Assembly: GCA_001567365.1 (NCBI GenBank)
Contig: JZEL01000014.1
Span: 1 to 43,247, forward strand
Reading direction: 5' to 3'
Length of the DNA: 43,247 nt
Origin: Parcubacteria bacterium OLB19
GTDB lineage: Bacteria > Patescibacteriota > Minisyncoccia > Phycocordibacterales > UBA918
Position numbers and translations under genes: made by a program. The notes under the pieces were generated by a model. That model was given only the letters and a program-made list of their open reading frames with translations, was not told the origin of the DNA and did not search any database. Numbering within the stretch: position 1 is the first letter of the stretch; the number at the start of each line of letters is the position of its first letter. Of this stretch, positions 1-43,247 are shown one piece after another.

Positions 1-73
1 CTGGACAGACTAGGTGGTAGATAAAGAGAGTTTTGTTATGTGGTTTAATTATGTGTTGTGGTTTGCCTGACAT
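1..73 (-). CDS. tnpA: IS200/IS605 transposase TnpA, N-terminal fragment cut by the window edge
   Basis: 24 codons read manually, ending YHLVCP; GGAGG and TGnTATGCT lie just upstream. Confidence 0.75.
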   Translation of the reverse strand, partial: MSGKPQHIIKPHNKTLFIYHLVCP

Positions 74-136
74 TACCTCCTAGCATAACAGAGTTTACCC
101 CGATGCAAGCATGCGGGGTAATTTTTTTGGAATATA
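1..136 (-). mobile_element. IS200/IS605-family element, left end plus 5' part of tnpA, running off the window
   Basis: Minus-strand ATG at 73 gives MSGKPQHIIKPHNKTLFIYHLVCP, matching the Y1 TnpA N-terminal pattern (H..K.HN...YHLVCP). It is preceded by the imperfect hairpin TTACCCCGcATGC-TT-GCATCGGGGTAA. Positions 10-136 are the exact reverse complement of 43121-43247. Confidence 0.8.
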
Positions 137-150
137 ATTTTTATTACAAC

Positions 151-471
151 TTAAACTCCTGGTTTTTTCTCGCGCGTCTTAAATGCTATGTTGTTTAATT
201 TTTTATGAATCGAAAGAGCAGAAAAAATATGAGGAGCTATATCTTGATTGCAGTGGACAGCGACTTTTTGAATACCTTGTCCAGAAATAATTAGTTCCAT
301 TCCGGCATTAGTGAAGCAGGCGGTAACCCGGCGTTTGCCACTTTGGCTTTTGCTTTGAGTTATGATTCCAGGAGAAATCATCTCTACTCCTGGAATTGTT
401 TCTAAGATCCGTACAACCTGTTCGGCTGTTTCGGTGAGGGTAGTATGTGTCCCACCGCGAATATTTTTCAT
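151..471 (-). CDS. DUF2103-like small protein
   Basis: GGTHTTL...IPGVEMISPGII...G.GIQKV pattern resembles DUF2103. Confidence 0.55.
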   Translation of the reverse strand: MKNIRGGTHTTLTETAEQVVRILETIPGVEMISPGIITQSKSQSGKRRVTACFTNAGMELIISGQGIQKVAVHCNQDIAPHIFSALSIHKKLNNIAFKTREKKPGV

Positions 472-596
472 TGTTACTATTATGACATCTTCATAGAGCA
501 GTGTCTATAGTTTATTTGACTTTCTATATTTTTCTGGTATCGTTGTATGTGAAGCGGTACTTTTTATATAATTATTTTATAATCTGAGGAGTAAAG

Positions 597-902
597 ATGA
601 ACGAACATGTCAATATGACTGGGGTACCAGATGGTACGTATATAGGTACTTTTACTAAAATGGAGATGTGTAAGCTTGGAGTAAGTTTTCAGTTTACAAC
701 AGCTGATTTTAATTCAAATTTAATCAATCATGTTTCAAGATTCCAGAAAATGTTTAGGATTTATCCAAATATGATTGAAGAAGTACAGAAATTATATAAT
801 TCTGACAAAAAAGTAGCTGTCAGATTCGAAACAGGAAACATTGTTGAAATCTTTGATTTGGTTTCAATAGTGTCAAAGCAGTCAGAAAGTATTGCGGCTT
901 AG
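597..902 (+). CDS. hypothetical protein
   Basis: 101-aa ORF with GAGGAG RBS and a downstream terminator hairpin. Confidence 0.6.
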   Translation: MNEHVNMTGVPDGTYIGTFTKMEMCKLGVSFQFTTADFNSNLINHVSRFQKMFRIYPNMIEEVQKLYNSDKKVAVRFETGNIVEIFDLVSIVSKQSESIAA

Positions 903-917
903 TCATTAATCCTTACC

Positions 918-987
918 AAAACCCACCAAAATACGGTGGGTTTTATTAAATTTAAAAAACCACCGGACCCTAAGTCTGGTGGTTTTT
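918..987. terminator. two back-to-back bidirectional intrinsic terminator hairpins
   Basis: AAAACCCACC/GGTGGGTTTT (918-944) and AAAAACCACCGGAC/GTCTGGTGGTTTTT (955-987), between convergent genes. Confidence 0.75.
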
Positions 988-1008
988 ACTACTAAAGTTT
1001 GGTATTTG

Positions 1009-1467
1009 TTAATTTATATCATCAGCATAACATGTGTAAAGAACTTTCGTTTGGGTAGATTGTGTACTTATATCAGTAATTACACAATGTTTTTCACCCC
1101 ATTTTGAAAGACCGCCAAAAGTTCTGGTTAAGTTAGTGGTTACACCCATTTTCTGATCGTAAAAAGCCAAACTGCTACCCATCTCACCTGATAAGGCACT
1201 GACTCCACAACCATTAAGTAAGTTTATTGTCGTTTTCTTATCACTACTTTCATTGTATGTGGTTAAAACACTTCCACAAGACATTCTTGGTTCAAAAGAA
1301 TTTGAAACTGGTGTAGCTGCTACGGTTGGCTTTTCGGTTGGCTTTTTTAGACTTGCTGCCGATGTTAATTCTGATGAGCCGTAAAAAAAGAAAGCTGAAG
1401 CAATTAAAATTAGAGCTGAAGTTAGTACAAAGGATAGTGTCTTGTAAAATCTTAATGAATTATTCAT
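1009..1467 (-). CDS. hypothetical membrane-anchored or secreted protein with 4 Cys
   Basis: Likely start ATG 1467 (MNNSLRF), N-terminal hydrophobic helix; the longer ORF start overlaps the rpsS promoter. Confidence 0.6.
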   Translation of the reverse strand: MNNSLRFYKTLSFVLTSALILIASAFFFYGSSELTSAASLKKPTEKPTVAATPVSNSFEPRMSCGSVLTTYNESSDKKTTINLLNGCGVSALSGEMGSSLAFYDQKMGVTTNLTRTFGGLSKWGEKHCVITDISTQSTQTKVLYTCYADDIN

Positions 1468-1569
1468 TTGGTAAATATAATTAGGTTTTATAAATTTAAA
1501 ATTATTATTTTGTAGTATATAAAATAATAAGTATCTAAATTGTATCATAGTAAAAAAGCCGTTTTTTCG

Positions 1570-1786
1570 TTGACTTTTACTCATTTTTACAGTACTCTAG
1601 CCAAGTTCCAACCTCAGTGAGGAGTTAAGAATCTATCTAAATTCTTAGTGTCGCCTCACAAAAAGTTAAGGAGAATTTAATTTATAAAGCTTTGAGAACC
1701 TCTGTTAAGGACGGCCGTTACCTTTCTTTACAAGAGGTTCTCAAAAAACGCATCAAAAGTGCGTTATTATTCGTATAGTTAAATGT
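1570..1786 (+). promoter_or_regulatory. sigma70-like promoter and structured ~185-nt leader of rpsS
   Basis: TTGACT(1570)-17-TACTCT(1593); stems 1617-1659 and 1691-1745. Confidence 0.6.
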
Positions 1787-2128
1787 ATGTCACGATCACT
1801 CTATAAAGGACCATACGTAGATGAGAAGTTGCTGAAGAAGATCGCCGGAAAAAAACCCGGAGAGAGTGCTGTCATCAAAACTTGGGCACGCGCTAGCGTA
1901 ATTGCTCCGGAAATGGTTGGCTTCACGTTTGGTGTCCATAACGGTAAAGAACATATTCCAGTTTCAGTATCTGAGGAAATGGTTGGTCATCGTTTGGGCG
2001 AATTTTCACCAACTAAGAAATTCCATCGTCACGGAGGTAAGATGCAAAAAGAACTTGAACAGAAGAAAAAGCAGGCAGAAATTGATGCAGCTAAAGCTGC
2101 TAAATCAGCCGCTTCTAATAAGAAGTAG
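1787..2128 (+). CDS. rpsS: 30S ribosomal protein S19
   Basis: [12 protein letters not shown]...[12 protein letters not shown]. Confidence 0.98.
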
Positions 2129-2138
2129 TATTTGAGTT

Positions 2139-2462
2139 ATGAAAGCAATTCTAAAAAATTACCGACAATCACCACGTAAAGTACGTTTGGTGGCTGATGT
2201 GGTACGAGGAAAGAAGGTGAATGATGCCATCACCACGCTTCGCTTTGTTGATAAGCGAGCTGCTGGTCCGTTTACCAAGGTTATCGAATCAGCTGTGGCT
2301 AATGCTGTACAAGCTGGCAAGTCAGCTGATCGTCTCTTTATTAAGAAAGTAGCGGTTGATAAGGGTAGTGTTTTGAAGCGTTTTATGCCACGTGCGCGCG
2401 GTTCTGCGTCACGTATTAATAAGCGTAACAGTCATATCCTAGTCGAACTCGGTGAGAAATAA
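2139..2462 (+). CDS. rplV: 50S ribosomal protein L22
   Basis: RQSPRKVRLVAD...PRARGSASRINKRNSHI. Confidence 0.98.
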   Translation: MKAILKNYRQSPRKVRLVADVVRGKKVNDAITTLRFVDKRAAGPFTKVIESAVANAVQAGKSADRLFIKKVAVDKGSVLKRFMPRARGSASRINKRNSHILVELGEK

Positions 2463-2467
2463 TACTT

Positions 2468-3184
2468 ATGACACACGTAGCACATCCATATGTTCAACGT
2501 ATCGGTGTCAACCGCGACTGGAAGAGTCGTTGGTTTACCGCCGATCCAAAGAAGTTCCGTGAATATCTACGTTCTGACGCAGAAATCCGTCGTCTTCTAA
2601 CTAAGAAGCTGAAGGGAATGTCAGTTGATACGGTTGAAATTGAACGCAACCAAAAAGATATTCGCATTATTATTAAAACAGCTCGTCCAGGATTGATTAT
2701 TGGTCGAAGTGGTGAGGGAGTAGTGAAGTTGAAGAAAGACATCGATATGTTGCTTCGCACTCAAAAACTTACCAATAAGCCAGAAATCAAACTTGATATC
2801 GAAGAAGTTCGTTCACCAGAATCAAGTGCCAACATTGTTGGACAAATGATCGCTGAAGGACTCGAAAAGCGTCTAACTTTCCGTCGTGTTATGAAACAAT
2901 CGATTGAGAAAGTTATGGCTAATCGAGATGTACAAGGAGTACGTATCATTCTTTCTGGTCGTCTTGGTGGAGCTGATATGGCACGAAAGGAGGAACTTAA
3001 GAAGGGTCGAATTCCTCTCCAGACTTTGCGTGCAGATATTGATTTTGCTCGCGTTACTGCTCGTCTACCTTATGGTGCGATTGGTATTAAGGTTTGGATT
3101 TATCGTGGACAGGTTTTCACTGATCGTAAAAGCGGTCAAGCTGAAGCTCCTTCACGTCCAACTCGTGCCCCTCGTAAAGGCTAA
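2468..3184 (+). CDS. rpsC: 30S ribosomal protein S3
   Basis: KH motif ARPGLIIGRSG; GRIPLQTLRADID. Confidence 0.98.
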   Translation: MTHVAHPYVQRIGVNRDWKSRWFTADPKKFREYLRSDAEIRRLLTKKLKGMSVDTVEIERNQKDIRIIIKTARPGLIIGRSGEGVVKLKKDIDMLLRTQKLTNKPEIKLDIEEVRSPESSANIVGQMIAEGLEKRLTFRRVMKQSIEKVMANRDVQGVRIILSGRLGGADMARKEELKKGRIPLQTLRADIDFARVTARLPYGAIGIKVWIYRGQVFTDRKSGQAEAPSRPTRAPRKG

Positions 3185-3195
3185 TAGAAAAACAT

Positions 3196-3630
3196 ATGTT
3201 ATTTCCAAAGAAAGTAAAACACCGAAAGTGGCAAGTTGGTAGACAAAATGAGACTAAGCGCGCTACTCCTGATACTCGTGGTATCACTGTAGCTTTTGGC
3301 TCTTTTGGTCTTAAGGCTACTTCACCATCACGTGTGCGTTCTAATCAAATTGAAGCCGCACGTCGTGTGATTTCAAGAACAATCGGTAAAACCGGAAAAA
3401 TCTGGATTCGTATTTTCCCTGACAAACCAATTACCAAAAAAGCGGCTGAAGTACCGATGGGTAAGGGTAAGGGTGATTTGGATCATTATGTGTTTGAAGT
3501 TCATCCTGGACGCATTCTCTTTGAGGTCGAAGGAGTGTCAGAGGATTTGGCTCGCGAAGCTTTTCGTAAAGCAACAGCCAAGCTTCCATTACAAGGTAAA
3601 CTTGTACGTCGTGAGGAAACGACTGCGTAA
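3196..3630 (+). CDS. rplP: 50S ribosomal protein L16
   Basis: [11 protein letters not shown]...[13 protein letters not shown]...MGKGKG. Confidence 0.98.
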
Positions 3631-3641
3631 TCTATTTGCCT

Positions 3642-3842
3642 ATGATTAAAATGTCAGACATTAGAAATAAGTCGGAAGCGGAATTGGTTGAGATCGTGAA
3701 TACTGCTCGCGAAACCGTTCGCGCTGAACGCTTTAAGGATAAATTCAGTCGTAAGGCTGGAGTTATCAATGGTGCTAAAACAGAAATTGCTCGAGCACTA
3801 ACCGAATTAACAGCTCGTCGTCGTAACAATGACGCTAAATAA
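3642..3842 (+). CDS. rpmC: 50S ribosomal protein L29
   Basis: Position between rplP and rpsQ; ...KTEIARALTE; start probably ATG 3642 or 3651. Confidence 0.88.
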   Translation: MIKMSDIRNKSEAELVEIVNTARETVRAERFKDKFSRKAGVINGAKTEIARALTELTARRRNNDAK

Positions 3843-4108
3843 TGAGTATGACTACTGAAAATACAACAACTGTATCAAATCGTCGTACTTTGCGTGGAAC
3901 TGTAGTTTCAACTAAAATGCAAGACACTATAACGGTAGCTGTCGAGCGTTACGTACAACATCCAAAGTACAAAAAGTTCATGCGACGTACGAAGAAGTAT
4001 TTGGTACATGATGCAGGTAATACTGCTAAAGAAGGAGAAGTGGTCGATATTAGGGAAACACGCCCGTTATCAAAACGAAAGCGTTTCGAACTCGTAAAGA
4101 CAAAATAG
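3842..4108 (+). CDS. rpsQ: 30S ribosomal protein S17
   Basis: GTVVSTKMQDTITV...ETRPLSKRKRF. Confidence 0.98.
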   Translation: MSMTTENTTTVSNRRTLRGTVVSTKMQDTITVAVERYVQHPKYKKFMRRTKKYLVHDAGNTAKEGEVVDIRETRPLSKRKRFELVKTK

Positions 4109-4109
4109 T

Positions 4110-4481
4110 ATGATTCAACCACAGACAATTGTTAAAATCACTGACAACTCTGGCGCTAAGATCGGTCGAGTATTCAAAGTGCTCGGCGGTTCAAAAAAGC
4201 GTTATGCTGAACTCGGTGAAGTAGTGGTGCTTTCAGTACAAGTTGCTGAACCACGCAAGCAAATTAAGAAGAAGGATGTTGTGTACGGTGTAATCGTACG
4301 TCAACGCAAGCCTTTCCGTCGAAAGGATGGTTCATACGTAAGTTTCGATGATAACGCAGTAGTTATTATCGACAAGGTGAAGAAGGAGCCACGCGCTAAT
4401 CGTGTGTTTGGTCCGATCCCACGTGAACTTGCAGAAGCTGGTTATCAGAAAATAGTTTCATTAGCACCTGAAGTGGTGTAG
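4110..4481 (+). CDS. rplN: 50S ribosomal protein L14
   Basis: MIQPQT...DNSGAK...FDDNAVV...SLAPEVV. Confidence 0.98.
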   Translation: MIQPQTIVKITDNSGAKIGRVFKVLGGSKKRYAELGEVVVLSVQVAEPRKQIKKKDVVYGVIVRQRKPFRRKDGSYVSFDDNAVVIIDKVKKEPRANRVFGPIPRELAEAGYQKIVSLAPEVV

Positions 4482-4505
4482 TGAAATGGATTAAATGATA
4501 TAGCT

Positions 4506-4817
4506 ATGAAAATTAGGAAAGGAGATACCGTGCAAATCATTGCCGGAAAAGATAAGGGCAAGACAGGAACAATTCTAACTGCTTTGCCAAGAACTGAACA
4601 GGTGATTATTGAAGGAATGAATGTAGTGAAGAAACACCAAAAGAATCGCCGTGTTCGTTCCCAAGGACAAATTATTGATAAGAGTTTACCGATTCACGTT
4701 TCTAATGTGGCTTTACTTGATGGTAACAAGCCGGTGCGTGTAGGGTACAACATTGAAGGTGAGGGTGAAAAGCGAAAGAAAGTGCGTGTTGCTCGCCCAA
4801 GTGGTAAGAAACTATAA
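4506..4817 (+). CDS. rplX: 50S ribosomal protein L24
   Basis: KOW motif GDTVQIIAGKDKGKTG; PIHVSNV. Confidence 0.98.
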   Translation: MKIRKGDTVQIIAGKDKGKTGTILTALPRTEQVIIEGMNVVKKHQKNRRVRSQGQIIDKSLPIHVSNVALLDGNKPVRVGYNIEGEGEKRKKVRVARPSGKKL

Positions 4818-4825
4818 AAATTATT

Positions 4826-5359
4826 ATGGAAACAACACAAACTCGCATTAAAAATGCATACGGTGCTTTGAAGACAGACTTTGGTTATACCAATGTTATG
4901 CAAGCGCCTAAGATAGAAAAAGTAGTGGTGTCTGTTGGTACTGGACGTGTACAAGACAAGGCGAAAATTGCCTTGATTCAGGATCGTTTGGCACAGATTA
5001 CTGGTCAAAAACCATCACCACGACCAGCTAAACAATCAATTGCTTCTTTCAAACTCCGTCAGGGTGATATTATTGGATATCAAATAACTCTACGTGGTGC
5101 TCGCATGATGCACTTCTTAGATAAGCTTATTCATTTGGCGTTGCCTCAAACTCGCGACTTCCGTGGTCTAAAGGTGACAGCTATTGATGATATGGGTAAC
5201 TACACTATTGGTATTAAAGAGCATACTATTTTCCCAGAGTGTGGTGACGAAGAATTGAGAGACGTTTTTTCTTTAGCCGTAACAATCGTAACCACTGCAA
5301 AGACAAAGAAAGAAGCTGAGGCTCTTTTGCGTCATATTGGTTTACCTTTGCAAAGTTAA
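4826..5359 (+). CDS. rplE: 50S ribosomal protein L5
   Basis: PKIEKVVVSVG...ITGQKP...RDFRG. Confidence 0.98.
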   Translation: METTQTRIKNAYGALKTDFGYTNVMQAPKIEKVVVSVGTGRVQDKAKIALIQDRLAQITGQKPSPRPAKQSIASFKLRQGDIIGYQITLRGARMMHFLDKLIHLALPQTRDFRGLKVTAIDDMGNYTIGIKEHTIFPECGDEELRDVFSLAVTIVTTAKTKKEAEALLRHIGLPLQS

Positions 5360-5405
5360 AAACACACAAAAGCACCGCCCGAAGGGCGGTGCTTTTGTGT
5401 GTTTT
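5359..5405. terminator. 22-bp perfect hairpin with cGAAg loop after rplE
   Basis: AAAACACACAAAAGCACCGCCC-GAA-GGGCGGTGCTTTTGTGTGTTTT. Confidence 0.8.
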
Positions 5406-5432
5406 AACAGCTGATTTATTATAGTAAAAATC

Positions 5433-5465
5433 AACCCTCTAGGCTTGTAACTAACCTAGAGGGTT
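5433..5465 (-). terminator. hairpin downstream of the two small minus-strand ORFs
   Basis: AACCCTCTAGG/CCTAGAGGGTT. Confidence 0.55.
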
Positions 5466-5470
5466 TGATC

Positions 5471-5647
5471 TCATTTTTTTAAACGATAGGGTAAGGTAAT
5501 TATTCCGAGACAAACAAAAATAATTAAAAAACCCTTCGTTAAATTATCTTCACCAATAACATTTCTCAATAACGTCCAAAAAATCACGAGAACAAACATT
5601 ATTAGAAAAAGCCAAAATTTATCATATTTCGCAATTTTTTCATTCAT
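5471..5647 (-). CDS. small 58-aa two-TM membrane protein, not in the ORF track
   Basis: Read manually: MNEKIAKYDKFWLFLIMFVLVIFWTLLRNVIGEDNLTKGFLIIFVCLGIITLPYRLKK; ATGA overlap with the upstream ORF. Confidence 0.5.
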   Translation of the reverse strand: MNEKIAKYDKFWLFLIMFVLVIFWTLLRNVIGEDNLTKGFLIIFVCLGIITLPYRLKK

Positions 5648-5772
5648 GCCGAACCCCCGTAATTATTTTTTGGCTTATGAAAAATACCGAGAAATTGAAT
5701 GACATACATTAAAAAAACAAACAAAATTAGAGCTGGAATTGGTGCTAAAATATTTACGAAACATTCTTTCAT
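5644..5772 (-). CDS. small 42-aa single-TM protein, not in the ORF track
   Basis: Read manually: MKECFVNILAPIPALILFVFLMYVIQFLGIFHKPKNNYGGSA; GGAG 6 nt upstream. Confidence 0.45.
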   Translation of the reverse strand: MKECFVNILAPIPALILFVFLMYVIQFLGIFHKPKNNYGGSA

Positions 5773-5945
5773 GTTGTTCTCCAGTTGGTGAAAAATGTAA
5801 ATGATACTACCCAAATGTAATTTTCTATTTTTTATTTTTGTTTGTCAACATTAGGTAAGAAGAAACCCCTACACACATTTGAGATGAGGTAGGGGTTGTG
5901 GTCAATTATCTGAGGAGAGCAGATAGTTTATGGTTTAACTAATGG

Positions 5946-6293
5946 TCACTCCAGCTGTCTGTATGCTGTCGTGGCCGGTGTGAAAAGATAAAGAGCGTAT
6001 TTGACTGTTACGATTAAGTGTTCAGCCAGATTTCTAAATGCTTGTTGAGTAACGATAAACAAGGATGACCGTCTCAGTGTCCAGGTAATCGAAACAGCGA
6101 GAGCCAGTATTACCATCATGATTGTGCTTGATGATGATAAAACCCCACTTCCCATAAATTCACTTTGTTGGAAAGCGGTAGGTAACATTGCCGTCAAGGT
6201 TGTAGACTCAGCAAACGCCATAGGTGCAAACAACGTAAAGAACAAGATTGAAGCCAAAGTGATGCAAGTTACAAGAGAATGTTTAATTCTCAT
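5946..6293 (-). CDS. hypothetical membrane protein (signal peptide plus TM)
   Basis: AAGGAG RBS, AFA signal-peptidase-like site, second hydrophobic helix, downstream hairpin near 5865-5897. Confidence 0.6.
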   Translation of the reverse strand: MRIKHSLVTCITLASILFFTLFAPMAFAESTTLTAMLPTAFQQSEFMGSGVLSSSSTIMMVILALAVSITWTLRRSSLFIVTQQAFRNLAEHLIVTVKYALYLFTPATTAYRQLE

Positions 6294-6328
6294 GGTTTTT
6301 ACTCCTTTGAAGTTTCAAGAAAAAACTG

Positions 6329-6486
6329 TTGACTTTATCCTTATTTTTCGGTACTGTAGCGGGTAAGGCGATTTTATAGGACTCAAAAAAACCTATATTT
6401 CGCTACCTAGCCCTACGGTTAGGTGATTATTAGGGGGTAAGTCACGGCAAACTACGTGATACTATCCCATAAAGTAAAACATAAAA
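6329..6486 (+). promoter_or_regulatory. sigma70-like promoter and structured leader of rpsZ(rpsN)-rpsH
   Basis: TTGACT(6329)-17-TACTGT(6352); stems 6368-6403, 6405-6424, 6442-6459. Confidence 0.6.
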
Positions 6487-6672
6487 GTGGCACGAAAATC
6501 AGTAAAGCTTCGCGCTGTGCGCGAACCGAAGTTTGCTTGCCGAGTCGTAAGACGTTGCAAGCTGTGTGGCCGTAAGCGAGGATACATGCGAGATTTTGAT
6601 ACTTGCCGTATCTGTTTCCGCGAACTTGCCCACGAAGGACATATACCAGGTATAAAGAAGTCATCATGGTAG
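6487..6672 (+). CDS. rpsZ: 30S ribosomal protein S14, Zn-binding type Z
   Basis: RCKLCGR...CRICFRELA...IPGIKKSSW; GTG start. Confidence 0.97.
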
Positions 6673-7058
6673 GAGATATTATTGGCGACATGATCATTCG
6701 GTTGAAAAATGCCGGAGCAGTAGGTAAAACCCAAGTGGAAATGCCTTATTCAAAGCTTCGTCATGCAATCGCAGATAAGTTAGTCGCAGCCGGATATATA
6801 GAAAAGGCCGAGCAACAAGGAAAAAAAGTACAGAAAACATTAGTGATAACTCTGAAGTATGAAAACGGACGACATCGTATTGATGGCGTGAAGCGTATTT
6901 CAAAACCAGGTCGTCGCTTATACACAAAGGTCGCAGATATTCATCGAGTTAAGTTTGGTAAAGGGCATATGCTACTTTCTACACCAGCTGGTATCCTCAC
7001 AAATGAGGAAGCAAAGGCTAAGAATGTAGGTGGCGAACAGCTCTTCATCATTTGGTAA
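6666..7058 (+). CDS. rpsH: 30S ribosomal protein S8
   Basis: [13 protein letters not shown]...[10 protein letters not shown]...VGGE; true start ATG 6666. Confidence 0.97.
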
Positions 7059-7062
7059 AAGT

Positions 7063-7593
7063 ATGAGTCGATTAGGAAAACAACCAGTAACCATTCCAGC
7101 CGGTGTCACAATTACATGTGATGGTGGATTACTAAAGGTAACCGGACCAAAGGGTACTCTAGAAAAACCAGTGCGAGCTGACGTAAATATTGTTATTGAA
7201 GGCAATAGCGTTGTTCTAACACCAAACGAAACTGTAAATGCTCCAGCTTTATGGGGTACTTACGCCGCTCATGTTCGTAACATGATTAAAGGTGTAACTG
7301 AAGGTTTTACCAAAATTCTTGAAATTGAAGGAGTTGGTTACCGTGCTGAGGTGAAAGGTAATCAGATTGTTCTCAGTATGGGATATTCACATCCAGTACC
7401 ACTAGAAATTCCAGCTGGTATTAATGTGTTGGTAGAGAAGAGTGTAGTTACTCTAAGTGGTATTGATAAAGAACTTTTGGGTCAGTTTGCAGCTAATGTA
7501 CGAAAAGTACGTAAGCCAGAACCATACAAAGGTAAAGGTATTCGTTATCGAGGAGAGTTTATTATTCGTAAACAAGGTAAGAAGGCTGCGTAA
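7063..7593 (+). CDS. rplF: 50S ribosomal protein L6
   Basis: MSRLGKQPV...RKPEPYKGKGIRY; true start ATG 7063. Confidence 0.98.
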   Translation: MSRLGKQPVTIPAGVTITCDGGLLKVTGPKGTLEKPVRADVNIVIEGNSVVLTPNETVNAPALWGTYAAHVRNMIKGVTEGFTKILEIEGVGYRAEVKGNQIVLSMGYSHPVPLEIPAGINVLVEKSVVTLSGIDKELLGQFAANVRKVRKPEPYKGKGIRYRGEFIIRKQGKKAA

Positions 7594-7614
7594 GCCCGTA
7601 ATGCGATTTGAGCT

Positions 7615-7965
7615 ATGGAAAAAACACAGTACAAAACAAGCAAGCGAGTATCTCGCCATAATCGGATTAGGGCTAAGGTGTCGGGTACAGCAGAACGTCC
7701 ACGCCTAGCCATCTTCCGAAGTAACCGTTTCATCTATGCCCAGTTAATAGATGATGTTGCGGGTAAAACACTAGCCGCTTCTGATTCACGAAAAGTAGAA
7801 GGTAAAACTTTAACTGAACGTGCTGGAGCTGTTGGTGCAGATATTGCCAGTAAGGCAAAAGCTATCGGTGTGAATACAGTAGTATTTGACCGTGGTGGTT
7901 TTCGTTATCAAGGTGCAGTAGCGTCACTAGCTGATAGTGCACGTACTCAAGGCTTGGTATTCTAA
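7615..7965 (+). CDS. rplR: 50S ribosomal protein L18
   Basis: [14 protein letters not shown]...[11 protein letters not shown]. Confidence 0.98.
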
Positions 7966-8018
7966 GAGGAATTAATAAACAAAAATCAGTAAACGCTGAT
8001 TTATAAAAGAAAAACATA

Positions 8019-8629
8019 ATGTCAGAAACAAAACAGCAGGAAGCTACAACTGGCGTAGAGCCAGAGCTTGAGGTGACAGAAACCTCTACCGATGCACCAG
8101 CTGTCGATAGTTCAGATAAAACTGAACGCGGTCGACGAGGTGATAAACGTAATCAACGTCGTCCACGCCGTGGAGCCGGTCGTCCAGAACGTGTTCGTCC
8201 AGAATTTGAACAAAAATTATTAGCATCCGTCGTGTAACTCGTGTTATGGCTGGTGGTCGTCGTTTCAGTTTTTCTGTAGCGATGGTGATTGGTGATAAGA
8301 AGGGTAAGGTTGGTGTTGGTATTGGAAAAGCTGGAGATACACAGATGGCAATTGATAAAGCCATCCGCGACGCTAAGAAGAATATGATTACTGTACCAAT
8401 GAACAAGGATAGTCATATCCCTCATGATGTACACACTAAGTATTCTTCTAGTGAAGTAATGATTATGCCTGCACCTGGACGTGGTTTGGTAGCAGGATCT
8501 TCAGTTCGTACTGTGTTGGAACATGCCGGTGTGAAAGATGTAACTGCCAAGATCTTCTCCCGCAGTAAGAACAAACTTAATAACGCACGCGCTGCTGTCG
8601 AAGCGCTTAAACTTCTAAGGAAAAATTAG
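8019..8629 (+). CDS. rpsE: 30S ribosomal protein S5, split by a one-base deletion in the A-tract at 8212-8216 (probable sequencing error)
   Basis: Adding one A restores EFEQKIISIRRVTRVMAGGRRFSF. Confidence 0.95.
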
Positions 8630-8630
8630 T

Positions 8631-9083
8631 ATGCAGTTACATGAACTAAAACCAACCAATCCAAGAAAGACCGCTAAAAGAATCGGTCTTGGTGGTAAGC
8701 GTGGTAAAACTTCTGGTCGTGGAGGTAAGGGTCAAACCGCTCGTACTGGTAACAGTATGCGTCCAGAAATGCGTGACCAAATTAAGAAGTTACCAAAACT
8801 TCGCGGACATGGTAAGAATCGCGCTCGCACTGTAAACAGTGAAAGAGAAGAAGTGGTAGTGGTAAACCTAGCTCGCTTAGAAACTGTCTTTAAGGCTGGC
8901 GACACGGTGTCACCAAAGACATTGGTAGCTAATGGTGTAATTAACACTGTAAGCAAGCGCGCACCTAAAGTTAAGGTTTTGGCTACGGGTGAAATCACAA
9001 AGAAATTAACTATTGAAAACTGTCAAGTTTCAATGACAGCTAAGGAGAAGATCGAAAAAGCTGGTGGAAATGTTACAAAATAG
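8631..9083 (+). CDS. rplO: 50S ribosomal protein L15
   Basis: MQLHELKP...GKTSGRGGKGQTAR...KIEKAGG; follows rpsE directly, no rpmD. Confidence 0.97.
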   Translation: MQLHELKPTNPRKTAKRIGLGGKRGKTSGRGGKGQTARTGNSMRPEMRDQIKKLPKLRGHGKNRARTVNSEREEVVVVNLARLETVFKAGDTVSPKTLVANGVINTVSKRAPKVKVLATGEITKKLTIENCQVSMTAKEKIEKAGGNVTK

Positions 9084-9098
9084 GTACTATAGTAATGT

Positions 9099-10370
9099 AT
9101 GCAAAAATTTTTCCGCAAACTTACTTTAGTTTTCACCGAACCAGCAATTAGAAATAGAGTTCTATTCATTCTTGGTGCTTTAGTCGTTTTTAGAATGTTA
9201 GCTTCTATTCCAATTCCAGGAGTAGATCAGGCGGTGTTACAACAATTCTTCGCTAATAACCAATTCTTAGGATTGTTGAATATCTTTTCTGGTGGTGGTT
9301 TAGCTAATCTGTCTATAGTAATGCTTGGTGTAGGGCCGTTTATTACGGCAGCCATCATCATGCAACTTATGACAGTGATGTCAGCACGAGTGAAGAGTCT
9401 ATACAATGAAGAGGGTGAGGCCGGCCGAGCTAAATTTACACAATACAGTCGTCTTTTGACACTGCCATTGGCTGTTTTGCAAGGATTCGGTTTCCTAACT
9501 TTGCTTCAAAGTCAGGGTGTTATCACTGGATTATCAACTTTTGATTTTATCGTAAACGTAATCTTGGTGGTAGCAGGTTCTATGCTACTAATGTGGATCG
9601 GTGAATTAATTACTGAATATGGTATTGGTAATGGTGTGTCTATTATTATCTTCGCCGGTATTGTGGCGACATTACCATCAACTGTCAGTCAACTAGCTTT
9701 CACTTTCGATCCTTCTCAGTTACCGTTGTATATTGGTTTTGGTTTTGTGGCTCTCTTTATCATTTACGCGGTAGTGTTTATGACCGAGGCTGAGCGTCCA
9801 GTTCCAATTACTTATGCAAAACAGAGTCGGGGAGGGGTGACTTATGGTGGTAGTGATTCGTATTTACCACTTCGCCTTAATCAGGCTGGTGTGATTCCAA
9901 TTATCTTCGCTCTTTCTATCTTGCTTTTCCCACAGATGGTGTTAAATATTCTTTCCGCCTTCAATCTATCTTGGGTGGCAGGGGCTAATGATACTGTGAC
10001 GGCAATTCTAAATAATCAATTTATTTACGGTGCCATCTACTTTATCTTGGTGTTCTTGTTTACATTCTTCTATACAGCTGTGACTTTTGATCCGGAAAAT
10101 GTGGCAAAGAATCTACAAAGAAACGGAGCTTTTATCCCAGGTATTCGTCCAGGAAACCACACTTCAGAATATCTTGGTAACTTAATCACTAGACTAACTT
10201 TGGTTGGTGCTATCTTCCTTGGTTTTGTAGCTGTGTTACCGATTGGTATGCAAATGGCTACTGGTATTGCTGCTTTGGCGATTGGTGGTACCGCCGTGTT
10301 GATTGTGGTGCAAGTGGTCTTAGATTTGATACGTAGACTTGATGCACAAGTGTCGATGCGAGAGTATTAA
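9099..10370 (+). CDS. secY: preprotein translocase SecY
   Basis: Multi-TM; GIGNGVSIIIFAGI, NQAGVIPIIFA, IPGIRPG. Confidence 0.98.
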   Translation: MQKFFRKLTLVFTEPAIRNRVLFILGALVVFRMLASIPIPGVDQAVLQQFFANNQFLGLLNIFSGGGLANLSIVMLGVGPFITAAIIMQLMTVMSARVKSLYNEEGEAGRAKFTQYSRLLTLPLAVLQGFGFLTLLQSQGVITGLSTFDFIVNVILVVAGSMLLMWIGELITEYGIGNGVSIIIFAGIVATLPSTVSQLAFTFDPSQLPLYIGFGFVALFIIYAVVFMTEAERPVPITYAKQSRGGVTYGGSDSYLPLRLNQAGVIPIIFALSILLFPQMVLNILSAFNLSWVAGANDTVTAILNNQFIYGAIYFILVFLFTFFYTAVTFDPENVAKNLQRNGAFIPGIRPGNHTSEYLGNLITRLTLVGAIFLGFVAVLPIGMQMATGIAALAIGGTAVLIVVQVVLDLIRRLDAQVSMREY

Positions 10371-10373
10371 AAT

Positions 10374-10434
10374 CGTTAAAAAATGCAAAATAAAAACCGG
10401 TTATTAACCGGTTTTTATTTTGCATTTTTTAACG
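10374..10434. repeat. 61-bp perfect palindrome (30-bp arms), probable terminator
   Basis: CGTTAAAAAATGCAAAATAAAAACCGGTTA-T-TAACCGGTTTTTATTTTGCATTTTTTAACG. Confidence 0.9.
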
Positions 10435-10507
10435 TTTATGATAGTATCCGGCTGGCACTGAAATTTTACTATTAAATCAGTAGAATCTTTAGTGGATTGT
10501 AATTTTT

Positions 10508-11281
10508 ATGGATTTTATAAATATCGCTCATGCGACCGAAGAGGTTTCTAGTCTCTCTTTGCAGTTAAACCCTTACATACTGGGTTATTTGGGTGAGCTT
10601 CCAATTACATCCACTCTCCTTACAGCTTGGCTGTCCATCATCATTCTAATTATATTAGCCCTAATTATTAGATATAAAATATCATTAATACCAAACAAAT
10701 TACAAAGCGTTGCAGAAATGCTTATTGGTGGCGCCTATGACTACACTAAAGAAATTCTTGGTACAAAAGAGCATGCTGATCGTTACTTCCCAATATTAAT
10801 CACCATTTTTATATTTGTGTTGGCTGTAAATTGGATTGGGGTACTTCCAGGGGTTGGCGCCTTTGGTTTTTATGACAGTAATGATCATCTAACCCCGTTA
10901 TTTTATCCTTCGGCAACTGATTTGAATATAACTATCGGCTTAACTATCGTGGCTTTTTTAACTATTGAAGTAGCTGGTATTGTAAGTTTGGGGTTATGGA
11001 AATATGGTAGTAAATTTATTAATTTTAAATCGCCACTAAGTTTTGCAATTGGTATTATGGAACTTATTAGTGTTTTGGCTAGATTAGTATCTTTCTCTTT
11101 CCGTCTGTTCGGTAATATTTTTGCTGGTAAAACTTTAATTTTAATAGCTATATTTTTTGTACCTTACATAGTGCCGATACCGATTTATGCTTATGAGATA
11201 TTTGTAGGTATTATCCAAGCGGGCATCTTTGCGGTTTTAACTCTTTTCTTCATCAAATTGGCTCATGAAGCACCACATTAA
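10508..11281 (+). CDS. atpB: ATP synthase Fo subunit a
   Basis: ATDLN; RLVSFSFRLFGNIFAG; IQAGIFAVLT. Confidence 0.97.
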   Translation: MDFINIAHATEEVSSLSLQLNPYILGYLGELPITSTLLTAWLSIIILIILALIIRYKISLIPNKLQSVAEMLIGGAYDYTKEILGTKEHADRYFPILITIFIFVLAVNWIGVLPGVGAFGFYDSNDHLTPLFYPSATDLNITIGLTIVAFLTIEVAGIVSLGLWKYGSKFINFKSPLSFAIGIMELISVLARLVSFSFRLFGNIFAGKTLILIAIFFVPYIVPIPIYAYEIFVGIIQAGIFAVLTLFFIKLAHEAPH

Positions 11282-11406
11282 AATTTAGTAGATAAGAACG
11301 AGCCTGCAGAATGTTGGTTCGCGTTTGTCTATTAAGAACGAAATGTAAATTAGTCGAAATGACTGAAAATTCTACAATTTTTATTCAATTTAAAATAATC
11401 AAATAA

Positions 11407-11679
<273 letters not shown>

Positions 11680-11716
11680 TTATTCAATTTAATCGCCTTT
11701 AATTAATCTAATTTCT

Positions 11717-12163
11717 ATGGAGCAAATGATCGAAGCTTTTGGTATCGACACCCGTCTGATTTTTGTACAAATCTTGAATTTTGGTTTGTTGGTTTTAGTG
11801 CTTACTTATCTACTCTACAAACCAATTTTGAATATCCTAAACGAAAGACAAGAAAAAATCTTGAAGGGTATAAATGATGCTAAAGAGGCGGAAATGATAA
11901 GGCGACAAGTAGAAGAGGACAGAAATAGAATTATTGGTGAAGCGAATAAAGAAGCAGGAATAATAGTGTTGCGAGCCAAAGACCATGCTAAGGAGAAAGC
12001 CGAACGTATTATTGATGAGGCTGGGATTCAGGTCGAGAAGATGCTTAGTGAGGCACTTATTCATGGGGATGAATTAAAGGCTAAAGCTCTACGCGAAGCG
12101 GAAGCAGAAATTAGTAAATTGGCTATTTTAATGGCAGAAAAAATTCTAAAAGAAAGAGGCTAA
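11717..12163 (+). CDS. atpF: ATP synthase Fo subunit b
   Basis: QILNF...YKPILNILNERQEKI followed by coiled coil. Confidence 0.95.
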   Translation: MEQMIEAFGIDTRLIFVQILNFGLLVLVLTYLLYKPILNILNERQEKILKGINDAKEAEMIRRQVEEDRNRIIGEANKEAGIIVLRAKDHAKEKAERIIDEAGIQVEKMLSEALIHGDELKAKALREAEAEISKLAILMAEKILKERG

Positions 12164-12167
12164 TAAT

Positions 12168-12557
12168 ATGAAAAGAGATTATGTGTTAGCCTTTTTGGCA
12201 TTGATAGAGGATGAAATACCGATAGAGACAGCCTTGTTGGGTTTGAAGATTGTTTTAAAGAAAAGACGACACCAAAAATTATTATTACCAATATTACGTC
12301 AAGTTTTGCTTATTTTGGGTACAAAAAAGGGGGCTGATGAAGCACAGGTAATAATGGTAGATAAAAACACCAGCGATAATCTAGCTAAAGAAATAAAATC
12401 AGCTCTGTTGAAGCTAGGAGTTCATGAAGATACTACAATTAAAGAGAAGTTTGATCAGACTCTGATCGGTGGCTTTGTGGCAACATATAATTATCGAGAG
12501 TATGACTACAGTTATAAGCGAATCTTAAAATCATTACACGAGTCCATTACCGTCTAA
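12168..12557 (+). CDS. atpH: ATP synthase F1 delta subunit, short form
   Basis: Operon position; DQTLIGGF...DYSYK C-terminal motif. Confidence 0.85.
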
Positions 12558-12573
12558 ATTTAAAAGCAAGTAT

Positions 12574-14139
12574 ATGAGAAAAGCAATTATCGAAAAAATT
12601 AAGAATGAAATTGAATCCCTGAATGGGGAAGTGAATATCACTGAACTTGGCGTTGTGTCATCTGTTGGTGATGGGGTGGCGGTGGTTGATGGTTTGAATA
12701 CTGCTCAGATGATGGAAATGGTTATTTTTTCTCCTGATGCTGGAGTGTTGCTACAAGATCTTTTAAATTCAGACAAAGCGCTTTATGGATTGGTGTTGAA
12801 TCTAGAGGAAGATTCGGTAAAAATTATGATTTTAGGTAACACTGTTAGTGTCTACGAAGGTATGAGAGTCTATCGTACTAATAAGTTACTTTCTGTATCA
12901 GTTAGTGAGGAAATGTTGGGAAGGGTTGTAGACCCATTAGGAGTAGTAATCGATGGTAAGGGTAAGGTGACCGGAAAAAAAGACATGCTAATTGAGCGTG
13001 TCGCTTACGGTGTGATGGATCGTTCTAGTGTTAATGAACCAATCCATACTGGCATAAAAGCGATTGATTCAATGATTCCAATCGGTCGTGGTCAACGAGA
13101 ATTGATTATTGGTGATAGACAAACAGGAAAAACCACAGTTGCAATTGATACTATAATAAATCAAAAATACGAACCTAAAGAGAAAAGACCTCTATGTATC
13201 TATGTGGCAATCGGACAAAAACGTTCAAAAACAGCTAGTCTAGTGGCTAAGCTAAAAGAAGCAGGAGCTATGGAATACACTATTGTGGTTGCTACTTCAG
13301 CTTCAGATCCATCACCACTTTTGTTTCTAGCTCCTTTTACAGGGGTGGCAATTGGTGAATATTTTATGGAACAAGGTAAGGATGTTTTGGTGGTGTTTGA
13401 TGACTTGTCAAAACACGCCAATGCTTATCGTCAAATGTCTTTACTTCTTCGTCGTCCACCAGGACGAGAAGCTTATCCTGGAGATATTTTTTATCTACAT
13501 TCTCGTTTGTTGGAGCGTTCAGCTAAATTATCTAAAGAATTAGGTGGAGGATCAATCACTGCTTTACCAATTATTGAAACTCAAGAAGGTGATGTGTCAG
13601 CTTATATTCCAACCAATGTAATATCTATTACTGATGGACAGATATTTCTTGAAACTGATCTCTTCAATAAAGGTATTAGGCCAGCGCTTAATGTGGGTAT
13701 TTCTGTCTCTCGAGTGGGATCAGCAGCACAAACCAAAGCTATGAAAAAAGTAGCGGGTAAGATACGTCTTGAACTAGCTCAGTTTCGTGAACTCGAAGCT
13801 TTTATGCAATTTGCTTCAGACTTGGATGAAGATACTAGGATTCGCTTGGAGTCTGGCAGACGTTATGTGGAGTTATTAAAACAACCACAAAATAATCCTA
13901 TGCCATTTTATAAGCAAGTGGTTTCTATTTATGCAGCCAATAATGGTATGTATAAAAATGTTCCTGTTGCTTCAGTTAGGCAGATTGAAGATGAATTTTT
14001 GGCTTTTATTGAAAGAGACAGAAATGATATTTATGAAGATATCGAAAGCGGTCGTGAATTATTTGATGAGGTATTGGAAAAGTTAAATCAAGCTATTGAA
14101 GATTTTAAAAATACTTTAAATGTAGATAATAAATTTTAA
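12574..14139 (+). CDS. atpA: ATP synthase F1 alpha subunit
   Basis: [17 protein letters not shown]; [10 protein letters not shown]. Confidence 0.99.
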
Positions 14140-14149
14140 GTGTTAACTT

Positions 14150-16461
<2,312 letters not shown>

Positions 16462-16464
16462 TTT

Positions 16465-16713
16465 ATGGAAAAAAAGTTATTTAAACTCACAGTCGCAAGG
16501 GTAGATCAGTCTATTTTTGTTGGCGAAGTAGTCTCTGCTTTATTGCCTGCAGTTGATGGACCAATGCAACTTTTGGCTAATCATCAAGCCTTAATTTCAC
16601 CTCTTAAAAAGGGGGTAATAAAAATAGAAAAAGAAGGAGGGGTAATAGAAAATATAGAAATAAACAATGGTACTTTAGAGTTTAGTCACAATAACGCCAT
16701 TGTCCTAATTTAA
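16465..16713 (+). CDS. atpC: ATP synthase F1 epsilon subunit, N-terminal domain only
   Basis: LPAVDGPMQLLANHQALIS; 82 aa with no C-terminal helices. Confidence 0.85.
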   Translation: MEKKLFKLTVARVDQSIFVGEVVSALLPAVDGPMQLLANHQALISPLKKGVIKIEKEGGVIENIEINNGTLEFSHNNAIVLI

Positions 16714-16737
16714 AAAACTGCCAAATGGCAGTTTTTT
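16712..16737. terminator. bidirectional terminator
   Basis: AAAAAACTGCCA-AA-TGGCAGTTTTTT between convergent atpC and cmk. Confidence 0.75.
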
Positions 16738-17369
16738 TAATACTGATTTTTAAAGGAATACCCAAGAGGGATAGAGCTCCTTACTTGTTTCCAAGTATCA
16801 GTTTTAAGCCATTGACGATAATGGTCGTAGACGGTTAAAGCAACGGTTTGAGGGGTGTGTCTTGAAGTATCGATGACTAAGTCAAAATGTTCAATATTGT
16901 AAGGGTCGACATTGTACATCTCTTTAAAGCGCCGTCTTTCGTTCTCCATACGTTCACGTACTTGCTTGCTGACAGCATCAAGTGAGCTAGCAACTTCACC
17001 ACTTTTCGTGCGCATATTATTACCAACCGCATCCTTGAAAATACGTACCGTAGCCACTTGCATGTCGAGATCCAAATAAACTTTAAATGATTCCGGTAGC
17101 CAATAAAAGCCAAGTCTAGAGTCAATAATGATATCCTTTTTGTTGCGTAAGCTCCGCAAATACTCATCAACTTTAGTATCGAGGGCATGATCGTCGTTGG
17201 CTTTCTCATTATATTCCGCTAAGGTCATACCTTCACGGGCAAGAATATTTCTTACCATATCGCCTGATGAGTATCTGGTGTAACCTAACAATTCCGCTAC
17301 CTTATCCGCCGTTGATGATTTTCCGCTACCGGGCTTACCAGAAATGGTGATGATATGTTTTCTTTCCAT
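16737..17369 (-). CDS. cmk: cytidylate kinase-like P-loop kinase (archaeal-type Cmk)
   Basis: ITISGKPGSGKS; SSGDMVR; IIDSRLG; DLVIDTS. Confidence 0.75.
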   Translation of the reverse strand: MERKHIITISGKPGSGKSSTADKVAELLGYTRYSSGDMVRNILAREGMTLAEYNEKANDDHALDTKVDEYLRSLRNKKDIIIDSRLGFYWLPESFKVYLDLDMQVATVRIFKDAVGNNMRTKSGEVASSLDAVSKQVRERMENERRRFKEMYNVDPYNIEHFDLVIDTSRHTPQTVALTVYDHYRQWLKTDTWKQVRSSIPLGYSFKNQY

Positions 17370-17432
17370 GACAGTAGCATATCATAAAATCAGTTGCGAA
17401 TGAGGCTAAAAAACTGGTACTCTCGGTGGGTC

Positions 17433-18029
17433 ATGCTAGACAATATCAAAGGCCATGTTCTCATTGTTATGGCGCCAATGGGAAGCGGAAAAGGAACTCT
17501 AATCAGAGAGGCTTTAACAGTTTTTCCTGATTTGTATGAGACAGTTTCCTGTACTACTAGGGAGCCACGTCCGGGTGAGATAAATGGTAAAGATTACTAC
17601 TTTATCAATGAAGAAGAATTCACTAAAAAAGTAGAAGGTGGTGAGTTCTTGGAGTGGGCAATTTTTGGTAAAAACCGCTACGGTACTCTAAAGAGTGAAA
17701 TTATCGCTCGTCTTGAGGAGGGTAAAATTGTTATTGCTGAAATTGATGTGCAGGGGGTGGAACAGTTACATAGACTGATTCCTAAAGAGCATATTACAAC
17801 AGTATTTATTGATGCTGGTGGTTGGGAGGTTCTTAGGGCGCGCGCCCTTCTGCGCGCGCCAATGAGCGAAGAGGAGTTGTCTGCTCGTTATGAACGATAT
17901 CTGGTAGAGGTTGCTTCAAAAGATATTGCTGATATTATAATCGATAATTCGGCCAATGATTTCACTCCTGCCAAAAACGAATTTTGTCGTTTGATTGAGT
18001 CTTTAAAGAACCGAGTTTACACAGAGTAA
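17433..18029 (+). CDS. gmk: guanylate kinase
   Basis: APMGSGKGT; VSCTTREPRPGEINGKDYYF; EIDVQG; probable start ATG 17433. Confidence 0.93.
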   Translation: MLDNIKGHVLIVMAPMGSGKGTLIREALTVFPDLYETVSCTTREPRPGEINGKDYYFINEEEFTKKVEGGEFLEWAIFGKNRYGTLKSEIIARLEEGKIVIAEIDVQGVEQLHRLIPKEHITTVFIDAGGWEVLRARALLRAPMSEEELSARYERYLVEVASKDIADIIIDNSANDFTPAKNEFCRLIESLKNRVYTE

Positions 18030-18044
18030 TTTTAATATTTTTTT

Positions 18045-18641
18045 ATGGAAGCATTAACCGTTATTTTTATTGGTCCGCAAGGTAGTGGCAAGGGGACGCA
18101 AATTGATAAAGTAAGATCTATCATTTCACAGCTTGATAATGAAAGAAAATTACTAGAAATCCAAACTGGTCGCTTGTTTCGCGCCATGACGGCTAGAGCT
18201 GACACTTTCGCTAAAAGCAAAGTCACAAATACTTTGTCTCAGGGTATTTTGCAACCGGATTTTCTAACTTTTGTTTTGTGGGGTCAAGAAATGTTAAATG
18301 AACTTGATCCGAGTAGTCATTTATTGATTGACGGATTTCCACGTACTGTATCGCAAGCTCAGGTTCTCGATGGCGCTTTTACTTTCTTTGAACGTTCACT
18401 TATTCAGGTGATAAATCTCGATACACCAGAAGAGATTGTGCGAGAGAGAATGTTGGGAAGAGCCCGGGCTGATGATACTCCAGAATCAATTGAGAATCGC
18501 TTACGTTGGTATCGCGAAGATACTTTGCCCGTCCTAGAATATTATCGACAAAAGGATAATGTATTAGTTCACGATATTGATGGTAGTAGTTCTATAGAGT
18601 CTGTCCATGAGCAGATTTTGACTGCCCTCAAGCTAAAATAA
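18045..18641 (+). CDS. adk: adenylate kinase, short LID
   Basis: GPQGSGKGTQ; IDGFPRT; RADDT; directly upstream of map. Confidence 0.88.
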   Translation: MEALTVIFIGPQGSGKGTQIDKVRSIISQLDNERKLLEIQTGRLFRAMTARADTFAKSKVTNTLSQGILQPDFLTFVLWGQEMLNELDPSSHLLIDGFPRTVSQAQVLDGAFTFFERSLIQVINLDTPEEIVRERMLGRARADDTPESIENRLRWYREDTLPVLEYYRQKDNVLVHDIDGSSSIESVHEQILTALKLK

Positions 18642-18647
18642 AAATAT

Positions 18648-19418
18648 ATGATCACCAAAAAAACACCAGAAGAAATTGAGATTCTGAAAGAAGCTGGAGC
18701 TATTCTGGCTAAGTGTCTTAAAGAATTAGCAAAAGAAGCGGTGGCTGGTAATACTACTCTCGATATTGATGATCGAGCCATGGAATTGGTAGAGGAGTAT
18801 GATGTTGAGCCAGTCTTACTTGGTTACCATCCGAGTTTTGCTGATTATCCTTACCCAGCCGCGGTTTGTGTGTCGGTAAATAATTGTGTTCAGCACGGTA
18901 TTCCTAGTGAAAAGGTAATCTTAAAGGAGGGAGATGTGGTTAATATCGACATGTCTATAGGTTATAAAGGTATGATCGTGGATTCTGGGATTACGGTTGG
19001 CGTAGGGGAGATATCAGCTGATGCTAAAAAATTATTAAACGTTACACAAGAAGCTTTGGCTCACGGTATTAAAATGGCTAAGGCCGGCAATAGGATTGGC
19101 GACATAAGTCACGCTATTCAGGAATTTGTGGAAGCACGAGGTTTGTCGGTGGTGGAGGTGCTTTGTGGTCATGGGGTAGGTTATAAAGTACATGAAGAGC
19201 CAACCATTCCAAACTTTGGTAAAGCTGGTACTGGTCCCAAGATTGAAGTGGGTCATGTTTACGCCATCGAGCCAATTGTAAATTTTGGTAAGAAAGATGT
19301 GTATTTTGATGATGATGGTGATGGCTATAGTGTTTATACTACCGACGGCTCAATTTCAGCTCATTTTGAGCATACGGTAGCTATTACTGAAAACGGCCCA
19401 GTGATTTTGACGAGGTAA
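18648..19418 (+). CDS. map: methionine aminopeptidase type I
   Basis: SVNNCVQHGIP; GHGVG..VHEEP; AIEP; SAHFEHT. Confidence 0.97.
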   Translation: MITKKTPEEIEILKEAGAILAKCLKELAKEAVAGNTTLDIDDRAMELVEEYDVEPVLLGYHPSFADYPYPAAVCVSVNNCVQHGIPSEKVILKEGDVVNIDMSIGYKGMIVDSGITVGVGEISADAKKLLNVTQEALAHGIKMAKAGNRIGDISHAIQEFVEARGLSVVEVLCGHGVGYKVHEEPTIPNFGKAGTGPKIEVGHVYAIEPIVNFGKKDVYFDDDGDGYSVYTTDGSISAHFEHTVAITENGPVILTR

Positions 19419-19460
19419 TTAATTTTCCTTTATCAATTTTAAGCGTATTGAATAATCACT

Positions 19461-19820
19461 ATGAGTGAAGATATTAAACCTATTGTTTCAAAAGAAGATA
19501 CCTTTGATAAGTTAGAAATAAGAGTGGGACGAATAATTTCTGTAACACCTGCACCAGATGCTCCAAAACCAGCTTATGTTATTAAAGCAGATTTTGGTAA
19601 GTTTGGTATAAAAACTTCGGTAGGGCGTTTCACTCAACATTCAGAAGAAGATCTTAAGGGTAAGTTTGTTCTTGGGGTTTTAAATTTTGATTCAAAACAG
19701 ATCGGTTCTGTAATTTCAGAATTTCTTTGTTTAGGTGTCCAGTATCCTAAAGCTGATAGTGGCGAAGCTACAATTATCACACCATTAGTTGAGGTTAAAA
19801 TTGGTGGAAAATTATTTTAA
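19461..19820 (+). CDS. tRNA-binding OB-fold protein (CsaA/Trbp111-like)
   Basis: FDKLEIRVGRI...KPAY...VLNF..KQIG..ISEFLCLG. Confidence 0.85.
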   Translation: MSEDIKPIVSKEDTFDKLEIRVGRIISVTPAPDAPKPAYVIKADFGKFGIKTSVGRFTQHSEEDLKGKFVLGVLNFDSKQIGSVISEFLCLGVQYPKADSGEATIITPLVEVKIGGKLF

Positions 19821-19863
19821 GTAACAACAATTGTTTATTGTTTAGTTTATTAAAAAAGCTTTT

Positions 19864-20565
19864 TTAAAATAATTGGTCTCTTAATTCTGATATTGAAACT
19901 TCACCTTTTTGCAAAGTTTGATCAGATTTTAATTTAGATTTTACCGCTACTCTATAACCGTATTTGGGCCCTTGAATTATAGGATTATTAGTTTCACCTG
20001 CTAAATGAAAGTAAGGCATAATAATTTTGCCTTTAGGTGATAAATACTTTCTTGCCTCAATTAAGAATCTTTTAAGTAGAAGTCCCTCATCTAACATTGC
20101 TGATGAGATTGGATTTGATTCTAATGGTTTACTAGGGAAAAATGGATGGTTGAAAATAATAACATCCGCTTTAATGCCTATATTTTGAAATAAATCGCTT
20201 TTTAACACTACCGTTTTATTTTGAAGATTAAATTTATAGATGTTTTCTTTGGTGTTTGCTAGTGCATACTCTGATGTGTCAGATAAAATTATTTTCTTTG
20301 CTCCCGATAATCCAGCAACAATACCTTGTATACCGCTCCCGCAACCAATATCAATAACTATTTTATTTGCAAGACCATTATTAATAAATATAAATTTAGC
20401 CAGATTTAAGGCTACCATTTTTTCTGGTCGGAGAACATTTTTGTAAACAACAAAATTATTTAGAGTCAGATTATCACTCAGATTAATATTAACTTCATAT
20501 CTGTCGTGTTTATGCTCAGCTAATTGTTTCTCAAGCTGTATTTGTTGGACTTTGTTTAGTGCCAT
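19864..20565 (-). CDS. class I SAM-dependent methyltransferase (HemK/PrmC-like)
   Basis: Motif I DIGCGSG; SDLF; motif IV variant NHPF. Confidence 0.85.
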   Translation of the reverse strand: MALNKVQQIQLEKQLAEHKHDRYEVNINLSDNLTLNNFVVYKNVLRPEKMVALNLAKFIFINNGLANKIVIDIGCGSGIQGIVAGLSGAKKIILSDTSEYALANTKENIYKFNLQNKTVVLKSDLFQNIGIKADVIIFNHPFFPSKPLESNPISSAMLDEGLLLKRFLIEARKYLSPKGKIIMPYFHLAGETNNPIIQGPKYGYRVAVKSKLKSDQTLQKGEVSISELRDQLF

Positions 20566-20573
20566 ATTTTTAA

Positions 20574-20607
20574 AAAAGACCGAAAGCTTATCAGATTCCG
20601 GTCTTTT
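20574..20607 (-). terminator. terminator-like hairpin between the unknown gene and the methyltransferase
   Basis: Minus strand AAAAGACCGGAA...TTTCGGTCTTTTTT, ending a few nt before the MTase ATG. Confidence 0.5.
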
Positions 20608-20619
20608 ATTTTTGTAATT

Positions 20620-21306
20620 TTAAATATAAGTGATAGAGTCGACCACTTCCGGTAATTCATTTTCAGACATATTAAAGAGCTCATGTTTTAAAGCAACTTC
20701 CTCTTTGATAGTACATCTTTTTACACCGCCGATATTATTTAGATATTTTACGATTTCACTAAATAAAGGTTTAATTAACCGACGTCTACCTTGGCAAGTT
20801 AGAATTATTGCCCTGTGATCTGATTTTTGTAACAGTGCCCCATAAAGTCCAGCTTCTAGTAGGGCAGTTATTACTTTATGTTCAGAATTATCAAAATCCA
20901 TTACCAAATGAAATTCTGTCTCACGAAATCCCTCACCCTTTTCTGGATCAATTTTTCTTCTTTTGATGGTAAAGGGCGGTGGAAAAAACCTACTCATCTC
21001 CTTAAAGGGGATAGGTTGGTCTGTCGGAATATATTCTCCCTCTAGATAACCCACTACACCATTTTCTTGTCTAATTAGTTTTATTACTCTTTCCCATACT
21101 TCTTCAAATTCAAGTTTTGATTCAAGTTTAATTGTGCTGTGTGAGGTTGGCTCAAAGTGAGGATAACCCTCTGGATGGCCAGAAAAATTATGTGAAAAGA
21201 AACCTAATTCCTCATGTATTTTCTGATGTAATTCGGCAGAAGTGGTCTGCGTATCGAGATGTACGTGATAAATTCCCGTTTTTGTAGATTCTGTTTCAGT
21301 GTTCAT
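20620..21306 (-). CDS. uncharacterised protein with HxH and ExEFH motifs, possibly metal-binding
   Basis: AAGGAG RBS supports ATG 21306 (MNTETES); YHVHLD, YLEGE, ETEFHL, IKEE motifs. Confidence 0.7.
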   Translation of the reverse strand: MNTETESTKTGIYHVHLDTQTTSAELHQKIHEELGFFSHNFSGHPEGYPHFEPTSHSTIKLESKLEFEEVWERVIKLIRQENGVVGYLEGEYIPTDQPIPFKEMSRFFPPPFTIKRRKIDPEKGEGFRETEFHLVMDFDNSEHKVITALLEAGLYGALLQKSDHRAIILTCQGRRRLIKPLFSEIVKYLNNIGGVKRCTIKEEVALKHELFNMSENELPEVVDSITYI

Positions 21307-21359
21307 TTTTTCTCCTTTATTGTGTACAGTTTCCAGAGTATAGTTAATCATTTTTTAAA

Positions 21360-21450
21360 AAAATGTCATTTTTGTCATAATTTAGTAAAATAATTTACTT
21401 TTTATCCTTATTTATGTTACCATTTATGGTGTCAATTAAAATGACATTTT
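21360..21450. promoter_or_regulatory. candidate TrmB operator sites in the divergent intergenic region
   Basis: 13-bp inverted repeat AAAATGTCATTTT (21360-21372) / AAAATGACATTTT (21438-21450); TGTCA-N7-TGACA palindrome at 21430-21446. Confidence 0.5.
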
Positions 21451-22200
21451 ATGAAGACAAATGAAGAATCGTTACAAAAAAGTCTTATTGAATTTGGATT
21501 ATCTGAAAAAGAAGCCAGAGTCTATTTAGTGGCTCTGGGTCTGGGTGCAACCACTATTCTCAAATTAACTAGACTTTCTGGTTTAAAAAGACCAACTGTT
21601 TATACGATTGTCGAATCCTTAACAAAAAAGGGGCTTTTTGGCATTGAAATTTTTGGTTTAAAAAAGACTTATCGTGCAGAAAACCCTAATCGTTTAGAGG
21701 CTATATTCGATCAAAAGAAACAAGAATTAGCTAGAAATCTACCAATCTTGCAAGATCTTTATTTAAAAGATAAAAGTGATTCTTTTATTCGTTACTATGA
21801 AGGGTTAGAAGCTGTAAAATTGGTGTATGAAGAAATATTGGAGACAGTGAATTCGGGAGATGATTATATGGTTATCGGTAATCAGGAAGAATGGCTATCT
21901 TTAGATAAAAAGTTCTTTATAAAATTTATTGAAAAAAGAGCTAGGCTTAATTTAAATATCAGGTTATTGTTTCAAGATTCGAATATAGCCCGTGAACATC
22001 AGAAATTTGAGAAGAATTATAATGAAAAAATAAAAGTTTTACCACCAGAAACAACCTTAACAACAAACCTAGTTATAACCAGTGATAGAGTGATTATTCA
22101 CCAACTAACTAACCCTGTTTCTGCAATCGTGATTCAGAATAAAAATGTAGCTAGAATGAATAAGGAGATGTTTGAAATTATGTGGAAAGCCACTGTTTAA
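21451..22200 (+). CDS. TrmB-family transcriptional regulator
   Basis: FGLSEKEARVYL...LKRPTVY..L..KGL wHTH; IRYYEG; C-terminal effector domain. Confidence 0.9.
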   Translation: MKTNEESLQKSLIEFGLSEKEARVYLVALGLGATTILKLTRLSGLKRPTVYTIVESLTKKGLFGIEIFGLKKTYRAENPNRLEAIFDQKKQELARNLPILQDLYLKDKSDSFIRYYEGLEAVKLVYEEILETVNSGDDYMVIGNQEEWLSLDKKFFIKFIEKRARLNLNIRLLFQDSNIAREHQKFEKNYNEKIKVLPPETTLTTNLVITSDRVIIHQLTNPVSAIVIQNKNVARMNKEMFEIMWKATV

Positions 22201-22330
22201 AATCGAATTTTTTTAGATACTTATTTCTTACTATCTACGTACATTTTTAATCTGTCAAATAGAAGGTTTTGTGTGTGACGAGTCAGCTATTTTGGAGAGT
22301 TTAATCAATATATTCAATTTCCTAAAATAA

Positions 22331-22576
22331 TTACCTCGGATGTATAATTATAGAAATGATTATGTAATCTGGGTCGATAATATAAAAATAAAATCTATAA
22401 CCTTTATCGATTCTGCCTTGCCAAAGGTCTTCAAAACCTTGGTATTTTTTTATATTTAGGGAAGGATGCTGATGGTTTTCTAGTAAATAGGCAAATTGTT
22501 TATCTGCCTTCCTTTGAATAGACTTTGGTAGAATAAGATATTGCCTAATAGCTTTTTCGCTAAGCCTTATTTTCAT
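22331..22576 (-). CDS. RelE/ParE-superfamily toxin
   Basis: HPSLNIKK...LWQGRIDKGYRFYF; ATGA overlap with the antitoxin. Confidence 0.8.
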   Translation of the reverse strand: MKIRLSEKAIRQYLILPKSIQRKADKQFAYLLENHQHPSLNIKKYQGFEDLWQGRIDKGYRFYFYIIDPDYIIISIIIHPR

Positions 22577-22827
22577 AATGGTTTTAGTTTCTTATGAAAT
22601 TCATCAATTGAACCAAATTCAATAAATTTACCTTTTTTTATATCATTCAAACTTTCTTTTATATCCTTAGCTAATTCAGTGTCTTGTGAAGAAAATTGTG
22701 GTTCTAAAATAATTCTATTTCCCGATAATTCGATATGTAACACTTGTCCTTCTTCAATCGCTAGGAGGTCGCGTAATTTTTTGGGTAAGGTGATGAGTCC
22801 ACGTTGTTGAAGCTTAATCGTATTCAC
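22573..22827 (-). CDS. AbrB/MazE-type antitoxin
   Basis: RGLITLPKKLRDLLAIEEG...IILEP. Confidence 0.85.
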   Translation of the reverse strand: MNTIKLQQRGLITLPKKLRDLLAIEEGQVLHIELSGNRIILEPQFSSQDTELAKDIKESLNDIKKGKFIEFGSIDEFHKKLKPL

Positions 22828-22932
22828 ATTTTCAGTATTTTGTAAACGAATACATTTTAGATTGTTACCATCCTAATACCTTGAAAATTAAGCCTATAAA
22901 GGCTATACTGCGGGGATATTTAAGTATTTAGT

Positions 22933-23538
22933 ATGAAAAAATTACCACATCAAGAGCGAACTTTTATTATTTTAAAGCCTGATACTGTCCAGCGTGGTCT
23001 GGTGGGTGAGGTGATAAAGCGAATTGAACGGACTGGTCTTAAGTGTACCGCTATGAAAATGTTTGTGCCGGATGAAGAACGTTTGGTAAAGCACTATAAC
23101 AAGACTGATGAGTGGTTCCTAAAGAAAGGCACAAATGTAGTAAATGATTTAATGTCTCAAGGTTTACCGATAACCAAAGAACCAATTGAGTATGGTCGCG
23201 ATATTATTCGTACCATTGTGAAATATATGACAGCCGGACCGGTTGTGGCTATGGTTTGGGAAGGAAATCAGTCGGTACAAGTGGTAATGAAGGTGGTGGG
23301 AACTACCGAACCATCTACTTCTGATGTTGGTACTATTCGTGGTGATTATACTATTGATTCTTATGGACATGCTTCATACGAGAATCGTGCAGTACGAAAT
23401 TTAGTGCATTGCTCTGATGCTCCAGCTGAAGCTGAGCGTGAAATCGCTATTTGGTTTAAGGAAGATGAAATAATGAAGTACACAACTGCTCAAGAAAGAA
23501 TTCTCTACGATGTAAACTTAGACGGAGAAGGGGAATAG
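22933..23538 (+). CDS. ndk: nucleoside diphosphate kinase
   Basis: ERTFIILKPDTVQRG; GTIRGD; RNLVHCSD. Confidence 0.96.
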   Translation: MKKLPHQERTFIILKPDTVQRGLVGEVIKRIERTGLKCTAMKMFVPDEERLVKHYNKTDEWFLKKGTNVVNDLMSQGLPITKEPIEYGRDIIRTIVKYMTAGPVVAMVWEGNQSVQVVMKVVGTTEPSTSDVGTIRGDYTIDSYGHASYENRAVRNLVHCSDAPAEAEREIAIWFKEDEIMKYTTAQERILYDVNLDGEGE

Positions 23539-23550
23539 TTTTAAAAATAC

Positions 23551-23583
23551 CAAAGAGGCGCGGGCGAAGCCCGCGCCTCTTTG
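23551..23583. terminator. 15-bp perfect hairpin with cGAAg loop
   Basis: CAAAGAGGCGCGGGC-GAA-GCCCGCGCCTCTTTG. Confidence 0.8.
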
Positions 23584-23624
23584 ATTATCAATTGCCAAAA
23601 TAAAAACTTGGTAGTACCATATTA

Positions 23625-23775
23625 AAGGAACCACAAATAACGTATGTTCCGATTAAACATTTATGCAGGGTTGCCAGCAGTCGCAAGAGGCCATGAGAAC
23701 TCGCAAGAGATTTCAGACACCGCTTGGAAATGGTACCCACCTGGGATTCCTAGGAGCATACGTGGTGGTTCCCTT
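23625..23775 (+). ncRNA. ssrS: probable 6S RNA
   Basis: Promoter TTGCCA(23592)-17-TACCAT; rod-like pairing GGAACCAC/GTGGTTCC, CGTATGTTCC/GGAGCATACG, GGGTTGCCA/TGGTACCC around an unpaired bubble; 6S-like ACATTT and ACCCACCTG motifs; terminator at 23782-23805. Confidence 0.65.
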
Positions 23776-23831
23776 GAAAGTACGCCTCTTTATGAGGTGT
23801 TTTTTCATGCTTTTTAGGGTAATATAGACGT

Positions 23832-24213
23832 ATGAAGACTCATTTTGGACTAATTTTGTTTAGTTTATGGTTTGTTTTGGCTGTATTCCATGGTTTTTTC
23901 ACTATTTCATGGTTGTATTGGTATTACACTTGGCTTGATATACCAATGCATTTGTTTGGGGCTTTTTTGGTAATGGCCACTTTGGTTCTATCTCAGTCAG
24001 AAAGCGTGGTTGTCTGAATTATTTAAAAAACCCATTCTAAATCCAATTTTTATACTAATAGTTATAATGGTGCTTTGGGAAATTTATCAAATATTATCCG
24101 GTAAACCAATTTCCAGTAATTATGTAACTGATACTAGAATGGATCTGGTGGTCGGTTTTATTGGTGGAATATTAGGTTATTTTTTGTTTTCTTCACGTAC
24201 AATAGGAAAATAG
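23832..24213 (+). CDS. membrane protein (DUF2238/VanZ-like D..MH...WE...DT..DL pattern), frameshifted near 23981
   Basis: Removing one T at 23981-23983 joins WLDIPMHLFGAFLVMAT-WFYLSQKAWLSELFKK...LWEIYQ...DTRMDL. Confidence 0.65.
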
Positions 24214-24216
24214 AAT

Positions 24217-25578
24217 ATGAAATCAACTCTAGGTTTTTATGGTGGTGTTGGATCGGTAACGGGAGCAAATTTTATGCTCGACACCGGTGATCTGGCAATT
24301 TTGGTGGATTGCGGTTTGGTGCAAGGTGACAAATTTGCTATGGAGAAAAATGCAGAAGTTTTTGTTTACGATCCAAAAGCTGTAGATATTCTTTTGGTTA
24401 CTCATGCTCATGCAGATCATATTGGGAGAATTCCCAAACTCGTCCGTGATGGTTTTTCTGGAAAAATTTATAGTACCCATCCCACCAAAGAACTGGCTGG
24501 AGTAATGATGCGCGATGCGTTGAAGGTAATGCAATATGAAGCCAATAAGTTCGGACAAGAAGTTTTATATGAGGAAAAAGATATCGATACATGCCTTAAT
24601 CTTTGGCAAACTGTAGGTTACGAGGAAAAATTTACTTTAGGAACCGATATTAAGGCGTGGTATACAGATGCTGGTCATATATTAGGTTCAGGTATGATTC
24701 ATTTGGTGCGTGGAGATAAAAAAATTGTCTTTACGGGTGATGTGGGTAATGTACCACAACCTCTTTTGCGTGCCCCTATCATTCCCAAAGATTACGATTA
24801 TTTAGTGATGGAAAGTGTTTATGGTGATCGCTTGCATGAGGAAGTGGCAGAGAGAACAGCTCTACTTCGGCATTATATTGAAGAAGCTAGGTCTAAGAAC
24901 GGTACTTTGATAATACCAGCTTTTTCGTTAGAGCGTACACAAGCGATGTTGTTTGAAATCAACAATATGGTAGAAGCGGGAGATATTGAACCTCTACCAG
25001 TGTTTTTAGATTCACCACTAGCTATTACTGTAACGGGAATTTATCGCAAATATACATCATATTTGCGACCGGAAATTCAAAATCAAATCAAGAATGGTGA
25101 TGATATTTTTGATTTTTCTGGTTTAAAAATGACTGATTCAATTAAGGAATCTGAAGCAATTAATAGGCATAAAGGAGCGAAGATAATTATTGCTGGTTCG
25201 GGTATGAGTCATGGTGGTCGGATTCTTCGTCATGAGAAGGAGTATTTAGATGACGCTAACACTATTTTACTTTTGGTGGGTTATCAGTCAGTTGGTAGTG
25301 TTGGACGCTTACTTCAGGATGGCTCTAAAAACTTAGTAATTGATGGAGAAAAGGTTAAGGTGAAAGCTAAAATCGCACAAATTCGCGGTTACTCCGGACA
25401 TGCCGATCGAGATCAGCTTTTAGAATTAGTGGCACATGGTGGTGAAAAAGCCAAGAAGGTATTCGTAGCTATGGGGGAGGAGCGTTCGGCTTTATTTTTA
25501 ACACAAAGAATTCATGATTATTTGGGTATTGATGTAATTGCTCCTGATCTTAACTACGAAGAGGTGATAGAGTTTTAA
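24217..25578 (+). CDS. MBL-fold beta-CASP metallo-hydrolase (RNase)
   Basis: THAHADHIG; AGHILGS; FTGD; MESVYG; YSGHAD. Confidence 0.93.
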   Translation: MKSTLGFYGGVGSVTGANFMLDTGDLAILVDCGLVQGDKFAMEKNAEVFVYDPKAVDILLVTHAHADHIGRIPKLVRDGFSGKIYSTHPTKELAGVMMRDALKVMQYEANKFGQEVLYEEKDIDTCLNLWQTVGYEEKFTLGTDIKAWYTDAGHILGSGMIHLVRGDKKIVFTGDVGNVPQPLLRAPIIPKDYDYLVMESVYGDRLHEEVAERTALLRHYIEEARSKNGTLIIPAFSLERTQAMLFEINNMVEAGDIEPLPVFLDSPLAITVTGIYRKYTSYLRPEIQNQIKNGDDIFDFSGLKMTDSIKESEAINRHKGAKIIIAGSGMSHGGRILRHEKEYLDDANTILLLVGYQSVGSVGRLLQDGSKNLVIDGEKVKVKAKIAQIRGYSGHADRDQLLELVAHGGEKAKKVFVAMGEERSALFLTQRIHDYLGIDVIAPDLNYEEVIEF

Positions 25579-25580
25579 GG

Positions 25581-25619
25581 TTTATAAAACCACCCGCTGT
25601 AGGCGGGTGGTTTTATAAA
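25581..25619. terminator. bidirectional terminator, 17-bp stem
   Basis: TTTATAAAACCACCCGC-TGTAG-GCGGGTGGTTTTATAAA. Confidence 0.8.
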
Positions 25620-25632
25620 TGATGTGTGATGA

Positions 25633-25977
25633 TTATTTCACGCTTTCAACTAAGCGAGAGAAAGCTTCTGGTCGATCCTTAGCCATAGTAGCTAGAACCT
25701 TTCGATCAATCTCAATATTCTTAGTCTTAAGTTGATTAATGAAACGACTGTACTTTAAACCAAGTGCCATCAAAGCAGCGTTGATGCGTACTGTCCAAAG
25801 ACGACGGAAGTCATTCTTTTTGTCCTTGCGGTGAGCAAAGGCATGTAGTTGTGCGTGATAAATAGCTTCACGAGCCACACGCTTTTTCTTTGAACGTTGT
25901 AGACGGTATCCTTTTACTTCATCAAGAATATTTCTTCGTCTTTTTTGGGCCATTAGACCACCTTTTACTCTTGCCAT
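25633..25977 (-). CDS. rplT: 50S ribosomal protein L20
   Basis: MARVKGG...FRRLWTVRINAA...IDRKVLA. Confidence 0.98.
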   Translation of the reverse strand: MARVKGGLMAQKRRRNILDEVKGYRLQRSKKKRVAREAIYHAQLHAFAHRKDKKNDFRRLWTVRINAALMALGLKYSRFINQLKTKNIEIDRKVLATMAKDRPEAFSRLVESVK

Positions 25978-26005
25978 ACTTTTTTAAATTATTGATAAAT
26001 TAGGA

Positions 26006-26197
26006 CTACGCACCAGTGTTTGGTAGGAAGCGACGGGTAATGCGCTTGCCAAGTGTAAGTAGCTGAGTACGCTTGCGTCGTAGGCGTTGTTGGCCTGTTT
26101 GACGGGCGTTGAAGTGGTTTTGTCCAGGCTTCCTAGCTACCAACTTACCGTTCTTTGTTACCTTTATGCGCTTTGTGTATGATTTATTTGTCTTCAT
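26006..26197 (-). CDS. rpmI: 50S ribosomal protein L35
   Basis: MKTNKSYTKRIKVTKNGK...GQNHF; start 26197; own TTGACA-17-TATAGT promoter upstream. Confidence 0.92.
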   Translation of the reverse strand: MKTNKSYTKRIKVTKNGKLVARKPGQNHFNARQTGQQRLRRKRTQLLTLGKRITRRFLPNTGA

Positions 26198-26333
26198 AAT
26201 TAATTGCTTTCTAGAGCGAAGTGTCGCAACTATAGCGTATCCCAACCACTCTGTCAAAGCCTTAAATGGCTTTTAAGTGAGACTAAATCATACCTGCTTC
26301 CAGCAAGTCGTCAAGGCTCTTTTTTTGGATTTA

Positions 26334-26951
26334 TTAGTAGCGGTTTCCTCTGTGTTTTGGACTTTTTTTAGCTTCACTTTTAATGGTTTTTGGTGCAGAT
26401 TGAGTTTTGCTTTGTCCGGTCACTCGTTCAAGGGTAATAGTAAATCCTTTAGGGCTTCTCTTGATTTCATCAGCTACTTTATATTCAGTTGGAATAATTT
26501 TTAGAAAACGATCCAATCTTTCCTTAAGAAAAGCTTCTTCCATGAATTTATAACGTCCCCACAAGAAAAGGTCGATTTTTACACGATGACCTTCCTCTAG
26601 CCATTCGGCTGTTCTTTTAGCTTTAAGTTGTTGGTCGTGTTCACCGGTGCCAATTTTTACTTGCACACTTTTAGTTTCGGTGACATGTGATTTGGCCTTA
26701 ACTTCACGCGCCTTTCGGCTGGTTTGGTAGCGATATTTACCAAAATCCATAATCTTAGCTACTGGAGGATTAGCGTTTGGTGAAATTTCAATTAAATCCA
26801 GACCATGTGATTCGGCTATTTTAAGTGCTTCCGACACGCTCAAAAGACCTAGGTTCTCACTTTCTGGTCCGATGACACGTAGTTGATCAGCTTTAATGGC
26901 GTGATTAATGCGAGTCTTGATTTGCTTTGGAATAATATTTTGTTTTGACAA
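26334..26951 (-). CDS. infC: translation initiation factor IF-3, non-ATG start uncertain
   Basis: RINHAI...LDLIEISPNANPPVAKIMDFGKY; no 5' in-frame ATG, only ATA/ATT/TTG. Confidence 0.96.
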   Translation of the reverse strand: MSKQNIIPKQIKTRINHAIKADQLRVIGPESENLGLLSVSEALKIAESHGLDLIEISPNANPPVAKIMDFGKYRYQTSRKAREVKAKSHVTETKSVQVKIGTGEHDQQLKAKRTAEWLEEGHRVKIDLFLWGRYKFMEEAFLKERLDRFLKIIPTEYKVADEIKRSPKGFTITLERVTGQSKTQSAPKTIKSEAKKSPKHRGNRY

Positions 26952-27160
26952 GAAAATTTGGCTTATTGAATAAAATAATTTTTGAGATGTGCCTAGATTT
27001 ATTATGTGAAACCCCCAACATTAGGCAACTATTGGTAACAAAAATCTACCATAAAAACGTAATAAAGCAAATACTTTTTAACAGATTAAAAGCTTTTTTC
27101 TGGATAACTGTCAATTATTGATGGTTAACTGTACTTTTAATGTTATAATTCCAAGCAACG

Positions 27161-27826
27161 ATGCCTAGAATAAGTACAAAGGATACCGAAGACACACCAA
27201 AGCGTGCTCCACGCCGGCAAGTTGTGCGTAAAACTTCCACCAGAACCAGAAAGGCGGGAGTTGTTGCTAGTTCTAATACTGTGACGGAAGAGAGAGTTGA
27301 TGATGTGCCGACAAGAAAGGCGCCAGCTATTTCCTTGGAGCGTCGGGCTGGTTTTCGTCCGTCACGTAAGATGGTAGCTTTTGGTGGTGTGTTTGTGACT
27401 GTTTTAGCAACAGCAATTTGGATTGGTACTTCAGATAATGGTCAGATCAATGTGGCGTCAAAGATAGAAGAAAGAAATGCACAGATTGCTAATGGTGAAT
27501 TTACTAGTGACAATTCTTCTGGAACTAATGGAAATCAAATCATTCCAGTGCAAAGTGGCACACCGACCGTACCAAATGGTGGACTTAAAGGTAGAGGAGT
27601 TGGTTCTGCTAACGCTACTCAACAAGCCTCTGTAGTGACTGCTAGTACAACAGAAGCAACAGCTAGTAGCACCGAAGCCACTTCCACCGAGGCGGTAGGG
27701 GAAACTGAAACTCAAAATGAAACATCAACTGGTGATGTTAATACGGAGAATGAATCAAATAATCAAGAGGCTAATACCGAAAATAGTGGTGGTGAGGGGG
27801 TAAATTCTGATGCACCACAGAGTTGA
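27161..27826 (+). CDS. hypothetical single-pass membrane protein with basic N-terminus and acidic Thr/Ser-rich tail
   Basis: One TM helix; ASTT/ASST/ATST repeats; TATAAT upstream. Confidence 0.75.
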   Translation: MPRISTKDTEDTPKRAPRRQVVRKTSTRTRKAGVVASSNTVTEERVDDVPTRKAPAISLERRAGFRPSRKMVAFGGVFVTVLATAIWIGTSDNGQINVASKIEERNAQIANGEFTSDNSSGTNGNQIIPVQSGTPTVPNGGLKGRGVGSANATQQASVVTASTTEATASSTEATSTEAVGETETQNETSTGDVNTENESNNQEANTENSGGEGVNSDAPQS

Positions 27827-27862
27827 GTTAAAAGCCCCGAAGGCGTAGCCTTCGGGGCTTTT
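27788..27862 (+). repeat. direct repeat copy 1 (3' end of upstream gene plus terminator)
   Basis: 27788-27840 identical to 29365-29417; hairpin AAAAGCCCCGAAGGC-GTA-GCCTTCGGGGCTTTT. Confidence 0.95.
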
Positions 27863-27895
27863 GTTTAAAATCACCCTTTATTACACTGAACCACC

Positions 27896-29380
27896 ATGTT
27901 AAAATCCCCACATATGAACCACATAACCAATATCTTCACCATCTTCTTCTTCATCCTCACTCTCTTCACCCTCACCCCTAACACCACCAACGCTCAATCC
28001 TTCACCACCAACGACTTCATTACTACTTGGGACACTGAAAACACTGGTACCTCAGCTAATAACCAAATCACCATCCCTGGTACTGGAGCTGGGTACAGCT
28101 ACTCTATCTATTGGGAATCACTCTCTAGCTCTACTGCTACTGGTACTATTGCTACTTCTACTTCCGCTTCTCAGACCATTACTTTCCCTGAACCCGGAGA
28201 ATACAAGGTAGCTATTAAAGGTACCTATCCTCGTTTATTCTTCTTTAATAATGGAGATAAGCTCAAGATTCTTACGGTAGAACAATGGGGGAGTAATTTA
28301 TGGACTAGTATGGCGGGAGCGTTCTATGGTTGTGCTAACTTGACAGTGCCAGCGACGGATGCACCAGATTTGAGTGGAGTGACTGGTACTACACCATCTA
28401 TTTCTAGTATGTTTAGGGGAGCTACTTCCTTTAATCAATCTATTAACCACTGGGTGATAACGAGTAATATACGCGATTTGGGTTCAATGTTTCGTGATGC
28501 AACTTCCTTTAATCAACCATTGGATAATTGGAATATATCACATATAACTAATTTTAGTTATATGTTTGATGGTGCAACGTCCTTTAATCAAGACATAACC
28601 GGCTGGGATACTTCTAATGTTACAACAATGAGAAGTATGTTTAGCAACGCTACCGCCTTCGATCAAGATCTCTCTACTTGGGATGTCTCTAGTGCTACTC
28701 CAAGTTCTACCCCTGTATTTATGAACGGCCTCGAAAACATGTTCTTCAACGCCGGCCTCTCCCAATCCAACCTCGACTCCACCCTCACCGCCTGGTCTGG
28801 TCAATCCCTAAACCAGAACGTACCCTTCCACCTCGGCCTTAAAACATACAGTCAAACCGGTCAATCCGCTCTCAACGTTCTCCGTAATACATACAACTGG
28901 ACTATCACTGAACAATACCAAGCCACCTATGAAGAAGGTAATGGCTACACCTTAAGTGGTACCACCACCCAAACCCACGTTAGTCACGGTAGCACCACCA
29001 CCCCAGTCGAAGTCATCCCCGATGACAACTGTGTCTTTGAAGGTTGGAGTGATGATATCACCACTAACCCTAGAACCGACACCCTAACCGACAACCTCAC
29101 TGTCACCCCCATTGTCACCTGTCACACCAATTCCAGTGGTAGCAGTGCTAAAACCAGACACCAGAAACTATTAGAATACGGCAATACCGCTGAGGCGGAA
29201 GCTGTTAAAGATAAATGCCTCAATCCCACCAATTCTAATACCTCATCTTTAGAAACCGCTATTACTACCATTACCACCCTTGCTACCAATCCTGTTATTA
29301 CCAATAACCCACAAACTAGACAACAACTAATCTCTATATTGCAACAGTTAGTACAGATATTGGAGGTGGTGAGGGGGTAA
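27896..29380 (+). CDS. BspA-like/DUF285 surface protein with InlB B-repeat-like domain
   Basis: Signal peptide; FITTWDT; VEQWG; repeated MF.GATSFNQ.I..W..S.VT; VFEGWSD...NPRTD. Confidence 0.88.
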   Translation: MLKSPHMNHITNIFTIFFFILTLFTLTPNTTNAQSFTTNDFITTWDTENTGTSANNQITIPGTGAGYSYSIYWESLSSSTATGTIATSTSASQTITFPEPGEYKVAIKGTYPRLFFFNNGDKLKILTVEQWGSNLWTSMAGAFYGCANLTVPATDAPDLSGVTGTTPSISSMFRGATSFNQSINHWVITSNIRDLGSMFRDATSFNQPLDNWNISHITNFSYMFDGATSFNQDITGWDTSNVTTMRSMFSNATAFDQDLSTWDVSSATPSSTPVFMNGLENMFFNAGLSQSNLDSTLTAWSGQSLNQNVPFHLGLKTYSQTGQSALNVLRNTYNWTITEQYQATYEEGNGYTLSGTTTQTHVSHGSTTTPVEVIPDDNCVFEGWSDDITTNPRTDTLTDNLTVTPIVTCHTNSSGSSAKTRHQKLLEYGNTAEAEAVKDKCLNPTNSNTSSLETAITTITTLATNPVITNNPQTRQQLISILQQLVQILEVVRG

Positions 29381-29437
29381 ATTCTGATGCACCACAGAGT
29401 TGAGTTAAAAGCCCCGAGGCGTAGCTTCGGGGCTTTT
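29365..29437 (+). repeat. direct repeat copy 2, containing the BspA stop codon and terminator
   Basis: Same as copy 1 except one base deleted in each hairpin arm. Confidence 0.95.
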
Positions 29438-29520
29438 AACTTCTTTACGCGGATTTTTAGCTTTAGTAAACTACATTTATCTGTTATAATCGGCGGATAT
29501 TTATTTAATGATAATTCGGC

Positions 29521-31629
29521 ATGACTGACAAAAAAGACAACAAAAAAAGTACCTATGACGCCTCATCTATTTCAGTTTTGGAAGGTTTGGAGCCGGTAAG
29601 AAAACGACCGGGAATGTATATTGGTACTACTGGTCCTGAAGGTCTTCATCATTTAATTTGGGAAGTATTCGATAACTCACGTGACGAAGCGATGGGTGGT
29701 TTTGCAAATCGTATTGAAGTGGCACTACTGCCGGGCGGATATGTTCGTGTGGTAGATAATGGTCGTGGTATTCCAGTTGATATTCATAAACAAACCGGTG
29801 TGTCAGCTCTTGAAACTATTCTTACTGTTCTTCATGCTGGAGGTAAGTTTGGTGGAGAAGGATCTGGATATAAAGTGTCTGGTGGTCTTCATGGTGTGGG
29901 TGTGTCGGTAATGAATGCCTTATCTTCTCATGTGATAGTAGAAGTACACCGTGATGGTGGGTATCATATGCAAGAGTATGCTATCGGTGTGCCTAAATAT
30001 AAAGTTAAAAAAATTGGTCCTTCTAAATTTAAAGGTACCATTGTAACTTTCCAAGCCGACGCTACTATTTTCCCTGAAACGGCTTATGATTTTAAGAAGA
30101 TTGTGAACCACTTGCGTCAACAAGCATATCTGGTAAAGGCGATGCAATTATCTGTAATTGACGCCAGATTAGTAGCAGGAGAGGAAGCTTCTGTTCATGC
30201 TTCTGAAGATAAGGGTGTGAAGAAATTTTTAGATGGCATTAAAGGCAAACAATATCTTTCCGATGAACATTTAGAAGTTCCTCATCAACATTTTTATTTC
30301 GAAGGTGGTTTGCGTTCATTGGTGGCCTTTAACAACCACTACCAAACTCCAGTCCATAAAAATATTTTCTACATTGAAAAGAATGATGTCGATAGTGCGG
30401 TTTTGTCGGTAGAAGTTGCTCTACAATACGTTGATGATATTTCTGCTCGTATCTCTGCTTTTGCTAACAATATTTACAACCCAGAACACGGAACTCATGT
30501 AACAGGTTTTAAGACTGCGCTAACTCGTACATTAAATAACTACGCTAAGAAAAACAATTTTTTCTCAGCTAAAGAAAAAGACCCTAGTTTTACTGGTGAT
30601 GATGTACTTGAAGGTATTACTGCGGTGGTTTCAGTAAAGATGCCGGAAATTCAGTTTGAAGGACAAACTAAAGCTAAGCTAGGATCAGTTGAAGCTCGTG
30701 GTGCGGTAGAATCAGTTTTTGGTGAGGCTTTTGCGACTTTCTTAGAGGAAAATCCCGATGATGCCAAGGCGATTATCAATAAAGTGATTATCGCAGTGAA
30801 GGCCCGTAAAGCTGCAAAAGCAGCGAAGGATAGTGTGCTTAGAAAAGGTGCTTTGGAAGGCATGTCGCTACCAGGTAAGTTGGCTGATTGTCAAAGCAAA
30901 AAAGCCGAAGATTCAGAGCTTTTCATTGTAGAGGGAGACTCGGCGGGAGGTTCAGCTAAGATGGGACGAGATAGAAAGACTCAAGCTATTTTAGCTCTCC
31001 GAGGCAAGATTCTTAATGTTGAAAGAGCTCGTATCGACAAAATGTTGGCTTCCGAACAGATTAAAAATGTGGTGATTGCACTTGGTACGGCTATCGGTGA
31101 TGTGTTTGATATTACACGTCTTCGTTATCACAAGATCATCATCGCTACTGACGCTGATGTTGACGGGGCACATATTCGAACGTTGCTTTTGACTTTGTTC
31201 TATCGCTATTTCCGGCCTTTAGTGGATGGTGGATTTATCTATATCGCTCAACCACCGCTCTATAAAATTCAACGAGGTAAAGAGACACATTATGCATTTG
31301 ATGATGCGGAAAAGTTCAGGATTTTAAATGATATGGGCGTGAGCACAGCTGAAGAGGAGACGGTAGAAGAAGAAAATAACGAGGAGGAAACAGAAACCGC
31401 TAAGAAATCAACTAAGGTAAGAATTCAGCGCTATAAAGGTTTGGGTGAAATGAATGCGGAAGAATTATGGGAAACCACTATGAATCCAGAAAATCGTATC
31501 TTAAAACAGGTAACGGTTGAAGATGGATTGATGGCAGATAAGGTGTTTGATATTTTGATGGGTACCGATGTACCAAGTCGAAAGTCCTTCATTCAGTCCA
31601 ATGCTAAGATGGCTAATCTCGATATTTAG
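29521..31629 (+). CDS. gyrB: DNA gyrase subunit B (type IIA topoisomerase B subunit)
   Basis: LEPVRKRPGMYIG; SGGLHGVG; VEGDSAGG; TDADVDGAHI; RYKGLGEMN. Confidence 0.96.
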   Translation: MTDKKDNKKSTYDASSISVLEGLEPVRKRPGMYIGTTGPEGLHHLIWEVFDNSRDEAMGGFANRIEVALLPGGYVRVVDNGRGIPVDIHKQTGVSALETILTVLHAGGKFGGEGSGYKVSGGLHGVGVSVMNALSSHVIVEVHRDGGYHMQEYAIGVPKYKVKKIGPSKFKGTIVTFQADATIFPETAYDFKKIVNHLRQQAYLVKAMQLSVIDARLVAGEEASVHASEDKGVKKFLDGIKGKQYLSDEHLEVPHQHFYFEGGLRSLVAFNNHYQTPVHKNIFYIEKNDVDSAVLSVEVALQYVDDISARISAFANNIYNPEHGTHVTGFKTALTRTLNNYAKKNNFFSAKEKDPSFTGDDVLEGITAVVSVKMPEIQFEGQTKAKLGSVEARGAVESVFGEAFATFLEENPDDAKAIINKVIIAVKARKAAKAAKDSVLRKGALEGMSLPGKLADCQSKKAEDSELFIVEGDSAGGSAKMGRDRKTQAILALRGKILNVERARIDKMLASEQIKNVVIALGTAIGDVFDITRLRYHKIIIATDADVDGAHIRTLLLTLFYRYFRPLVDGGFIYIAQPPLYKIQRGKETHYAFDDAEKFRILNDMGVSTAEEETVEEENNEEETETAKKSTKVRIQRYKGLGEMNAEELWETTMNPENRILKQVTVEDGLMADKVFDILMGTDVPSRKSFIQSNAKMANLDI

Positions 31630-31634
31630 TTTTT

Positions 31635-31698
31635 GTGGTGCAATAAATATAAAAAGCCGGCGCTTTGGCGCCGGGCTTTTTTATATTTATTGCACCAC
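31635..31698. terminator. long near-perfect palindrome between convergent gyrB and the CARDB gene
   Basis: GTGGTGCAATAAATATAAAAAGCCGGCGC-TTTG-GCGCCGGGCTTTTTTATATTTATTGCACCAC. Confidence 0.8.
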
Positions 31699-32695
31699 CA
31701 CTGTCTGTTCTAAAATATTATTGCCTTTATTTTTATCTCTGTCCGTTTTGATTTCCACTTTAATTTTTTTGTAAATCAGTGTCTTTGATAGCAGGGAACG
31801 AAAGAGTGATTGTCGCTCTTTCATTTGGTTTTAGTGGGGATTGTGTATTTGAGGTAAAGTCTACATCACCAGGTAGTTTGGCAGAAAAAGTCCAAGTCTC
31901 GGAGGTTCTGGTACCAATGTTGTGTACGACAAACTGCACTGCTCCTTCCTTATTTTTGGTTATAGAATTTGTTTTTACAAACACGCCAGCGTTGTTTTTG
32001 GTACCAATCAGCAAGTTACTCAAGAGTAGGTCAGTGAAGCCGTTTGGGTTAGAAACTGGTATTTCATAGGTGTAAATGATTTCCGGAGTAGATGGTTTTG
32101 GTATGGTTGGTTTTGTACTGGTGGCAATGGGTTTCTTGATTTCTTCAGGTATATTCTCCTTTTCTTCATCAATCTTTACGATGTTACTGTTAGTAATAGA
32201 GACGGTTTTGCTTACATTGGTGTCTGGGGTTGTTTCATTTTTTCTAATATAGGCAATATTGAATTCTGCTTCAACAAAAGGAGATTTAGTAGAATCTATT
32301 TTCAACTCTATGTGATCAATTAGACCCAGATCGTGCGGTTGATTACAAGCTAGACTGGTAAAGTCTTTGTCTTTGGTTTTGAGATCAATAGCTACTCCGT
32401 CAGCACAAGTATAGCTAAAGGTAAAAGAACCAGTTTTTACCTCTTTGTTCCACCAGACCACCAACGTTTCACCGCTTTTTATAGTAGAGCTGTCGGTCAT
32501 AATCTTTAAGTCCTTATTAGCGTTATAGTTATAAACAGTATCAGCTAGAGAAGCTAATGAACTGATGGCGCTAGGGAAGAGTTTTACCACCTGCGTTGCT
32601 GACCAAACTAAAATCAATAATACAACGATCAAACTAATAAAACCGAATATCTTGTTTTGTTTAGGGTTGCTGTTTTGTCCATTTTCCGTATTCAT
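31687..32695 (-). CDS. membrane-anchored protein with C-terminal CARDB-like Ig domain; frameshift in A7 tract at 31764-31770
   Basis: N-terminal TM; DL...VQFVVHNIGTRTSETW...LKPNE; removing one A restores ...QKIKVEIKTDRDKNKGNNILEQTVVVQ*. Confidence 0.75.
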
Positions 32696-32791
32696 AATAA
32701 CGAAACGCTACTACTATTAAAAACCTTTGTCAATAGAACATTTTTAAATTGACAATGACTATATATTATGTTATTATGTAAAGGTGATTAT

Positions 32792-33454
32792 ATGAATAAT
32801 TTCGAGTCGACAAAAATCTCAAGAGAAGTGAGGCTAAAGTTTGCTTTGGTCTCAGTTTTTGTGTTTTTGGTTAGTTATTCGCTTTTGGCTTATTTTGATT
32901 TTTTACCTGAACCAGTCGAAAATGAGGTTGAAAATACTGTTTCTGAAATTAAAGAAGCTATGGAAATAGTTTCTACAGAGCCTGTTGTGGCTACTTCAAC
33001 AGAAGAGGAAGTTGGTCAATTGCCAGAAAAAATCACCTTCAATTCTCTCAATCGTTCAGTTGCAATCCTTAATCCAACTTCAAAATCTATTCAAGATCTC
33101 GATAATGCCTTGCTTAGTGGGGTAGTTAGACATCCTGATTCTGCTATTTTGGGTCAATCTGGCACTGTTTTTATTTTGGGTCATTCTAGTTATCTACCAA
33201 AGGTAATAAATCCAAATTTCCAAGCCTTTAATGGTATTCAAAATCTAAAATGGGGAGATACAATCCGTCTCGAGTCTGAATCAAAAGTTTATGTATATAG
33301 AGTAGATAAGGTTTATAAAGCGCGTGCTACCGATACTACTGTGCCAATTGCTGGGGAAGAAAAACGACTGGTTTTAGCGACATGTAACAGCTTTGGTTCG
33401 GTTGATGATCGGTATATTGTCGAAGCGGATTTAATTGAGGTCAGAGCTTTGTAA
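32792..33454 (+). CDS. sortase
   Basis: N-terminal TM; catalytic triad pattern ILGHSS, LVLATC, DRYIV; L.WGD.I; probable start ATG 32792. Confidence 0.9.
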   Translation: MNNFESTKISREVRLKFALVSVFVFLVSYSLLAYFDFLPEPVENEVENTVSEIKEAMEIVSTEPVVATSTEEEVGQLPEKITFNSLNRSVAILNPTSKSIQDLDNALLSGVVRHPDSAILGQSGTVFILGHSSYLPKVINPNFQAFNGIQNLKWGDTIRLESESKVYVYRVDKVYKARATDTTVPIAGEEKRLVLATCNSFGSVDDRYIVEADLIEVRAL

Positions 33455-33461
33455 GACTAGG

Positions 33462-33684
33462 TTGACAAAACCATAAAAATCAATTATAGTAGGAGTAATT
33501 CGCTTGTTCTAACTTTTTTTTTTATTTTTCTAACTTTTTCCGTTAATTATAACTAATTTTTGGATATTTAGAATGTGATTATTGTTGTTCTTTTTTGGTG
33601 CGGTTTGTGATTTTGATTACTCTTGCGTGCAAAGAGTGTAGGTAAGAGTATAGAATTTATAAATCTCTTTATTATTTTTAAAAT
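33462..33684 (+). promoter_or_regulatory. near-consensus promoter and ~190-nt U-rich leader of the surface protein gene
   Basis: TTGACA(33462)-17-TATAGT(33485). Confidence 0.6.
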
Positions 33685-35964
33685 ATGAAATTATTTTCAT
33701 CTCTAAAGCAGGTTCTACCGTTTCTATTGGTAGCCGTACTTACTTTTGGAGTTTTAAACTTCGGATCTTATGATCCTCATAACGAATTAGGAGCGCTTAC
33801 ACCAAGTAGTGCTATAGGTTTTACTATTCCTACTTTTGATGGACCAACTTCAGGTTCATCTAGTTCTGGTTCGTCATCTAGTAGCTCTGGTTCATCTTCA
33901 GGATCAAGTTCCTCAAGTAGCTCGTCATCTAGTAGCAGTTCAGGATCAAGTAGTTCGGCTATGGGTAGTTGTAAGGTAACAGCTAGCTTGACTGAAGTGT
34001 CATATGGTTCGGATATAACTATCTCTTGGACCACTTCTGGTTTTTCTACTATTACTTTGAACGGTGAGGCTGTTAGTGGTTCTTCTGGTTCAAAAACTTT
34101 CCATAACATTAAGGAAAATACTGATTATACATTGGTAGCAAAAAGCGCTGATGGTAATTCTAGTTGTACTTCAACTGTTAGGGTTAAGTGTTTACCACCA
34201 CCTCCACCGATTCCATCAACTTGTACTCTAACACCAACTACTAAGACTATTCTTTCTGGTGAATCTGTAGATCTAACTTGGACTACTTCTAACGCTGCTA
34301 GCGCTACTTTGACTGATTTTGGTACTGTAGCTCTCAGTGGAACAAAGAATACTGGGGCGTTGACTACCAATAAAACCTACACTCTTAATGTTGTCGGTAC
34401 CAACGGTCAAACCGTATCTTGTAAATCAGATATCACCGTGACTGTTACTCCACCTCCTCCAGTTATTACTTGTCAAAATAATGTAAACTTTACTATTAGT
34501 CCTAATAGTATTAAGGAAGGTGATTCAGCTACTCTAACTTGGAGTACAACTGGTATTACTGGTGTTAGTTTTGATAATGGTATAACTGCAACTGGACTTA
34601 GTGGTTCAGTGTCTGTTTCACCAAATGTATCAACTACATATACTCTAACCGCTACTAGTGGTACTTCGACTATTTCTTGTCCAGCATCATTGACGGTAGA
34701 ACGTAATAACGGTGGTGGTGGCGGTGGTGGATCATCTACTCCAACTTGTGAACTAACTGTTTCTAAGAACAAGATTACTAAAGGTACAGAGGTAAAACTA
34801 AAGTGGGAAAGTAGTCGTGCTACCAGTGTGAAATTGATTGATAGTAAGGGCAAGACTTTGGTTACTACTGAAAATCTACTAGGTGATGCCAAGACCGACT
34901 TGTACGATGGTTCAATTACTGTAAAACCAACTAGTGACACAACTTATACATTGATTGTAGAAAGAGGTTCACGTGATCGTGAATGTAAGGTAAAGGTTGA
35001 CGTTGAAGATAATGTGGTAGTGTCACAAATTCGTGATCAACAACCGTTAGTTTCTGGTATTGCCTTAACTGACGTTCCTTATACTGGTTTTGAAGCTGGT
35101 CCAATTCTAACTTTCTTGTTCTACTTTATTCTAATGTTGTGGGCTATGTATGTGGCTTACCTAATAGTGATTAGACGAAACTTGTTAGGTGGTGGATATC
35201 AACTAGCTACACCAACTGAGATAAAAGCGATTCCAGAAACTACTGGTACACAAAATGTTGTTGAAGCAACAATAGTAACTCCAGAGGTAAATAATGTTAA
35301 AGCTTCTGCTCCAGTAAATCTGCCAACTGGCATACCAGTTATTGGTTATGCAAACTATGGTACGATCGCTGGTGATCATATTGATGATGAGATGATTACA
35401 CAAATCGAAAATTATGCTCATACCCAACACGTTCTATTGTCTTCTGATGCTATTCGTCACTTCATAAATAGTACTAATAGTGGTGAAGAAAGGACTGAGG
35501 CACTTGGTCAGGTTATTAAAACTGCAAAATCTAAGTTTCCAACTGAGGACGGATGGGTGGTAGTAAATGAAACTAGGATGAAAGATTTGTGTGCAGATTT
35601 GACACCTAAGCAGTCTGAAGTAATTGTGGCCGAAAACAAAATCCCAACTGTATTACCATCAGGTTCTGGGTCATTGGCGGAAGCGATTGTTACCGGTAAC
35701 GTGGTGGCGGCTTATGAAATGATTGGTAATCGTCCAATGTTTGCTCTAGCTGATGCTGCTTCTGATCTTGATTCAGTAGTGCGTAAGCGTAAGGGTGGTA
35801 ATGAGATTATATCTGAAATGTTGCTACAAGAGACTGCAAAATTGTCTGATGAGCAATTATTGAAAATGGTAGAAGCTTTGACTGGTGCACTCGATGGTAC
35901 TTATACCGATGAGGCGTCAGCTGTAAAGATGGCTATTATGAAAGCAGTAAAAATAGTAGCGTAA
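33685..35964 (+). CDS. large surface protein: poly-Ser linker, four Cys-bounded Ig-like repeats, internal VPYTG plus TM, cytoplasmic helical domains
   Basis: Repeats C.....I..G....L.W...TY.L......C; VPYTG at aa 464 (35074-35088); TM followed by RR; ~260 aa after the TM. Confidence 0.85.
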   Translation: MKLFSSLKQVLPFLLVAVLTFGVLNFGSYDPHNELGALTPSSAIGFTIPTFDGPTSGSSSSGSSSSSSGSSSGSSSSSSSSSSSSSGSSSSAMGSCKVTASLTEVSYGSDITISWTTSGFSTITLNGEAVSGSSGSKTFHNIKENTDYTLVAKSADGNSSCTSTVRVKCLPPPPPIPSTCTLTPTTKTILSGESVDLTWTTSNAASATLTDFGTVALSGTKNTGALTTNKTYTLNVVGTNGQTVSCKSDITVTVTPPPPVITCQNNVNFTISPNSIKEGDSATLTWSTTGITGVSFDNGITATGLSGSVSVSPNVSTTYTLTATSGTSTISCPASLTVERNNGGGGGGGSSTPTCELTVSKNKITKGTEVKLKWESSRATSVKLIDSKGKTLVTTENLLGDAKTDLYDGSITVKPTSDTTYTLIVERGSRDRECKVKVDVEDNVVVSQIRDQQPLVSGIALTDVPYTGFEAGPILTFLFYFILMLWAMYVAYLIVIRRNLLGGGYQLATPTEIKAIPETTGTQNVVEATIVTPEVNNVKASAPVNLPTGIPVIGYANYGTIAGDHIDDEMITQIENYAHTQHVLLSSDAIRHFINSTNSGEERTEALGQVIKTAKSKFPTEDGWVVVNETRMKDLCADLTPKQSEVIVAENKIPTVLPSGSGSLAEAIVTGNVVAAYEMIGNRPMFALADAASDLDSVVRKRKGGNEIISEMLLQETAKLSDEQLLKMVEALTGALDGTYTDEASAVKMAIMKAVKIVA

Positions 35965-35980
35965 TCACTACTAAAAGTTA

Positions 35981-36053
35981 AAAAAGCGCCGGCACGAAGT
36001 GCCGGCGCTTTTTAATACCAAGCACCGCGCCTACGGCGCGGGGCTTGGTATTA
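35981..36053. terminator. tandem GC-rich hairpins (cGAAg loop; cGTAg loop on the minus strand)
   Basis: AAAAAGCGCCGGCAC-GAA-GTGCCGGCGCTTTTT and TAATACCAAGCACCGCGCC-TAC-GGCGCGGGGCTTGGTATTA. Confidence 0.8.
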
Positions 36054-36473
36054 CTGCCTCTCAATTTTCTCAGTTTTGGTTTTTTTCTCCAGACACCCAA
36101 TACATTTGCAATTATCTTTACCGATGATTTCGTTGAAATAAAATTTTCCGTAGTTGTAAGTTAATTCTTCGCCAGTTTTGATGTTTCTTTTGGTATAAAT
36201 ATACACATGCTCTTCTTTATCATCTAGTTCTGGATAACAATTTGGTTTACAAGAATGATTGATATAGCGAGCCAGATTTTCTCTGCCTTTGCCATCGATT
36301 GTCCACTTATCATTCAGTTCAAATAAATATTTACCACCTCGTTTGTTGGCCTCCTCTTCAGTAATTTTCTCACCAGTGTATTCAATAATCATTTCTCCTT
36401 TTTTAAAATCACGAAGGGCAAACAATCCCAAACCACTCTGACTTTTTTTAGTTTGTACATTTTCATTTTTCAT
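36051..36473 (-). CDS. SET-domain protein (putative lysine methyltransferase)
   Basis: GLGLFA; IIEYTGE; ARYINHSCKPN; GEELTYNY; post-SET CKCIGC. Confidence 0.93.
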   Translation of the reverse strand: MKNENVQTKKSQSGLGLFALRDFKKGEMIIEYTGEKITEEEANKRGGKYLFELNDKWTIDGKGRENLARYINHSCKPNCYPELDDKEEHVYIYTKRNIKTGEELTYNYGKFYFNEIIGKDNCKCIGCLEKKTKTEKIERQ

Positions 36474-36555
36474 AAGTGATAAATATTATAATGTCTTCAG
36501 TGGTTTTGAACAGTGTATAAAAAATAATTTAAGGGGAATTTGTTATCATATTGAT

Positions 36556-38913
36556 ATGAATCAAGTTCTTGAAAAATATATCAGAGCCACTAATTATCTC
36601 TCTGCTACACAAATTTATTTGCGTGATAATTTCTTATTAAGAGAACCCTTACAACGTAAACATATAAAACCCAGACTCCTTGGTCATTGGGGTACTTGTC
36701 CGGGTGTAAATTTCACTTACGCACATTTGAATAGAGCAATCATTGCTCACGATCTAGATATGCTTTTTGTGCTTGGTCCCGGACATGGTTTTCCGGCTAT
36801 TCAGGCAAACTTATTTTTAGAGGGTACTTTATCAAAGTATTATAAAGATATCGGTCGCAATAGTGAAGGTATTGCCAAAATGGTAAAACAATTTAGTTGG
36901 CCATATGGTTTCCCTAGTCATAGTAATCCGGAGGCACCAGGAGTAATTTTAGAGGGTGGGGAATTAGGTTATTCACTTTCCACTTCTTACGGAGCGGTTT
37001 TAGACAATCCTAATTTGATTGTTGCTTGTTTGATTGGTGACGGTGAAGCGGAAACTGGCCCAATTGCGACAGCTTGGCATTTAAATAAATTACTTGATCC
37101 TGCTCATAATGGTGCTGTGCTCCCGATACTACATTTGAACGGTTACAAAATATCTGGACCAACTTTCTTTGGTCGAATGAGTGATGATGAACTCTCGGCT
37201 CTGTTTACTGGTTATGGTTATAAACCATATTTTGTGGATTCTTATACTGAGGACGATGTGCATGCAAGAATGCAGACTGTTCTTGATCAGGCTATTAACG
37301 ATATTCATTTTACGCAACACTGTGCTAAAGAAGGAAGTTTGCGTGACAATCCACGTTGGCCAATGCTTATTCTTCGTACTCCAAAAGGTTGGCATAGTAT
37401 TGCCCAAATTGGTGATAAAAAGATTGAGGATAATCATTATTCACATCAAGTTATCGCTGATGGTGCGTTGCAGAATGATGAGGAATTTAGATTGTTGGAA
37501 GAATGGCTACGATCCTATCGTTTCGATGAGCTTTTTGACGGTGAAAGATTTGATGCCGATATTGAATCATTAATACCAAGAGAGGGTAGGTGTATGGGAG
37601 ATAATAAGCACGCTTTCGGCGGACAAGCTGTTTGCCAACCGCTTAATTTGCCTAATATTTATGAATACGATAGAGAAAATACTTGTAATTTAGATGATCC
37701 AATTTGTGGTGAGGTAAGTAGTATGGAAAAGATCGGTGCTTATCTTCGTGATACAATGCAACTAAACGAAGGTGAGAGGAATTTACGTTTATTTTCACCA
37801 GATGAAACTTACTCCAATAAGTTACAAGCAGTTTTTGATTATACTAATCGCACTTTTGTATGGCCACATAAGGAGTGGGATAAGGATCTGGCGCATGATG
37901 GCCGAGTAATGGAAATGTTATCTGAACATAGTCTTCAGGGTCTTTTACAAGGTTATGTTTTAACTGGTCGACATGGAGTGTTTGCTTCCTACGAAGCATT
38001 TATTCAGATTGTAGCCAGTATGGTCGATCAGTATGCTAAATTCTTAAAAATCGCTCGCAATGTGTCATGGCGTGGAGTAATCCCATCGTTAAATTACATC
38101 TTAACATCAACCGGTTGGCGACAAGAACACAATGGCTTTTCTCACCAAAATCCAGGTTTTATTGATGATGTATTGCAACGCCAAGGTTGTTTTACCAATG
38201 TCTATTTCCCAGCTGACGCCAACATTGCTTTAGTAACATTTAAGAGAATGCTCGAATCTACGCGTGAGATTAACGTTATGGTTTGTGAAAAAAGACCACT
38301 ACCAGTTTGGCGAACAATAGCTGAAGCCGAAAATGATGTTAGGGATGGCATCTCAATTTGGGATTTTGCTAGTGATAAAGATCCTCATGTAGTCTTAGCT
38401 GCGGCTGGGGACTATCCTACCCAAGAGGTTTTGGCAGCTATCAGTATTGTGCGTCAAAACCTACCAAAATTGCGAATGCGCTTTGTGAGCATTACTTCGC
38501 TGTCGGCTCTTGGTATCGGTAATTCCACTTGTCGAGTCCTGCCATATAGTTTTGAAGACTATTTTACTGAAGACAAACCTATTATTGTGAATTTTCATGG
38601 CTATCCGCAAACTATGAAGCAAGTTTTGTTCGACTATGGTTGTGATGCGGAGAGGGTTCGTGTACATGGATATGAGGAAACCGGATCAACTACCACTCCT
38701 TTTGATATGATGGTAAGAAATCGAGTCGACCGTTTTCGTTTAGCGATGGAGGTCTATAACGTAGCCTTTAAAGCTGGAGTTGCCAGTGAAAAGAAAATAA
38801 GAAGTTTGATAGATGAAATACAAACTAAATTGTCAGATCATCGTGCTTATGTAATCGAAAATGGTGATGATCCTATAGATATAACAAATTGGATATGGGA
38901 GTCACGCTCATAG
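36556..38913 (+). CDS. xfp: phosphoketolase (Xfp)
   Basis: LGHWGTCPG; EGGELGYSL; GDGEAETG; LHLNGYKI; WRQEHNGFSHQNPG. Confidence 0.97.
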   Translation: MNQVLEKYIRATNYLSATQIYLRDNFLLREPLQRKHIKPRLLGHWGTCPGVNFTYAHLNRAIIAHDLDMLFVLGPGHGFPAIQANLFLEGTLSKYYKDIGRNSEGIAKMVKQFSWPYGFPSHSNPEAPGVILEGGELGYSLSTSYGAVLDNPNLIVACLIGDGEAETGPIATAWHLNKLLDPAHNGAVLPILHLNGYKISGPTFFGRMSDDELSALFTGYGYKPYFVDSYTEDDVHARMQTVLDQAINDIHFTQHCAKEGSLRDNPRWPMLILRTPKGWHSIAQIGDKKIEDNHYSHQVIADGALQNDEEFRLLEEWLRSYRFDELFDGERFDADIESLIPREGRCMGDNKHAFGGQAVCQPLNLPNIYEYDRENTCNLDDPICGEVSSMEKIGAYLRDTMQLNEGERNLRLFSPDETYSNKLQAVFDYTNRTFVWPHKEWDKDLAHDGRVMEMLSEHSLQGLLQGYVLTGRHGVFASYEAFIQIVASMVDQYAKFLKIARNVSWRGVIPSLNYILTSTGWRQEHNGFSHQNPGFIDDVLQRQGCFTNVYFPADANIALVTFKRMLESTREINVMVCEKRPLPVWRTIAEAENDVRDGISIWDFASDKDPHVVLAAAGDYPTQEVLAAISIVRQNLPKLRMRFVSITSLSALGIGNSTCRVLPYSFEDYFTEDKPIIVNFHGYPQTMKQVLFDYGCDAERVRVHGYEETGSTTTPFDMMVRNRVDRFRLAMEVYNVAFKAGVASEKKIRSLIDEIQTKLSDHRAYVIENGDDPIDITNWIWESRS

Positions 38914-40064
38914 TTAATCCTGGTAGTTCATCGAAAAAATTTGCCTTGTACAAAGATGATGTGCGAGTGCTTGATGCTTATGTTGAAAGTGGTGGTGATG
39001 GCTATAATGTTTGCACTTTACTAAAAGGTGTACAACAAGGGTGTACAACAATCAACCGAAGACGTTTTCATGAGAGTCTTAATGATTTTTTGCAAAAGGC
39101 TAAAGAATTAAATTTAATTAACGATTTATTTGATATTGAAAAAGTGGCGGTGAGAGTAGTAGCTCCGGGAACTTTTTTTCAAGAACACAAAGTGCTCGAT
39201 GTTGGATACATGCAGAAATTAAAATCCGTGGAAGCAATTGTTCCTCTGCATATACCACATCTTCTAAAAGAAATTGAGATAATTAACAAGGAATTGCCAC
39301 ATATTAAATTGTTGGCTGTATCTGATAGCGCTTTTCATAGCACTATACCTGATTTTATTAGGGAATATTCCTTATCCGAAAGCGAGACTAAATCTCATGA
39401 TTTGTATCGTTTTGGTTACCACGGTCTATCAGTGGCGTCGGTGATAAGAAGAATTCATGCGGTGGTGGGAATGGACGCGGAAAGGGTGGTGGTTTGTCAT
39501 ATTGGTAGTGGCGTAAGTGTAACTGCTATCAAAAATGGTAAAAGTTTAGATAATTCTATGGGGTATGCGCCCGGTAATGGTCTTATTATGGGTAGTAGAG
39601 CTGGGGATCTTGATACAGGGGCACTTTTAACTTTGATGCAAATTAAAAATATGAAAGCTATTGATGCTCAAAATTTTGTTCAAACCAGTGGTGGTCTTAA
39701 AGGTATGACCGGTGATAATGACTTGCGCATTTTACTGGAGAGAAAGGTTAAAGGTGAAGTTTTAGCTACTAAGGCGATTGCAAGTTTTGTTTATCAGATT
39801 CAAAAAACTATCGGTGCCTATACCGCGGTTTTGGGTGGTTTGGATTTACTGGTTTTTACCGCCACAGCTGGCGAGCGTAGTTCAATTCTGCGTGACCTGA
39901 TAACCAAAAATTTGTCTGGTATCGGAATTGTTATTGATCAAGATAAAAACGAAGCCTGTATTAGTAAGAATGGCGTTATTAGTCAAATGGGAATTAATAC
40001 AAAAGTAGCAGTGATAAAAACTGACGAAACTGACGAAATTTTCCGAATAACAAAAACGTTATAA
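38895..40064 (+). CDS. ackA: acetate kinase
   Basis: IVNPGSSSKK; DSAFH; RFGYHGLS; CHIGSGVS; GSRAGDLD; TDE; overlaps the xfp stop. Confidence 0.92.
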   Translation: MGVTLIVNPGSSSKKFALYKDDVRVLDAYVESGGDGYNVCTLLKGVQQGCTTINRRRFHESLNDFLQKAKELNLINDLFDIEKVAVRVVAPGTFFQEHKVLDVGYMQKLKSVEAIVPLHIPHLLKEIEIINKELPHIKLLAVSDSAFHSTIPDFIREYSLSESETKSHDLYRFGYHGLSVASVIRRIHAVVGMDAERVVVCHIGSGVSVTAIKNGKSLDNSMGYAPGNGLIMGSRAGDLDTGALLTLMQIKNMKAIDAQNFVQTSGGLKGMTGDNDLRILLERKVKGEVLATKAIASFVYQIQKTIGAYTAVLGGLDLLVFTATAGERSSILRDLITKNLSGIGIVIDQDKNEACISKNGVISQMGINTKVAVIKTDETDEIFRITKTL

Positions 40065-40084
40065 TTTTTCTGATATAGTTAACT

Positions 40085-41389
40085 ATGATGAATAAAACTG
40101 AAGAAAAAAGAAGCGCTTCATTTGCCATAATTCAGGCAGCTTTTGTCTTCATGTTCCTTTTTTCATTGCTGTTAGGATCGGTGATTTTTTATGATTTCTC
40201 TAATGTCAATTTGGGAGCATTGGCTTTTATTATTGCGACCATTTGCTCACTTCTTTTAGCTAAAAATATTTACGAAATAGCCAATAATGAAGAGAAGCAG
40301 AAGGAAATAGGTAAAAAAATTTCAGATGATTACATAAATCATCCGCCTAAAAAACTTTTTACCGAAGTTTATGATAATAGTCCAATTGCTTATTTGATTT
40401 TGGATAAAAATGGAAAAATAGTTTCCACTAACAAATCAGCAGTTCGATTACTTGGTCGTTCACCGGTAATTTTAAAAGATACAGCTTTTTTCTCTTGTGT
40501 TGATACTAGTAAAACTGAGCATTTGGTTTTAATTAAAGAAAAATTCCGTAACGGAGTGGTAGTAGTTGATGAGGAGATAGAAATCAGTCGTGATGAAGGT
40601 CCTGCCTGGGCAACTATGTCTATATTGCCCTTCACCGATTCTTTGGGTAATAGAGCGAGTTTGGTAACGCTTTTAGATATTACTAAACAAAAAGAAGTAG
40701 ATACTGCCAAATCAGAATTTGTGTCTTTGGCTTCACACCAACTACGGACACCTATTGCTGGAATGCGTTGGAGTGCAGAGTTGTTATTGATGGATGAGGT
40801 GGGTACTCTCACTAAGCAACAACGTCGTTATGTCAACCGTCTATTAACTAATATCCAGAGAATGGCTAATTTGATTGATGATTTTCTGCAGGTTTCTAGG
40901 TTTGATCTTGGTACAAGAGAATTAGAAACTGAAGTGGTAGATATACAAAAAATGATTGACGAAGTTGTTGGTGAACAAACAGTTTTGTTTAGTAGCAAAA
41001 ATCTAAAATTAGAAAAACATTTTGATAACAGTATTAAAGAATTTGTAACTGATGCTAAGTTGCTTAGAATGATAATTACCAATCTGTACAACAATGCTAT
41101 TAAATATTCGAAAAATGATGGTGAGGTAGAGATTTCCTACTTACGAGAAGGGAACGATTTGATTTTTAGCGTACGTGATTCGGGTATAGGTATTCCTAAA
41201 AGCGATCAACCAAGAATCTTCTCTAAGGTTTTTAGAGCCAGTAACGCAATGAAAGAAGTTCCAGATGGTACCGGACTCGGACTTTATATAGTGAAGAAAG
41301 CTGTACAGGTATTGCGTGGGCGTGTCACATTTAAATCAACCGAAAATGTTGGTACAACTTTTACCGTGGTCATTCCAGTTACACTTTAG
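40085..41389 (+). CDS. membrane PAS sensor histidine kinase
   Basis: 2 TM, PAS, H-box SHQLRTP, N-box NAIKYS, DSGIGI, GTGLGL. Confidence 0.95.
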   Translation: MMNKTEEKRSASFAIIQAAFVFMFLFSLLLGSVIFYDFSNVNLGALAFIIATICSLLLAKNIYEIANNEEKQKEIGKKISDDYINHPPKKLFTEVYDNSPIAYLILDKNGKIVSTNKSAVRLLGRSPVILKDTAFFSCVDTSKTEHLVLIKEKFRNGVVVVDEEIEISRDEGPAWATMSILPFTDSLGNRASLVTLLDITKQKEVDTAKSEFVSLASHQLRTPIAGMRWSAELLLMDEVGTLTKQQRRYVNRLLTNIQRMANLIDDFLQVSRFDLGTRELETEVVDIQKMIDEVVGEQTVLFSSKNLKLEKHFDNSIKEFVTDAKLLRMIITNLYNNAIKYSKNDGEVEISYLREGNDLIFSVRDSGIGIPKSDQPRIFSKVFRASNAMKEVPDGTGLGLYIVKKAVQVLRGRVTFKSTENVGTTFTVVIPVTL

Positions 41390-41757
41390 TTTAGTTCCTT
41401 TTCAATCCTTTTTATTAAGTCGCTAATACCACTATTGGCTTTATGAATTATATCGTCAGCGTTAACTCCTAGGTCAGTAATAGTTTTTTCGTTCACATCT
41501 GAGGCGGTAATGATAAGTACTTTTGCTTTTTTGCCCCACGTATCCTTTTTTAGTTCGGACATTACTTGTACGCCACTTATATCTGGCAAACGTAGATCGA
41601 GTAGTATTAAGTCCGGATGTTCTCTTAGTGCTATATCTAAACCATTTTTACCTTCGGTAGCAGTAAGGGTCTTGTACTCCTTAATAGTGAGCATGTCCAC
41701 TAAAGAGGCGGCTAAATCGGCAGAATCTTCAATAATAAGGATAGTTTTTTGCAACAT
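41386..41757 (-). CDS. single-domain response regulator (receiver only)
   Basis: ILIIED; PDLILLDLRLPDISG; IITA; K. Confidence 0.93.
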   Translation of the reverse strand: MLQKTILIIEDSADLAASLVDMLTIKEYKTLTATEGKNGLDIALREHPDLILLDLRLPDISGVQVMSELKKDTWGKKAKVLIITASDVNEKTITDLGVNADDIIHKANSGISDLIKRIEKELN

Positions 41758-41849
41758 ATTGATAATTGTAGCGTATTTATAGGACGATGGGTAGTTATGT
41801 TTGTAAGTTACGCCTTAATTATTCGTCATATTAAGGTAAAATAAAAAAT

Positions 41850-42488
41850 ATGGAAAATCAAAAAAATATTAAATGGATAATAGTCTTATTAGTGGCTGTA
41901 GCTTTAGGTTTCGGTTTTTATCTCTTTGGTCCTCAGGCTGATGATAGGACTGTGGCTGTAAACGTAATTGAAAAAATTGAAAATAAGGATCTAAATTTTT
42001 CATTTTCTTATGAGAGTGGTGAAACAGCTCTGAGTTCTATGGAAACATTGCAGAATCAACCAAATGACACATCCTTATTAAAAATGTATGTTTTGATGGA
42101 ATCAAAATCTTTAGATGAGTTTAATAAAGCCAAGGAGGAAGGTCAGGGTCGTGAAGCGCCTCCATCTATTAGTGTTTTGGTCTTCGATAAGGCTTCATCG
42201 AGTGAAGCACAAAATGCTACTTCCAGTTCTTCTTTTGATAAGATAAAGCAATGGGCATCAGACAATAGTCAATTCACAAGTCTAAATCTAGCACAGGGAA
42301 CAATTGAGGAAGTTAAAATTGATGGTGCTTCGGCCATTCATTACAAGGCTGATGGTTTGTATCCTCAAGATGTCTATGTAGTGAGATATGGGAAGAAAAT
42401 GTATTTGTTTGTTGGACAATATTTAGAGGAAGGAGATTATATGCAAACCTCTTATAAGAAACTAATTGAGACAGTTGTATTTGATTAA
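41850..42488 (+). CDS. hypothetical membrane-anchored extracytoplasmic protein (possibly PsbP-like fold)
   Basis: N-terminal TM; FSFSY, VKIDGASA, terminal LIETVVF pattern. Confidence 0.65.
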   Translation: MENQKNIKWIIVLLVAVALGFGFYLFGPQADDRTVAVNVIEKIENKDLNFSFSYESGETALSSMETLQNQPNDTSLLKMYVLMESKSLDEFNKAKEEGQGREAPPSISVLVFDKASSSEAQNATSSSSFDKIKQWASDNSQFTSLNLAQGTIEEVKIDGASAIHYKADGLYPQDVYVVRYGKKMYLFVGQYLEEGDYMQTSYKKLIETVVFD

Positions 42489-42614
42489 TGAACAAAGAAT
42501 GAAAATTATCGAAAGATTACGCGCTATTTTTGAGCAGGTAACTTTGATGCAGAATAAATTGAAAGAACAGGGTGGTACAAGTTCCAATTAAAGTTTATAA
42601 CTAATTACAATTTT

Positions 42615-42650
42615 AAAGCCGGTATTTGCTCAAAGGCAAATACCGGCTTT
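42615..42650. terminator. bidirectional terminator
   Basis: AAAGCCGGTATTTGC-TCAAAG-GCAAATACCGGCTTT. Confidence 0.75.
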
Positions 42651-42980
42651 TTAAAAGTTTCTTAAAACCATACCATATCTTTTTTCAACTACTAGGCTGA
42701 GCCGGAAATGATTCAATACTATACAATCATACATGTCTGATGCTATGGTGGCTATTTCGACATTAACATCACCATATATTTCAACTACCACATCTACATT
42801 CATGTGTGTATGTTCACCAGCAATTTGTGTTTCCATAGACAAGATTCTTAAATCTTTTTCCTCAATTTTCATTGATTCAAGAAATTTTTTGATCTTCTCA
42901 GCTAAATCATTAAAAACTGAATCGTTTTGGTGATATATATAGACTTGAACAAATGGTTTGGTTCCTTTCGGGTTTGTCAT
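42651..42980 (-). CDS. hypothetical protein
   Basis: 109-aa ORF, GAGGAG RBS, terminator immediately downstream. Confidence 0.6.
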   Translation of the reverse strand: MTNPKGTKPFVQVYIYHQNDSVFNDLAEKIKKFLESMKIEEKDLRILSMETQIAGEHTHMNVDVVVEIYGDVNVEIATIASDMYDCIVLNHFRLSLVVEKRYGMVLRNF

Positions 42981-43120
42981 TTTCTCTCCTCATGGGTTTT
43001 AATACGGTTTATGATTGTTCAATCTGGGTCTATAATATAGATTTGAGTCTTGGTTGTAAACTCTTCAAATTTTAAATCAGGTTGCTTATTGTTACGATTC
43101 ACAAATTAATATCGGCATGG

Positions 43121-43247
43121 TATATTCCAAAAAAATTACCCCGCATGCTTGCATCGGGGTAAACTCTGTTATGCTAGGAGGTAATGTCAGGCAAACCACA
43201 ACACATAATTAAACCACATAACAAAACTCTCTTTATCTACCACCTAG
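43121..43247 (+). mobile_element. tnpA: IS200/IS605-family element, second copy of left end plus 5' tnpA (ATG 43184)
   Basis: Exact reverse complement of 10-136; encodes MSGKPQHIIKPHNKTLFIYHL. Confidence 0.8.

What the first reader, a model, noticed from the sequence alone, without database searches (positions are those of the whole stretch)
31687..35964. Sortase locus whose adjacent substrate has an internal sorting signal and a large cytoplasmic tail
Seen: a sortase (H/C/R triad pattern) lies directly upstream of a 759-aa protein with an N-terminal hydrophobic signal, poly-Ser linker and four Cys-bounded Ig-like repeats. These are followed by VPYTG, a TM helix and RR at about aa 464-498, then ~260 more residues. 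A divergent CARDB-domain membrane protein completes the locus. Known: canonical LPxTG substrates end a few residues after the TM helix. Inference: sortase cleavage would both anchor or transfer the ectodomain (to own or host peptidoglycan, or to a pilus) and leave a membrane-tethered cytoplasmic fragment. That would be a sortase-gated transmembrane signalling or assembly device in a probable epibiont.
Basis: partly seen in the sequence, partly recalled or inferred. Interest (0 to 1): 0.85.

Follow-up and report, generated by a model that had tools for sequence, protein, structure and literature searches.

The report
Sortase substrate with a conserved cytoplasmic tail
A tiny candidate-phyla bacterium keeps a sortase next to a surface protein whose sortase cutting site sits mid-protein, so cutting should leave a conserved inner domain anchored in the membrane, an arrangement not described for sortases.

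Summary
A sortase gene (32768-33454) lies upstream of a 759-aa protein (33685-35964). That protein has a signal peptide, a Ser-rich linker and four Cys-bounded repeats. These are followed by VPYTG (aa 464-468), one TM helix, RR and a 261-aa tail. A weak CARDB-like membrane protein (31760-32695, minus strand) lies divergently upstream.

The motif behaves as a real sorting signal. It is VPYTG in 120 of 120 homologues. In 103 more distant ones P, T and G never change, while positions 1 and 3 vary (IPYTG, LPYTG, LPQTG, IPETG and others). The sortase lies upstream in 68 of 80 related loci; only one of the 12 exceptions is a real one.

Relatives also carry the parts separately. Some have a canonical substrate ending about 40 aa after the motif, plus a stand-alone TM+tail gene that stays beside the sortase. 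In others a conserved A7-A9 run splits the gene into a short substrate ORF and a -1-frame tail ORF that is under purifying selection.

Best reading: this is a dedicated sortase substrate, and cleavage leaves a working membrane-tethered cytoplasmic domain. I rate it a new variant of a known kind.

The parts
31657..31674 (.). Terminator-like GC hairpin (reads on both strands) between the gyrB stop and the CARDB-like gene stop. It forms the left border of the module.
   Evidence: 7 GC pairs, listed on both strands. gyrB identified by Pfam.
31760..32695 (-). 311-aa N-terminally anchored surface protein (TM aa 16-34) with two beta-rich parts. The C-terminal part is weakly CARDB-like. It is the conserved third gene of the module.
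   Evidence: PF07705 E 0.022, below cut-off; conserved second domain. Present in 61 of 80 related loci and 7 of 10 distant loci.
32749..32777 (+). Promoter-like site (11 of 12 matches) in the divergent intergenic region. If used, the sortase probably starts at the second Met.
   Evidence: This is a consensus match only; the total count of sites is not above the shuffles.
32768..33454 (+). Sortase, 228 aa. It has an N-terminal membrane anchor (aa 25-43) and a catalytic domain (aa 92-222) with H139, C206 and R215. It is the only sortase found in this genome.
33462..33490 (+). Promoter-like site (11 of 12 matches) between the sortase stop and the substrate gene.
   Evidence: Consensus match only.
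33685..35964 (+). 759-aa substrate gene with an internal sorting signal (whole ORF, including the stop).
33685..33771 (+). N-terminal hydrophobic signal region (aa 1-29).
   Evidence: Kyte-Doolittle windows 3-29; K2 and K8 lie before it.
33850..33957 (+). Ser/Gly-rich linker (aa 56-91).
   Evidence: printed N-terminus.
33970..35010 (+). Four Cys-bounded repeats of about 75-88 aa (aa 96-442), forming the variable ectodomain.
   Evidence: alignment; pairwise identity 18-31%. (Cys positions).
35074..35088 (+). VPYTG sorting motif (aa 464-468). The predicted sortase cut lies between T467 and G468.
   Evidence: 120 of 120; P, T and G invariant in 103 of 103. The position of the cut is inferred from how LPXTG sortases work.
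35101..35178 (+). Transmembrane helix (aa 473-496) followed by RR (497-498). The helix itself is unusually conserved (F, Y, L, W and Y invariant or nearly so).
35179..35961 (+). Conserved acidic cytoplasmic tail (aa 499-759). It has a variable linker, part A (about aa 560-645, AAA+-lid-like as a lead only) and part B (about aa 650-759). No Pfam family matches.
35981..36013 (-). Strong terminator-like hairpin (15 pairs) between the substrate gene and the convergent SET-domain gene. It forms the right border of the module.

Best explanation
This is a conserved three-gene surface module of one order of Paceibacteria (Parcubacteria). It holds a membrane-anchored sortase, its dedicated substrate, and an N-terminally anchored CARDB-like surface protein.

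**Proposed mechanism.** The 759-aa protein is exported by its signal peptide and halted in the membrane by the single TM helix plus RR. The neighbouring sortase recognises VPYTG just outside the membrane and cuts it between T467 and G468. The Ig-repeat ectodomain is passed to an amine acceptor, most likely the peptidoglycan precursor. G468-A759 stays behind as an N-out/C-in membrane protein carrying a 261-aa acidic cytoplasmic domain.

That remnant is not waste. It is a working unit that acts with the sortase, perhaps by positioning surface-protein assembly, scaffolding it, or reporting on it.

**Shown:**
- the architecture;
- conservation of the motif with sortase-type variability;
- the synteny;
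- the natural separate, split and tail-less forms.

**Inferred:**
- the cut;
- the acceptor;
- the survival and role of the remnant.
For: 1. **Real sortase.** PF04203 at 65.3 bits. H139, C206 and R215 are invariant in 63 of 63 orthologues. It is the only sortase found in the 91%-complete genome.
2. **Only candidate substrate.** The only ORF of any length in the genome with an xPx[TSA]G motif followed by a hydrophobic helix is this one.
3. **Motif conservation.** VPYTG occurs in 120 of 120 homologues, always 288-392 aa from the C-terminus. Among 103 representatives with motif plus tail the counts are VPYTG 80, IPYTG 9, LPYTG 6, VPHTG 2, TPYTG 2, and LPQTG, IPHTG, LPTTG and IPETG 1 each. P, T and G are fixed while positions 1 and 3 vary, as in LPXTG.
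4. **Synteny.** The sortase lies upstream on the same strand in 68 of 80 loci. Of the 12 without it, 9 have at most 118 nt upstream or run off the contig, 1 is a fragment, 1 has only 1306 nt upstream, and 1 (L059) is a true exception. In other families of the order, 8 of 10 loci keep sortase plus [VI]PYTG-TM-tail.
5. **Canonical forms exist.** Three genomes whose sortase neighbour is a TM+tail protein without ectodomain or motif carry, elsewhere, an ectodomain protein ending 41 aa after VPYTG or LPYTG, with TM and RR. One of them (G429, 98% complete) has a single detected sortase, and it sits beside the TM+tail gene.
6. **Split relatives.** ORF1 stops right after the TM and three Lys.
7. **Tail conservation.** The tail is 36-60% identical to the window's across 67 orthologues. 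The profile finds 508 cluster representatives. In the 11 pairs compared between split species it is under purifying selection wherever a ratio could be computed (dN/dS 0.08-0.33 in 8 pairs; no ratio in 3).
8. **Topology.** There are only two hydrophobic segments, RR lies after the second, and the ectodomain has 9 Cys against 1 in the tail.
9. **Peptidoglycan machinery.** Three PBP transpeptidase domains and MraY are present.
Against: - No experiment or proteomic datum shows cleavage.
- The structure and complex predictors were unavailable.
- The sortase falls far below every NCBIfam class cut-off (best 47.1 bits against 140), so its specificity cannot be read from a class.
- Conservation extends well beyond the pentapeptide, into FEAGP and the helix. 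That could equally mean a structural juxtamembrane element.
- The sortase stays conserved next to TM+tail proteins that lack the motif, so the gene linkage by itself does not prove that the motif is the target.
- Eight genomes of the same genus match only motif plus TM with this query (E about 1e-15 to 4e-16). The three of them inspected carry short-tailed substrates with no tail ORF. The tail therefore seems dispensable in some lineages.
- The tail has no recognisable family. Profile comparisons with clamp-loader delta, RarA and DnaX were not significant.
Confidence: 0.6

Rival explanations
1. The sortase does cut at VPYTG, but the tail works only before the cut. It would act as an oversized retention or targeting domain, for example steering the precursor to a site of wall synthesis or holding it for the sortase. 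The remnant is then degraded and has no later role.
For: - Canonical sorting signals need only a retention element after the helix, by established knowledge; the abstract of PMC4617865 appears in the listing.
- Tail-less lineages exist.
- Short and long forms can apparently be made from one gene in split lineages.
Against: - Stand-alone TM+tail genes with no ectodomain to target persist beside the sortase, with an intact conserved tail.
- Tail conservation equals that of the sortase: 36-60% against 41-62% identity to the window's proteins.
Confidence: 0.2
2. The protein is an uncut type I membrane protein. [VI]PYTGFEAGP is a structural juxtamembrane element that happens to look like a sorting motif. 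The neighbouring sortase acts on something else, or on the CARDB-like protein.
For: - Conservation runs beyond the pentapeptide into FEAGP and the helix.
- The sortase remains next to motif-less TM+tail proteins.
- No cleavage data exist.
Against: - P, T and G are invariant, with LPXTG-like variation at positions 1 and 3, including LPQTG, LPTTG and IPETG.
- Relatives end canonically 37-41 aa after the motif.
- No other candidate substrate was found in this genome.
Confidence: 0.12
3. The sortase polymerises the ectodomains into a fibre, or links them to the CARDB-like protein, as pilus sortases do. The tail-bearing molecule would serve as the membrane base of the structure.
For: - Stalk-like repeats bounded by Cys pairs.
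- A dedicated sortase with one substrate.
- A conserved third surface protein.
- Short and long forms in some lineages.
Against: - No conserved Lys-containing pilin-type motif was looked for or seen.
- Ectodomain architecture varies widely between species (lengths 429-1306 aa).
- The sortase scores lower against class C than against class D.
Confidence: 0.06
4. The long ORF is an artefact: an assembly chimera, or a decaying fusion of two genes.
For: Some relatives carry the two halves in different frames.
Against: - 67 of 80 species loci have the same uninterrupted fusion.
- The window's gene has no A or T run of 6 or more.
- The fusion recurs in 21 other families of the order.
Confidence: 0.02

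Closest known systems
Canonical LPXTG cell-wall sorting signal and housekeeping sortase (SrtA type) of Gram-positive bacteria
   Same: N-terminal signal peptide; an xPxTG pentapeptide with invariant P, T and G; a hydrophobic helix; basic residues; a membrane-anchored Cys transpeptidase with a His/Cys/Arg triad.
   Different: - The signal is internal: 261 conserved residues follow the basic residues, instead of the protein ending there.
- Position 1 is mostly V or I.
- The helix and the five residues after G are themselves conserved.
- The sortase is encoded next to a single substrate.
Dedicated sortase-substrate pairs. Examples are class D sortases, which are the best NCBIfam and PDB sequence matches here, and the class GN 'marine' sortase with its single target. 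The biology of these pairs is recalled, not taken from a call.
   Same: One sortase gene adjacent to its one substrate. The closest sequence matches are class D models and the chains 2LN7 and 4D70.
   Different: All class models score far below their cut-offs (47.1 against 140, 42.4 against 165), so it is not a member of any curated class. The known pairs have C-terminal signals without a cytoplasmic domain.
Sensing of the C-terminal peptide left by sortase A in Streptococcus gordonii (two-component system SGO_1180), as summarised in a passage of PMC11326707
   Same: The membrane remnant left after sortase cleavage carries information for the cell rather than being mere waste.
   Different: There the remnant is a short peptide sensed by a separate kinase. 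Here the remnant would itself carry a 261-aa conserved domain. No kinase or regulator is encoded in the module.
Ectodomain shedding followed by signalling from the membrane stub (anti-sigma factor and Notch-type logic; recalled)
   Same: An extracellular cut separates an ectodomain from a TM-anchored cytoplasmic domain.
   Different: The cutting enzyme would be a transpeptidase that also attaches the ectodomain to the wall. No second intramembrane protease and no DNA-binding part is evident.
Two length variants made from one gene by slippage on an A run. Examples are Thermus thermophilus dnaX with A9 (passage of PMC1088944) and Citrobacter rodentium tssM with A11 (abstract of PMC4256274).
   Same: In split relatives an A7-A9 run lies at the junction and the downstream ORF is in the -1 frame. 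Both the run and the frameshift are kept between species whose synonymous sites are saturated.
   Different: This is seen only in relatives, not in the window's gene. No RNA data are available, so slippage is inferred.

Membership tests
Sortase (Pfam PF04203) | Domain match above the curated cut-off | tested here: met
   65.3 bits against 26.6, E 5.6e-18, residues 92-222.
Sortase (Pfam PF04203) | Catalytic His, Cys (TxC-type motif) and Arg | tested here: met
   H139, C206 and R215 are invariant in 63 of 63 orthologues.
Sortase (Pfam PF04203) | N-terminal membrane anchor placing the domain outside the cell | tested here: met
   Hydrophobic window at aa 25-43, preceded by K/R residues. This is a hydropathy estimate only.
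Class D sortase (NCBIfam NF033746 / NF058671) | Score above the curated class cut-off | tested here: not met
   42.4 bits against 165 and 47.1 against 140. Classes E, C and GN score lower still.
LPXTG-type cell-wall sorting signal | Pentapeptide xPxTG | tested here: met
   VPYTG at aa 464-468. P, T and G are invariant in 120 of 120 and 103 of 103 homologues.
LPXTG-type cell-wall sorting signal | Hydrophobic helix, then basic residues, directly after the motif | tested here: met
   aa 473-496, then R497 and R498.
LPXTG-type cell-wall sorting signal | Signal lies at the extreme C-terminus | tested here: not met
   261 residues follow in the window's protein. The feature is met in relatives: 37-41 aa from motif to stop.
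LPXTG-type cell-wall sorting signal | Match to a curated model of the anchor domain | tested here: not met
   No NCBIfam or Pfam family at E up to 0.1 for the 759-aa protein.
LPXTG-type cell-wall sorting signal | Cleavage between T and G by the sortase, and linkage to the wall | not testable with these tools
CARDB (Pfam PF07705) for the 311-aa neighbour | Domain match above the curated cut-off | tested here: not met
   15.4 bits against 22.7, E 0.022. The C-terminal domain is conserved among 73 orthologues.
AAA+ lid / clamp-loader-like helical domain (tail part A) | Significant sequence-profile or fold match | tested here: inconclusive
   Atlas feature score 0.84-0.85 and TM 0.58-0.67 over about 80-90 residues, all below the tool's bars. 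hhalign against delta gave P 0.016, against RarA 0.18, against DnaX 0.18. Pfam gave none.
Programmed slippage site (relatives only) | Homopolymer run at the frame junction, kept across species, with the downstream ORF under selection | tested here: met
   10 of 11 split loci have the -1 frame with A7-A9. dN/dS is 0.08-0.15 for species pairs sharing a site. 9 of the 15 A9/T9 runs in 954 kb lie in this linker.
Programmed slippage site (relatives only) | Heterogeneous mRNA, or two protein products | not testable with these tools
   No RNA holder was listed, and only contigs were available.

The most novel reading that the evidence does not exclude
Sortase cleavage is a maturation step that makes two working proteins from one gene. 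One is a wall-bound Ig-repeat ectodomain. The other is a membrane-tethered cytoplasmic domain, possibly AAA+-lid-like, that acts with the sortase to position or report surface assembly. Evolution has also solved the same need with a separate TM+tail gene. In some lineages the ratio of short to long product is set by programmed slippage on a conserved A9 run.
Probability: 0.3. Interest if true: 0.85.

Novelty: new variant of a known kind. Interest (0 to 1): 0.7.

Why it matters
Sortase substrates are defined by a signal at the very C-terminus, and the piece left in the membrane is usually ignored. Here a whole order of ultra-small bacteria puts a domain as conserved as the enzyme itself behind that signal.

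Related genomes supply the controls that an experimenter would build: substrate and tail as one gene, as two genes, as two frames joined by an A9 run, or with no tail at all.

If the cut is confirmed, several things follow:
- It would show a transpeptidase acting as the processing enzyme of a bipartite protein.
- It would give a first handle on how these organisms build and monitor their surface.
- It would add a defined motif ([VIL]PxTG followed by FEAGP) for annotating their surface proteins.
- The A9 junction would be a clean new case of recoding in an uncultivated lineage.

Tried and rejected
**Structure of the tail and of the sortase-motif pair.** Nothing was folded, and no fold search was run.

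**Tail homology.**
- Pfam on the whole protein gave nothing. Pfam on 68 tail orthologues gave only scattered hits with E of 0.00026 or worse, none shared by more than 6 members.
- The PDB profile search gave nothing meaningful.
- The Atlas gave a consistent but sub-threshold lead to AAA+ lid and clamp-loader or RarA C-terminal domains.
- I tested that lead with hhalign against alignments of the lineage's own proteins: delta (12 sequences), RarA (10) and DnaX (24). Probabilities were 2.9%, 0.3% and 0.3%, while the RarA-DnaX control gave 99.7%. The lead stays a lead.

**RarA anticorrelation.** In a sample of 18 genomes of the genus, RarA appeared only where the tail is absent or separate. In all 165 family genomes RarA occurs in 42, including many with fused tails. 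I rejected the pattern as phylogenetic.

**Co-occurrence within the family.** It is uninformative, because both genes are nearly universal: tail in 151 of 165 genomes, sortase in 158 of 165. The genome search also misses cases. G394 scored no sortase, yet locus L005 on the same contig has one by tblastn.

**Extra DNA between sortase and substrate.** In about 20 loci there is a gap of 0.8-3.8 kb. It was inspected in one locus (L047) and gave no clear conserved gene.

**Expression.** No RNA holder was listed for the split locus L084, so slippage could not be tested. The runs laid were contigs only. X1-X3 come from one study and may be the source of the record, so they are not independent support.

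**Literature.**
- 'VPYTG' found 2 unrelated papers.
- 'sortase' with 'candidate phyla radiation' found 21 papers, and with 'Patescibacteria' 17. In the three I opened, the passages mention sortases only in general terms. The rest I saw only as a listing.
- 'internal LPXTG' occurred in none of the 15 papers listed.
- I found no description of this architecture with these searches.

Full report
**What is in the window.** Between gyrB (29521-31629; Pfam) and a convergent SET-domain gene (36051-36473) lie three genes:
- a 311-aa protein on the minus strand (31760-32695);
- a 228-aa protein (32768-33454);
- a 759-aa protein (33685-35964).

Terminator-like hairpins bracket the block at 31657-31674 and 35981-36013. 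Two 11-of-12 promoter-like sites sit in the two intergenic gaps (consensus matches only).

The 228-aa protein is a sortase. It matches PF04203 at 65.3 bits against a cut-off of 26.6 and has an N-terminal hydrophobic anchor at aa 25-43. H139, C206 and R215 are invariant in 63 of 63 orthologues. It belongs to no curated class: the best NCBIfam models are class D at 47.1 and 42.4 bits against cut-offs of 140 and 165. The nearest solved chains are 2LN7, 4D70 and 2KW8, at E 5e-9 to 6e-4.

The 311-aa protein has an N-terminal anchor and a conserved C-terminal domain that is only weakly CARDB-like (15.4 bits, below the cut-off).

**The 759-aa protein.**
- a hydrophobic N-terminus;
- a Ser/Gly run at aa 56-91;
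- four repeats of about 75-88 aa, each bounded by two Cys, 18-31% identical to each other;
- VPYTG at aa 464-468;
- the only other hydrophobic segment at aa 469-497, then R497 and R498;
- 261 more residues that are acidic and hold one Cys, against nine in the ectodomain.

By the positive-inside rule and the Cys distribution, the tail is cytoplasmic (inference). No Pfam or NCBIfam family matches the protein.

**Is the motif a sorting signal?** A search with aa 440-759 found 414 proteins, and the best 120 are 52-87% identical over this part. All 120 have VPYTG, 288-392 residues from their C-terminus.

A profile of the tail alone, run against 1.84 billion representatives, found 508 proteins at E up to 1e-3. 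Of the 137 new ones returned, 103 have motif plus tail. The pentapeptide counts are VPYTG 80, IPYTG 9, LPYTG 6, VPHTG 2, TPYTG 2, and LPQTG, IPHTG, LPTTG and IPETG 1 each.

So P, T and G never change, position 1 stays aliphatic (rarely T), and position 3 drifts. This is the pattern of LPXTG signals. Conservation also extends into the next five residues (FEAGP) and the helix. That is unusual and is discussed below.

In the window's own genome (905 kb, 91% complete) there is one sortase and one tail protein. A six-frame scan for xPx[TSA]G plus a helix found no other credible candidate.

**Linkage to the sortase.** In one-genome-per-species contigs, 134 species encode a relative, and 80 loci were kept. 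The sortase lies upstream on the same strand in 68 of them, the CARDB-like gene in 61, and gyrB in 49.

The 12 loci without a sortase break down as follows:
- 9 have at most 118 nt upstream, or the ORF runs off the contig;
- 1 is a terminal fragment;
- 1 has only 1306 nt upstream;
- 1 (L059) has 4 kb of other genes, and is the only real exception.

The module is nearly universal in the window's GTDB family: the tail is found in 151 of 165 genomes and a sortase in 158 of 165. It is rare in an even sample of the class (3 of 301). Across the order it is present in 34 of 251 genomes, in 21 families besides the window's. In those distant relatives, 7 of 8 loci show [VI]PYTG, a helix and 289-471 further residues. 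Of 10 larger loci, 8 have the sortase upstream on the same strand and 7 have a CARDB-like gene. The arrangement is therefore old and maintained.

**Natural variants that dissect the protein.** The 80 loci classify as follows:

| Class | Loci |
|---|---|
| Uninterrupted fusion with the whole tail | 67 |
| Cut by a contig end | 1 |
| Only the first half of the tail | 1 |
| Split | 7 |
| Tail ORF without the motif (one is a fragment) | 4 |

Three kinds of variant are informative.

- **Separate genes.** In L066, L067 and L069 the gene beside the sortase encodes only a short hydrophobic N-terminus, a helix homologous to the substrate's helix, and the tail. It has no ectodomain and no motif. The three genomes of this type that I searched each carry, elsewhere, an ectodomain protein 58-59% identical to the window's last repeat and helix. 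That protein ends 41 aa after VPYTG (LPYTG in one), with helix and RR, which is a textbook C-terminal signal. In G429 (98% complete) the only sortase detected sits beside the TM+tail gene, not beside that substrate. The TM+tail unit thus exists as a protein in its own right, and it is the partner that stays with the sortase.
- **Tail-less lineages.** Eight genomes of the genus match only motif plus helix with this query. The three I inspected end 73-74 aa after the motif, with a short conserved cytoplasmic peptide and no tail ORF.
- **Split genes.** See the next section.

**The A-run junction (relatives only).** In 11 split loci, ORF1 carries ectodomain, motif and helix, and ORF2 carries the tail.
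- In 10 of the 11, ORF2 is in the -1 frame, overlaps ORF1, and the overlap holds a run of A7 to A9 (A9 in seven). The runs sit at three different places in the linker.
- In three loci ORF1 stops five residues after the helix's last residue, giving a canonical signal.
- In 954 kb of fetched loci there are 15 A9 or T9 runs. Nine lie in this short linker: seven at out-of-frame junctions and two in frame in fused genes.
- Species that share a junction have saturated synonymous sites, yet they keep the run, the frameshift and an intact tail ORF. For L083/L084, dN/dS is 0.08 with dS about 2.0. For L098/L099 it is 0.15, and for L098/L100 it is 0.14. These are rough NG86 values.
- Per-run contigs of three runs reproduce the L084 junction without any difference. 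They come from one study and may be the source.

A9 runs are known sites of transcriptional slippage that yield two protein lengths: T. thermophilus dnaX (passage of PMC1088944) and tssM (abstract of PMC4256274). I infer that these lineages make both a short canonical substrate and a long tail-bearing form. Phase variation or internal initiation are not excluded. The window's own gene has no A or T run of 6 or more and is the plain fused type.

**How it most likely works.** The genome has peptidoglycan machinery: three PBP transpeptidase domains and MraY. I propose the following steps.
1. The precursor is exported and held by its helix.
2. The neighbouring sortase cuts between T467 and G468.
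3. The ectodomain is joined to the wall precursor.
4. G468-A759 remains as a membrane protein with a cytoplasmic domain that works with the sortase.

The strong conservation of both the substrate's helix and the sortase's anchor fits recognition within the membrane (inference).

What the tail does is unknown. It has two conserved parts. The first resembles AAA+ lid domains in the Atlas's feature and model searches, but below the tool's bars, and profile comparisons did not confirm it. The closest functional precedent is the sensing of the short peptide left by sortase A in S. gordonii (passage of PMC11326707).

**Rivals.**
- The tail might act only before cleavage.
- The motif might be structural and never cut.
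- The sortase might polymerise the ectodomains.

Each is weighed in the rival explanations. None is excluded without biochemistry. An assembly artefact is excluded by 67 independent fused loci.

**Novelty.** CPR papers that I could search mention sortases only in general terms. For example, PMC6744442 reports a sortase family in more than half of CPR genomes (passage). Searches for the motif and for 'internal LPXTG' found nothing relevant. I rate this a new variant of a known kind. The enzyme and the signal are classical. The conserved cytoplasmic domain behind the signal, its stand-alone form beside the sortase, and the A9 junction are not.

**Limits.**
- There are no structure predictions and no RNA data.
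- Supplementary files of papers were closed.
- The related genomes are kin, so counts across them are not independent events.

Noticed in passing
Relatives: L083, L084, L085, L087, L088, L089, L093, L098, L099, L100 (junction between the substrate ORF and the tail ORF): The tail ORF lies in the -1 frame behind a conserved A7-A9 run at three alternative linker positions. Nine of the 15 A9/T9 runs in 954 kb of loci lie in this linker. The tail ORF is under purifying selection. This is a candidate for programmed slippage giving short and long products.
   Followed up: partly
Relatives: L090, L091, L092 (genomes G391, G454, G363): These are tail-less lineages. The substrate ends 73-74 aa after the motif with a short conserved Lys-rich cytoplasmic peptide. 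No tail domain was found with this query, and the sortase is still adjacent.
   Followed up: partly
window 35590-35600 (aa 636 of the 759-aa protein) and alignment A2: At least 90% of homologues have two Cys three residues apart (CxxC) in the cytoplasmic tail. The window's protein keeps only the first, C636.
   Followed up: no
window about 35305-35345 (aa 541-553): The cytoplasmic linker holds a nearly invariant N-L-P-T-G-like stretch followed by V/I-G-Y. It resembles a sorting motif but lacks the x position and lies inside the cell. Its role is unknown.
   Followed up: no
own genome, contig C27, ORF starting near 16281 (+), 130 aa: A small ORF ends with NPDSG, a hydrophobic helix and a Lys-rich tail. 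It may be another C-terminal sorting-type signal, or it may be chance.
   Followed up: no
relatives of the family: Many related genomes hold a second, better-scoring sortase type (about 80-88 bits, 200-270 aa) at another locus. The window's genome shows only the module's sortase.
   Followed up: no
window 36051-36473 (-), 36556-38913 (+), 38889-40064 (+), 27896-29380 (+): The neighbours are a 140-aa SET-domain protein, a phosphoketolase (XFP domains) whose end overlaps the start of an acetate kinase by 25 nt, and a DUF285 surface protein with a signal peptide.
   Followed up: partly
L066 7086-8240, L069 7042-8244, G429 contig C4: In the lineages with a stand-alone TM+tail gene, a RarA/MgsA-type AAA+ gene lies directly downstream of it. 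Across the family RarA does not track tail type, so this is probably coincidental.
   Followed up: yes
G394 / L005: the genome search reported no sortase candidate in G394, although tblastn finds one at L005:2512-3150 on the same contig. Absences reported by that tool's first look need checking.
   Followed up: yes
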